A stretch of DNA of 64,000 nt, taken from contig CAWECG010000003.1 in the NCBI GenBank assembly GCA_963807605.1, positions 160,001 to 224,000 of the forward strand. Reading direction: 5' to 3'. The stretch's first letter is position 1. Each line of letters opens with the position of its first letter. A program made the position numbers and the translations under genes. The stretch comes from Candidatus Bathyarchaeota archaeon. GTDB taxonomy: Archaea > Thermoproteota > Bathyarchaeia > 40CM-2-53-6 > RBG-13-38-9. This document shows, in pieces, positions 1 to 64,000 of this stretch. Under the pieces are notes generated by a model that saw only the letters and a program-made list of their open reading frames with translations, searched no databases and had not been told where the DNA came from.

Positions 1-119
1 TCGATAGTCTTTCCTGGGTTTCTCTGTCTCGTCTAGTTATTAAATACTTAGGGCAGCTATCTCATAGCATCGAATCGATATAGAGGTACATCGGAAAAAA
101 AGAGATAGGAGATTGAGTA

Positions 120-986
120 ATGGTCATTCAAGGGACGAAAACTCATGCTGTCCCATTGACCAGCGAGCCGATTTTTCCGGAGAGTAGCGATGCCCTAGAC
201 ATGGTGTCTGAGGCAATTGAGACTCATCGTCTAACGAAACGATTCAACAGCTTCACTGCGGTTGACCGCGTTGACCTCAGCGTGCACAAGGGAGAGATTT
301 ACGGATTTCTTGGCCCAAACGGAGCGGGCAAGACCACAACGATAAGAATGCTTTGTACCTTGTTGACCCCCTCATTCGGAAGCGCCAAGGTTGCCGGATA
401 CGATATTACTCGCCAAGCAAATGAGGTCAGGAAGAAAATCGGGCTGGTTTCCGAGAAGCTGATAATGTACCCTCGGCTAACGGCTTTTGAGAACTTGATG
501 TTCTTTGGCAGCCTATACGGAATAAATCAGGATGCACTGCGAAAAAGGACAGACGAACTCTTAGACATGGTTCAGCTTACTCCATTCAAGGATAACCCTG
601 TGGGCGGTTACTCAAGTGGAATGAGACAGAGGGTTAATGTTATTCGAGCGCTGCTGCACGATCCGGAAATAATCTTCTTAGACGAGCCCACGATGGCACT
701 TGATCCTCAAAGCACGCGCTTCGTTAGGGATCTCGTAAAAGAACTGAAGGAAATGGGGCACACTATCGTCCTGACCACACACATAATGGAAGAAGCTGAT
801 GAACTCTCAGACAGAATTAGCATAATTGACCATGGCAAGATGATAGCGACAGACACGCCTCAAGAACTCAAGAACAAATACAAAGCGGACAATCTACTCG
901 ATGTCTTCTTGACTCTCACAGGTCGCGAATTAAGAGACTCAGCCTCTGATCGCATTCCCATGCGCAGGGTGATGGGGAGGATATAG
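120..986 (+). CDS. ABC-2 type exporter ATP-binding subunit (DrrA-like); true start may be ATG at 201
   Basis: Walker A GPNGAGKT, signature YSSGM, Walker B IIFLDEPT, H-loop TTH. Confidence 0.93.
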   Translation: MVIQGTKTHAVPLTSEPIFPESSDALDMVSEAIETHRLTKRFNSFTAVDRVDLSVHKGEIYGFLGPNGAGKTTTIRMLCTLLTPSFGSAKVAGYDITRQANEVRKKIGLVSEKLIMYPRLTAFENLMFFGSLYGINQDALRKRTDELLDMVQLTPFKDNPVGGYSSGMRQRVNVIRALLHDPEIIFLDEPTMALDPQSTRFVRDLVKELKEMGHTIVLTTHIMEEADELSDRISIIDHGKMIATDTPQELKNKYKADNLLDVFLTLTGRELRDSASDRIPMRRVMGRI

Positions 987-990
987 CCAC

Positions 991-2202
991 ATGCTCAGCG
1001 AACTTCGAACTTTTTTGATAGCTCTCAAGATAGCACGGCGTGACCTCCTGGACCTGTGGAGGGCAAAGATGCTTCTGTTCAGTTTCCTTTTGATGCCCCT
1101 CTTGCTGATGGCGATGTTTGGATATATGTTCCCGACCACGCCGAAAGCAAACCTTGCAGTCGGTAACATGCCCACAGCTTACCCCAACCTACCGATAGCT
1201 TTGGTCCAGGTAGACCAAGGTTCCCTTGCAAACGCTGTTGCGAATCAATTCGTAAACATTGCCCAGGCACAACAGCTATTCCGAGTATCGGAAATGGTTA
1301 GCTATCAGACGGCAAGGGATGGCATCGTACGGGGTACAATTTCCGGAATTGTCGTCATACCTGAGGGGTTCACAGCCGCGATCAGGTCTGGGATGCAAGC
1401 AACTGTGCAAGTAACCGTCGATGAAACTAACCCGCAGATTGCGGTAGTCGTCCAAGCTGAAATAGCCACAGTCTTCGGCGTGATATCATCAAGTATTTCG
1501 ACAACGACTATGAGGAATACTATGGGCAACCACATCAACCCGATCTTTCTTCTTGAACCAATTTCCATTGCCCATGAACCGTTGATTTCTGGGTCTTCTA
1601 CGACATTCCAATTCCTGGCGCCGGGGTTTATGGCGCTTACTGTGGTCTTCGGGGCTTTGTCAGGAGTTGGTTTTGCGATATCACGAGAAAGAGAGCAAGG
1701 CACCATGGACGGTCTTTTGGTCTCCCCCATAACTAGGAGTGCGGTGATTTTCGGCAAAGTTCTTTCTCAGACTGTGAGAGGATTGATTCAAGCTTTTCTA
1801 ATCTTGGGGCTTTCGATGCTGCTCTTTGGAGTGAGGATCTACGGGAGCCCGTTACTGATGGTGCTCACAATGGTCCTGGGGGTGACGAGTTTTGTGGGGG
1901 TTGGGATAATTCTCACATCGTTTGCGCCAGAACAAGAGACTGCCCAAATGATGGTTATCCTGCTGCAATTTCCTATGATGTTTCTCAGTGGCATAATATT
2001 CCCGGTGAGCTCGCTTCCAGACTGGATGCAGTGGATAGGAAAATCTATGCCGCTGTATTATGCTGCTGACGCACTCAGAAAAGTAGTCATATTAAACGCT
2101 GGCCTCAACGTGATAGGAATGGATCTAATGATCCTTGTTGCCTATGCGCTCGTAACATTGACAGTAGCGGTACCCCTCTTCGAGAAAGCAATGACTCGCT
2201 AA
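991..2202 (+). CDS. ABC-2 type exporter permease
   Basis: One N-terminal TM helix, extracellular domain, EREQGT motif, five C-terminal TM helices, PLYYAADALR; directly follows the ATPase. Confidence 0.92.
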   Translation: MLSELRTFLIALKIARRDLLDLWRAKMLLFSFLLMPLLLMAMFGYMFPTTPKANLAVGNMPTAYPNLPIALVQVDQGSLANAVANQFVNIAQAQQLFRVSEMVSYQTARDGIVRGTISGIVVIPEGFTAAIRSGMQATVQVTVDETNPQIAVVVQAEIATVFGVISSSISTTTMRNTMGNHINPIFLLEPISIAHEPLISGSSTTFQFLAPGFMALTVVFGALSGVGFAISREREQGTMDGLLVSPITRSAVIFGKVLSQTVRGLIQAFLILGLSMLLFGVRIYGSPLLMVLTMVLGVTSFVGVGIILTSFAPEQETAQMMVILLQFPMMFLSGIIFPVSSLPDWMQWIGKSMPLYYAADALRKVVILNAGLNVIGMDLMILVAYALVTLTVAVPLFEKAMTR

Positions 2203-2249
2203 ACCGGAAATTTACGGTGATGAACATCGGGGGTCCGCCTGTGTGAGTG

Positions 2250-2309
2250 CGCCCGTATGCACCTAGAAAATTAAGTGAATCCAACAAGAAAATGCAATCC
2301 TAATTGCAC
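2250..2309 (-). repeat. Dispersed repeat A, partial copy 1
   Basis: Reverse complement matches 7265-7325 and 30376-30435, core TTGGATTCACTTAAYTTTCTA. Confidence 0.85.
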
Positions 2310-2426
2310 TGCTTGGAAGAGTATTTGAGTTTTAGGAAGGAAGAGTCCGACGGGATTCGATGCGTTATTGTTACCGGATTTAGACTCAATTCAATTAAGT
2401 TTTGTACCTGTTTTCAGGAACGTTAA

Positions 2427-2514
2427 TGTGGTGGACCGGGCGGGATTCACACCGTTTTCGGTGCTAGAATCGGGTACAAAAATCACGCAGGTTCAAATCC
2501 CAACGGATTCAAAC
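2427..2514 (+). repeat. Dispersed repeat B (tRNA 3'-end-derived), copy 1; degenerate pieces also at about 2344-2395 and 2541-2562
   Basis: TGGTGGACCGGGCGGGATT is the reverse complement of a tRNA 3' end with CCA; shares CACCGTTTTCGGTGCTAGAAT with the copy at 7355-7440. Confidence 0.8.
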
Positions 2515-2632
2515 TTGTTATAAGACCTGAACCTTATTGATGGCGGGCCCGCAGGTATTTCACCATATAAATGGTCAGATACGTGCTGAATTTGCATCCA
2601 GACGTGTACAAATCAGTACAATACTAGCGCGC

Positions 2633-3737
2633 GGGGTTGTCCCGTTATTAGCGTTTTCATGTTAGGTTTGTCCAGTAGGTTATGCTTCTGGTTTTGGTGG
2701 GTTGTTTGGTGTTGTGTGAGGCTTCTATGGTGTAGAGGAGGCATAGTATGCAGTAGCTGATGTGGATGGTGATGTTTTCTAGTCCTCGTGTCTTGTGGTT
2801 GTTGAGGTTGAGGTGTTCTTTGAGTGATGCGAAGACCAACTCGATGATGGAGCGTTTATTGTAGATGTGTTTGAGGTTTTCTGGGCCGTGTGTTTTGAAG
2901 TCGCTGGTTACTCTGAGGATGTTTTGTCTTTCAGGTTTCTGGTTGGCTGGGTAGGGTATCGCGGTCTTGATTCTGTGTTTTTTAGCGGTCTCTCTGAGTC
3001 TGTTGCTGGAGTATTGACTGTCAGCGGTTAGCTGTCGGATTCTGGTTGCTGTGGTTTTAACTGTCATTTTGAGGAGTGGTATGCTCGGTTTCTTCTCGTT
3101 AGTGTTTGCTGGTGTCACTAGGAATGTTAGGGGTGTGGCTGTGTCTGTATCGACTGTTAGGTGTAGTTTGTAGCCTAACCCGTATGTGCGGTAGGCTCTT
3201 CCTACACGTGCTTGAGGGTCACTGAAGCCTGTTCTATTGTTTATGTTTCGTCTGCTGTAGGCTTTGATGAAGGTGGCGTCCATAGCAACTATTCTTGGTG
3301 TTACATAGCGCTTCTTCAGCAATTTCTTGACCTGTTTGTTTACTATGCGTCTTAGTCTTCTTGTTCCTAGTCGCTGGTTGAATCTTGAGAGTACCGTCCT
3401 ACCGTAGGCTGGCTCCTCATATCTTATGTCGCATATGTCACGTAGCCGCTCATCGATCCATAAGCGATGTTCAAGCTCACGCAGACTGTTTATTCTGAGG
3501 TAGCGTCTGGCAAGGTGTGCCTTGAAGAGTCCTAGAGGGTTACGTGGAGGTTTACCTGGACCTTCTTGATGATAGCAACTAACAACTAGACGTTCAACAA
3601 ATGATAAATCCAGATTACTCAGCAGTGACTCCAGAGTCTCGTACCCTTCTATCTGGAATCTCCTCCAAGTAGAAGGGTGCGGGGCTCAACCCTTATGGAT
3701 CTTTCCGTGTCAACTCAAAGAATATCGGGACAACCCT
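2633..3737 (-). mobile_element. Insertion sequence (DDE, IS5/IS1182-like) with 16-bp terminal inverted repeats and GCGCGC flanking direct repeats
   Basis: GGGTTGTCCCGTTATT at 2634-2649 versus AATATCGGGACAACCC at 3721-3736 (1 mismatch); GCGCGC at 2627-2632 and 3738-3743. Confidence 0.92.
2657..3690 (-). CDS. DDE transposase; the frame is open well upstream of the track start (3322) to about 3686, with an apparent 1-bp shift just after a TTG at about 3690
   Basis: DATFIKA, GYKLH, ADSQY and R-xx-IE-xx-F-xx-LK motifs; the upstream in-frame part reads GPGKPPRNPLGLFKA...SLRELEHRL, a typical IS5/IS1182 N-terminal domain. Confidence 0.88.
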
Positions 3738-3983
3738 GCGCGCTACATTATTGAAAAAAATATCGTGTATAGAAGCATGCAGATGCACCCGCAGTGGGAT
3801 ACCTTTTAGTGTTTTTACCAAAACAGTGGCTGAAATAAAAACTGGTACATGTAAATAAGCAGTTGACACAGACAACCAGTACAGGAAATAAGTATTGCAT
3901 AAACGTAAGATAAGTATGTAGCGCGCGAGAGTCAGAGGTACTTCCTCACAAGTATCTTGCTGTTTACTGTCAGTCGGCAGGTA

Positions 3984-4118
3984 TAGTCTACAAACTTCTA
4001 TTAGGTTTACTTCTTTTACGGGCGGTGTTGTTTCTTTTTTCTTCTGTTATATGGGAAACTGCTAATTTTTCTATTGGAAATTTGCACTTATACTTCTTTT
4101 ATGGTGTCTGCAGCCTAT
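3984..4118 (-). repeat. Dispersed AT-rich repeat C, copy 1
   Basis: Reverse complement aligns with 30137-30276 (for example AAGAAGTAAACCTAATAGAAGTTTGTA), roughly 80% identical by eye. Confidence 0.85.
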
Positions 4119-4163
4119 ACTCGTTTACTTGTTTGCTTCTTCACTTCTTTTTTAGCGCGCGCG

Positions 4164-4562
4164 CAACTAGCTTGATTGTAGGAAAACACGGAATGAAACT
4201 AGAAAGAACTGCCATCTTAGATGGTTTATCGCATTTAGGGAGTTTATCCAAAGAAAATCTTTGATATTTCATATATCTCGCGGTCAACTGTCTTAAGTCT
4301 TGAAACAGCTTTTTTCAGAGGCACGGGCACAATCCTATTACCCTTTAAGCTTACCATGTAGCCGAACTTCTTCTTAGCCACAAGGTCTATCGTCGCCACC
4401 CCAAATCTTGTCCCTAGAACCCTGTCAAAGGCCGTCGGTTCACCACCCCGTTGTATGTGACCTAGAATTGTGGCTCTGGTTTCAAGCCCTGTTTTTTTCT
4501 CTATCTCTCTCGCCAAATAGCCTCCTACCCCCCCAAACCTGGCGTGGTCGAATTCGTCCATC
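4164..4562 (-). pseudogene. Duplicated 3' third of the phosphofructokinase gene plus its downstream 80 bp
   Basis: 399 bp, near-identical inverted copy of 29532-29930 (about 4 substitutions seen); the 5' two-thirds are missing. Confidence 0.95.
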
Positions 4563-4609
4563 GTACACTGCTGGTTTCCATTTCATGTAGCTCAAACGCA
4601 TAGCGCGCG

Positions 4610-5635
4610 CTAGAGTTTCTGGAATAATTCGATGTATCTCTCAGCTATCTTCTCGGCCGTACTCTTCCTGACATACTTTTCCGCTGCTTGGATAGTTTCC
4701 GCCAACATGTCACCGCTTTCCATCACCTCAATGACGCATGCCTCGAATTCATCCGCTGTTCTGTACTTTAGGATCTCCTTATGGAAGTTCTCAAAGAATG
4801 GTGAGTCCAACGCTATGATTGGGCAGCCTGAACCAAGGCATTGATGGGCTGTGCTCGAAACGACTGCTTTCGTCTCAACCTGTCTATTGAGAATAAGAGC
4901 GTCGGAGGCGTGCAAGTAGTCGTAGAGCCTCCCTATATTCGGAGCTTCGTTCCTGATATCCACCTGAATGTTGCTGGCCACTATCCGATTTGGTGCATGG
5001 ATGCTGACTACTAGGAGTAGAATGGGGTAGCGTCTTCCCAGCGTTGAGATGCTCTGCAGCAACTCAAGGTCTTCCTTGACGTGTTGACCGAATACCAGCA
5101 GGATTTCCCTATTCAGCGGCAGACCCAGTTTCTGTCTGACCTCCATTTTATTCCCTTTTACAACAGGGTGACATGGGAAGGGTATGACATCGATTATCTC
5201 TTCCGGGAAGGCCTCCCGAAGAAACTTCCTGTATCTCTGGTCGAAGCAGACTATCGATTCCCATTGAAACTGGTAGAATGAAGGGTCGGAGGGAAGTTTA
5301 GCCTCATGTATTATGTTCACGGTTCTAGCTTTTTTTCTAATGTGGTGAAAGATCTTCTTCAACTCGTCTCTTGGAAGCATACCGAGGTTCTGAACCACGA
5401 AAATATCGTGATCAGAACTCAATATTGGTCGAGGATCAAGGTATCTACTGACTCGGAAACACCTGGTGACGTAGGTCTCATCCTCTCCCACGAATGTGGT
5501 TCCATGGAAACCTGATTGAAGATAGGAATAGAGCCGGAGATCATGCCCTTCTCTAACCCATTCTCTTCCTATCAGCTCGGCGTGAACGGAGGAACCTGCA
5601 TCAAGGTTCCAAGCGCCCATCATACCAATCTTCAA
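4610..5635 (-). CDS. GT-B fold (GT4-like) glycosyltransferase
   Basis: N-terminal MKIGMMGAWN...GHDLRLY, ILLVFGQ, YLHASDALI, LGSGCPII; paralog of the next ORF. Confidence 0.75.
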   Translation of the reverse strand: MKIGMMGAWNLDAGSSVHAELIGREWVREGHDLRLYSYLQSGFHGTTFVGEDETYVTRCFRVSRYLDPRPILSSDHDIFVVQNLGMLPRDELKKIFHHIRKKARTVNIIHEAKLPSDPSFYQFQWESIVCFDQRYRKFLREAFPEEIIDVIPFPCHPVVKGNKMEVRQKLGLPLNREILLVFGQHVKEDLELLQSISTLGRRYPILLLVVSIHAPNRIVASNIQVDIRNEAPNIGRLYDYLHASDALILNRQVETKAVVSSTAHQCLGSGCPIIALDSPFFENFHKEILKYRTADEFEACVIEVMESGDMLAETIQAAEKYVRKSTAEKIAERYIELFQKL

Positions 5636-5826
5636 ACGTTACATCTTCTAGGCATAAGCGTTCAATTCAGGAACTCCGGCACTACAATGTCTGCACGTTG
5701 ATGGAGTTTCCAAAAGGTTTCTTAGTTCCTGCGTTATGAAATAGTGTGAACGAGAAAGATAAAGATGTGAAAACAGAAGATTTGGAATGCAGTAACCTTC
5801 CTTGGTAGGGCTCTAATCGACGAAGA

Positions 5827-6936
5827 CTAGATGGTCTGGAAAAGTTCAATAAACATTTTTGCGATTCTCCCGCTTTCACACTCTTCGCTGCATCTCTTCG
5901 CCGCTTCTCTAGCTTTCCTCCATTCATCTCCCTGTTCGAAAGCCTCTACCAGGCACCTCCTGAACTCTTCTTGATTGGCGTAATGGAGAACCGCGTCCTG
6001 CATCCCATACAGGAAATTTGATTCTCTAGCCGTCGCTATGCATCCTGACCCCAAAGCGAAGTGGAGCGTGCTGGAGAGAACTGCGTGGGCATTCGTAGGT
6101 CTCTTCGGATAGAGCCACGTATCGCTTGCATGTAGATATTTGTATAGTTCGTCTCTTTCCAGAACCTCCTTCTTGAAGTTGTAGTTACAGGTCGACGGAT
6201 CGAGTCCCGTTATCCTCTGGCTCTCACTTATGATGATTACCCGAAGGTTGTACTCGTCGTTTAGTTCGGACAGGACTTGGATCTCCTCTTTTTGCAGGTG
6301 CCTCCACTTCTGACCGAAGATGAGGATGATCTTGGCGTCCAGGGGAAGACTCAGCTGCTTTCTAGCCTCTTCCTTGTCCCCAGAATTCCATCCGGTGCAG
6401 GGAAAGGGTATGATATGTATCATCTCCTCAGGGTAGACCCGCGTAAGCATGTTCTTGAATCGCATGTCGAAGCAGACCAAGGCGTCCCAGTCATGCTGGT
6501 AGAATGAGGTATCCTTCGATAGCTCACTGTCATGGACCACGTGGATGGTCTTGCCTTTACGCTTGATGATATGAAATATTTTCTGCAGTTTATCCATTGG
6601 AACCATGCCTATGTCTTGAGCAACAAATATTTCATACTCATTTTCTAGGAATGGTGTTGGATCGAGAAAATTGGTTAGCTTACCGGTTCCGAAACAACGA
6701 GTCACATAGTCTTCATCCTGTCCTACGAGCGAGCGACCATGATAATCCTTCTCTATGAAAGAGAACACTCTGAGAGGATGACCTTGCTCCACCCACCCTC
6801 TACCAACAAGTTCAGCATGAATAGAAACTCCGGAGGTCTGATTCCACGCAGCCATCATACCTATCTTCATGGTTGGGATCACTGCCAGCATATCCAAGAT
6901 GATCCTCAACCCGTTCTTCAAGTATTCGCTGTTCAA
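5827..6936 (-). CDS. GT-B fold (GT4-like) glycosyltransferase paralog; start probably at MKIGMM (about 6870)
   Basis: Colinear with 4610-5635: SIHAELVGRGW, ILIFGQ, YLHASD, LGSGC. Confidence 0.75.
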   Translation of the reverse strand: MNSEYLKNGLRIILDMLAVIPTMKIGMMAAWNQTSGVSIHAELVGRGWVEQGHPLRVFSFIEKDYHGRSLVGQDEDYVTRCFGTGKLTNFLDPTPFLENEYEIFVAQDIGMVPMDKLQKIFHIIKRKGKTIHVVHDSELSKDTSFYQHDWDALVCFDMRFKNMLTRVYPEEMIHIIPFPCTGWNSGDKEEARKQLSLPLDAKIILIFGQKWRHLQKEEIQVLSELNDEYNLRVIIISESQRITGLDPSTCNYNFKKEVLERDELYKYLHASDTWLYPKRPTNAHAVLSSTLHFALGSGCIATARESNFLYGMQDAVLHYANQEEFRRCLVEAFEQGDEWRKAREAAKRCSEECESGRIAKMFIELFQTI

Positions 6937-7241
6937 ATGGTGGTCTGAGGGTAAGGGACATGGCTTGAGGACGATACAAAACCAATCCTGAAGCCATCTA
7001 ATGCTATTCCGAAGTATTGGTCATAATGCTCTGGATTCAAAACTTTCGCTCATTAGCAGACATGAGTTTGGTCCACATCACACCAATCTTCTTTTTCAGA
7101 GATAATTGACTGGAGAAGTCGGCTGCCAATACTCTACCTCCGAGGTTCAGCTGCTTATTTTGGGATCAAGGAACATGATTTCAAAGCGCGCGCTACCCGT
7201 GCTTTATCGAGCGACCGTATCCCGTCAAACTCTTGCTCACT

Positions 7242-7327
7242 AAGCCTCAATATCGCACAAAGATGTGCAATCAGGTTTGCATTTCATATTGGATTCACTT
7301 AATTTTCTAATCGAATACGGGCGGGCC
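7242..7327 (+). repeat. Dispersed repeat A, copy 2 (weaker similarity extends left to about 7200)
   Basis: About 85-90% identical by eye to 30353-30438. Confidence 0.88.
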
Positions 7328-7354
7328 TTCAACAGAGAGGGTTCGGATAATTTT

Positions 7355-7440
7355 TGTGGTGGACCGGTCGGGGTCCGCACCGTTTTCGGTGCTAGAATTG
7401 GTTTCAAAATTCGCGCGGGTTCAGGCCCCGCAGGGTTTGA
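7355..7440 (+). repeat. Dispersed repeat B, copy 2
   Basis: TGTGGTGGACCGG...CACCGTTTTCGGTGCTAGAAT...GGTTCA aligns with 2427-2514; ends at a GCGCGCG run. Confidence 0.82.
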
Positions 7441-7516
7441 AGCGCGCGTGAGTGCCAGAGATCGGGTGGAACACACACGGCAAAAATCAAATAGGGCTAC
7501 TAGCTAACACTACCTT

Positions 7517-8074
7517 ATGGTGGCTTCTGCAGTCCTTATTCCCGGACTGGCTGGCCTATTTAGCGGATCAATCTTTCTGGTGGTAGCGTACTGCAGGTTT
7601 GCGAAGGCCCCTGACGGTACCCTCAGCTGGGCAAATGTCCAACTCATAACCTGGACGGGGGTGATTCTTGGTGGCTATGTGGCCATCGCAGTGCATAAGG
7701 GAGGGTTTCCAGATTCGGTTCCAGACAACTTGCTGCTGTTGATGGGAGTGAGCGTCGGCACACAGGCTGGTTCAAGGCTCGTTAGGGCAGGACAGAACCA
7801 GGACGCAGCCGAGAAGAAGCCCGAACCCGTCCGTGCGGCAGGCTTCAGAGGGCTTGTCGCTTCCGAGAAAATCCCAACCGAAGTTAGCGTGGCGAAGCTT
7901 CAACATCTCGCATGGACTGTAGTCGGAGTATTGGTATACATTGTGGCTATCATTTCAGCTTTGGGCTCAGGAGCGAGTTCGCTTCCTGATGTTGGCAACG
8001 GCCTTCCAGCCCTCATGCTGATCAGCGCAAGCGGTTACATAGCCAATAAGATCGGAGACAAGCCAGCCCAATAA
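7517..8074 (+). CDS. Hypothetical multi-pass membrane protein with an internal duplication
   Basis: Several hydrophobic segments; repeated pattern SxAxxQxxxWT...PD..L..LM..S. Confidence 0.7.
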   Translation: MVASAVLIPGLAGLFSGSIFLVVAYCRFAKAPDGTLSWANVQLITWTGVILGGYVAIAVHKGGFPDSVPDNLLLLMGVSVGTQAGSRLVRAGQNQDAAEKKPEPVRAAGFRGLVASEKIPTEVSVAKLQHLAWTVVGVLVYIVAIISALGSGASSLPDVGNGLPALMLISASGYIANKIGDKPAQ

Positions 8075-8158
8075 TGACGTACTTATTCACTATGAACAAA
8101 ATGTCCGCTAAGTCAAATCGCTGATGTCTGCTCAAGTAGATGGCTGTGTTTCAACTTG

Positions 8159-8794
8159 ATGGTATCCACTCATATGGGCTACGGTTTCGCGCTCGCATTC
8201 TTGTTGTTCTTGCTTGGAACAACCCTCTTTCCATGGAACTCATCTGAGATAGCGTCTTTCAGTGCTTGTTTTGTGTTACTGGGTTTGGTAGGGGGTGTTC
8301 TACCCGACATAGATTGATTGGAGCAGTTTGGTTTTAGTCACAGAAAGACGCTCCATTTTGTTTCGGGATATGGCATGTTAGCTATCTTTCTGATTATTCT
8401 AGGTTATGTTGTCCCACATGGTCTTGTGGTTTGGATTATTGGGTCTTCCTGTTTCTTCGCCGGAGCTTGGTTGCACTCTTTCATGGACATTTTTGATGGT
8501 TTTTGGGCCGACGATGTGAACAAAGGTGTTTACGAACATCTCACGAAAAGATGGATAAGGGCATTAAACTGGATTCCTTTCGCGAGTCTGCAAGAATGGA
8601 GCATGCAGGCTTTTTCTACAGTGCTTGTCATAGGCATTTCACCGCAGCTTACTGCCTTAACGGTGATTCCGGGCTGGGGTGTAGCTATGTTGAGTTTCTT
8701 TGCTGCCTGGCTGTTTTCTACGGTCTATGAGTTCCGCAAGTCAGTACCAAAGAGATGGGAAATGGAGAAAAGAGCACGCAAAACTCAGGCCTAG
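8159..8794 (+). pseudogene. Membrane-bound metal-dependent hydrolase (YdjM-like) interrupted by an in-frame TGA at 8315-8317
   Basis: The upstream in-frame segment MVSTHMG...LPDID joins HRKTLH and HSFMD motifs across the stop. Confidence 0.75.
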
Positions 8795-9158
8795 AATCCA
8801 GAAGCGCAACTCACCCGCGAACCAAGTAACTAGACCTGCAAAAGAATCGATTGAAGAATTATACTGACTTCGTCTGACGCGCGCTAATTCATGCTACGGG
8901 TAAGAGGGGAAACAAGATCCTGCATCTGCCTAAAGACCTCGTTCTTCCAAACGGATCTGTGCGTCCAGAGGATTTCGTTCCACCAGGGACTGCGGCGTTG
9001 TACCTTGGTCTTGAAGTTGCCAAGCAGGTGTTAGGTGTCTAGGCTGCCACTGCCTGCGCGCGCGGGCTTATCGTTTGCTCCTAAACAGAGAGGCTGGGAG
9101 CTTGATGCCTTGAAGGCCTTCGCTCGAGGCTTGGGCTTCCTGAGATAACTTGTGGTCG

Positions 9159-9315
9159 TTTTCGCCATTTTAGTCGTCAAGAAAGTCGTCACTGTCGTCG
9201 TCAAATAATAATTAGCAAAGATTTTTTTGTATTGTGCGCTGCATGATTTCTTGCGAGTAGATGGTGACGACCATGACGACGTTGACGGATTAGTTGACGG
9301 TGAAAGTGACGAAAA
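9159..9315. repeat. Mirror-image arrays of GTCGTCA / TGACGAC heptamers around an AT-rich core
   Basis: GTCGTCA at 9173, 9185 and 9197; TGACG(A/G) at 9265, 9274, 9283, 9295 and 9307; AT-rich 9204-9233. Confidence 0.7.
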
Positions 9316-9829
9316 CAACTACACTACCGAGTAGCACGCGCTGATAATGGTGAGTGGAAGTTAGATATCGTCAGAAACCAAAACAGTTATTCATCAAACA
9401 ATTGGATGGCGGGTTAATAGTCACCGAAGAATGCTACTGCCATGTTAGTGTGCGTGAGGTACAGTGCAGAGCCTTATCATGGGGGGTATAGTGCATATCG
9501 CTACCGCATTTGAGGCACGTAAGCGCGCGCGTATTGCTCTGGTCCGATTCAAGGTGGATTACTCTTTCGACATGGAATTGGGCCTGACTCGCGCATCAGG
9601 GATCAAGAAAAGCCAGGTTCGGAGATCTGGTCTTTTACTATAGGACGAGTGACTTTTCAAGAAACCATGTTGCACAAAGCAAGAAAAAGTCATTCTCGTT
9701 GTCGAATTGTCCTGGTAGCGCTCGCAATACCATTCTGCATATCCAATACTATCAGAGCGGATCTGCCGTAATCAACATCTTCCCTGCCCATTAGGCTCAC
9801 ATCATACGTTTCTGGAGCACCCACAATTA

Positions 9830-10849
9830 TTGGGTGTTTCTTTACAATGCGAATATCTTACTTGCAAGTTACTCTCCTGCCTGTTTGAGGCATGCGCATT
9901 GAGGGCTGAGATTGGGGTTAAAACGTCCCAGGGTAGGCTGCTTGGACGTTATGAGAATCTCAGGAATGTTTGGGTTGAAGCTGATAGACTAGGTTTCCAT
10001 TCCGGATGGCTCTTTGACCATCTTTTCGAACTTCCACTCTTTGGGCCGTCACGGAAGCCTTGTTTGGAGGCTTGGACTGTTCTGTCTGCGCTCTCGAGAG
10101 AAACAAAGCAATTGAAGCTAGGCGTAACGTGCCTCTGCGTTACGTATCGGAATCCCGCCATGTTGGCCAAGATGTCAAGCACATTAGATGTGATTAGTGG
10201 AGGAAGATTTGAACTCGGCATCGGAGCGGGCTGGGCTAAGACAGAGCATGAAAGCTATGGCATACCTTTCGGAAAGCCGCGAGAAAGAGTTCGGAGACTC
10301 GAGGAAGCGGTCACAATAGTAAAGAAGATGTGGACAGAAGACAGCGCATCATTCCGAGGAAAATACTACACCGTAAATGGGGCTGTCTGCGAACCAAAAC
10401 CGTTACAGAAACCGAGGCCACTGATATGGATTGGTGGCGGCGGCGAGAAGCTGACATTAAGGGCTGTTGCAAAACTTGCCGATGGATGCAATTTCATAGG
10501 CCTAAGTCCAGACGAGTACAAGCACAAGATCGAGGTACTCGCCAAACACTGCGACTCCATTGGGAGAAGACTGAGCGATGTCCGAAAATCTTGGCAAGGA
10601 CCCGTTATAATTGGAAGAACCAATGCCGAAGTGAAAAATAAGATGGAGCGAGCGGTTCGCAGCGGAGACGTCAGAAGCGAATACGTAAAAGATCACACTA
10701 TCGCCGGAACACCCGAACAATGCGTTCAACGGATTGGCGAGTACGTTGACCTTGGGGTGGATAGGTTCATGCTATCATTTCCAGAATCAGCCACCGACCT
10801 AAGCGGAATAAGACTAGTCGGAGAAAAAGTGTTACTAAGCTTCAAGTAG
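9830..10849 (+). CDS. LLM-class (luciferase-like), probably F420-dependent oxidoreductase; start probably near 9899
   Basis: ADRLGFHSGWLFDH, RNPAMLAK, SGGRFELGIGAGW, PKPLQKPRP, WIGGGGE. Confidence 0.9.
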   Translation: MGVSLQCEYLTCKLLSCLFEACALRAEIGVKTSQGRLLGRYENLRNVWVEADRLGFHSGWLFDHLFELPLFGPSRKPCLEAWTVLSALSRETKQLKLGVTCLCVTYRNPAMLAKMSSTLDVISGGRFELGIGAGWAKTEHESYGIPFGKPRERVRRLEEAVTIVKKMWTEDSASFRGKYYTVNGAVCEPKPLQKPRPLIWIGGGGEKLTLRAVAKLADGCNFIGLSPDEYKHKIEVLAKHCDSIGRRLSDVRKSWQGPVIIGRTNAEVKNKMERAVRSGDVRSEYVKDHTIAGTPEQCVQRIGEYVDLGVDRFMLSFPESATDLSGIRLVGEKVLLSFK

Positions 10850-11579
10850 CAGCAAATCCAACTCTACTCATACGCGCATGCTAATAGAAGAGAAAGCCCA
10901 AGGCAACTGCAAGACCTAACAGTCGCAATCTACCAAACATGACTCTATTCTCACTGGGGAAAACAGGGTTCAACAACAAGCTTCTGTCTTGATCTTTCAG
11001 TGTAAGCAACCAGTATTCTGAAGGGGCAACTGCTTTTGCCTTCTCAACATACAATGAGAGATCTTCGGGAGCCGGATCCTGTGGCAAGAAACCCAAGTAG
11101 ATCTGTCGATTGGGCAGTGTCAATTCAGCATCGAACTCCGTGTGCGTGATGTTGGAAGTGGCAGGATTCTAAAGGGTGTACCAATCGCTATGCCTTTGAC
11201 AAACATTTTTTCCAAATACTTGTGCACAAAAGCAAGTGCCGTCTCTCTGTCAAGTGAGATGGGCGCGCCCCGTTCTCAAAGCCGACGTTGAATTCATCAT
11301 CGAAAAGAGATCGCAGAGAGTGTTGTGGGATAGTCGTTTCATTTTCCCTCCCTTGTACTCTTCAAACGTTCGTACGAGGATCGTGGCTGGACTGAGATAG
11401 CGGTGTGCTTTTGTGTAAACACTCACCAAATGGGGGATAAGGCCGACGAGAAACTTTCTGCGAATGAAGTCATCCTTTTACCATCGACCTATTCATCTAA
11501 TTAGATCTCACTAGGGCCCCTTATCTTATCTCCCCATTGTACGTGCGTCGATGCGATCTTGAAGACTTGTCTTCACTTG

Positions 11580-12641
11580 TCATTCCAGTCTTTTCTTAAA
11601 GAGCAGTATTGCCAGAGCCATTACGGAACTTGAGTAGACGCTTAGGGCTGCAAAGTCTCCGAAGACGACTTCTGGACCTGCACCCCTTGTGATTAGCGCT
11701 CGTAATGCGTGGTTCATATAAGTCAGAGGAACGAGGTAGGTAACTGGCCGAAGAAAGGTAGGCATCGACTCCAAAGGATAGAAGACTCCCGAGAGGAAGA
11801 TGGAGAGGTAGAGGAACGGTATAATCTGTTGCATAGCCTGAATCTGGTTCTTTGCGAAGACTGAACTGAGTGCCCCAACACTCATGGAGGCTAACGTGAA
11901 GATCGCGATGAAGGCAGCAACGAGGATGAGGTTTCCGCGAATCTGTAATCCGAAGAGTGCGACTGCAACACCTAACCCGAGAGCAGCCTCGAATGTGCCT
12001 ATGAGAGAGTACGTTGCCATTTTGCCGAGAAGTATCTCTGAACCTCCAATAGGTGTGACCACAAGCTGCTCTATAGTGCCTCTTTCCCTTTCGCCCGCCA
12101 GAGAGATGGCCATCAGGAATGTTGGGAGAAATTGGATAATGAGGCCGACGATTGAAGGAGCGAGGAAATCCACGTATCTGAGCTTAGGGTTGAACATCAC
12201 TAGTGAGACGGTACTTATTCTAATTCCAGGAGCAAACGCACGTGCTACTGTATCGAGTGTCGGGCCGGCTATCCCTGCCACGACTGGATCGGAACCGTCA
12301 AGATACAGGTAGATTGTTCCATGCCCGGCCTTGAGATCTGACTGAAAACCCTGCGGCAGAATCACCGCTGCCTTAACCTTTCCATCACGGATTAAGACCT
12401 CAGCATGTTCTCTGTCAAAGGTCGTATAGGTGATATGGAAGGTATCGACTTCTTGGAGGTGAGACGTAAAGGAGAGACTTGCGGGAGACAGATCCTCATC
12501 AGCAATGGCGAGCGCTACGTGTTTTATCTCGCCGCTGAAAGCATACCCGACCAAAGTCATGAGAAAAGCTGGCATCAGCAGCGAGATCAGGACGACTCTT
12601 TTGTTTCGTGCTATCTGACGGAATTCCTTCATAATAATCAA
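11580..12641 (-). CDS. ABC-2 type permease (YbhS-like)
   Basis: KEFRQI, ERERGTIEQL, LSGVFYP, PLTY motifs. Confidence 0.9.
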   Translation of the reverse strand: MIIMKEFRQIARNKRVVLISLLMPAFLMTLVGYAFSGEIKHVALAIADEDLSPASLSFTSHLQEVDTFHITYTTFDREHAEVLIRDGKVKAAVILPQGFQSDLKAGHGTIYLYLDGSDPVVAGIAGPTLDTVARAFAPGIRISTVSLVMFNPKLRYVDFLAPSIVGLIIQFLPTFLMAISLAGERERGTIEQLVVTPIGGSEILLGKMATYSLIGTFEAALGLGVAVALFGLQIRGNLILVAAFIAIFTLASMSVGALSSVFAKNQIQAMQQIIPFLYLSIFLSGVFYPLESMPTFLRPVTYLVPLTYMNHALRALITRGAGPEVVFGDFAALSVYSSSVMALAILLFKKRLE

Positions 12642-13589
12642 GAAGAGTCGGTCGAGTCTCAGCTGTATCCCCTCTCTGGACTAAGTTTAGGAAGACATCT
12701 TCAAGGGTCAACTGGGAAATCTTAACATCATAGACGGTCAAGCCAGCAGTTGACAAAGTGGAGATGACTGTCGGTATCGTTGACCCGTAGTCTTCAACAA
12801 CTAGCCGTAGCCAACTGCCCTGAATGACAGCTGAGAATACCTGCGGATCCTTCTCGAGAAGTGGCTTTGCAGCTTGGGCGTCAGAGCAGAGCACGTCCAA
12901 GCAATCTCCACGCATAGCTTTGTGCTTGAGCTCCTCCGGGTTTCCAACAGCGATCAGCTTTCCTTTACTCAATATGGCCAGTCTATCACATCGACCGCTT
13001 CATCCATGTAGTGGGTGTTAACACAGATCGTGATTCCCTCGCCATTCAGTTTCCTAAAGTAATCCCAGAATATCCTTCTAAGAGGTGGGTCGACTCCTGC
13101 TGTAGGCTCATCTAGAAAGAGAAGCCTTGGACTATGGACAAGGGCACACGCAAGGCCAAGCCTCTGTTTGAACCCTCCTGACAACGTTCTCACGAGACGG
13201 TTCCTCATCTCGATCATCTGCACAATACCAAGAACGTCATCTATCCGCCGTCTCGCCTCTGCCCTCTGACGGTTGTATATGCGCGCAAAGAAGTCGAGGT
13301 TTTCTGTGACTGTGAGGTCGTCGTAAAGACTGAATCTTTGTGGCATATATCCAATGCTCTCTTTGACCCTTTCGGGCTGCGAGGTTACGTCATATCCAAC
13401 TACCGTTGCACTTCCATACGATGGTGACAGGAGCTCGCAGAGCATCCGAACCATCGTTGTCTTGCCCGAGCCATTGGGACCGAGGAGACCGATGATCTCG
13501 CCTTCGGCCACCCTCAAGTTCACATGATCTATGGCTAAGACATCGCCGAAACGTTTGGTCAGTTCTTCGGTAGAGACGATTTTATTCAA
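12640..13589 (-). pseudogene. ABC ATP-binding subunit split by a frameshift near 12993 (ORFs 12969-13589 and 12499-12972)
   Basis: GPNGSGKT, LSGG, LFLDEPT, THYMDEA, then CDRLAILSKGK and TLEDVFL in another frame; may be a sequencing indel. Confidence 0.8.
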
Positions 13590-14009
13590 AGTAATGACCG
13601 CGTTTCATAACTGTAAACCCACGAAGGGTGTCCACAGATGACGGAGAGACATTCTCGATATTCCTAGCTAGATTCTCGTAAGTCGATCCTTTTTACGGCT
13701 TTTCCCGTTTCCTCGAAGCGCGCGCAAACTGTCATAAATTGTGGCTTAAACTCAAGGATTATGGAGAGTCGCATTCGCGTCGACTGCTATATCGGTTTGT
13801 CGCGTTTGGTTAATGAGGTTCCCACGATAGCCTTCAGTTTCCCCGATTATGTTTCCTAGTGTTTGGAGGTCTCTCTCAAGTTATTCCACTTACTTGTAGG
13901 ACATAGTATGACTAACTTGAATAGGAGAACGATATGCCACCGGTAGTAAATAAGAAGTCGAATCAAAAGACCTTAATTCTTCAAGGCAAGATACCTAACT
14001 GTAACATTC

Positions 14010-14828
14010 ATGTCAAAGATTCTTCGAGATGAGTTCTCGTCGATTTTTGAAACTGTCTTTCGAGAATACGAGAAGTATCTTTATGTTTCAAACATAATGA
14101 GCACACCGGTTTTAACTATAGATCTTGAGGCCTCCTTGGAAGATGCGGTAAGGATAATGGGCGAGCGGCACATAGGCAGCCTCGTAGTCACAGAAAAAGA
14201 TATTCCAGCGGGCATAGTGACTGAGCGAGATCTTCTCAGCAAAGTGATAGCGCAAGACAGGGATCCGGCCAAGATCAAAGTGAGGGAAGTCATGTCGGCC
14301 CGGCTAATAACTGTCAAACCTACGAATACAATCAAGCAGGCAGCTCAAAGGATGATCAAAGAGAAGGGAAGGCTTGTAGTTCTCGAAGAAGGAAAAGTTT
14401 GCGGAATAATTACCGCATCAGATCTGATTCTGTCGATACCCAAGATTCCACAGACAATGGCCAGAGTTGATGATGCTATAACGAAGAAGATTGTGGCAGT
14501 CGAACCGGAGACATCAGTTAGGGAGGCCGCCAAGTTGATGGGGAGATTGAGGATTGGTAGCGTCTTGATCAAAGACGACGGCAAGCCCAATGGAATATTC
14601 ACGGAGCGCGACCTATTGACCAAGATTCTAGCCCGTAAACTTCCACTGGAGGCAAGAATAGGAGAACTGGCATCGAGACCGCTCATAACCATCCCCTCAG
14701 GAAGCAGCATCCACAGAACCGCTGTCACGATGGCGGCGCGGCACGTCAGGAGACTCCCAGTAACCAAGAACAATGTGATAGTTGGGATAATCACAGCTAG
14801 AGACCTGGTAGAGGCCTACTCCAAGTAA
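14010..14828 (+). CDS. CBS-domain protein (two CBS pairs)
   Basis: Repeated IGSL/V..GIxTERDLL and GIITAxDL motifs. Confidence 0.92.
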   Translation: MSKILRDEFSSIFETVFREYEKYLYVSNIMSTPVLTIDLEASLEDAVRIMGERHIGSLVVTEKDIPAGIVTERDLLSKVIAQDRDPAKIKVREVMSARLITVKPTNTIKQAAQRMIKEKGRLVVLEEGKVCGIITASDLILSIPKIPQTMARVDDAITKKIVAVEPETSVREAAKLMGRLRIGSVLIKDDGKPNGIFTERDLLTKILARKLPLEARIGELASRPLITIPSGSSIHRTAVTMAARHVRRLPVTKNNVIVGIITARDLVEAYSK

Positions 14829-15116
14829 CAAAATTATCAGGAGAAGCGCATGCTCGTAGTGGGATAGAACCTAGACTACTGGACTCCAAACCCAATAAGA
14901 CATTCAAGACACAGTAATGATATTCAAGAAAGGAAAGCGTTAGGATCGATGGGAACAGAGGAAGTTCCTAAAGGCTGGGCTAGGATGCTGGATTAGATCA
15001 TCGGCTGCGACAGTTCTACTGATCTTAATGGTAGTAGCAGTTGTGGTAGCAGGATATGCTGTGTATATATCCTACAAGTCACAAGCGACAGCCTCTACTC
15101 CCAAGAACGCGCGCGC

Positions 15117-15398
15117 TTTGGAGCCCCAAACAGCTTCGGTGGCGTCGCCGGAGCTTTGAAGGACTTCTTCGACAGGGCATGGAAGATGCATGACAAGATT
15201 GCTGGTAAACCTGCTGTAGCCTTCACTATGGAAAGGCCTGGAGAGACAAAGGCCCTTCAGGAGATAGAGAGATTCTTCAATTATTACAAACTTAGAAAGA
15301 TTGCGGACGGAATAGCCTTAGGTGACAAGCCCGGAGAAAAGGAATTAGATGCCTGTAAGAAGCTGGGAAAAACGTTAGCTGAATCAGCTGAGAGATAG
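15117..15398 (+). pseudogene. 5'-truncated flavodoxin / NAD(P)H-dependent FMN oxidoreductase
   Basis: Frame reads FGAPNSFGGVAGALKDFFDR...GKP.VAF...CKKLGKTL; the N-terminal FMN-binding loop is absent; begins at a GC run (15108-15116). Confidence 0.82.
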
Positions 15399-15496
15399 GT
15401 GGAACTCTGTCTCTCAGATTTCTTACTTGTCCTCAATCATCACCTAAATGCTTGCAGCCGCTCATTATGCTATCAAGCAATCCCCGTCTTTAATTT

Positions 15497-16126
15497 TTGG
15501 TTAACGTGAATGGCATGAAATTATTTTATGTTCGTGGCTTAGAGAGAGAGGGTGCCAAGTTTTGGTTGAAGAGAGTTGGCTGGGAACCAAGTGATGTGGC
15601 AAGAGAAATTGCTCAAGAAAATGATTCCAAAAAGATAAGTTATGTTGCCGATGTTGGTGGGGCGCACGGGCGCGAGGCTCTATGGCTCGCTGAACAGGGG
15701 TTTTCCTCGATTCTAGTCGAACCAAATAATTACTCTTTAAGATCCGCGAGGAAGAGAGCGAAGAATAAGAGGCTAAATGTGTACCTGATAAACGCTACGC
15801 TACCATATTTGCCTATAAGGTCTCAGACTATAGACGTCATCGATTTCTACTGGACTCTGCACCAAATCCCAGATGAGCACAAGCTTGAGTCTTTAAAAGA
15901 AATTCAGAGAATATTGAAGCCTAACGGAATAGTGTATTCAACCAGCTTTGGATACTGGGAAGGACATAGCATGCCAAGCAGCATACATCCAATCATGAAA
16001 AAAGAAGTTTTCATATATCTCCATGTTTCTGCCGGTTTTAAACCTCGGGGTAAAATCGAAGAGAGATCTGACGATACTAGACCCTTCGAGAAGTTTTGGT
16101 ATGGAATATTTCAAAAAGATCTTTGA
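15497..16126 (+). CDS. Class I SAM-dependent methyltransferase
   Basis: ADVGGAHG motif I, TLHQIP, RILKPNG. Confidence 0.85.
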   Translation: MVNVNGMKLFYVRGLEREGAKFWLKRVGWEPSDVAREIAQENDSKKISYVADVGGAHGREALWLAEQGFSSILVEPNNYSLRSARKRAKNKRLNVYLINATLPYLPIRSQTIDVIDFYWTLHQIPDEHKLESLKEIQRILKPNGIVYSTSFGYWEGHSMPSSIHPIMKKEVFIYLHVSAGFKPRGKIEERSDDTRPFEKFWYGIFQKDL

Positions 16127-16177
16127 CTCCATTGCTATCATCTTTGTGAGATAGATCGTGCGAGAGGAGGTGATTGG

Positions 16178-16468
16178 TTGTCGGAATATCCTTTGAAGAT
16201 TCTGGAGAAGCTCGATCCAGAACTTCTTAAACTTGTTGAAAATACTAGCGCAGCGCGCGCTGCTCTGCTGAAGAAGTTTAAGCTTCTGATCGCGATGGCT
16301 CTGGGTGCGTCTCAAGGAGCGGTTCAAGGTGTAAAGTCGTTATCTCAAGCGGCAATACAGGCTGGAGTTACAATAGAAGAGATCGCAGAAACGCTGAGGG
16401 TTGCCCAATATATAAGCGGAGTAGGCAGCATCTACACAGCTGCACAAGCTCTCAGAGAATTGTTCTAG
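16178..16468 (+). CDS. Carboxymuconolactone decarboxylase (CMD/AhpD-like) family protein with an in-frame GC run at 16247-16261
   Basis: L.KKFKLLIAMAL, A.QAGVT.EEIAE pattern. Confidence 0.8.
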   Translation: MSEYPLKILEKLDPELLKLVENTSAARAALLKKFKLLIAMALGASQGAVQGVKSLSQAAIQAGVTIEEIAETLRVAQYISGVGSIYTAAQALRELF

Positions 16469-16558
16469 ACTAAACGATCATGAAGACGATATTCGTGAGA
16501 GATATTTCATCACATAAGGAATCAACAATGATTAGTTTCAAACAGGGGAATTTAACCG

Positions 16559-17314
16559 ATGGATATGAACGTCAAACAGAAATTCAGCGTGCTCTGGAAA
16601 AAGTACTTTGATAATGCTGAACTCCCCATCATTTTTTATTACACCAATGAGGAGGGACATGCTGACTTTGTCAAACCGGGATCAATGTCTAGATGCATAA
16701 TTGAGGCGCTATCAGATGTGAGGGATGGAAAGGCGCTCTGTTTCGACGCCAATTCAATCGCCTGTTTTGGGGGGAAAAGATACCTCGGCTTCACTGAAGA
16801 AGTTATGCCTGACTTCGAGTATTTTCTGTCCTGTGGGATCCTTGGTAAACTTGATGGCGAACGCTATAAGAAGACACCTCAACTTGTTAAGGAGGTGATG
16901 AAACATTCAGTTTCATTCAAGGCGCCAGCTCGATTCATCGTATTCAAGAGGTGGGACATGCTCAAAGAGTCAGATGAGCCTGAGGTTGTGATCTTCTTTG
17001 CCGAACCTGACGTTGTCTCAGGCCTCTTTACTCTCGCAAATTTCGAGGAAGCAGAACCGAATGGGGTGTTTACACCATTTGGCTCTGGCTGCGCCACAAT
17101 TGTGCAGTATCCTTATCTTGAGAAAGGTTCTGATCGTCCCAGAAGTGTCATCGGAATGTTCGACGTTTCAGCGCGTCCTTTTGTTCCCGAGAAAACAATC
17201 ACATTCTCGGTGCCAATGAACAAGTTCGTCAGAATGGTTGATGATATGGACGACAGTTTTCTTATCACAGATTCATGGCAGAGAGTTCGGAAAAGAATTA
17301 GGTCGAGCGGTTAA
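16559..17314 (+). CDS. DUF169 family protein
   Basis: C.GG.RYLGF, EPEVVIFF, GCATIV.YP, GMFDVSAR. Confidence 0.75.
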   Translation: MDMNVKQKFSVLWKKYFDNAELPIIFYYTNEEGHADFVKPGSMSRCIIEALSDVRDGKALCFDANSIACFGGKRYLGFTEEVMPDFEYFLSCGILGKLDGERYKKTPQLVKEVMKHSVSFKAPARFIVFKRWDMLKESDEPEVVIFFAEPDVVSGLFTLANFEEAEPNGVFTPFGSGCATIVQYPYLEKGSDRPRSVIGMFDVSARPFVPEKTITFSVPMNKFVRMVDDMDDSFLITDSWQRVRKRIRSSG

Positions 17315-17385
17315 CATTTTCGTTTGGGATCTCTAGAATCCGTACTTGTTTCTGTTTATCGTGGAACGTGCTCGGTATTGATTGC

Positions 17386-18009
17386 TTAACTCCAAGCCTT
17401 CAATATCTCCTCATTACTAAGAACGGGCATCAGCTTTCCCATGTTGATCAAGGATCTGAGATGGGCATCTCTGTCGCTGGAAGAGACGGCTTCCTTGGCT
17501 ATCACAGGGAGGAAGCCCAGATTCAGAGCGTGTCTAGCGGAACTTTCTACACCCATCTCAGTCGCTATGCCTGTGAAGACAAGTGAAGACAAAGAGGCGT
17601 TCCTCACCATGTATTCAAAATTCGTCCCCACGAATATGCTGGCCGTATTCTTGTTCAACACCACCTCCCCCTCCTGTGGATAAATTTCCTTGACTATATC
17701 GCCCGGCTCGAACCTCTTTCCTTTCCACATGACCAAGCGGGCCTTTGACTCGAACTTTTCCGGGAGAGGAGTTATCTTCGTGTAGAAGATGTTGATCCCC
17801 TTTATCCTTGCGGCATCTACCAACTGGAATGTTTTTCTCAAGAAATCTTCCCTGTTAAATATCGAGGCAACTAGCGCTTCCTGCACATCCCACACTATGA
17901 GAGCAGTCCGAGTAGGTGACAAGTAATCCCTTATTTGGGACAACATGGGCAATTTCCTTAGTTTCACGTGTTGCTGGTTAAAGCTTCTCGCTTCACCAGC
18001 CTTTTGCAT
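17386..18009 (-). CDS. Isochorismatase-family cysteine hydrolase homolog; start probably near 17946; Gly at the usual catalytic Cys position
   Basis: [29 protein letters not shown]. Confidence 0.85.
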
Positions 18010-18152
18010 ACTACAGACTTTTTAAGTTGCTGTCAACTTCGTGCGCGCTAGAGTCTCTCTTCACACACGACCAGGAAGAGTACGAGAACGAAGGAAATTG
18101 ATAACGAAACCGATAATAAAATTAGGCGAATGTGGACACGCTATATGTGGAT

Positions 18153-18255
18153 GGGCTCGTGGTCTAGCGGTTAGGACGCCACCCTCACAAATCGGTCAAT
18201 CAAATCTATTTGGGAACGGTGGAAGTCCCCGGTTCAAATCCGGGCGGGCCCACCA
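18153..18255 (+). tRNA. tRNA-Val(CAC) with a 27-nt intron at 37/38 (18190-18216) and encoded CCA
   Basis: Acceptor GGGCTCG/CGGGCCC, anticodon stem CCACC/GGTGG, T-loop GGTTCAAATCC; bulge-helix-bulge formed by CTCA pairing with TGGG, with 3-nt bulges CA|A and AA|C; mature length 76. Confidence 0.96.
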
Positions 18256-18505
18256 TTGAACCGACACGCTGTCTAGGGGTAGCCTTCCTGGTGAGGCCAC
18301 GCACTCAATTGAGTCCGAACGCGCGCGTAGAACTACTATAGCGCAGAACTACTACTCACTCGCTGGAACAGTATCCAGCGCAGCCAATTTCAATTCCACC
18401 GCCAACAACAGGAGCGGTGATGTGGCCGCTCTTCCATCTTTGTATGTGTTTACTCTCTTGTCAGCTTAACGGCCTCCGTCTTCGCGAATTCTTAGACATC
18501 AGCCT

Positions 18506-19597
18506 CTAGCCCTTAACTTTGTCAGCCTCGAACTCTTTTGAGAGCTCCTCGATCAGTTTTCTCTCCTTAGGCGTCAGCGTCTCAGGAGTTCGCACATTTA
18601 TGTGGACTAGTTCGTCTCCTTGACCTGAGCTACTTTTGATCCCTTCTCCTCTCAGTCTGAGGGTGGTGCCGCTTTGCGTCCCTGGCGGCACTCGGACTAT
18701 TCTTTCGCCTTTGAGTGCCGGGACTCTTATCTCAGCACCTAAAGTAGCTTGGGCAAGATTAACATTAGCCTCATACACGAAATCCAAGCCTCTCCTGTTT
18801 AGATACGGGTGGGGTTTGATTCTTATCCTCACGTAAAAGTCTCCGGGCGGACCGCCATAAGGGCCATCTTCGCCCTGTCCTCGAAGGACCAGATGATCGC
18901 CATTGTCAATACCTGCGGGCACTTTCACCTCAAGCCGCACGCTCCTTTCCTCGAGTCCATTGCCTCCACATGTCCTGCATTGCTTCTGCGCTACTTTTCC
19001 TCTGCCATTGCAACGATCACAGGAAACGATCACCCGCCCGAAACCTGAGACGGCTTCGTGCTCGATTCTTCCTGAGCCCTCGCATTTTGGACAAGTCGCC
19101 AAATGACTGCCCGGCTCAACGCCTGAACCGCCGCATCTAGTGCACTTCTTCATTCTTGGTAAAGTGACTTCTAGCTTAGTTCCGAAAGCAGCTTGTTCTA
19201 ACGTGATCTCTATTTGGGCCGTGAAGTCGCGGCCGCGAGGGGATTCAGACTCTTGGCTAAAGGTGAAGCCCCCGCCGAAGATTCGATTGAGGAGATCGTT
19301 AGCATCGAAGCCAAATTCTGAAAAGACTTCATGGAAGTTCTTGCGGTTGAAGATGTCTTCCTGTTTGTATTGTTTGTCTATTCCTTCGAAGCCTGAAGCA
19401 TCGTACTCGCGTCTCTTCTCGGGGTCGGAGAGTATGGCGTAGGCTTCTGAAACTTCCTTGAATTTTTCTTCAGCTTCAGGCATCTTGTTCCTGTCTGGGT
19501 GATATTTCAAAGCGAGGCTGCGGTAAGCGTTCTTGATTTCTTCTTGCGACGCATTCCGACTGAGCCCTAGTTGGTCGTAATAATCAAGCTTCGCCAA
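18506..19597 (-). CDS. dnaJ: Chaperone DnaJ
   Basis: J-domain with HPD, four CxxCxGxG repeats, C-terminal domain. Confidence 0.96.
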
Positions 19598-19696
19598 GCT
19601 AAGCTACCATCGAAATACATCATAGATCGCAAGTGAAAAAAGCTATTCTTTCTCCTACGCGCGCGTCTACAGCCTAAACAGTAGGATCCTTCTCAG

Positions 19697-20084
19697 TTAG
19701 AAGTTATTCCTATAGAATTGTTCAAGCTGCTTGACTTCTTCCTCTATCTTATCATGTTTAATCCAAAGCTGTTCTTTCTGTTTCCACCCTTTTAGATGCT
19801 CCACGTATCCATCAATGATTTCTCTTAAAAGCTCCGGGTTGATTTCTATCTGTCTTCCCTCATTAATCCATAGTTCCAATTTAGGAATCAAACTATGGGC
19901 TGGATTAAGTATGAAATCTTCAATTCCCTTATCTTTGAGTACCTGATCTTTGATGTACCATTGTATTGAGTGCAAGAGCGGCTCCTTGTTTTGTGCGACT
20001 TGCTCCTTTGGGATGATCAAAGGTTTCACAAATATTAGATGGACGGATGGCATTCTTGAGTCTTTCCTCCTGCATAGCCGGCGA
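19697..20084 (-). CDS. Hypothetical protein, probably 5'-truncated at the GC run at 20085-20092
   Basis: Protein-like open frame; the track ORF reads through the run as RRARRR. Confidence 0.5.
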
Positions 20085-20164
20085 CGCGCGCGTCTTCCAA
20101 CCAATGTCCTTATCGCTAAAGTAGTATTGGCGCGCGGTGTCCCATTCCTATTACCGTGGTTAGT

Positions 20165-20506
20165 TTAGTCGTTACAGGGTGGATTGTAACGGTTGATCAG
20201 TAGGTGTTCAACTCTTTTCCGATCACCTTGTGTTGAATCAGGCATCCTATAGAAAGCTACATACAACTTCTGAATCGAACCTGCATGCCTTTCCCAACAA
20301 TCGTATCTATGGTGAGTACGATAGAAACCCCTGTATGAAAGTTTCTCGGATTCACCAACATACAATACGTGATAGGTCTTTTCTTCTACTGAAAGCATCA
20401 TAATGGCGTATACAGCCGCCATATAGGGAGGTCCCCACTGAAGAAGAGGATGAGGCCCCTCAAACTCTATGTCGCCCAATTTGATAGGCACGTCTGCCTC
20501 CCCCAT
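20165..20506 (-). CDS. Small GIY-YIG-superfamily protein
   Basis: AVYAI ... LYVGES ... R ... H, conserved E, terminal YNPPCN. Confidence 0.75.
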   Translation of the reverse strand: MGEADVPIKLGDIEFEGPHPLLQWGPPYMAAVYAIMMLSVEEKTYHVLYVGESEKLSYRGFYRTHHRYDCWERHAGSIQKLYVAFYRMPDSTQGDRKRVEHLLINRYNPPCND

Positions 20507-20810
20507 GACTCATAGGTTTTTCAAACATAAGAAGTTAGGACTGTCGAGTTGCGTTCTGTATCAAGGTCAGCAACTTGTTACGCACACGCATCGCGAATTA
20601 CTGTTAGCCCTTTGCTCGGAAACGTTGTAGTGATCTGTAACTTGCCTTTGAATACGCGCGCGTTCACGTATTTGCACCTAATAAGCGCGCGCTAGCTCTA
20701 TTTTTGAGAGCCTGAAGTATTAGATCTTGTTGGTGGTGCTCACCAGCTACGGATTCTTTCCCCAACATGAGGGGGAGGAATTGTGTGTGTGCTCACTGGC
20801 TGAGGAGGGA

Positions 20811-20890
20811 TATAGATATCCGACTGTTTTGTGTGGTCACGTGGATACTGGTTTTTTTGACGCGGACATCCACATGGATATTTCTAGGAT
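20811..20890 (+). repeat. Dispersed repeat D, copy 1
   Basis: Aligns with 27153-27231 (CTGTTTTGTGTGGTCACGTGGAT...GGACATCCAC). Confidence 0.88.
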
Positions 20891-21453
20891 GCGCTAGGTG
20901 GCGCGCGCCAGCCCAAAATACCTATAACAAATTAGGAAGGCTCTAGGCCACAGGAAAAACTGTCTAGCATGTACTCGAAGACTGCTCCGAAATGAGCCGC
21001 GAAATCATGGAAAAGAAGAAATGGTGGAGCTTAGAGACAATCACCCAAGGGCTCTTGAATCCGAGAAACTGGAGGTGATGGGAGAAAAAATGATAGAAGA
21101 AACAGATGAAGAAGAAATGGAGGAAGATGAAGATGATGAGGTTGAAGAAGAGGAAGACCACACGCATAGAGATGGCATCTTCCGAAAAAGAATATTCACT
21201 GCCATTAGATAACCTAGATTTTTAAGAGAGACTAACGCGCCTATGTTAAGGTCTCTTCTCTACCTTTTGTTCCTGGATGAGTATGTTTGGCAGCGCGCGC
21301 GGCATATGCGGCGGTAGCCCGGGGGAGACTGTAGTCTAGATTAGAATTCACACTCTAACCGGTACGATTCTAGGCGAACTGGCCAAGAGACAAATTTGTT
21401 TTTTGTCGGTCAAAAAAAGAGAGAAAATAGGGATGATATTCTGCCTGCTTAGT

Positions 21454-22122
21454 CTAACCTGTAACCTTTATGTTGTTCTCGACTTCAGAGACGCCGGGAG
21501 CACAATAAGCAGCGTATCCCGCTTCATCATAGTCTGCCCAGGAGCCTACGCTGCCACTAAGAATCACCTTGCTACCTGAAATTTCCACCTGAATCTTTTC
21601 GGCATCTCGAAGCAATCTGGCATTTCGTTTAAGTGCCTCTTGGATGTCGTTTTTCACCTCGAACGCCTTAACCGTCGGCACCGGCGGTTTAATAGTAATC
21701 GAGTTGATGACTCCCAAAACCCCTATCAAGTGACGTACGGCATCCTCTGCATACACTTTTTGGTAATACCAATCCACATCGCCACTCAGAGTGATCAAAC
21801 CGTTCTTCACCATGACCTTGACGCGGTCACGCGGTACCCAAACATTCCAGTCGATATTATTTTTTGCCAATCGGGCAATATCCTCGTCGGGCCGCTTGTA
21901 AGAGCTGGGCAGGCTGACCTTGATGCCTTCACCTACCTCCTTGACGCCTGAAACCCGCCTGGCAGCATGCTCCGCAGCCCACTTCTTACCGTAGCTGTCA
22001 ACAACGCCGGTCAACATAACCACTCCATCCTTGACACCAACACCAATCTCCGCCGCACGGATGGTCGGCTCCCACTTGAGCTCATCCATAACATCTTGCT
22101 GCAATTCTGAATCCGTCTTCAC
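21454..22122 (-). CDS. BON-domain (OsmY-like) protein with three BON repeats
   Basis: MKTDSELQQDVMDELKWEP; repeated V.L.G.V....K..A...A....GV..V.N.I. Confidence 0.92.
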   Translation of the reverse strand: MKTDSELQQDVMDELKWEPTIRAAEIGVGVKDGVVMLTGVVDSYGKKWAAEHAARRVSGVKEVGEGIKVSLPSSYKRPDEDIARLAKNNIDWNVWVPRDRVKVMVKNGLITLSGDVDWYYQKVYAEDAVRHLIGVLGVINSITIKPPVPTVKAFEVKNDIQEALKRNARLLRDAEKIQVEISGSKVILSGSVGSWADYDEAGYAAYCAPGVSEVENNIKVTG

Positions 22123-22401
22123 AATTCCACCTCCTCGCGCCCTTAACCCGCACTCTGATATCTTGACGCGACCCGATATGTACTTATTGCATCTGAACGA
22201 TGCGAACAGGATTATTCTAATAGGTCGGATGCGGATAGATGATCATTGGCGAAGAGAAAGGCGGGATCTTGCTTGTCACCTGATTTGGAATCTATGACTC
22301 TCCCGTATGCACGAGAGGATAGCAAGTATCATCTCAAGTGTGACAGGCATCCAGCATTGGTAGGGGAAGATTGGTTATGGATTTTTGTGGAGGTGATTTA
22401 G

Positions 22402-22926
22402 ATGGTTGAAAAGAAGGAGAAAACATCAGTTAGGGAGAAGAAGAAAATTGGGGAGATTGCACCATGGCATCCCACAGATTATCTGCAGTATATGGATCGA
22501 ATGTTCGGAGACCCTTTGAGGGGTTTTGGAAGCATGCTTGCTCCGATCGGAGCCAGCTTGATGAGACCCTGGTCATCATTGTTCGAACTACCTGAAGTGA
22601 GAGAGCCTTCGACGGACCTAGTCGATGCCGGCAAAGAATATCTAATCCGTGCCGAGATTCCTGGCATCCCGAAGGAGAATCTAAACATCACTGTAACTGC
22701 AAGAGGCATCGAGATAGAAGGCGAGGCCAAAACAGACATCGAGCAAGACAAGTTGGGGTTCGTGCGTAGGGAGAGAAGTTACTCTATGGTTCATAGGAGC
22801 CTAGCGTTCCCTGAAGAGGTCATCCCAGATAAAGCTGAGGCAACGCTGAAAGACGGTCTGCTGGAAGTTAAAATTCCCAAGAAGACGCCTACTGAAATCA
22901 AGAAGTACAAGCTAGAGATCAAATAG
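22402..22926 (+). CDS. Small heat-shock protein Hsp20
   Basis: Alpha-crystallin domain: AEIPGI.KE, A.LKDGLLEVKIPK. Confidence 0.93.
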   Translation: MVEKKEKTSVREKKKIGEIAPWHPTDYLQYMDRMFGDPLRGFGSMLAPIGASLMRPWSSLFELPEVREPSTDLVDAGKEYLIRAEIPGIPKENLNITVTARGIEIEGEAKTDIEQDKLGFVRRERSYSMVHRSLAFPEEVIPDKAEATLKDGLLEVKIPKKTPTEIKKYKLEIK

Positions 22927-23082
22927 GCCTTGCGTATCTCTCTTGGTGTGCTCATGCACGACAGGAATACAGCAGCTGTACCTTACAGAGGCACATTTCG
23001 CAAGTATAGTGTGGATACGCTTCCATGTATCAATACGCAGTCAAGTAGAGCGCGCGCGCCGAAAAAGGACCTGGATAAAAAG

Positions 23083-23158
23083 TGTGGCGGGCCCGACGGG
23101 CTTCGGAGCGTTATTGGTTCTAGATTTGGTTTCATAATTCGACCGGGTTCATATCTCG
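23083..23158 (+). repeat. Dispersed repeat B, copy 3
   Basis: TGTGGCGGGCCCGACGGG...GCGTTATTGGTTCTAGATTTGGTTTCATAATTCG..CGGGTTCA aligns with 7355-7425 and 2346-2395. Confidence 0.75.
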
Positions 23159-23238
23159 GAAGCGAGAGCGCTATCTAGCTCTAAAGGTGTCTTGGTTACC
23201 TCCTATGTGAGTGGTATCCATTAACAAAGACTAAGAAC

Positions 23239-24351
23239 ATGCAGTTAGGATTTATGGGTGATGCAGTGTTGCCAAGCTTTACAGAATCATCGAAGTTGAA
23301 AATTCGCCAATATATAGACGTCCTAAACTTTGGCCATTTTCTGGCAATTACGGACGAAACTGGTATGCTTCAATTCTCAAAGTTCAGCATTCCAGATAGA
23401 AGGCTTGGCTACACAACAGATGATAATGCACGTGCCTTGGTTGTATCTACAAGGCAGTATGAGCTGAAAATGGGCGATAACTGGTCAGCTCTGGCCGCCA
23501 AGTTTCTCGCTTTCCTCATGTGGATGCAGAGGCCAGACGGACGTTTCCACAACTTCATGAGCTACACGCGTGAAGTCAGTGACGATTATGATTCAGGCGA
23601 TCATCTGGGCAGGGTTCTGTGGGCTACAGGCTGCGTTGTCGATTCGCGTCTTCCAAGCGGTACTCGAGCTTCCGCAAAAGAAGTTTTTGACAAAGCCCTG
23701 CCATGGGCGCTTCAATCGACATCTCCCAGAGTTATCGCACATGCAATCAAAGGCCTATGCAGTTACCTACGCCAACATAGTGAAGACGAGAATGCCAGGC
23801 GAGATTTATCTTACTTGATGAACCAGCTCGTCAAGTTACATGGACAAAATTCCTTTGGCGAGTGGCAATGGTTTGAGGGCATACTCTCTTATGAGAATTG
23901 GCGGCTACCCGAGAGTCTCTTTGAAGCTTTTCTAGCTGGAGAAAAATGCTTGGAAATTGCAGTGAAATCCCTCGAATTTCTGATCGATATCGAATTCAGC
24001 GGGGATATGCTGATTCCAGTAGGATCCGAAGGCTGGTACCCGCGAAACGGGGTTAGGGCCGAATTTGATCAGCTACCAGTGGAGGCTGGATCGGCTGTTG
24101 AAGCATTGGCGACTGCAGCCAAAGCAGTGGGTTCTTCACATTACTGGGATCTGGCGTCGAAAGCCATGGAATGGTACCATGGGACAAACCAGAAAGAGGT
24201 TGAGTTATATGATGCTAGAACTGGCGCATGTTACGACGGGATAACTCCAGAAGGTTTGAACCTGAACCAAGGGGCTGAGTCGACACTCTCATATCTACTA
24301 GCTGTGACCCGGCTCCAAAGCATAGCACTGGGTCAAGCTAGGAGCTACTAA
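23239..24351 (+). CDS. Six-hairpin glycosidase-like protein (domain often fused C-terminally to a GT4 in bacteria)
   Basis: TDETGMLQ, GYTTDDNARAL, FHNFMSY, FDQLPVE, NLNQGAESTL. Confidence 0.8.
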   Translation: MQLGFMGDAVLPSFTESSKLKIRQYIDVLNFGHFLAITDETGMLQFSKFSIPDRRLGYTTDDNARALVVSTRQYELKMGDNWSALAAKFLAFLMWMQRPDGRFHNFMSYTREVSDDYDSGDHLGRVLWATGCVVDSRLPSGTRASAKEVFDKALPWALQSTSPRVIAHAIKGLCSYLRQHSEDENARRDLSYLMNQLVKLHGQNSFGEWQWFEGILSYENWRLPESLFEAFLAGEKCLEIAVKSLEFLIDIEFSGDMLIPVGSEGWYPRNGVRAEFDQLPVEAGSAVEALATAAKAVGSSHYWDLASKAMEWYHGTNQKEVELYDARTGACYDGITPEGLNLNQGAESTLSYLLAVTRLQSIALGQARSY

Positions 24352-25283
24352 TTCTGATTGACAAGCCATCTGAGAAGCTCATCAAGGGGTGCTGTTGCCA
24401 GACAGGTCACAGTGTCCGCCGCACCGTAGAAGACATGAAGAAATCCATCCAACACCATTGAAGCTTCTGGAAACACAACCATCTTAACAAACCCATACTT
24501 CTCGTAGGGCTCGGTCGGCTCTAGTATAGGCGTCTTCGATCTGGCCACGATCTTGAAAGGTTCATCAAGATCCGCTAGTGCTATACCGACTCTGTAGGTA
24601 AGGTTGTCGTCAACACCGTGGTATATCATTAGCCAGCCCTCTGGCGTCTTGATTGGGGGAGGGCCCAGTCCGATCTTCTTGTGTTCCCAAGACTCCTCTG
24701 GCTTCATAATCGTATATGTTTCTAAGTTGCGAAGATATTCAGACCAGTATTGAGATCGGATCTCATAATTGGACAGAGCCTCAAATTGAGTTTCGTTGAA
24801 ATATGCAATCTGTATTGAAGGCTCAATTCGATGAATCATCACAAAATTTTCATTGATAGTTTCAGGAAAAAGTGCTGCATCTTTGTCCGCCAGTTCGGGT
24901 CCTATGATACCCCTCTTCTCAAATTTCTTGAGATCGGAACCTAATGCCAAGGCCACTCTTGTTCCCGTCCTCGAATAAGCGGTGTATAGCATATAGTATC
25001 CATTGCCGATCCTGGTTATTCTTGGATCTTCGCAACCTAACTCTTCCCATCGATATTTTGGAGCCATGATCGGATGGTCCGATCTCTCAATGGACTTCAT
25101 GTTGCGATCAAATGAAGCGTATCCTATGGATGAAATCATTTTTTCGTCGACTGATCTATAGAACAAGTAGAATGTATCATTCTCAAGAATTCCGCCTGGA
25201 TTGAATGTAGCCTTCTCTTCCCAACTGTTTTTTGGACGCGGTTCTATCAGGGGATTCAGATGAGACCTTTGGAGGGTAAACAG
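24348..25283 (-). CDS. GH130 family beta-mannoside phosphorylase/glycosidase; extends upstream of the track ORF, with a probable CTG start at 25283
   Basis: NPLIEP...WE..ATFNPG upstream in frame; GCEDPRI, DKDAALFPE, WLMIYHGV, VVFP, FYGAAD. Confidence 0.88.
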   Translation of the reverse strand: MFTLQRSHLNPLIEPRPKNSWEEKATFNPGGILENDTFYLFYRSVDEKMISSIGYASFDRNMKSIERSDHPIMAPKYRWEELGCEDPRITRIGNGYYMLYTAYSRTGTRVALALGSDLKKFEKRGIIGPELADKDAALFPETINENFVMIHRIEPSIQIAYFNETQFEALSNYEIRSQYWSEYLRNLETYTIMKPEESWEHKKIGLGPPPIKTPEGWLMIYHGVDDNLTYRVGIALADLDEPFKIVARSKTPILEPTEPYEKYGFVKMVVFPEASMVLDGFLHVFYGAADTVTCLATAPLDELLRWLVNQN

Positions 25284-25463
25284 TCTGATTACCTACTGTG
25301 AATAGTGCGCGCTATACTGCATGACCTCAACGGTCAAACTGACCAACCTCTTAAGCTTTTTCTCGACAAGAACCCTTCTTTATTTACAGATGTCTTACCA
25401 TTCATGTAACTGCGATGTTCTTGCATACCAAGATTTTGGATTGTCAGGTGACATTAATAGGCG

Positions 25464-27074
25464 TCAAAGTCCAAGGGCTTGATAGAACAGGTTAACGTAC
25501 CTCATACCAACGCTTGGCCATATCATGTCTCTGCTATACTCATATGCCCTTTTCTCGAGCCCTTGACGAAGCTTGCTGTCTTTGAGGATCATCATTACGC
25601 TATCTGCGATGGAGTTAGGGTTCTTGAATTCACATGCAAGGGCTGCACCGTTGTTTATCACTTCTTCAGCATGAAGAAAAGGAGTTGCAACAATTGCTTT
25701 GCCTGTGCTCAGAGCATATGAGAGTGTTCCACTACTGATCTGTTCCCGATTGGGATAGGGGGTTATATAGATGTCTGTCGCCTGTAGGTATCTGAGCAAC
25801 TCATTTTCAGGTAGAAAACGGTTTACGAATCTGACGTTCTTCTGCAATCCCAGAGAATCAACCAAGTCAAGCAAGGATTCTCGATATGTTTCACCTTCGT
25901 GTTTTCTGACTTCTGGATGGGTCTCTCCAATGATCAAATAGAGAGTCTGTGGATTCTCTTTCACGATTTGCGGCAGCGCCTCAATAACATATTCCATCCC
26001 TTTTCCACGGCTCAGCAATCCGAAAGTTGATAGTACGACGCGATCTTTCAAACCCAAGCTTTGCTTAAGCACTGTAGTTCCCATATATGGTACGTTCGGG
26101 CATCCATGAGGGATATGTCTGATCTTGTCTGTAAAACTACCGTAGAGTTGTCCCAATATTTGTATGCCAATCCGAGCCATCACTACAACAGAATCACTGT
26201 ACTGAAGGATCTGCTCGAGAACTCTTCTTGCTTCGGGCACTGGATCTTGTAGGACTGTGTGGAGCGTAGTAATAAGAGGCTTCTCTAGACTTTCCAACAA
26301 CGTGATTACATGCTTGCCCCAAACTCCCTCGAATAGGCCGTACTCGTGTTGAAGATTCACAATGTCGATGTCGGACCCGTTGATATATTCAGCCGCCTTC
26401 TCATACGATTCAATTTCGTCTGTGTCGATCTGGAATTTCACTGTGGATCCATAATTGTAGTGGCCGCCTCTATCATTTATTGCAACAATAGCTGGTGACT
26501 TTACAGCGCGAGCACGAAGCGTAGATACAGCATCAACGAGATCTTTTGTATATGTTGCTATCCCACATTCGCGTGGGGGATATGTACTCACATAGGCGAC
26601 TCTTATCATCTGGGTCTCATAGTCAACTGCGTTTTTGGGAAGACCGTAATCTTTCATCATATAGTGGCCATAAGCGATCTGTAGCAGTATCTTTTCCGTA
26701 GTAAGGCCGATAAGCGACCCGTTTTTGATTATAATCAGTCTTCTAATGTTGTGGTTGCGCATTGCTTCTATTGCGTCAGCTATTGACCGCTCAGCTTCGA
26801 TCGTTACAAGAGGTTTGGACATTATGTCTTTGACAGGCGTTACCTCAAGATCTCTCCTTGGCTTGATAACTCTCTGTAGTACATCTTTTTCTGTAATTAT
26901 ACCCACAGGATGATTATTCTCCACAACTACTACGGATCCGACATTTTCCTTCATCATCAAATCCATTACAGTAGAGATTGAATTTAGAGGAGAGACGGTG
27001 GGTGGATTAGGCCTCATGTTTGTCTGGACGGATAGGCTGAGAACTTCCTTTAGATAAGAATCTGATTTTTCCAT
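25464..27074 (-). CDS. CBS-pair domain fused to a GT4 glycosyltransferase
   Basis: N-terminal GIITEKD CBS pair; then STYPPRECGIATYT, QHEYGLF, TFGLLSRGKG, SSGTLSYA. Confidence 0.9.
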   Translation of the reverse strand: MEKSDSYLKEVLSLSVQTNMRPNPPTVSPLNSISTVMDLMMKENVGSVVVVENNHPVGIITEKDVLQRVIKPRRDLEVTPVKDIMSKPLVTIEAERSIADAIEAMRNHNIRRLIIIKNGSLIGLTTEKILLQIAYGHYMMKDYGLPKNAVDYETQMIRVAYVSTYPPRECGIATYTKDLVDAVSTLRARAVKSPAIVAINDRGGHYNYGSTVKFQIDTDEIESYEKAAEYINGSDIDIVNLQHEYGLFEGVWGKHVITLLESLEKPLITTLHTVLQDPVPEARRVLEQILQYSDSVVVMARIGIQILGQLYGSFTDKIRHIPHGCPNVPYMGTTVLKQSLGLKDRVVLSTFGLLSRGKGMEYVIEALPQIVKENPQTLYLIIGETHPEVRKHEGETYRESLLDLVDSLGLQKNVRFVNRFLPENELLRYLQATDIYITPYPNREQISSGTLSYALSTGKAIVATPFLHAEEVINNGAALACEFKNPNSIADSVMMILKDSKLRQGLEKRAYEYSRDMIWPSVGMRYVNLFYQALGL

Positions 27075-27152
27075 AGCAGTAAGTTAGTTCGAGGTCTCAG
27101 ATATCTATTCGTAAGTACTTCTAAGTGATCTTATCACGCGCAAAGCGCGCGC

Positions 27153-27231
27153 TATAGATAACTGGCTGTTTTGTGTGGTCACGTGGATGCTGGTTTTCCG
27201 ACGTGGACATCCACGCGGACATTTCTGGGAT
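27153..27231 (+). repeat. Dispersed repeat D, copy 2
   Basis: Aligns with 20811-20890; starts immediately after GCGCGCGC at 27145-27152. Confidence 0.88.
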
Positions 27232-27319
27232 AATGTTAGCTTGCGTGCGTTACGTATGTCGTGTCTTAGAACCAAAGCTTCACCTGCGGAGATGAAGATA
27301 GAATACTGCTGAACCTGTC

Positions 27320-27559
27320 ATGCCGAGAAGAAAGACTTCTAACACAATATCAGACGTTTTGAATTCTGCTGAGAATCTCAAGAATAGCATTGCGGCTGTT
27401 CCAGCTGACATTCAAGATGGAATCAGAGACTTGGCTCTTGCAATAATCAGCAAGCCTGTAAAGAGGCGTGGTCGTCCACCGAAGAAAAGAGTAAGACCAA
27501 AGACGAGAGTTAGGATGCCGAAGCCCAGGGCGCGCGCTAGCTGGTGGGACTTCAAGTGA
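27320..27559 (+). CDS. Small basic protein with an AT-hook-like motif; the C-terminus crosses a GC run
   Basis: KRRGRPPKK; GCGCGCGC at 27530-27537. Confidence 0.6.
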   Translation: MPRRKTSNTISDVLNSAENLKNSIAAVPADIQDGIRDLALAIISKPVKRRGRPPKKRVRPKTRVRMPKPRARASWWDFK

Positions 27560-27829
27560 TGGCCAATGTTCAATACTAGAGGTTAAGCCGAGGAGTTTAG
27601 ACCAAAGAATTCCAGCCTATGTTGGGAATAAGCATTTAATTGAACAGTTGGAAAAACATCTTTACAAGTAATGCTTTCAAGGTTAATATGTTGAGGTCGT
27701 ACGTTGTAATCATGCCGCATGATCAATCGTAACTTAGCTTGTTTGCAACAGTTTCAGCACGCTATGTTTAATAATGGTTAAAAATCTACGTTTTCAGTTG
27801 GGGCTAATTATTACTTAGGTGGTTTAAGA

Positions 27830-28804
27830 ATGCCTAGGATCTACGCAGAGTTAGGTCTGGTGAACACTAAGGAAATGTTCAGTAAAGCCTACGAAGGAGG
27901 CTACGCTATTCCAGGTTACAACTTCAATAACATGGAGCAACTGCAAGCCATCATAATTGGATGCGCAGAAACAAGCTCCCCAGGGATTCTTCAGGTGTCT
28001 AAAGGAGCTCGGACTTATACCAATCAGGCTCTACTGAGGTATATGGCGATAGGAGCCGTTAAGATGGTACGGGAAATGAATAGTCAAATTCCTATTGTTT
28101 TGCACCTAGATCACGGTGACACCTCTGAATTATGCAAGGCTTGCGTGAACAACGGTTTCTCATCTATAATGATAGACGGATCATTTTTGCCTTACGAAGA
28201 GAACGTTGCATTGACAAGGAAGGTTGTAGAATACGCGCATAACTTTGACGTGAGCGTTGAGGGCGAGCTTGGAGTTCTGGCAGGCATCGAAGAGGAAATC
28301 GGTTCCAAAGAAATCCATTACACCAAACCTGAAGAAGTCAGGGACTTCGTCGAGAGAACAGGGCTAGATAGCCTAGCAATCTCAATAGGAACCTCCCACG
28401 GAGCATACAAGTTCAAGTTGAAGCCTGGAGAACCTGCACCAACATTAAGGTTTGACATCTTAGATGAGGTAGCTAGAAGGTTACCGGGATTCCCAATAGT
28501 TCTACATGGAGCTTCCTCTATCCTCACGAAATATGTGGAGATCATAGATGACTTCGGAGGAAACTTGGAGGGTGCTGCCGGGATACCTGAGGATCAGCTC
28601 AGAAGGGCAGCTAGGTCTGCAGTTTGTAAAATAAACATTGACACCGACGGCCGATTGGTATTTACCGCCATGGTTAGAAAATATCTTGCGGAAAACCCTA
28701 AGGAGTTTGACCCAAGAAAATACTTGGGAGTAGCTCGGCAAGAACTTATCGAGGTCATAAAGCAGAAAAACATCAATGTGTTCGGTTCAGCATGGAAGGC
28801 ATGA
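27830..28804 (+). CDS. fba: Class II fructose-1,6-bisphosphate aldolase
   Basis: LHLDHG, MIDGS, VEGELG, IGTSHGAYK, VLHGAS, KINIDTD, FDPRKYL. Confidence 0.95.
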   Translation: MPRIYAELGLVNTKEMFSKAYEGGYAIPGYNFNNMEQLQAIIIGCAETSSPGILQVSKGARTYTNQALLRYMAIGAVKMVREMNSQIPIVLHLDHGDTSELCKACVNNGFSSIMIDGSFLPYEENVALTRKVVEYAHNFDVSVEGELGVLAGIEEEIGSKEIHYTKPEEVRDFVERTGLDSLAISIGTSHGAYKFKLKPGEPAPTLRFDILDEVARRLPGFPIVLHGASSILTKYVEIIDDFGGNLEGAAGIPEDQLRRAARSAVCKINIDTDGRLVFTAMVRKYLAENPKEFDPRKYLGVARQELIEVIKQKNINVFGSAWKA

Positions 28805-29850
28805 ATTTGAAGACTAATGCTGGCAAAGTCGGAATCTTGACAGGCGGAGGGGACTGCCCTGGCATGAACGCCGTTATAAGGGCCATAGTACGGAAAGGGA
28901 TACAAGACTACAACTATACAGTCATGGGCATTAGGAACGGGTGGAAGGGTCTACTCGACCAGGATTTCTGTGATTTAGACCCGAAATCAATTTCGGGAAT
29001 ACTGAATAAAGGCGGAACAATACTTGGGACATCAAGAACCAACCCCGGAAAGATCCCGAAAGGATACGAGAAAGCTCGCAAGAACCTGAACAAACTCAGT
29101 TTAACATCTCTCATAGCCATAGGGGGAGACGACACGCTAGGGGTAGCTTACAGGCTTTACGAGATGGGGTGCCCGATTGTAGGCGTCCCCAAGACCATCG
29201 ACAATGACCTATATGCCACCGACCTCACTTTTGGCTTCGACACTGCCATAAACGTCGTCATGGAAGCCCTAGACAGGCTCCACTCGACAGCTGAATCTCA
29301 TCACAGAGTCTTGGTAGTTGAAGTTATGGGCAGGAATACTGGCTGGATAGCAGTGTACGGCGGTATCGCGGGAGGAGCAGATGCAATACTAATTCCAGAG
29401 GACCCTTTCGACGTAGACGACGTCTGCTGTATTATAAGGAAGAGGCAATCTCGAGGAAAGAATTTCAGCATAGTCGTGGTTGCTGAAGGAGCCATTCCTA
29501 AACAGATAGGTAAAGCCGTCGCGGCAGATGAGATGGACGAATTCGGCCACGCCAGGTTTGGGGGGGTAGGAGGCTATTTGGCGAGAGAGATAGAGAAAAA
29601 AACAGGGCTTGAAACCAGAGCCACAATTCTAGGTCACATACAACGGGGTGGTGAACCGACGGCCTTTGACAGGGTTCTAGGGACAAGATTTGGGGTGGCG
29701 GCGATAGACCTTGTGGCTAAGAAGAAGTTCGGCTACATGGTAAGCTTAAAGGGTAATAGGATTGTGCCCGTGCCTCTGAAAAAAGCTGTTTCAAGACTTA
29801 AGACAGTTGACCGCGAGATATATGAAATATCAAAGATTTTCTTTGGATAA
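28801..29850 (+). CDS. PfkA-family phosphofructokinase with a PPi-type signature
   Basis: TGGGDCPG, GGDDT, PKTIDND, EVMGR, LGHIQRGG; ATG at 28801 overlaps the fba stop. Confidence 0.93.
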   Translation: MNLKTNAGKVGILTGGGDCPGMNAVIRAIVRKGIQDYNYTVMGIRNGWKGLLDQDFCDLDPKSISGILNKGGTILGTSRTNPGKIPKGYEKARKNLNKLSLTSLIAIGGDDTLGVAYRLYEMGCPIVGVPKTIDNDLYATDLTFGFDTAINVVMEALDRLHSTAESHHRVLVVEVMGRNTGWIAVYGGIAGGADAILIPEDPFDVDDVCCIIRKRQSRGKNFSIVVVAEGAIPKQIGKAVAADEMDEFGHARFGGVGGYLAREIEKKTGLETRATILGHIQRGGEPTAFDRVLGTRFGVAAIDLVAKKKFGYMVSLKGNRIVPVPLKKAVSRLKTVDREIYEISKIFFG

Positions 29851-30006
29851 ACTCCCTAAATGCGATAAACCATCTAAGATGGCAGTTCTTTCTAGTTTCA
29901 TTCCATGTTTTCCTACAATCAAACTAGTTGAAACATTTATACTATTGTGCTCTTCATGTGCTTTTTCTTAGTAGCAAACCCGAGTCGTTCATTTAGCAAG
30001 CGCGCG

Positions 30007-30136
30007 CTAAGAAAAGCAGAATTGAAAGCTGTTTGCGACCCAATGTATGGGACAGCTAGGGGATACTTGGATCTTATCTTGCGCAGTATCGGTTGTGAGG
30101 TCACGGTAATTCACGATGAGCTTGACCCTGACTTCG
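30007..30136 (+). pseudogene. Internal fragment of phosphomannomutase/phosphoglucomutase
   Basis: LKAVCDPMYGTARGYL...IHDELDPDF matches domain II; starts at the GC run at 30000-30007. Confidence 0.8.
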
Positions 30137-30276
30137 ATAGGCTACAGACACCAGATAAGAAGTAAGAGTGTAAATTTCTAATAGAAAAATTACCTATTTT
30201 CTGTATAATAGAAGAAAAAAGAAGAACCAATATCATCCGTAAAAAAGAAGTAAACCTAATAGAAGTTTGTAAACTA
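30137..30276 (+). repeat. Dispersed repeat C, copy 2
   Basis: Aligns with 3984-4118 (inverted); ends exactly at GCGCGCGC 30277-30284. Confidence 0.85.
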
Positions 30277-30352
30277 GCGCGCGCTCAGGAATGATAGAGT
30301 GTTGAACCAATGCGCTATCGCTGGATAATATCCAGTCAAACTCGTCCTTACC

Positions 30353-40580: not shown

Positions 40581-40734
40581 TCAGCGAGCTTATTCTTTGT
40601 CGCTCCGCAAACAGGACATCTCCATGAATCAGGAAAATCTATAGGGGGGTATTCGGTTTTATTCCCGTAATCGGATCCCCTTGCACGTCGTCGAAGACGT
40701 ATATGTTACAGACCGTGCAAACCCATTTCCTCAT
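40581..40734 (-). pseudogene. Rubredoxin domain fragment (frameshift in a C6 run), ending at the GC run
   Basis: MRKWVCTVCNIYVFD..QGDP..GIKP / DFPDSWRCPVCGATK. Confidence 0.82.
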
Positions 40735-40835
40735 TTCTTTCCTATCATCCGTGTTATCTCAACTATGATAATTGGCGTAGAATCATTAGAACTTTCGTTT
40801 GTCGGAGACTTTCGCAATCCCAAGAGCTGAATGTG

Positions 40836-41102
40836 TTAGGCCACTGTTATGCTTGCGGAGAGAAGAAGGGCCAAAATGAAGTAGCCTATCAAAAGCCAGA
40901 TCTTGTTCACTTTGTTGTAGCCCGGTTCGGCTGATATGTATATGAGCATCGAGAATGCGACCAACTCAGCGCTCAAAAGAACACCGAAGACTCTTTGGCT
41001 AGCAACTAGGTCAAGTGACCACATATACGCTGCCACCACAACCAGAAAGACCAGAAGCAAAATGGAAATTGTGGTTCTAACTCCTTCGTCCTCAACATTC
41101 AT
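40836..41102 (-). CDS. Small three-TM membrane protein, last gene of the Rieske/cytochrome b operon
   Basis: ATGA overlap with the cytochrome b stop; hydrophobic. Confidence 0.7.
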   Translation of the reverse strand: MNVEDEGVRTTISILLLVFLVVVAAYMWSLDLVASQRVFGVLLSAELVAFSMLIYISAEPGYNKVNKIWLLIGYFILALLLSASITVA

Positions 41103-42520
41103 AGGGTTTCATTCCTCCTGTAAGTTATTTCGAGCTCTCTCATCAGCCTACTTGCAGAGTAAACGAAAAAGGTCAACGATGTTACGCCAATTACTATTAC
41201 CGGTCCGACCAACCATTGATGGGCAAGTAGATTCACTACGGATGCGAGAGTCACAGAACTCAATATAATAAGAAAGATGAAAAATATCGTTGAGACCCCG
41301 TAGTTAAAAGCGTTTGTCATGGTTTTTGGAGCAGTTGTGGTCAGCGACGGTTTGACTTGAAGCCTTCTCTTCCTCCTGAAGAGGAAAAAGGATACAAGTG
41401 AGACAATGACAGCCGTCCCCCCTATTACTGTGGCAGCCTGCGCTGCCGGTATTACTTGGCCGGGCGTCACATGCCCCCAAAGAGTGAGAGCGAGAAGTTC
41501 GGCGATTAGTATAGCACCCACTGTAGTAAATACGGGTCGGGACCCCGGATTTCTTTCCTTCCCCTTATCGTAGAAAGGCAAAAGAAGCAGAAGGACTGCC
41601 ACTACCGTGACTATTCCTATCGCATAGTACATCCCAGTGCCCTCAAAGGGGGAGAATTTCAGGATTTGGTAAAACCAGAGAAAATACCAGTCTGGTTGAA
41701 CTACGAATGAGGCGGCTGCTTCAGGTGTAAACGCGGGAGGTAACACCAACGGGAATACCGCGGAGACGGTCAGTAGTAATGCGATGAAGACAAGACCTAT
41801 CATAGTTGCATATAGAAAGATCTTGGGAAACCATGGAAGATTCTTAGCGTGCCCTTTCACGTATGCAGGTATGTATGCTGCGCCATGTACTTCAAACATG
41901 TAAAGCTTGAAGCCTAGAAGAACAAGTAACGCGGCGGGTAAAAGCACGGTGTGAATTGTAAAAAACCTTCTAAGGGTTGCAGCATCGCCGCCCGTCCCAG
42001 ACATAAAGAATCCAACAAGGCTACCCAGCTGCCCTGGTAACATACCGTGCATCCCCAGAGCGACATCGGTCGCTGATTTAGAGACAACGGTCCAAGGCAG
42101 AAGATAGCCAGTAAATCCGAAGCTCAGCGTTACTATTCCAAGCAATACTCCGGCTATCCACATCAGCTCCCTCGGCCTCTTATGGACGTTGGCAAAGTAG
42201 TTGCGCATCAAGTGTGTGAAAGCCAAAAGTATCATGGCATACGCGTTATAGAGGTGGAAGGTTTCAATGAGCTGGCCTAGCGGAACTTGCTTGAACACGT
42301 ACATCGTCGAAGAATAGGCTTGATCCGGTAGGGGCACATAGTAAAGAAGCATGAACAAGCCGGTCAACCCTTGCATTACAAAAGAAATCACGGCGATCGC
42401 CCCAAGCCAATATAGAGGATTAAGAGTGTATTCTGGGGCTGGTCTCAACGGAGTTCTAGTGAAGCCTATTCGTGAGTCAAACCATTCGATTATTCTATTG
42501 TAAGTGGTCTCTTGACTCAT
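41099..42520 (-). CDS. Cytochrome b subunit of a Rieske/cytochrome b complex (long archaeal type)
   Basis: H.Y.A..MI.....H..R, FTGYLLPW, RFF.IH, PDWY variant of PEWY. Confidence 0.93.
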   Translation of the reverse strand: MSQETTYNRIIEWFDSRIGFTRTPLRPAPEYTLNPLYWLGAIAVISFVMQGLTGLFMLLYYVPLPDQAYSSTMYVFKQVPLGQLIETFHLYNAYAMILLAFTHLMRNYFANVHKRPRELMWIAGVLLGIVTLSFGFTGYLLPWTVVSKSATDVALGMHGMLPGQLGSLVGFFMSGTGGDAATLRRFFTIHTVLLPAALLVLLGFKLYMFEVHGAAYIPAYVKGHAKNLPWFPKIFLYATMIGLVFIALLLTVSAVFPLVLPPAFTPEAAASFVVQPDWYFLWFYQILKFSPFEGTGMYYAIGIVTVVAVLLLLLPFYDKGKERNPGSRPVFTTVGAILIAELLALTLWGHVTPGQVIPAAQAATVIGGTAVIVSLVSFFLFRRKRRLQVKPSLTTTAPKTMTNAFNYGVSTIFFIFLIILSSVTLASVVNLLAHQWLVGPVIVIGVTSLTFFVYSASRLMRELEITYRRNETL

Positions 42521-43206
42521 TATGCTTGTACCACGGATATTGTTTGTTGAGTGACGACCTGCCCACCTTGCAGATCGTACGTTAGTACGTCTTGCGGATT
42601 CGTTACCCCCGGTGGACCGTGTCCATAGATGTTGGGGGGGCCCATACCCACGACGTAAATGTCGCGACTCTTCTCGTCATATTCAAGCATCACTTGTGGA
42701 ACAGGTCTGGAAGCTGGTCCTCCTATCACCCGAGCGGCTTGAGTGAAATCGTACTGTGAGCCGTGACAGCAGCAATAAGCCATTGGGACGTTAGCTTTGT
42801 ACAAGGCATTACATGGTGGAGATGTGCCTGGTGGTTGGAATCCGTAGTAGCAGCCTAGATGTTGACAGATCTGGCTGAAGGCAACTATATCACCATCTGG
42901 TCCGACACCATTCTCTGCTTTCACACCTAGCTTGATGAGGAGATTTGGAGTGTTGGCTAGTGGATAGTTGAATCGGAGAGGCTTCAGCGATTCCAAGGAT
43001 CCAGCGTTTATTAACTTCAGTTTGGGCCATGCAAGTGTCGTAGTGGTGCCTGGGGCTCCCGTTGTTGGTGGAGGGACATAGGTTAGGATTCTGAGGCCGC
43101 TAATCGCCCCTGCGATTGTTGCTACTGCACCGGCGGTAAGCATAGACTTCAGAAAGTTTCTCTTTCCTTTGGCCGGCTCAGTCTTTTCTTCACCACTCGA
43201 ACTCAT
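42520..43206 (-). CDS. Rieske [2Fe-2S] protein (SoxL/SoxF-like)
   Basis: Tat-like KRNFLK anchor, CQHLGC, CCCHGSQY, GPA.RP.P. Confidence 0.93.
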   Translation of the reverse strand: MSSSGEEKTEPAKGKRNFLKSMLTAGAVATIAGAISGLRILTYVPPPTTGAPGTTTTLAWPKLKLINAGSLESLKPLRFNYPLANTPNLLIKLGVKAENGVGPDGDIVAFSQICQHLGCYYGFQPPGTSPPCNALYKANVPMAYCCCHGSQYDFTQAARVIGGPASRPVPQVMLEYDEKSRDIYVVGMGPPNIYGHGPPGVTNPQDVLTYDLQGGQVVTQQTISVVQA

Positions 43207-43642
43207 TAGATAAATGGCTCCTTATTCATGGAATTGATGACATACTATTGGTCAACGAGAAGAACGATTTTTAACGCGCATGAGGTAAACTTCGGCTGAG
43301 TTGTCCCACACATTTCTGATCTGTCTGTGCAAATTTAAGGCTATTCCAGAATTGGCACGGGCACTAAACGCCGGATTGTGATATTTCAGCACATGTTGTG
43401 ATTCGACTGCCGACACTGTCCTTCTTCAATAGTAGAAGCTTTTGATAACTGAAAATTAATTGTAGATCTAGTTGATTTTGCGTCCAGAAGAAGAGCAAGA
43501 TCGAAAGTAAGAATAAACAAATGAAAAGAATTCCGATAAATTGCTGATAATAGTAGAGATTCTCAAACTCTTAGGCTCGGAATGGTGGTTGGAAAACGCT
43601 TCCGGGCAGGAGATAGCGAGAATCAAAGGAAGGTGCGCTCGT

Positions 43643-44506
43643 TCACAACTCAGCCACCTTGTCGACAATCAGCGCAAGCATGATGCACACCAAGTAGAGA
43701 ATTGACAACTTGAACAGCTTGAAGCCTTCATCTTGAGAGGGAGAACTGATGAGCTTCCAGCTTTTCCACAGAAGTGCGAGACCGCCAACCCCGGCGATGA
43801 TGGAGTAAACTAACCCCATTAGGCCAAGCATGGGAAAGAGGAGAGAAGATGCCAAAGTGAATAGGTTGAAGAGGAAAATGTACCGCGCCGCTCTTCTGAG
43901 ACCGAGCGTGACGGACAGCATAGGCACACCAGCCCGTCGGTATTCGTTGACTTTGCTCGTGGCAAGCCCCCACAAATGTCCAGGAGTCCATAAGAAATCC
44001 AGCAAGGCCACGAGAACCGGAGTCAACCCAATGATATTGCCGGTTGCTGCCCATCCGGATAGCGCCGCGAAACTGCCGGAGACTCCCCCTATTACAACAT
44101 TCCAGTCGCTTCTACGTTTCAGCCATAGAGTGTAAACGAAGAGGTAGACGATTGCTCCGGCTGAAACCATGACAAACGTGAGTCTGTCGAAGACAAAGTA
44201 TGTGACGGAAAGACTCACTATCAGCATCATGAGACCGTAGACCAGAGCGTTGCGTGGCGTTATTGCGCCGGACGGAATCGACCTTCTGGAGGTTCTATTC
44301 ATGAGCTTGTCCAAGTCTCGGTCGTAGTAGGAGTTCAACGCTCCGCAGCCACCCACCGCCAGATAGCCTACGATTCCAAACAACACTAGAGTTACCCAAT
44401 CGATTCGTGGGAGCTGTGCGAGAACGAAGCAGGTCATGCCAACGAGAACATTGAGACCCGTGACTCTGGGTTTGGTTAATTCTAGGTATTTGCTCAGTGC
44501 CGCCGT
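43643..44506 (-). CDS. ctaB: Protoheme IX farnesyltransferase; frame extends upstream of the track start to an ACG at 44506
   Basis: YLELTKPR upstream in frame, DRDLD.LM.RT..R.IPSG, YTLWLKR, LWTPGH. Confidence 0.9.
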   Translation of the reverse strand, partial: TAALSKYLELTKPRVTGLNVLVGMTCFVLAQLPRIDWVTLVLFGIVGYLAVGGCGALNSYYDRDLDKLMNRTSRRSIPSGAITPRNALVYGLMMLIVSLSVTYFVFDRLTFVMVSAGAIVYLFVYTLWLKRRSDWNVVIGGVSGSFAALSGWAATGNIIGLTPVLVALLDFLWTPGHLWGLATSKVNEYRRAGVPMLSVTLGLRRAARYIFLFNLFTLASSLLFPMLGLMGLVYSIIAGVGGLALLWKSWKLISSPSQDEGFKLFKLSILYLVCIMLALIVDKVAEL

Positions 44507-44581
44507 GGCTCGTCACCTAGTCAAGATCAGTGATCTGGAAGCATATCCTGAATCCCGCCTTCTCCCCGACCTCCATCCTCT

Positions 44582-44884
44582 TCACATGCCATACATGCCG
44601 GCCATGCCGCTCATGGTGCCCATGAGAAGCGATGTGATGGCTAGCAGTGCGACTATTATGAAGGCGACTAACGGGAGGACCGCAAGGGTCCAGGGCTCAT
44701 AACGCAGTCCCATGTAGTACAAAGCGATTAGTATCGCCTTAGTGCAGGCAATACCGACAATGACGATGACGATCAGTGAAACGCCGACAGTCGGCAGTGA
44801 CCGCGTTAACACTTCCATGATTGTGCCTGTGACCAGAACAGCCCACATGACTGCGTAGAATATTTTTGGTTTCACACTAATCAC
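44582..44884 (-). CDS. Heme-copper oxidase subunit IV
   Basis: Three TM helices, KA.LIALYYMGLRYE. Confidence 0.82.
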   Translation of the reverse strand: MISVKPKIFYAVMWAVLVTGTIMEVLTRSLPTVGVSLIVIVIVGIACTKAILIALYYMGLRYEPWTLAVLPLVAFIIVALLAITSLLMGTMSGMAGMYGM

Positions 44885-47209
44885 CTAAATCAAGTAGAAG
44901 AGCGGAAAGAGGAACATCCAGAATACGTCGACGAAGTGCCAGTAGATGCCTATGTTCTCGACACCCACGTGTTGCTGGGCGCTAAACCTTCCTTTCTGAG
45001 CCTTGACAAGTAGGTAGAGAATGGCGACCAGCCCCACGCCAACATGTATTCCGTGCGCACCAGTCGTGACATAGTAGGTGGAAGCAGGCAGCCCGCTCCA
45101 AATACTGAAGCCCTTCCCCATCAGCTCCCACCATTCATATTCTTTTATCAGCAGAAATGTGGTGCCCAATCCAAACGTGGCTAAGAGCCACATCTTCAGT
45201 CCTCGAAGATTGCCCACCTTGATAGATTCGCGGGCCATTATCATCCCAAAACTGCTGGTCAACAGTATGATCGTGTTCACCGCGCCTATTGGGACGCTAT
45301 GGATCTCGTATGAGATCGGCCATGAGGGACTTCCCGCTCTCACATACAAATAAGCCGCGATCAGTGATCCGAACAGGACGGCCTCCGACGCCAGAAACAC
45401 CCATACGCCGAGTCTGTCTTTGGATAGAGGGGTGAGCGGCCATTTCTCCAAGCCAGATTCCTCACTGGACGCGTATCTGTCGTACGTGTAGTCCCAGAAC
45501 CAAACGCCCAGACCTAGGGCAACTATGGCAATTCCCAGCACCATAAACGACGGGTACAAGGATAGTGTGAACAGAAACGTCGTCACTCCAATCGCCAGAA
45601 TTAGGGGGATCGATGTGGAGCCCTCTTCGCTTCTGTCTATGTAGCTTCGCTTGGTCTCTGAGGAAGGCTGCTCGAGTAAAGTGTGGGGAACGGATGATAT
45701 CTCGGGGCCTTCAACGCCTTCCTGCCACTCAGGCTGCGGTGATTTCCAAGGGTTGCTTGAGGTTAGTTTCCCTCTTTTCGTGCTCAGCGCAAGATTCGCG
45801 AGCAACAAAAGCAAAGACGGCCCAAATATGTAGGCGCCTATAGTTGAGGTGAAATTCCAAAACCACCAGGCAGGATTAGCATACGAAAAGACTCTTCTCG
45901 GCATATCCACAAGGAAGAACATAGGGAAGTAGAGAAGGTTAAACCCGAGAAAAGAAAGCCAGAAGCTTACTTTTCCAAGCTTCTCGTTGTACATCCTGCC
46001 CGTAATCTTCGGGAACCAGTAATAGAGGCCAGCGGAGGCTGCGAAAATAACAAGTCCAACCATCACGTAGTGAAAGTGAGCTACGACAAAATAGGTCCCT
46101 CTGAGAGCATAATCGAGAGGTATTGAGGATTGGAATACACCAGTTATCCCGCCAATAATGAAGACGAAGATCGCCCCCAATGCAAAAATCATGGGTGTCT
46201 GCAATCTTATGGAGCCCTTACGGAGAGTAAGTATTATGCAAACAATTGCCATCTCGGTGGGGATCGAGATCAATTGCGTCGTTATAGAGAACGCTGTCCT
46301 AACTTCGAGGCTTATCCCCGTTGTGAACATGTGATGAACCCAAACTATGAAACTAAAGATGGAAACCGATCCTAAACCCACGACGATCTTGTTCTTTTCG
46401 AATAGCGGTCTTCTTGCGAACGCGCTAACGACCTCACCCAAAACTCCGAGAGCTGGAAGAGCAACGATGTAGACTTCCGGATGGCCAAAGAACCAGAAAA
46501 GCTGATCCCATAGAATCGAACCGCCTTCGGTGGAGACTAAATAGACAGTGCCCAGTATTCTGTCTGATGCAAGCAGGAGAAGGCCCACAGCTAAAGACGG
46601 AAATGCAAACAACATCATGGCGACTGCAAAAAGAATGCACCATGTGAAGATGGGGAGTCTTGACCAAGTCATTCCGGTTTTTCTGGTCACCAGTATGGTT
46701 GTCATGAAATTGACGGATGAAATAACGATCGAGGCTGCTAGCATAGCTACGGCCAGCGCGGCTAATGTCATCCCGAGTTCTGGGTTGTACTTCAACGTGC
46801 TGAGCGGTGCGTAGATCGTCCATCCTGTGATCGGTGCTCCCCCGGGTAGGAAGACTGTGCTCGCAAGTGTCACACCGCTGAAAAGGTACAACCAGTAGCT
46901 TAGTGCGTTCAGGCGGGGAAATGCCAAGTCTCGGGCACCTATTTGTAGTGGTACAATGTAATTGGCGAACCCGAAACCCATGGGCGAGGCGAACCATAGA
47001 ATTCCGAACAAGCCGAGAAGCGTTACACCCTGCTCGTAAGCTGACGACGTAATTAGATCTTGCCCAGGAAAGGCCAACTGAGACCTCAGGAGTACGCCTA
47101 TAGCTCCCACCAAAACGAGAAAGCACAGAGACGTGACTATGTAGAGTATGCCAATATCTTTGTGATAAGTTGTTGTAAGCCACCTCTTGAGGCCAAAACC
47201 TTTCGGCAT
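44885..47209 (-). CDS. Heme-copper oxidase subunit I+III fusion (SoxM-like, A1-type motif)
   Basis: DLAFPRLN, WFFGHPEVY, WVHH, HFH, MPRR; subunit III part FLASE, TGAHGIHV, YWHFVD. Confidence 0.95.
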   Translation of the reverse strand: MPKGFGLKRWLTTTYHKDIGILYIVTSLCFLVLVGAIGVLLRSQLAFPGQDLITSSAYEQGVTLLGLFGILWFASPMGFGFANYIVPLQIGARDLAFPRLNALSYWLYLFSGVTLASTVFLPGGAPITGWTIYAPLSTLKYNPELGMTLAALAVAMLAASIVISSVNFMTTILVTRKTGMTWSRLPIFTWCILFAVAMMLFAFPSLAVGLLLLASDRILGTVYLVSTEGGSILWDQLFWFFGHPEVYIVALPALGVLGEVVSAFARRPLFEKNKIVVGLGSVSIFSFIVWVHHMFTTGISLEVRTAFSITTQLISIPTEMAIVCIILTLRKGSIRLQTPMIFALGAIFVFIIGGITGVFQSSIPLDYALRGTYFVVAHFHYVMVGLVIFAASAGLYYWFPKITGRMYNEKLGKVSFWLSFLGFNLLYFPMFFLVDMPRRVFSYANPAWWFWNFTSTIGAYIFGPSLLLLLANLALSTKRGKLTSSNPWKSPQPEWQEGVEGPEISSVPHTLLEQPSSETKRSYIDRSEEGSTSIPLILAIGVTTFLFTLSLYPSFMVLGIAIVALGLGVWFWDYTYDRYASSEESGLEKWPLTPLSKDRLGVWVFLASEAVLFGSLIAAYLYVRAGSPSWPISYEIHSVPIGAVNTIILLTSSFGMIMARESIKVGNLRGLKMWLLATFGLGTTFLLIKEYEWWELMGKGFSIWSGLPASTYYVTTGAHGIHVGVGLVAILYLLVKAQKGRFSAQQHVGVENIGIYWHFVDVFWMFLFPLFYLI

Positions 47210-47212
47210 GCG

Positions 47213-47866
47213 CTAACTTCCTTTTGATTGATTGAGCCACTGGTTGAATGCCGCGGGATCCATCGCTATCAGTGTGGCCATCATCTGCGTGTGGCCCATC
47301 CCGCACATCTCGTAGCACATAATAGTGTACCGGCGTTCAGTTGCTCCATCCAAGGGAGGCGCAACCACCCGGAGCGTGTTGTATCTGCCGGGAATCGCAT
47401 CGATCTTTAGTTTGAAGTCGGGAAGACCGAAACTATGGTAGACATCAATGCTTGTAACGTTGAAAATAATGGCTTTTCCAACTGGAACTCTACACTCCCC
47501 CACGATCTCTAGACCGTTTGGATACTTAAACCGGAAGTTGAACTGAAACGCCGTGACTTGAATGACTAATGATTCCGAGAGGGGCGGAATCCGTTCGATC
47601 TCGAGTGCCAACATTGTGCTCTCGACTACCAGACCGGCCAGAATCCCAGAGGTAGCCAAGACCAGCATCAGCACGACTCTAGCTGTTCTTCCCTCAGGCA
47701 AGAGATCTGTTGGTTTCTTGCCTAACGACTCTCCTTTGCACCTGTACCTAACAATAAAGTAAATCATGAATCCAACTACGATGGTGCCTATTGCCAGACC
47801 CAAGTAGAGGTACGTATCAAACAACGCCCACCAATGTTGGGCAGATATTGGAATTGGCTCGGCCAC
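47213..47866 (-). CDS. ctaC: Heme-copper oxidase subunit II with a CuA site
   Basis: DVYHSF, DAIPG, CYEMCGMGHTQM. Confidence 0.94.
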   Translation of the reverse strand: MAEPIPISAQHWWALFDTYLYLGLAIGTIVVGFMIYFIVRYRCKGESLGKKPTDLLPEGRTARVVLMLVLATSGILAGLVVESTMLALEIERIPPLSESLVIQVTAFQFNFRFKYPNGLEIVGECRVPVGKAIIFNVTSIDVYHSFGLPDFKLKIDAIPGRYNTLRVVAPPLDGATERRYTIMCYEMCGMGHTQMMATLIAMDPAAFNQWLNQSKGS

Positions 47867-48461
47867 AAGTCGGCCCTCGTCTATTGATTACCCCGCATGT
47901 AACGGACTCGGAGCGTGACCATAATCAATTCCCTGTGTGGATATAAGCAGTTCGCCGAGCCATTACCGCACTTCATTCATTTGACTTTGCTTCCTCAAAA
48001 CAGATCAGCGGGGCATGTCATGCGGCGTATCCCACCGACACCGCGATGCTCAGTGATATGATTGCCAGTGCGAGGCATGCTATCTCCAACCAAGTTTGCT
48101 GATCTTCTCGAAGTTTGGCTTCCTGTACACGTAGAGTAGCATGGAGAACGCACGTGCGTAGTACGGGGCTGAAGAAGTGCCGAAGACTCTTGCTCCACGA
48201 GAAGATCAACGAACTAGAGGTATGCAGCGACGAGGGGAGGAAGCGCAGAAGGAGAATCGAAATCAGATTTCCTATGCTTCATAATTCCTACCGCTCATAC
48301 TCACGGCCTCTTCTTATGAAGAGCACAGATTACGCGCACGTTACGGCAATCAATGACCAAGAGCGTGGTTGACTTGACCGGCATAGAGTCTCTTGTGGCC
48401 ATTGTTGAATCCGGCAATGGTGAAACAGAAAGCGAAATCTTGAAACGTCGGTGACTGCGCT

Positions 48462-48785
48462 TCACGTTGGTGGCTTTCTTCGAGCTTTTATGGAGTAGTA
48501 TATGAACGATATGACGAACCAGAAGATCAAGTCATAAACCAGGTAGCTCCATTCGATCACATAAAGAGCTTCGGTACTACCTGCCTTTGTGACGAAACCC
48601 CATGGAATGCCCCAGTAGGACATCCCTATAGTCGACGTTGGCAGGGGTGCAGACCAGACTACTCCAAAATACTTGATCACGATTTGCACTACTGGAAAGA
48701 GTATTGTCAAGCCGATTGTTAATCCAAGGCTCTTGGAGAATACCTTAAACCAGTCCATACGTCGGTTCACACCTAGAGAGTCCAC
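48462..48785 (-). CDS. Hypothetical small membrane protein
   Basis: Two hydrophobic helices, WGIPWG, D.IFW, basic tail. Confidence 0.6.
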   Translation of the reverse strand: MDSLGVNRRMDWFKVFSKSLGLTIGLTILFPVVQIVIKYFGVVWSAPLPTSTIGMSYWGIPWGFVTKAGSTEALYVIEWSYLVYDLIFWFVISFIYYSIKARRKPPT

Positions 48786-48920
48786 ATGTAGCTATAAGAA
48801 TTATTGCAAGTCGAACTAATCATTTGACCAACATTCAATAATGCCGGTTTTATCATGTAGTTGATCATCACACCTGTTGGACAAACGGTTAGTAAAGGTC
48901 GTTCATACGCACGCGTAAAT

Positions 48921-50321
48921 CTAGAGTAGCCCCGCTCGACTAAGCCTTAGAAACGTACTCTGATTACTTCGCCGTCTCAAAAGTGAGCTTACGGCAAAAT
49001 AGTTGATACCAGAACTGAGTTCCCTCCATGAAGGCAGGATAAGCTGTTCACGAGGGCGATCGTTAAGGAAGTTTAACCTAAACTGCCTGTGGAACCTTCG
49101 GAATCGTCGCAGATCCGTCTCTCTTGAATAATTCAGCCTCTTATCGATCGAGATCTGATTCTGAAGCTTACTGAAAACGTCCCAGTACTCAGGCAGCAAC
49201 GCAAGAGTCTCCTTTCTGTACTGCGAAATGACTCGCTCCCTTTCCTGCTTGGAAAGCCCAATCCCTTCACTTTCAAGAGTCCTAAGAATTCTGTTTGTTA
49301 TCTGGGATATCATAACATCCAAACCCCTGGCAGATTGCCCTATATGAAAGAATGTCTCGAGATCCACCTGACCTATCGCTGATGGGGAAAATTTCCTTAT
49401 CGACTGATTGAGAATTGAAAACTCGACACTATAGTCGCTTGGGAAGCAGATATTCTCGAGTAGGTCTCGTCTGGCCGAAAATTCGCCTGATAGCGGATAC
49501 TTGATCGAGTCAAATCCCTCGAATATTTCTGGAAACTCCTTTGTGAGAATCCGTAACAGAGGGATTGAGAAGAGCCTCGTTACACGCCCGCCGAAGGTGA
49601 AGGCGTCGTATGGAGGTTCGTAGGTCATCGTTAACCTGTCGTAATGTGCTTTGATCATTGCGAAGCTATGCCCTCCGTTACCCCAGTCCTCTACGATCGG
49701 ATGACATAGTGAAACGGCGAACTCCTTGGCGAAGTTCATGATGTCTGAATCAAGGAAGCACAGAACATCTCCCTTGGTCATAGGTAGGGCAAGCCATAGT
49801 GCAGCCCCCTTCCCTTGAGGAACGACCTTGATGCCGGCCTTCTTAGGGACACCAAACTTCTCGAGCACATGGAAAAGGTTCTCATCAAACTGATGAACAG
49901 TACGCACTATGAAATCGAAGAAGCCCCTTTTGGCATTCATGACCTCTGCTCGATTCCCTCTTAGGAGTCTAACCTGTTTCCCGAAAAGGTCCAGCTCCTC
50001 GTACGCTGTCTCCACAACCTTGTTTAGGGTTGAGAAGTCTGCTCTGCCACGGTGACCGGTTGAGCCGTCGATAACAACGATCTCATCGAGGTAACCTAGG
50101 TCGATGAGTTTGCTACACTCTGAGAGTACCCTCTTCAGAACGTCGAGTTCGAGTTCACGATTTTTCCTGCCGACGTCGATTTTTGTAGGTATGACTAGAG
50201 ATATCGCCAACGGCCTTGGTAGGTCTGCCTCATCGCGAATTAGACTATTCAGCTTCTTATCTAGACATTCCTCCATGTTGAAATGCCTGTATGATCCTAG
50301 ATTAGTAACCCCAGAAGTCAT
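48921..50321 (-). CDS. gpgS: Glucosyl-3-phosphoglycerate synthase-like glycosyltransferase (GT81 type)
   Basis: GKGAALW, FLDSDI, K..Y.R, GGRVTRL, YPLSGEF, Y.VE. Confidence 0.8.
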   Translation of the reverse strand: MTSGVTNLGSYRHFNMEECLDKKLNSLIRDEADLPRPLAISLVIPTKIDVGRKNRELELDVLKRVLSECSKLIDLGYLDEIVVIDGSTGHRGRADFSTLNKVVETAYEELDLFGKQVRLLRGNRAEVMNAKRGFFDFIVRTVHQFDENLFHVLEKFGVPKKAGIKVVPQGKGAALWLALPMTKGDVLCFLDSDIMNFAKEFAVSLCHPIVEDWGNGGHSFAMIKAHYDRLTMTYEPPYDAFTFGGRVTRLFSIPLLRILTKEFPEIFEGFDSIKYPLSGEFSARRDLLENICFPSDYSVEFSILNQSIRKFSPSAIGQVDLETFFHIGQSARGLDVMISQITNRILRTLESEGIGLSKQERERVISQYRKETLALLPEYWDVFSKLQNQISIDKRLNYSRETDLRRFRRFHRQFRLNFLNDRPREQLILPSWRELSSGINYFAVSSLLRRRSNQSTFLRLSRAGLL

Positions 50322-50331
50322 GAATTCACAC

Positions 50332-50979
50332 TCAAAGTCTGTTCTCTAGAAAGAGCAGGGCCTGACTGAAATCTTGGGTGACAAGATCTGCTGTCTGCCT
50401 CAGTCTTTCTACTTTTGGTCTGTAGACTATTGAAATATCCGCTTCCTTGAGCATGCAGTAATCAGCATCACTATCTCCTACGGCCACGGTTCTTCCACCC
50501 AGAGCATCTTGGAGTGATCTTAGTAGCCGAAGTTTGCAGATCAGATATTCTTTGCAGCCTGGAATCTTCAAGCATCCGACTGCGGTGAAGACCTGTCCTG
50601 TCAATAAGTCCCCCTCAAATCGTAGCACGTTTCCATGTACGAGATCTAACGTAAGCCTGTCTTTGAGTCGGTCAGCAAGAAACTTGTAGCCGTCGGTGGC
50701 TAGGACAACTGTGAAGCCCTTGTCCTTCAAGAACGAGATGAACTGATGAACACCTTCGTTCAGAGGAATCGAATCGAAGACATCCTCGAAGTCTGACCTT
50801 CTTCTTCCGGCGAAGAGCTCAACGATCTTCATAGTTACCAACGACCTAGGAGCATGCCTGAACTGACGATCTATTTCTTTAAGTCTTGAGCCGTAGCCGA
50901 ATTCCTCACATAGAACGTCTATCGATCTCTTCGCCAGTACTGTCCCATCCATGTCCAGGATAGCAGAATCAGTTCTCAA
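50332..50979 (-). CDS. HAD-superfamily phosphatase (SerB-like)
   Basis: DMDGT, ATDG, K, VGDSDAD. Confidence 0.88.
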   Translation of the reverse strand: MRTDSAILDMDGTVLAKRSIDVLCEEFGYGSRLKEIDRQFRHAPRSLVTMKIVELFAGRRRSDFEDVFDSIPLNEGVHQFISFLKDKGFTVVLATDGYKFLADRLKDRLTLDLVHGNVLRFEGDLLTGQVFTAVGCLKIPGCKEYLICKLRLLRSLQDALGGRTVAVGDSDADYCMLKEADISIVYRPKVERLRQTADLVTQDFSQALLFLENRL

Positions 50980-52111
50980 TAGTCTGACCTCGGGACTCTG
51001 TTGCCTGTTTATACACTTCGAGCGTCCTCTCAGCTACCAACTCCCAATTGAATAGTCTCTGAACTCTCTTTCTACCTTCCATTCCCATTTCTTGACGAAG
51101 TGATGAGTTCTTCAGCAGACGTGTGAGAGCTTCAGCAAGTCCATAGTGATCTCCGGGTCTGACAAGGATCCCAGTGACACCATCCTCAATGACCTCTGGA
51201 ATAGCGTAGTGATCGAAGGCGACTACCGGTTTGGCTGACGCTTGGGCCTCGGCGAGGGTCAAACCGAAACCCTCCCACATGCTTGGCGAGCAGAAGATAT
51301 CGCAGGCAGCGAATAATGATGGAACCTCATCTTCAGGAACATGTCCTGTGAATAGCAGCGCATTCCGCGTCGTGGATGAGGATATGAGATCCATGAGTCT
51401 AACTTGGTCGAATCTTGTTCCACCTGCTATTACAAATTTGGCTTCGGGCAGCTGCCGTAAAATTAGAGGTACAGCCCTCAGTAGAAAACGAAGTCCTTTG
51501 TAGGGATCCATCCTTCCAAGGAATAGCACAGTGGGAGAATCAGCGATTCCATACTCATCTCTAAGTCTCGATCCATCAATTTCTGGATGGAACCGCTCAT
51601 CGTCGACCCCGTTATACACTACCGAGATTCTCGGTCCATCAAGGCGGTAGAACCTAGTCAACACGCTCTTGAGGTACTGACTTACCGCAATAACTCTGTC
51701 TACTCCAGCGTGGAGGGCGACGAACGTTCCAAGAGCATGATCCGTCATCTTGAGTTTCTGAACTGGATTAATCCAATCTAATGTCGGCGCATAACCGTGG
51801 AACGTGAAGACATGTGGGATTCTTCTTAGCACTTGTACAAAGACGCCGGTGAATACGTCGGGATGATACTGTGTGTGGACTATGTCAAAGTCTTCGATCT
51901 GCAATCCGCATCTAGTCATAAAGCCCAAGTTGCGGATGAAAGGAGTGTTTGAGCCTTTGAACTTCACTTCGGTGATATTGGCCGGTGAGCTATCACCCTC
52001 AACTCTGAGCGTGAAGATCCTGACTTCGACTCCTTTCTGTTTAAGCCTCTTTGAGAGTTCGCGGATGTGAACAGTCTGCCCTGAAGCTTTATGAAGCGTA
52101 GTCCTCACCAT
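50969..52111 (-). CDS. GT4 glycosyltransferase
   Basis: YNGVD, FLGRMDPYKG, EGFGLTLAEA. Confidence 0.92.
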   Translation of the reverse strand: MVRTTLHKASGQTVHIRELSKRLKQKGVEVRIFTLRVEGDSSPANITEVKFKGSNTPFIRNLGFMTRCGLQIEDFDIVHTQYHPDVFTGVFVQVLRRIPHVFTFHGYAPTLDWINPVQKLKMTDHALGTFVALHAGVDRVIAVSQYLKSVLTRFYRLDGPRISVVYNGVDDERFHPEIDGSRLRDEYGIADSPTVLFLGRMDPYKGLRFLLRAVPLILRQLPEAKFVIAGGTRFDQVRLMDLISSSTTRNALLFTGHVPEDEVPSLFAACDIFCSPSMWEGFGLTLAEAQASAKPVVAFDHYAIPEVIEDGVTGILVRPGDHYGLAEALTRLLKNSSLRQEMGMEGRKRVQRLFNWELVAERTLEVYKQATESRGQTIEN

Positions 52112-52583
52112 GGCGACTCTCAGAGTTCCTCACCTCCGTAGCATCCCTCATCTGTCTTTGTTCCCTGATCAATACATTCTAGTTATTAACCGATGAACCC
52201 GATTTCAGACTCAACTTCCATTATGATTCGAGATTCCTCTGAATCAAAAAAATTACTGCTGTGCTGGGCGACTTCAGAATGCTCGGCTATCCTGAACATG
52301 CCATACCGAGAGAGGCAGCCCTGCGACTTTGCTAAGATTCTAGAAAAGAATCAGAGCAAGTGTTTACGCGGTGTTGGGGGTGCATAAAGTATTCCAAAGG
52401 CGACCCTACGAAGATGTGCCTTTCAAGTAGGTTGGACTACCGTGGCTGCAATTTGGTAAACAGACTCTGATCGCCAGACGGCTTCGCGTTAAGAGTTTCA
52501 TGGAACTGGCATGAGAATGATCTGCTGAACCCAACGATCTCGAAATCACAATCTCTGACAAATGTGATGTGCGTGGTTCTGGG

Positions 52584-53036
52584 CTATGGTATTAGTCTCA
52601 GATCTTCCTTGACGCTTGTGAGGACTATATGTGTGTTCGTCCTTTCCACGTAAGGCATAGAAAGCAACTTCTTTGTGAACGCGCTAAGATCGTCCATGTT
52701 TTTGAACTTAGAAATTATTATGGCATCAGTATCTCCTGTTACGTCGTAGACAACTAAAGCATTGGGGAGTCTAGCTATCTCCTTCTCCATCTCAAGCAGT
52801 CGTCCCCTTGAAACTACTATTTCAGTAATGGCTGTGATCGTGTAGCCGAGCTTCTCGTAGTCCAAAATGACGGAGTATCCTTTGATTACGCCTTGCCCTT
52901 CCATCCGGCGTAGCCTTGAGAGGACGGTTGCAGTTGAGGTCCGGATCCTCTTTCCAACTTGTCTGCATGAGAGTCGCGCGTCAGCTATGTACTCGTTGAG
53001 GATCCGCCAGTCAAGCTCATCGATCTTGGCTTCCAC
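52584..53036 (-). CDS. Lrp/AsnC transcriptional regulator, divergent from glnA
   Basis: IDELDWRIL...DAR, R.RRME..GVIKGY, YDVTGDTD. Confidence 0.93.
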   Translation of the reverse strand: MEAKIDELDWRILNEYIADARLSCRQVGKRIRTSTATVLSRLRRMEGQGVIKGYSVILDYEKLGYTITAITEIVVSRGRLLEMEKEIARLPNALVVYDVTGDTDAIIISKFKNMDDLSAFTKKLLSMPYVERTNTHIVLTSVKEDLRLIP

Positions 53037-53179
53037 CCTCGACCACTTGATATATGATTAGTTCTCCGTGAAAACTTGATTAATTGTAACTAGTTATCTT
53101 GCTTCACTCATCATGCCTATCATGAATATTAGAGTTGCTTTTCATATGTTTATTCCTGGGAGTCTTCATTGACTCATTG

Positions 53180-53227
53180 TGAACGTATGTATCAATTTTA
53201 ATCTGTTTTCTTTATGAACGTACGTAT
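53180..53227. promoter_or_regulatory. 13-bp direct repeat upstream of the glnA TATA box
   Basis: TGAACGTATGTAT at 53180-53192 and TGAACGTACGTAT at 53215-53227; TTATAAATA at 53240-53248. Confidence 0.55.
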
Positions 53228-53310
53228 TTTTTCCAAATCTTATAAATATGAGGTTTATATCCATAGTTGGACCGTTTAATCATGAGGGTACGTGTTTAAC
53301 GGTGAGAGGA

Positions 53311-54783
53311 ATGCCGGACAAGAGAGATATTGAAAATGCAAAAGGTAAGTTAGAGAAGGCTGGGGTGAATTACCTACTCTGCTTCTTTAGCGATCTGAGG
53401 GGGATTCTACAGTGCTTCTCGATTCCCGTCTCCGAGTTCACAAAGGGGGATGCATACGCAACAGGACTCGGTTTCGACGGTTCTTCAATAAGAGGATTCA
53501 AACCAATCCAAGAGAGCGACATGATATGGATGCCAAATGCTTCGACGACAACCGTAATACCCTGGATCGAAGACCCGATTCAAAAGTCTGCTATGGTCTT
53601 CGGCAACGTCCACGAGGCTTTTGGAGCAAAAGATGGCGGAGGCGTCTCGGAGGTCGATCCGCGCGGATACGTGGCACAGAACGCGATGAAGGAAGCCGAG
53701 AAGATGGGTTACCGCGCCATCTTCGGCCCTGAGATCGAGTACTTCGTCTTTGAGAGCCTCGATCCAACACAGCTCGTATACGATCTCTGGGTCTCCCCCG
53801 CAGGAGGCAAAGGAGACTCCTGGGGCCCGCCTAGGGTTGTTCCAAAGTCACCTGAGATCAGACCAGGCGGCTACATACTGAGACCCAAGGAAGCCTACTT
53901 TAGAGCACCGCCAGAGGACACGACCACCAACTACAGGAACGAGGTTGTCCACTACCTGAGAATGATCGGTGTAGATGTCGAGTGTCACCATCACGAAGTT
54001 GCGACAGCCGGACAGATCGAGCTTGATTACAAACCAATGGAGCTTATAGAGTGCGGAGACGCGTTTTACAAGTACAAGTTCACCGCAAGAAACATAGCGG
54101 CGAAATACGGCTGGATCGCAACGTTCATGCCCAAACCACTTTACCTCGACAACGCGAGCGGGATGCACACTCACCAAAGCCTATGGAAGGGCGAACCATT
54201 CAAGGGCGAGAACGTCTTCTACGACAAGGACGACGAATTTGGGCTAAGCCAGACAGCCCGATACTATATTGGAGGATTAATAGCACACTCCAAAGCTCTT
54301 ACGGCAATCTGCTGTCCAACTGTGAACAGCTACAAGAGACTTGTTCCAGGCTTTGAGGCACCGATAAACATCAGCTGGAGTCCAAGGAACCGCAGCGCCC
54401 TTGTGAGGGTGCCTCTCTACTTCAGGACACCAAAGGCGATCAGATGCGAATACAGAGCAGTCGACCCATCATGCAACCCCTACCTTGCACTTGCGTGCAT
54501 GCTCAACGCCGGGCTGGACGGGATAAAGAAGAAGATCGAGCCGGGAAATCCCCTCAGAATGGACATGTATGAGTTGACCGCTGCAGAGAAGAGGGAATAC
54601 GGAGTCGGGGAGCTTCCAACAACATTGAGAGATGCTGTCGAGCATTTAACAACGGACGAGGTTCTGCAAAGAACTCTGGGAAGTCACATATACGACAGCT
54701 TCATGGACCTCAAGTTTGAGGAGTGGAACCAATTCTGTCTGTACGTTACACCGTGGGAGATCATGAAATATCTCGACTACTAG
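53311..54783 (+). CDS. glnA: Glutamine synthetase type I (start taken at ATG 53311 after GGTGA; the track start is 53248)
   Basis: FDGSSI.GF, HHEVA..GQ.E, TFMPKP, SGMH.HQS, SYKRLVPGFEAP, NPYLA. Confidence 0.96.
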   Translation: MPDKRDIENAKGKLEKAGVNYLLCFFSDLRGILQCFSIPVSEFTKGDAYATGLGFDGSSIRGFKPIQESDMIWMPNASTTTVIPWIEDPIQKSAMVFGNVHEAFGAKDGGGVSEVDPRGYVAQNAMKEAEKMGYRAIFGPEIEYFVFESLDPTQLVYDLWVSPAGGKGDSWGPPRVVPKSPEIRPGGYILRPKEAYFRAPPEDTTTNYRNEVVHYLRMIGVDVECHHHEVATAGQIELDYKPMELIECGDAFYKYKFTARNIAAKYGWIATFMPKPLYLDNASGMHTHQSLWKGEPFKGENVFYDKDDEFGLSQTARYYIGGLIAHSKALTAICCPTVNSYKRLVPGFEAPINISWSPRNRSALVRVPLYFRTPKAIRCEYRAVDPSCNPYLALACMLNAGLDGIKKKIEPGNPLRMDMYELTAAEKREYGVGELPTTLRDAVEHLTTDEVLQRTLGSHIYDSFMDLKFEEWNQFCLYVTPWEIMKYLDY

Positions 54784-54798
54784 TGGAGGTGAAATAGA

Positions 54799-55113
54799 AT
54801 GGGTGTTCATCGAGTCACAAGTGAGGCTGCAAGAGCCTACGCCGCCAGAGAGAGAGCAATAGGCAACGGGGTAGCGACACTCGGCTCGGTAGCTGAGAAC
54901 GTCTCAAGGTTTGACAAGAAGACCCTTGAGAAATGCGGAGACCTGGCCGCCGAGATGCTCCCGTACGCACCGGGATACGTGGGAAAGACTATGCTGATAA
55001 TCGCAAGACTACTTTGGGCCCTTGCCTCAAGCAAGGAGAAGGAAACGAAGGTCATCCCTATAGAGCAGCTTGAGAAGAAAATAGAGGAGATTAGAAAGGA
55101 TCTCCCAGCATGA
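54799..55113 (+). CDS. Hypothetical small protein in the glnA operon
   Basis: GGAGGTGA ribosome-binding site; tightly packed between glnA and the aminotransferase. Confidence 0.8.
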   Translation: MGVHRVTSEAARAYAARERAIGNGVATLGSVAENVSRFDKKTLEKCGDLAAEMLPYAPGYVGKTMLIIARLLWALASSKEKETKVIPIEQLEKKIEEIRKDLPA

Positions 55114-55120
55114 TCCCTGC

Positions 55121-56221
55121 ATGTCGAACATCCGAAACATCAAGAGCGTCTTGGAATTATTGGAGCCCTATGATCCAGGGCTCTTCCCAAGTGACATAAC
55201 TCAAAGGTACGGAATCCCGGAGAGCGGGATAGTCAACCTCAGCTCGAACGAGAATCCCTATCCTCCCCCAAAGAGACTGATCAGAAGAATAGCGGAAGTA
55301 CTGGAGTCTGCCAATAGGTACCCAAATCCATCTTACGCAGAACTGAAGGAGGGAATATCTGAATACGTCGGTCTCCCCCCGGATCACATAGCTGTTGGTA
55401 ATGGTTCTTCAGATCTCATAGATCTCACCTGCAAAGTAATACTGACTCCACTCGACAAAGTGGTCATTCCCGTTCCGACATATGCACTCTACATGCTTAC
55501 ATCGATGATATGGGAGACAAGCATAACGTACGTTGAGACTGAAGACTCCCAATTTCACCTCACAGCCAAAGAAATCAAACCCTTCCTCGATGGAGCAAAG
55601 CTGATCTTTCTCGGATCACCTAACAACCCAACTGGACTTTGCGTCGAGAAAGACGAACTCAGAGAGATGCTGAAGGCTAAAGACGCAACCTTCGTTGTGG
55701 ACGAGGCTTACTACGAATTCTCCGACAGGACAGCTGCCGATCTTCTCGAAGAACATAAGAATCTAATCATACTGCGCTCGATGTCAAAATACTTCTGCCT
55801 TGCCGGGTTGAGAATCGGATACGCGCTTTCGAACCCAGTACTAGCAGCGAGCTTGGAGAAGGTGAGGCTGCCGTTCAACATTAACAGTCTCGCTCGAACC
55901 GCCGCAGTCCTAGCCTTGAAAAACCCAGACTACTTCAGAAAGATCTGTGGAGAGATCATATTCGAGCGGAATCGCCTCACGAGAGAATTAGAACGTATCG
56001 GGCTGAGATCTTTCCCTTCAGAGGCAAATTTCTTGATGGCGCAACTACCGGAGGGCCGAGACGTTGACAGGTTCACAGAAGAATTGGCGAGTCGAGGTGT
56101 CATTGTGAGGAGCCTCAATAAGCTCTTAGGTCTTTCGCGGGATTATTTCAGAGTGACCGTCGGGACAAAGTCCGAGAATAGAAGATTCATCAGGGCATGT
56201 AAGACTATTCTCTCAACGTAA
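55121..56221 (+). CDS. hisC: Histidinol-phosphate aminotransferase family PLP enzyme
   Basis: LSSNENPY, PNNPTG, DEAYYEF, RSMSK..LAGLRIGY; a CobD-type function is not excluded. Confidence 0.78.
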   Translation: MSNIRNIKSVLELLEPYDPGLFPSDITQRYGIPESGIVNLSSNENPYPPPKRLIRRIAEVLESANRYPNPSYAELKEGISEYVGLPPDHIAVGNGSSDLIDLTCKVILTPLDKVVIPVPTYALYMLTSMIWETSITYVETEDSQFHLTAKEIKPFLDGAKLIFLGSPNNPTGLCVEKDELREMLKAKDATFVVDEAYYEFSDRTAADLLEEHKNLIILRSMSKYFCLAGLRIGYALSNPVLAASLEKVRLPFNINSLARTAAVLALKNPDYFRKICGEIIFERNRLTRELERIGLRSFPSEANFLMAQLPEGRDVDRFTEELASRGVIVRSLNKLLGLSRDYFRVTVGTKSENRRFIRACKTILST

Positions 56222-56267
56222 TCAATATTCCAAGACTCGAATCTTTAATTGCTCCATGAGTCAAGAG

Positions 56268-56287
56268 TACTACCGTTTTGAGTAGCA
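56268..56287. promoter_or_regulatory. Second copy of the tatA palindromic operator candidate
   Basis: TACTACC-N6-AGTAGCA followed by TCAATAAG. Confidence 0.55.
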
Positions 56288-56329
56288 TCAATAAGCCTCC
56301 TAACCGATATGGACCACACAGGTGCTTAG

Positions 56330-56649
56330 AGTGCATTCATAGGACCGTGGGAGATAGCACTCATACTGGCAATTGTCCTAATTTTGTTTGGGCCAAAGAA
56401 GCTTCCTGAACTTACGAAAGGCTTAGGCGACGCCATCAGACAGTACAGGCAAACGTCAGAAGGCGGAGTGATACCTACCTCAACTCCAAGCCAAGCGTAT
56501 CCACAGACTAAGTTGCACCCACCACACAGCCAAGAGCAGGCGAGATACTCATTGACACAGCCAAGCAACTGGGGATCCATACTGATGGGAAGACCCTGGA
56601 CCAGATCTCAAAAGAGATAACGGACAAGACAACTTCGAAGAGCAACTAA
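56330..56649 (+). pseudogene. tatA: Second tatA copy with a damaged start and an internal frameshift
   Basis: AFIGPWEIALIL...FGPKKLPEL, then GEILIDTAKQLGIHTDGKTLDQISKEI in another frame; colinear with 31809-32126. Confidence 0.82.
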
Positions 56650-56867
56650 CCCAGAAACGACCCCCAGCAAGAGCTAGACAACGTAGGCTGTAGAAAGCTT
56701 TCCATTGACAACCATAGGCTTTTCCAGGCTGAAGACTAGAGACCCAAAGTAGATTGCACAGGGTCCCAATGAGAACATAAATCGACTCTTTTAACTGACC
56801 CAATTCTGCATTACAACAGAGGCAAGAGTTGAAGTTTCATCTGCAGCCGGACCATATCAGCCGCTGT

Positions 56868-58990
56868 TTAGGCAGTTGAACAGATGGGAGTGGGACAGCC
56901 CCCGCCGTACTCAGAATCTGCACTGACGCAATCAAGAAGCCTGCCGGTCTCTTTGCCCATGACAGAGCCGATATAGAGCACTTGTTGGCTCTTGCTTCCA
57001 TAACGATAGACGGTGATTCCTTTACACTTCAGTTTGTACGCCAGCCAATAAGCCTTCTCAACATCATCTGGGGTAGCATTGTTTGGGAAGTTTATCGTCT
57101 TCGAGACTGCGTTATCGGTATACTTTTGGAAGGCCGCCTGCATCCTAACGTGCCACTCTGGAGAAATATCAAAAGCTGTGACGAAGAGCCTCTTTACGTC
57201 ATCTGGAACTTCACTGATCTCTTGAATCGAACCTGTTCGGGTGATCTTGGTAATCAACTCTTGACTGTAGAACCCTCTCTCCTTGGCCAGCCTCTCGAAC
57301 TCTGAGTCCACCTCAGGTAGCTGGGTTCCCTCCATAACATTTCGAATAAAGGCAACTGCGAAAAGTGGCTCTATTCCGCTGCTGACACCAGCGATTATCC
57401 CTATGGTTCCTGTTGGGGCTACTGTCGTGACCGTGGCATTCCTCATAGCTCTGTAGCCCTTCTTCTTCCAAATGCTACCCTCGAAGTTAGGGAAGGAGCC
57501 TCTGGTCTCACCTAGCTCGATAGAGGTCTTGTGTCCCTCGTCGTGGATGAACTTCATGATCTTCTCTCCGCATTTAAGCGCGTCCTCCGTGTTGTATGGA
57601 ATCTTCATCTTTATCAGAGCGTCCGCAAAGCCCATGACGCCCAGCCCGATCTTCCTGTTACCCTTGGTTACCTTCTCAACCTCAGGGGTTGGATATCTAT
57701 TCACGTCTATCACGTCATCAAGGAAATGAACGGATTTTCTGACACAGCCTCTGAGTCTCTCCCAATTCAGATCCCCACCCTCGATAAACTTCGTTATGTT
57801 GATCGAGCCGAGATTGCATGACTCATTTGGAAGAAGTGGTTGCTCTCCACACGGATTGGTACTCTCCATAGGCCCGAGTTGGGGTGTTGGGTTATACCTG
57901 TTTATTTCATCGATAAATACCAGCCCCGGGTCACCCGTTCTCCAAGCGGATGTCACGACGAGCGTCCAGAGGCTTTTCGAATTGATCTTTCTGTTTGGCT
58001 CCTTCGTCCGCGGATTGATCAGGTCAAAGTCTTTGCCCTTCTCCACAGCCTCCATGAACGCATCGGTTACCGCGACCGAGAGGTTGAAGTTCGTAAGAAA
58101 ATCCTCCCTCTCCTTGGCAGTTATGAAATCGATTATGTCCGGATGATCGACTCTGAGAATGGCCATGTTCGCCCCTCTTCTCCTTCCACCTTGCTTGATC
58201 ACGTCTGTGGCTGTATCGAAGACACGCATGAAGGAGATGGGCCCAGAGGCTATGCCTCCTGTTGAGCCGACAAAATCTCCTTTAGGTCTCAGCCGGGAGA
58301 AGGAGAAGCCAGTTCCCCCTCCAGTCTGATGTATTATCGCCATATCTCTGACAGTATTGAATATCTCACTGATCGAGTCCGCGACAGGGAGGACGTAGCA
58401 TGCTGAGAGCTGTCCCAGCCTAGTGCCCGCGTTCATCAGAGTGGGTGAGTTTGGGAGGAACTCAAGGCTAGACATCATACTGTAGAAGCCCTGCTCGGTC
58501 TGATTCACCTTATCAGGGGTCTCATATCTGCTGTCTCCGGCAGCGATAGTCTTTGCTATCCTGCAGAACATCTGGCTGGGCATCTCAATCACTTTGCCGG
58601 TTGAATCCTTCTGCAGGTATCTTCGCTCAAGTACGCTAATCGCGTTGACTGTGAGTTTGAGCTCGTCCTCGACCCCGAAGAATCTCTTGGCCTCTCGAAT
58701 GTCAGTATGCCTCTTTCTGTAAAGAATGTAGGCCTTCGCAACCTCTGGTAGGCCTTCCCTCATCAGAACCTTTTCGACAACATCTTGGACATCCTCAACT
58801 CCAGGAATTGTGGCTCTGAATCTCTTCTCAATCTCCTCCACAACAGCTCCTGTAACCTTGCTAGCGACAGCCCCGTCTGTAACGGAGACTGCGGCCATGG
58901 CCTTCCCTATCGCGGCTTCAATCTTCCAGGCTCGAAATCTACAATCCGACCATCACGTTTACGGATCTTAGGGATTCGAGGGGCCGACAA
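56868..58990 (-). CDS. nrdJ: Class II (B12-dependent) ribonucleotide reductase with an ATP cone; apparent 1-bp shift near 58926
   Basis: IRKRDGRIVDF in the upstream frame; PNSPTLMNAG, TNPCGE, APTGT, C-terminal CxxxxC. Confidence 0.92.
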
Positions 58991-59085
58991 AATTTATTCC
59001 CATCTCTGTACCTTGATGGCTAACCTTAAAACTATTGATAATGTGCAGAGACCAAAGCTCGAGATCTTCGGAATCTGTTTGTTGT

Positions 59086-59274
59086 CTAGCTTGACTTCGC
59101 CAAGAGTGTCTTCTCGATATTGGTCAGGCGCTCCTCTATCCTGTCAAGCCTGATGAGGATCTCCTTCAGGATCCCGGCTCTCTCATCAACACCCTGCGGT
59201 ATGAGAGGCCGCAGCGGTTCCGGGAATGGTAAAGGCGACTCAAGAGGTCTCCTGTAACTGCTAGTATATTCCAT
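59086..59274 (-). CDS. Hypothetical small coiled-coil protein
   Basis: ILIRLDRIEERLTNIEKTL heptad pattern. Confidence 0.55.
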   Translation of the reverse strand: MEYTSSYRRPLESPLPFPEPLRPLIPQGVDERAGILKEILIRLDRIEERLTNIEKTLLAKSS

Positions 59275-59412
59275 TAGCCATCACTCAGAAGGATTCACAA
59301 ACTTACCCTTTTGGCATCTTTTAGCGCATTTCTTTGATTTTTCATGAATTTAAGTCATTTTCAGGAAAAAGAGAAGAAAAAAGGCTAAGCCATATGAATG
59401 GTGATGAAAAAT

Positions 59413-59449
59413 AGGCGTAACGTGTAGACTCTGTCTTCACCTTACGCCT
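59413..59449 (-). terminator. Hairpin plus T-tract downstream of the 59459-59656 gene
   Basis: AGGCGTAA/TTACGCCT stem with an inner GTG.AGAC/GTCT.CAC stem; T-run follows on the minus strand. Confidence 0.6.
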
Positions 59450-59458
59450 TATGTACTT

Positions 59459-59656
59459 CTAAGGATAGGTTGGGGCCTCAGTAGGAGGAGGCGTCGTGTC
59501 AATCGGGGGCGCCTCAACGGGGGGCGCCTCAATTGGAGGTGGAGTCAATACAGCTGGTTTTGGTTTGGGCTTGGGCTTGGCTCGCTTCTTAGGCTTAGCC
59601 TTCTTAGGTTTAGCCTTCTTCTTCGTCTTCTTTTTTGGCAAAACTAAATTACCCAA
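59459..59656 (-). CDS. Small Lys-rich/Pro-rich low-complexity protein
   Basis: KKAKP repeats, then EAPP repeats; followed by a terminator. Confidence 0.6.
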   Translation of the reverse strand: MGNLVLPKKKTKKKAKPKKAKPKKRAKPKPKPKPAVLTPPPIEAPPVEAPPIDTTPPPTEAPTYP

Positions 59657-59725
59657 GACATGTTGATAGTCGATCTAAGATTTAAGCCATTGTGTGTTTG
59701 TTAAGTTCTGGTGAGTTGCTTTAAT

Positions 59726-59895
59726 CTCGGCGCGGAGTCTCTGCGTCGCTGAGAACGTCACGAATAGGGTGAGAGCACCCGAATTTGAACTATCGATTCT
59801 GTTTCTGTCGTTGGTAAACACATTCGACAGGATTCTATTCACGGGGGCGGGGGGTTGTTTGTCTCTCAGCTGCGCCGAGGGGCTCGCAAGGCTCT
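59726..59895 (+). ncRNA. Candidate structured non-coding RNA of unknown family
   Basis: Nested stems 59726-33/59872-79, 59748-54/59864-70 and 59762-67/59835-40 enclosing three hairpins; strand inferred from G-U pairs and a GCAA loop. Confidence 0.5.
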
Positions 59896-59960
59896 TCACG
59901 GCCATCGTGTTTGTGATCGCTGTCAATCATAGAAAAGCGTATGGCTAGAGTCTGAAGCCA

Positions 59961-60740
59961 CTAAAATCCTGCGAGAAGTGCCATTGCTAAGGCGATCGCA
60001 TCATAAGCACCGTGGACTATCGCTACGGCGGTCATATTCCTGTCAGTCCTCTGCCATATATAACCCAAAAACAATCCTGCTACAAATGTTGGAGCAATAG
60101 CCCTCAGAATGTTCAACGCGTGCAGCATGCCGAACAGAAAGGATGCTAGTAACCATCCCTTCATCTTGCCAAGTGACCCCTCCAAACCCTGCTGGATATA
60201 GCCCCTTGCGAAAAGCTCCTCTATAGGCCCGACCAAAAGCATTGAGAATGCGACCAAAGCGATAAGTTGGATGCCAGTCCTCGGGACAACTAGTTTGGAG
60301 AAGACTTGCTCTGCAGGATCGGTACCAAAGATCGTGCTCTGTACCGCAGCAACTGTTGATGTCAGGATCAACATCAGCACGGCTAGAAGGATCATCTTCA
60401 CGAACATGCTAGCCGAGACCTTCTTGAATCCTAGCTGGCTGAAGCCGGCCCTGCTCCTTCTAGCGAAAACTAAAGTCATGACGAGTATTGTGATCTCGTT
60501 CACGGGAATCGAAACAAGTGATAAGGGATACGGAGGATCCCTGATATTGATTCCTGTGGAGCTTAATGCCGCTACCGTCGCCAAAGATACCAATAAGACT
60601 CCAACCACAACTGCAAAGTAACAGGCTAGGGCCGACCTTCCCCTCCAAGCGGGAGATTTTTCTTCAGTTGCTAAGGTCGAAGCTGACGAGTCTACTGTCT
60701 GAGCGGTCTCACAGAGATCCTGATCATCCATCTCAATCAT
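59961..60740 (-). CDS. CPBP (CAAX/Abi) intramembrane metalloprotease
   Basis: EELFARG, FGMLH, HGAYD. Confidence 0.9.
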   Translation of the reverse strand: MIEMDDQDLCETAQTVDSSASTLATEEKSPAWRGRSALACYFAVVVGVLLVSLATVAALSSTGINIRDPPYPLSLVSIPVNEITILVMTLVFARRSRAGFSQLGFKKVSASMFVKMILLAVLMLILTSTVAAVQSTIFGTDPAEQVFSKLVVPRTGIQLIALVAFSMLLVGPIEELFARGYIQQGLEGSLGKMKGWLLASFLFGMLHALNILRAIAPTFVAGLFLGYIWQRTDRNMTAVAIVHGAYDAIALAMALLAGF

Positions 60741-60819
60741 CTCATAATATTATGCCTATAGTGTGGATAGATGTTTCCGTCTTACTTCAGTACGTCTAGT
60801 TCCAAGGTGTCAGATTTGA

Positions 60820-61473
60820 TTACTTTGTGGTGTCACGGGCTTCTCTCGGATTGGCTGTGGCATCATGAATGTTACCTAGCTTCTTTCCAAATAAGATCTC
60901 GAGATCCTCGGGTCTATTCACGTTTATTCCGATTTCTCTCGCAGCTACTGAAAACGTAGCTTCATCTATTTGTGGTTCATCTATATGCCGGCTGTCCACG
61001 ATGTTTATGCCGACTGCTCTTATCGGAATGTTCTCATGCAATCCCTTCGACTCGTTTTCGCCTTTACGCTCGTAGAGCATTACTGAAGTGACCACTTTCA
61101 GTGAGGGTTTACTACAACTGTGGTAATGCCTAATGATCTTGTCAATCAATCGGCTAGATATTTGTGGCAGATCGGCTGAGATTACAAGAACTATTCTAGG
61201 GATAAGTGTCCGAATGGCCTCTTGAGCATCTTCAACATAATTGTGGCCTTGCGTCTCAATTACTTTCAGCCCCAACCTTCGGGCCATCTCTTTCGTCTTT
61301 GGGGTATGTGGACTTGTTGCAACCACCATCTCCTCTATTCCTGAAGCACCATCAAGCGCCTCTACTACCAGTTCAAGCATAGTCCTCCCATAGACATCTA
61401 TCAAAGGCTTCTCCATCTTGGGGCCCATCCGGCTCCCTCTTCCCCCAGCCATGACAAGTCCGATTAGACCCAA
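60820..61473 (-). CDS. cobY: Adenosylcobinamide-phosphate guanylyltransferase
   Basis: MAGGRGSRM..EKP, SPHTPKT, SADLP, NVN..EDL; cob operon context. Confidence 0.85.
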   Translation of the reverse strand: MGLIGLVMAGGRGSRMGPKMEKPLIDVYGRTMLELVVEALDGASGIEEMVVATSPHTPKTKEMARRLGLKVIETQGHNYVEDAQEAIRTLIPRIVLVISADLPQISSRLIDKIIRHYHSCSKPSLKVVTSVMLYERKGENESKGLHENIPIRAVGINIVDSRHIDEPQIDEATFSVAAREIGINVNRPEDLEILFGKKLGNIHDATANPREARDTTK

Positions 61474-62219
61474 TGGAACATCACCAAGACGAGTAACGAG
61501 CTCGATCTTGCCAGCTCATTGATGGCACCTAGAACATCCCCTGTCACGCAGTTGAAATTCCTATGCGATAATACAACAATAATCCCGCTGACCAGGACTG
61601 CCGCGGCCAAGCCAAATAGGCCCCTGATACCTAAGAAAATTGCGGCGACTGCGATTGAGAAGAGTGAGGCCAGTGCAACCGTGATCTTGCGCCGTCTGAC
61701 TTTCAAAGTCCTGATGAAGATGGCCCCAATTCCATCAAGCGAGGGCCTGCCAATGAGCGCACCAACAACCATCGCCAGTTTTGCAGATGTCTCTGATATT
61801 ACAATACTGGGCATCAGGTCGTGCTGAGTAGTTGCGGATAAACATGATACCAAAAGCAGGGTTGTAACTAGCCCCAGACCCAAGCCACCAGCTCCTGTAG
61901 CTTTATCCCTCATCACAGCAATTTTCGCCTCTGGCAAACCTCTGAACATCAGACCGTCACCAAAGTCCAGGAGCCCGTCAAAGTGGTGCAGACCGGTAGT
62001 GAGGTAGAGAATGCCAACCGTCAGCACGGCCGGGACAAAGCTCGATGGAAAAATGTTCAAAAAGAGGATGCCCAATAAGCCCGCAACGAGCCCTACTCCT
62101 GCACCGACGATTGGAAAAAGATACATGTTAAGTGCGACTTGAAACGGTTCAGCCCTCACCTTCACAGGGATTACTGTAAGAAATGATATGACAGCCTTGA
62201 GATCTTCTGGAAAAGGCAT
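61464..62219 (-). CDS. cobS: Cobalamin synthase
   Basis: FLTVIP, GLHHFDGLLDFGDG, MRD..TGAGG, TGDVLGA..E. Confidence 0.94.
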   Translation of the reverse strand: MPFPEDLKAVISFLTVIPVKVRAEPFQVALNMYLFPIVGAGVGLVAGLLGILFLNIFPSSFVPAVLTVGILYLTTGLHHFDGLLDFGDGLMFRGLPEAKIAVMRDKATGAGGLGLGLVTTLLLVSCLSATTQHDLMPSIVISETSAKLAMVVGALIGRPSLDGIGAIFIRTLKVRRRKITVALASLFSIAVAAIFLGIRGLFGLAAAVLVSGIIVVLSHRNFNCVTGDVLGAINELARSSSLLVLVMFHWV

Positions 62220-62224
62220 CGAGG

Positions 62225-63361
62225 TTACCTTGGCCTCAATAGTTGAGAATACACATTCGATGAGACCCCGGCTACAAGTGCCCCGATTGCATCATCGACG
62301 AATGGACCGAGTCGGCGGATTATGCCAGGCTTCCTCCGGTCGAGCCTCACATACTCAAAGAGTCCTTTGGATCCGCCGATATAGGTGCTAATAGCCATAC
62401 CTATGATCTCATCGGCCAGAAGATCGACACGATCTTTAATGAACTCATTCCTAGGAAGCCCTGGAATCAGCCCTGAGCGGCCATCATCCTCAAGCCTAAA
62501 AGCTGCAAGTACAAGGGCAGCGACGTTATGATCTGAGGAGAACTCTCTAAGCAATTGCCTGAAGATCTTTCTGGCTTGATCTCTGGTCCCCATTGACTTG
62601 TGGTGAATGTAGTTCACCAAAAAAGCTTCTTCGAGATCTTCGATTCTGATGCCACGCTCTTCTAGCCTATCCAGCAGATGCCGAGTTGGGTACAACTTAT
62701 CCTGTTTTGCGATCGCAGCTCTAACAGCTTCGCCCACCGCCGTAGCGATCGACCTCCCCAGTTCTGTCGCCACGCCTGCGTAGTCGCAGAACGGTCCTTC
62801 GTCTGTTGTTCCGATCATTAGTGCGTCTGTTGAGGTTCCGGTTGCGCCATCACCTGAGTTGGCGCTTCTAACATCGAGTTCTCTGAAAACAACTGTCTTT
62901 GCCTCGGTTGCTGTCTGGAGCGCATTCACGAGGCACGCGTCGGTCATCTTTGCATCTGTAAGGACGATGATGTTGACTGTTCCACCCTTGTTCTTGGATC
63001 TCTTGATACGTTCACCGGCCTTTGCGGAGTTAGAGGTGCCTGCAGTTGCGATTGCTGTAACCCTGATATTCCTACTCTCGCATGTTGAGTGGCCGAAGTG
63101 TTCTGGGTTGGCAGCGGTCATGAAACCGACGGTCATGTTAGCATCCAAGTGGCTTCTTGCAACAGCCTTCAGCAGATCTGCTTGGGGATCCTCACTCATG
63201 AAACCTTTTGAGACGTGTTGGATTAAGATCGAGTTGGCTCTTCGTAGCCCACCGTTGAGGGCTGTTGAGCTCAGAACCCTTAGAGGGTGCTGAAACTTGA
63301 TTATTAGCGAGTCTCGTGTTGCTTGGATGGACGTGTTACCTGTGGGAAGATGCATCCTCAT
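62225..63361 (-). CDS. cbiZ: Adenosylcobinamide amidohydrolase fused to the alpha-ribazole phosphatase CobZ (CbiS-like)
   Basis: GFMTAA, ATAG.SN, GTVN, TATEAK, ATGTSTD; C-terminal LADE..G, KPG....LGPF.DD. Confidence 0.88.
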   Translation of the reverse strand: MRMHLPTGNTSIQATRDSLIIKFQHPLRVLSSTALNGGLRRANSILIQHVSKGFMSEDPQADLLKAVARSHLDANMTVGFMTAANPEHFGHSTCESRNIRVTAIATAGTSNSAKAGERIKRSKNKGGTVNIIVLTDAKMTDACLVNALQTATEAKTVVFRELDVRSANSGDGATGTSTDALMIGTTDEGPFCDYAGVATELGRSIATAVGEAVRAAIAKQDKLYPTRHLLDRLEERGIRIEDLEEAFLVNYIHHKSMGTRDQARKIFRQLLREFSSDHNVAALVLAAFRLEDDGRSGLIPGLPRNEFIKDRVDLLADEIIGMAISTYIGGSKGLFEYVRLDRRKPGIIRRLGPFVDDAIGALVAGVSSNVYSQLLRPR

Positions 63362-64000
63362 TGAGAGCCCACTATCCGCTCGTATTCTCGCTCTATCTCT
63401 TCCTGAAGTGATTTCATCGTGATCTGGCCGGCTGTCTTTGCGATAGAGGATATTGATACCCCGCCAGCGCCTACGCCTTCCTTTACCACGCCTGACTCGT
63501 AGGCCTGCAGTCCTGAATACCTCGATCGTTTGAAGTCTAGGTTAGCTGCCATAACCGGGACATTCCCCACTTGGCTGACCAACCCCACAATATCCGAACT
63601 CCGGTCCTTGATCAGCCACCTTGTGGTCGCGATAGACAAACAATCTATCAGTGACGGGTCTATCTCGTTGACTACCGCGAGTACAGCCGCCATCTGAGTT
63701 CCACCTGCCAACATCACTGGGACCTTCTTTGCAGCACCAACTGTCAATCCTGCAACAGCCACTTGCATCGGATCACCGACCATGCTGATGGCTTCGAGAG
63801 GCCTCCCTTTCAATTCGCCCTCCTCCATTCCGGCCGCCTCCATCGCCTGACGCACGACAGATAGTTTGAGGTCATGCGGGTTGTCTGGCATGCTACTACT
63901 AACCTTTCCTTTGGCGTCCAAACCAATGGCGATCATGACCGAGAGGGCGGTGGTCGTTCCACCGGGTATGCTCTCGCCAAGCACCAGATAGTCGGATGCT
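63358..64000 (-). CDS. cobT: Archaeal nicotinate-nucleotide:dimethylbenzimidazole phosphoribosyltransferase, 3' part (runs off the window)
   Basis: GESIPGGTTTA, VGDPM, LAGGTQM, YE.G.VKEGVGAGG. Confidence 0.9.
   Translation of the reverse strand, partial: ASDYLVLGESIPGGTTTALSVMIAIGLDAKGKVSSSMPDNPHDLKLSVVRQAMEAAGMEEGELKGRPLEAISMVGDPMQVAVAGLTVGAAKKVPVMLAGGTQMAAVLAVVNEIDPSLIDCLSIATTRWLIKDRSSDIVGLVSQVGNVPVMAANLDFKRSRYSGLQAYESGVVKEGVGAGGVSISSIAKTAGQITMKSLQEEIEREYERIVGSQ

What the first reader, a model, noticed from the sequence alone, without database searches (positions are those of the whole stretch)
4155..4612. Internal control 1: the pfk duplicate ends in (GC)5 where the intact copy has no GC run
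Seen: 4164-4562 is an inverted, near-identical copy of 29532-29930. The intact locus continues CTAGTTG-AAACATTT, whereas the duplicate continues CTAGTTG-CGCGCGCGC. The other end has about 38 bp of unrelated filler and then TAGCGCGCGCTA, which overlaps the stop codon of the neighbouring glycosyltransferase. Inference: the run was added de novo during a recent event.
Basis: seen in the sequence. Interest (0 to 1): 0.8.

Follow-up and report, generated by a model that had tools for sequence, protein, structure and literature searches.

The report
Partial pfk copy ending in GC palindrome
A 399-base inverted copy of the end of a sugar-kinase gene in an uncultured archaeon really does end in a GCGCGCGCGC run, but the "filler" is native DNA, the second GC run is older than the copy, and a related strain has a GC run at the same spot beside its intact gene, so this is not clean proof that the run was newly written.

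Summary
The copy is real. Window 4164-4562 is an inverted copy of pfk 29532-29930 with 4 mismatches in 399 nt, and the genome holds only these two copies. It ends in (GC)5 where the present intact locus has none.

Two parts of the finding fail:
- The 38-nt "filler" (4563-4600) is native DNA downstream of the neighbouring gene. It is conserved in more than 10 related metagenome contigs.
- TAGCGCGCGCTA (4601-4612) is an older, separate patch. It replaces 22 native nt and also occurs in a related strain that lacks the pfk copy.

The left (GC)5 is ambiguous:
- A relative's intact pfk carries GCGCGC at exactly the same nucleotide.
- The two loci share two more collinear old repeats (82% and 77% identity).
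- An 11-nt identity with pfk abuts the other junction.

I read the copy as made by ectopic copy-and-join repair, with the self-complementary GC run as the joining point. The run was probably already present. De novo writing keeps about 30%.

Genome-wide, 54 of 274 boundaries of low-copy duplications carry such a run, 48 of them in one copy only.

The scan has reported this GC-palindrome junction phenomenon before, on this genome and on other Bathyarchaeia DNA.

The parts
4155..4164 (.). (GC)5 run at the junction between repeat R (copy A) and the pfk copy. The preceding A (4154) gives the canonical TA flank on the R side. There is no T on the pfk side.
   Evidence: R copy C (G000 C3:982584-982758) runs on without a GC run at this point.
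4164..4562 (-). Inverted partial copy of pfk. It holds the last 105 codons (4247-4561, stop 4244-4246) plus 80 nt of 3' flank (4164-4243). It is a pseudogene fragment with G252D and A304T relative to the intact gene.
4563..4600 (-). Native DNA downstream of the neighbouring gene, not filler. In close relatives it is the 3' extension of that gene.
   Evidence: X1 contig 2 runs from 5000 to 4563 and then into the native continuation.
4563..4573 (-). Native 10-11 nt abutting the junction (AGCAGTGTAC; TAGCAGTGTAC in relatives). The same word occurs in pfk at 29348-29358 in the same orientation, 173 nt before the copy starts.
   Evidence: A random genomic 11-mer lies in pfk sense with P = 2.8e-4, a 10-mer with P = 1.3e-3.
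4601..4612 (.). TAGCGCGCGCTA, an older and independent GC patch. It replaces about 22 native nt with 11 nt and supplies the stop codon of ORF 4610-5635.
   Evidence: It is present (with G4609A) in X1 without the pfk copy. L012 and L026 also have it, followed by other DNA.
4610..5635 (-). Neighbouring 341-aa gene, weakly glycosyltransferase-like.
   Evidence: It has 34 related loci in metagenomes.
3984..4153 (+). Repeat R, copy A. It is 82% identical to copy B at 30137-30276 and about 79% to copy C on C3:982584-982758. It is cut short by the (GC)5 run.
28792..29850 (+). Intact pfk (352 aa; PF00365, E 2.9e-112).
29532..29930 (+). Source segment of the copy in the intact locus.
29931..30136 (+). 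What follows the intact pfk flank: 69 nt of unknown origin (29931-29999), GCGCGCGC (30000-30007), then a phosphoglucomutase domain II fragment.
30137..30284 (-). Repeat R copy B (30137-30276), ending in GCGCGCGC (30277-30284).
2243..2356 (-). Third collinear block shared with the intact locus (77% identical to 30330-30441).
2625..3745 (-). IS5-like insertion sequence sitting inside a GC palindrome. It is one of 7 copies, all flanked the same way.

Best explanation
Window 4164-4562 is a real, slightly decayed pseudogene fragment. It is an inverted copy of the last 105 codons of pfk plus 80 nt of its 3' flank.

I infer that it arose by ectopic copy-and-join repair (synthesis-dependent or microhomology-mediated template switching) between two loci that were already old paralogous patchworks.

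On the side of the neighbouring gene the copy is joined directly to native DNA, with no filler and no GC run. That junction lies next to an 11-nt word that also occurs in pfk, which suggests priming or end capture by microhomology, with 173 nt skipped or lost later.

On the other side the copy ends in a (GC)5 run. This run belongs to the genome's iterated palindrome (T)A-GCGCGCGC-T(A). The palindrome sits at about a fifth of all duplication boundaries and is reused as a breakpoint.

Because the run is self-complementary, it can pair with any other such run in either orientation. I think a run already stood at the end of pfk's 3' flank, and perhaps also at the end of repeat R, and served as the joining point. 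On this view the run was copied or merged, not written anew.

Shown: the copy, both junction sequences, the native origin of the 'filler', the earlier origin of the right-hand run, the run in a relative's pfk locus, and the genome-wide enrichment.

Inferred: the repair mechanism, the direction of copying, and the state of the donor at the time.
For: - The copy is real. It has 399 nt with 4 mismatches, and the copy carries the two amino-acid changes, G252D in the FGH motif and A304T.
- The 'filler' is native, and the empty right junction is seen in X1 and in L018, L022 and L041.
- X3 contig 13 is an intact pfk whose flank matches the copy down to 4159. It reads TA-GCGCGC then AACTAG and has no T on the pfk side, just like the copy.
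- X3 appears to share the copy's C at 4171, 7 nt from the boundary, where the intact G000 copy has T. This is inferred from a missing row in a table that omits differences near a piece's end.
- Three collinear blocks in the same orientation link the two loci, at 99%, 82% and 77% identity. R has only 3 copies in the genome, so by my rough estimate its adjacency to both pfk ends has a chance of the order of 1e-4.
- An 11-nt identity abuts the right junction (P about 3e-4 to 1e-3).
- The run at the neighbouring gene's stop codon is followed by three different sequences in the window, L012 and L026, which shows that existing runs are reused as breakpoints.
- All 7 IS copies lie inside such palindromes.
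- Of 274 duplication boundaries, 54 carry a run, against 1-10 in shifted controls.
Against: - The present intact locus in G000 has no run at 29930. The nearest is 69 nt further on. My reading therefore needs at least one later change at that locus.
- Only one short contig (X3, 549 nt, depth 7.5) shows the run in a relative. An independent break at the same nucleotide is unlikely but not excluded.
- R copies A and B are only 82% alike, and no tract of high identity extends into R. Homology at R therefore cannot have primed the copying directly.
- The 11-nt identity lies 173 nt from the copy's start, so an extra deletion or template switch must be assumed.
- 48 of the 54 run-bearing boundaries genome-wide have the run in one copy only. 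Newly written runs explain that more simply.
- No relative shows locus A before the event.
Confidence: 0.5

Rival explanations
1. De novo GC filler. A break was sealed by an unknown end-joining activity that writes an alternating GC patch, and the (GC)5 was synthesised when the pfk fragment was captured.
For: - The run is absent from the present donor and from R copy C.
- Genome-wide, 48 of 54 run-bearing duplication boundaries have the run in one copy only.
- Clean derived patches exist. At 4601-4612, 22 nt were replaced by 11. At 25307, 9 nt in G001 stand against 20 nt in the window. L013 has a 9-nt insertion.
- Runs are lineage-specific, from 0 to 325 per genome within one family.
- Archaeal primase can do terminal transfer and microhomology joining (PMC12019639, abstract).
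Against: - A relative's intact pfk has the run at the same nucleotide with the same non-canonical pfk-side flank.
- The other junction of the same event carries no run.
- The adjacency of R to pfk at both loci is left unexplained.
- The motif has a sharply fixed length and fixed A/T flanks (147 runs of exactly 8; A at -1 in 85%, T at +1 in 82%). That does not look like untemplated addition.
- A run that already stood at the recipient site gives the same one-sided pattern.
Confidence: 0.3
2. Mobile-element route. R and the 77% block are the end of an integrating element family. One member excised imprecisely from beside pfk, carried 399 nt of host flank with it, and re-integrated next to the neighbouring gene. 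The boundary after CTAGTT is then an attachment-site edge that different elements use again.
For: - Three different sequences follow the same nucleotide in G000 locus B, G000 locus A and X3.
- R and the 77% block lie in the same order beside both pfk ends.
- The boundary lies just after the 8-nt palindrome AACTAGTT.
- A relative has a one-gene cassette flanked by two identical TAGCGCGCGCT.
Against: - R and the third block are only 77-82% identical while pfk is 99%, so they did not move in the same event.
- I did not look for or identify an integrase at either locus.
- The right junction is a plain join to native DNA with no repeat of the left junction.
Confidence: 0.1
3. IS-driven rearrangement. 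The IS5-like element that inserts into GC palindromes made the junction by intramolecular transposition or by recombination between copies. It was later lost and left the target palindrome behind.
For: - 7 of 7 IS copies lie between half palindromes.
- One copy lies 420 nt from the junction, at 2625-3745.
- A second family (43% identical transposase, 7 copies) exists. At least one of its copies has runs at both ends.
Against: - There is no IS end or terminal repeat at 4155-4164.
- Genomes rich in runs lack this IS both as DNA and as protein: G010 has 227 runs, G007 165, G004 158 and G003 120.
- Genomes with IS remnants have few runs (G012 7, G014 3).
- It requires precise loss of the IS.
Confidence: 0.07
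4. Assembly artefact. The copy is a chimeric join in the metagenome-assembled genome.
For: No read or contig of the source sample could be laid, and no contig bridges either junction.
Against: - The two copies differ at 4 sites.
- At the two sites where the tables show it (4189, 4393) the relatives' contigs carry the intact copy's letter. That fits a separately evolving sequence, not a collapsed or misjoined repeat.
- The genome is in 5 contigs.
- The right junction joins native DNA exactly where a relative's sequence diverges.
Confidence: 0.03

Closest known systems
HIP1 (GCGATCGC), the highly iterated palindrome of cyanobacteria (PMC5861425, PMC4390886)
   Same: It is an 8-nt GC-rich palindrome, tens to hundreds of times over-represented, lineage-specific in abundance, and without a settled function.
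   Different: HIP1 is conserved within and between genes and is thought to be kept by selection (PMC5861425, abstract). Here the runs are about 1 per 9 kb and lie at synteny breaks and duplication boundaries. They differ between close strains and carry fixed A/T flanks. A link to methyltransferases was not tested.
Filler DNA and microhomology at end-joining junctions, including archaeal primase PriSL-mediated MMEJ (PMC12019639)
   Same: Extra bases sit at a junction and are absent from the present parental sequences. Small deletion-plus-insertion patches occur. A microhomology lies next to the other junction.
   Different: Known fillers vary in sequence and length. Here the sequence is nearly fixed and palindromic. 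At this locus the run may have been inherited from the donor.
Microhomology-mediated break-induced replication / template switching (MMBIR, FoSTeS; own knowledge)
   Same: An inverted partial duplication lies 25 kb from its source. A short identity (11 nt) sits at a junction. More than one template switch seems to be needed.
   Different: The process is described mainly in bacteria, yeast and humans. It predicts no fixed palindrome at the junction.
REP/BIME extragenic palindromes targeted by insertion sequences (own knowledge)
   Same: Short palindromes between genes serve as insertion targets for specific IS families.
   Different: REPs are longer (20-40 nt) imperfect hairpins spread by a dedicated transposase. 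Here the unit is 10-12 nt, and its abundance does not follow the IS.

Membership tests
Highly iterated palindrome (HIP1-like) | Short palindrome strongly over-represented against a composition-matched expectation | tested here: met
   22 observed against 0.47 expected in the window. The genome has 298, of which 106 are AGCGCGCGCT. Runs of exactly 8 dominate, with A at -1 in 85% and T at +1 in 82%.
Highly iterated palindrome (HIP1-like) | Sites conserved between related genomes (kept by selection) | tested here: not met
   At 4601-4612 and 25307, close relatives have native sequence without the run. At 27145, homology to G001 simply ends at the run and G001 has none there. Counts range from 0 to 325 within one family.
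Highly iterated palindrome (HIP1-like) | Cognate orphan DNA methyltransferases | not tested
   No search for GCGC- or GCGCGC-specific methyltransferases was run.
Non-templated or filler insertion at an end-joining junction | Junction bases absent from both parental sequences | tested here: inconclusive
   The run is absent from the present donor and from R copy C. It is present at the same nucleotide beside a relative's intact pfk. The recipient site before the event is unknown.
Microhomology-mediated template switching / SDSA | Short identity between the recipient end and the donor at the junction | tested here: inconclusive
   An 11-nt identity abuts the junction (P about 3e-4), but it lies 173 nt before the copy's start in pfk.
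Transposon or IS with target-site duplication | Terminal inverted repeats and a transposase inside the duplicated segment, with a direct repeat of the target at both ends | tested here: not met
   The segment is pure pfk sequence. It has no IS terminal repeat and has a GC run at one end only.
Integron-like gene cassette | Recombination site at each cassette border and an adjacent integrase | tested here: not met
   The right border (4562/4563) has no run. The run at 4603-4610 predates the copy. An integrase was not searched for.

The most novel reading that the evidence does not exclude
In this Bathyarchaeia lineage an unknown DNA-joining activity writes a nearly fixed palindrome, (T)A-GCGCGCGC-T(A), into broken DNA. 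On this reading the (GC)5 at 4155-4164 is such a freshly written seal on a captured gene fragment. The run at 4601-4612 would be an earlier seal of the same kind.
Probability: 0.3. Interest if true: 0.8.

Novelty: new variant of a known kind. Interest (0 to 1): 0.5.

Why it matters
If that claim were true, it would point to an undescribed repair or joining route in a very abundant, uncultured archaeal group.

This check shows that the control is weaker than it looked. Half of it rests on native DNA and on an older run. The other half is matched by a run at the same spot in a relative.

The same work also adds independent numbers for the general pattern. One in five boundaries of low-copy duplications carries such a run, almost always in one copy only. 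Existing runs are reused as breakpoints. The question therefore narrows to whether runs are scars, hot spots or both.

Tried and rejected
- Source of the "filler": a short-word BLAST of 4563-4600 against the whole genome found only chance 12-16-mers. The reason is now clear, since the stretch is native.
- Rfam: no RNA family lies in or near the region.
- Sequencing runs: no served run holds more than 0.27 of the words of 3700-5000. The four runs laid are relatives, and none bridges a junction. I draw no conclusion about habitat or absence from them.
Strain-level contigs of the neighbouring gene could therefore not be fetched that way.
- One search failed because the query was one base too long. 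I did not repeat it.
- The same-genus genome G001 has no pfk that DNA or protein search could find, so the donor flank could not be polarised with it. pfk is patchy among relatives (57%, 49% and 44% identity in three other genera).
- Empty sites of the IS copies were sought in G001 and not found. Flanks were missing or only 70% alike. The choice between "IS targets the palindrome" and "the palindrome is part of the IS end" was therefore not settled directly.
- A 20-nt piece of the X3 flank was not found in G000 or in any fetched locus.
- The native continuation downstream of the neighbouring gene, as seen in relatives, is absent from G000. A simple inversion is therefore excluded.
- Gene conversion within an older pfk copy was considered and rejected. 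No diverged pfk homology flanks the 99% tract.
- A transcription terminator was considered and rejected. A 10-nt run has no loop, and the T-run precedes it.

Full report
**What is there**

The window is G000:C3:160001-224000 of a 2.65-Mb, 5-contig genome with 47% G+C. Earlier scan notes place it in uncultured Bathyarchaeia; I did not test that.

Window 4164-4562 is an inverted copy of 29532-29930. It has 399 nt and 99% identity, and it is the only other copy in the genome. The four differences lie at 4171, 4189, 4393 and 4548.

The source is the 3' end of an intact phosphofructokinase gene (28792-29850; PF00365, E 2.9e-112). The copy holds its last 105 codons, beginning at an internal Met, plus 80 nt of 3' flank. 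The copy carries G252D, in the FGH motif, and A304T.

After CTAGTTG the intact locus reads AAACATTT and the copy reads CGCGCGCGC.

**The "filler" and the second run**

A metagenome scan with the neighbouring 341-aa protein returned 34 related loci. In more than ten of them the DNA after the gene reads, base for base, like window 4600-4563. In L018, L022 and L041 it ends in the same ...AGCAGTGTAC before continuing with ATTAGCG. So 4563-4600 is native DNA, not filler.

Those relatives have about 22 nt where the window has the 11-nt TAGCGCGCGCT. The palindrome at 4601-4612 is therefore a derived patch of its own, and it supplies the gene's stop codon.

A contig of a related strain (run X1, record 2) covers 5000-4563 without gaps. 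It includes this patch (with G4609A) and then runs into the native ATTAGCG continuation. The right-hand run thus exists without the pfk copy and predates it.

L012 and L026 have the same patch after the same codon, followed by unrelated DNA. Once present, the run was reused as a breakpoint.

**The left junction**

Left of the run lies a roughly 170-nt repeat, R, with three copies in the genome. Copy A is at 3984-4153. Copy B is at 30137-30276, next to the intact pfk. Copy C is on C3:982584-982758. Copy C reads on where copy A stops at A-(GC)5, so the run truncates R.

Run X3 (record 13, 549 nt) is an intact pfk of a relative. It runs on beyond 4562 into pfk, and its flank matches the copy down to 4159. 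It therefore reads TA-GCGCGC directly before AACTAG. This is the same nucleotide as the copy's end, with the same missing T on the pfk side.

X3 also seems to share the copy's C at 4171. That is inferred from the absence of a row in a table that omits differences near a piece's end.

**The two loci are related beyond pfk**

Read on the minus strand, locus A shares three collinear blocks with locus B:
- 4562..4164 = 29532..29930 (99%)
- 4118..3984 = 30137..30276 (82%)
- 2356..2243 = 30330..30441 (77%)

With only three R copies in 2.65 Mb, my rough estimate for R lying beside both pfk ends by chance, in the same order and orientation, is of the order of 1e-4. The copy is therefore not a random capture.

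It is also not conversion within an old pfk copy. No diverged pfk homology flanks the 99% tract.

**The right junction**

The native 10-mer abutting the junction is AGCAGTGTAC, and relatives have the 11-mer TAGCAGTGTAC. The same word occurs in pfk at 29348-29358 in the same orientation. A random genomic 11-mer does so with P = 2.8e-4, and a 10-mer with P = 1.3e-3.

This fits priming or end capture by microhomology. It lies 173 nt before the copy's start, so a second switch or a later deletion must be assumed.

**The motif genome-wide**

- GCGCGCGC occurs 298 times in the genome. Runs of exactly 8 dominate, with A at -1 (85%) and T at +1 (82%).
- Counts among relatives range from 0 to 325 within one family and are mostly under 20 outside it.
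- All 7 copies of an IS5-like element lie between half palindromes. Run-rich genomes G010, G007, G004 and G003 lack that element both as DNA and as protein. The IS uses the runs and does not make them.
- A self-comparison of G000 gave 137 low-copy duplicated pairs. Of their 274 boundaries, 48 have a run within 8 nt in one copy only and 6 in both. Boundaries shifted outward by 100, 300 or 1000 nt give 7, 10 and 1, and boundaries shifted 40 nt inward give 2.
- In 9 of the 48 one-sided cases the run-less copy has a run within 100 nt further out, as at pfk (70 nt by that count). The figure is 34 of 430 for boundaries with no run.
- Against G001, homology ends exactly at the run at 27145. At 25307 a 20-nt patch with a run replaces 9 nt.

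**Reading**

I favour (0.5) ectopic copy-and-join repair in which a self-complementary run that was already present served as the joining point. That run would have stood at the end of pfk's flank, and perhaps also at the end of R.

De novo writing of the run at this event keeps about 0.3. It explains the one-sided pattern genome-wide most simply. It does not explain X3, the run-free right junction, or the shared repeats.

An element-borne route (0.1), an IS-driven route (0.07) and misassembly (0.03) remain as lesser rivals.

**Known relatives and earlier scan work**

The closest known things are HIP1 of cyanobacteria (PMC5861425, PMC4390886), filler and microhomology at end-joining junctions including archaeal primase-mediated MMEJ (PMC12019639), and template-switch duplications.

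I found no paper describing GCGCGCGC junction palindromes in archaea.

The scan has reported the general phenomenon several times, on this genome and on others. One of those reports was later marked down (bold reading 45/100). My result for this locus points the same cautious way.

**Limits**

- The source sample's reads were not available.
- Only one short contig documents the run in a relative.
- The state of both loci before the event is unknown.

Noticed in passing
L026:834-1870 (metagenome contig Ga0315279_10060313): In a related strain a 1021-nt segment sits right after the neighbouring gene. It carries one gene (a 207-aa membrane protein; weak DUF2567 hit, E 0.012) and is flanked on both sides by the identical 11-mer TAGCGCGCGCT. 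L012 has a 60-nt segment at the same place.
   Followed up: partly
window 27145-27152 and 25307-25312: Homology to the same-genus genome G001 (88%) stops exactly at the GCGCGCGC at 27145, and G001 has no run there. At 25307 the window has a 20-nt patch with GCGCGC where G001 has 9 nt, with both flanks aligned.
   Followed up: partly
window 29947-30165: A 72-codon frame joins a hydrophobic N-terminus to a phosphoglucomutase domain II fragment (PF02879, E 2.5e-9). Similarity to the genome's intact gene (C1:446950-447084, 62%) begins right at the GCGCGCGC at 30000-30007.
   Followed up: partly
window 3851-3985: In run X5 a relative joins 3851-3920 to 3985 onward through 21 other letters that contain GCGCGCGC. 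G000 instead has GCGCGCG at 3921-3927 followed by 57 nt. The two strains have the same two modules with a run at different places in the spacer.
   Followed up: no
window 4610-4612 and relatives L013-L024: In most close relatives the neighbouring gene has TTG in place of the stop codon and reads on for about 22 codons. More distant relatives (G034, G040, G014, G011) stop at the same codon as the window.
   Followed up: partly
G000 C1:382005, C3:246970, C1:359551, C3:1079201, C4:42065, C5:38309, C1:344050: A second IS family has 7 copies and a transposase 43% identical to the one at 2657-3322. The pair C1:343573-344712 / C5:37838-38977 has GC runs at both ends in both copies.
   Followed up: no
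window 2427-2495, 7355-7423, 23083-23151 and 7349-7439: A 69-nt direct repeat family resembles tRNA. ARAGORN calls 7349-7439 a tRNA of undetermined type. GC runs lie just upstream of two of the copies (7186, 23050). These could be remnants of attachment sites.
   Followed up: no
window 28792-29850: pfk is patchy among relatives. It was found in only 3 of 20 other genomes searched (57%, 49% and 44% identity) and not in the same-genus genome G001. It may therefore belong to the accessory genome here.
   Followed up: partly
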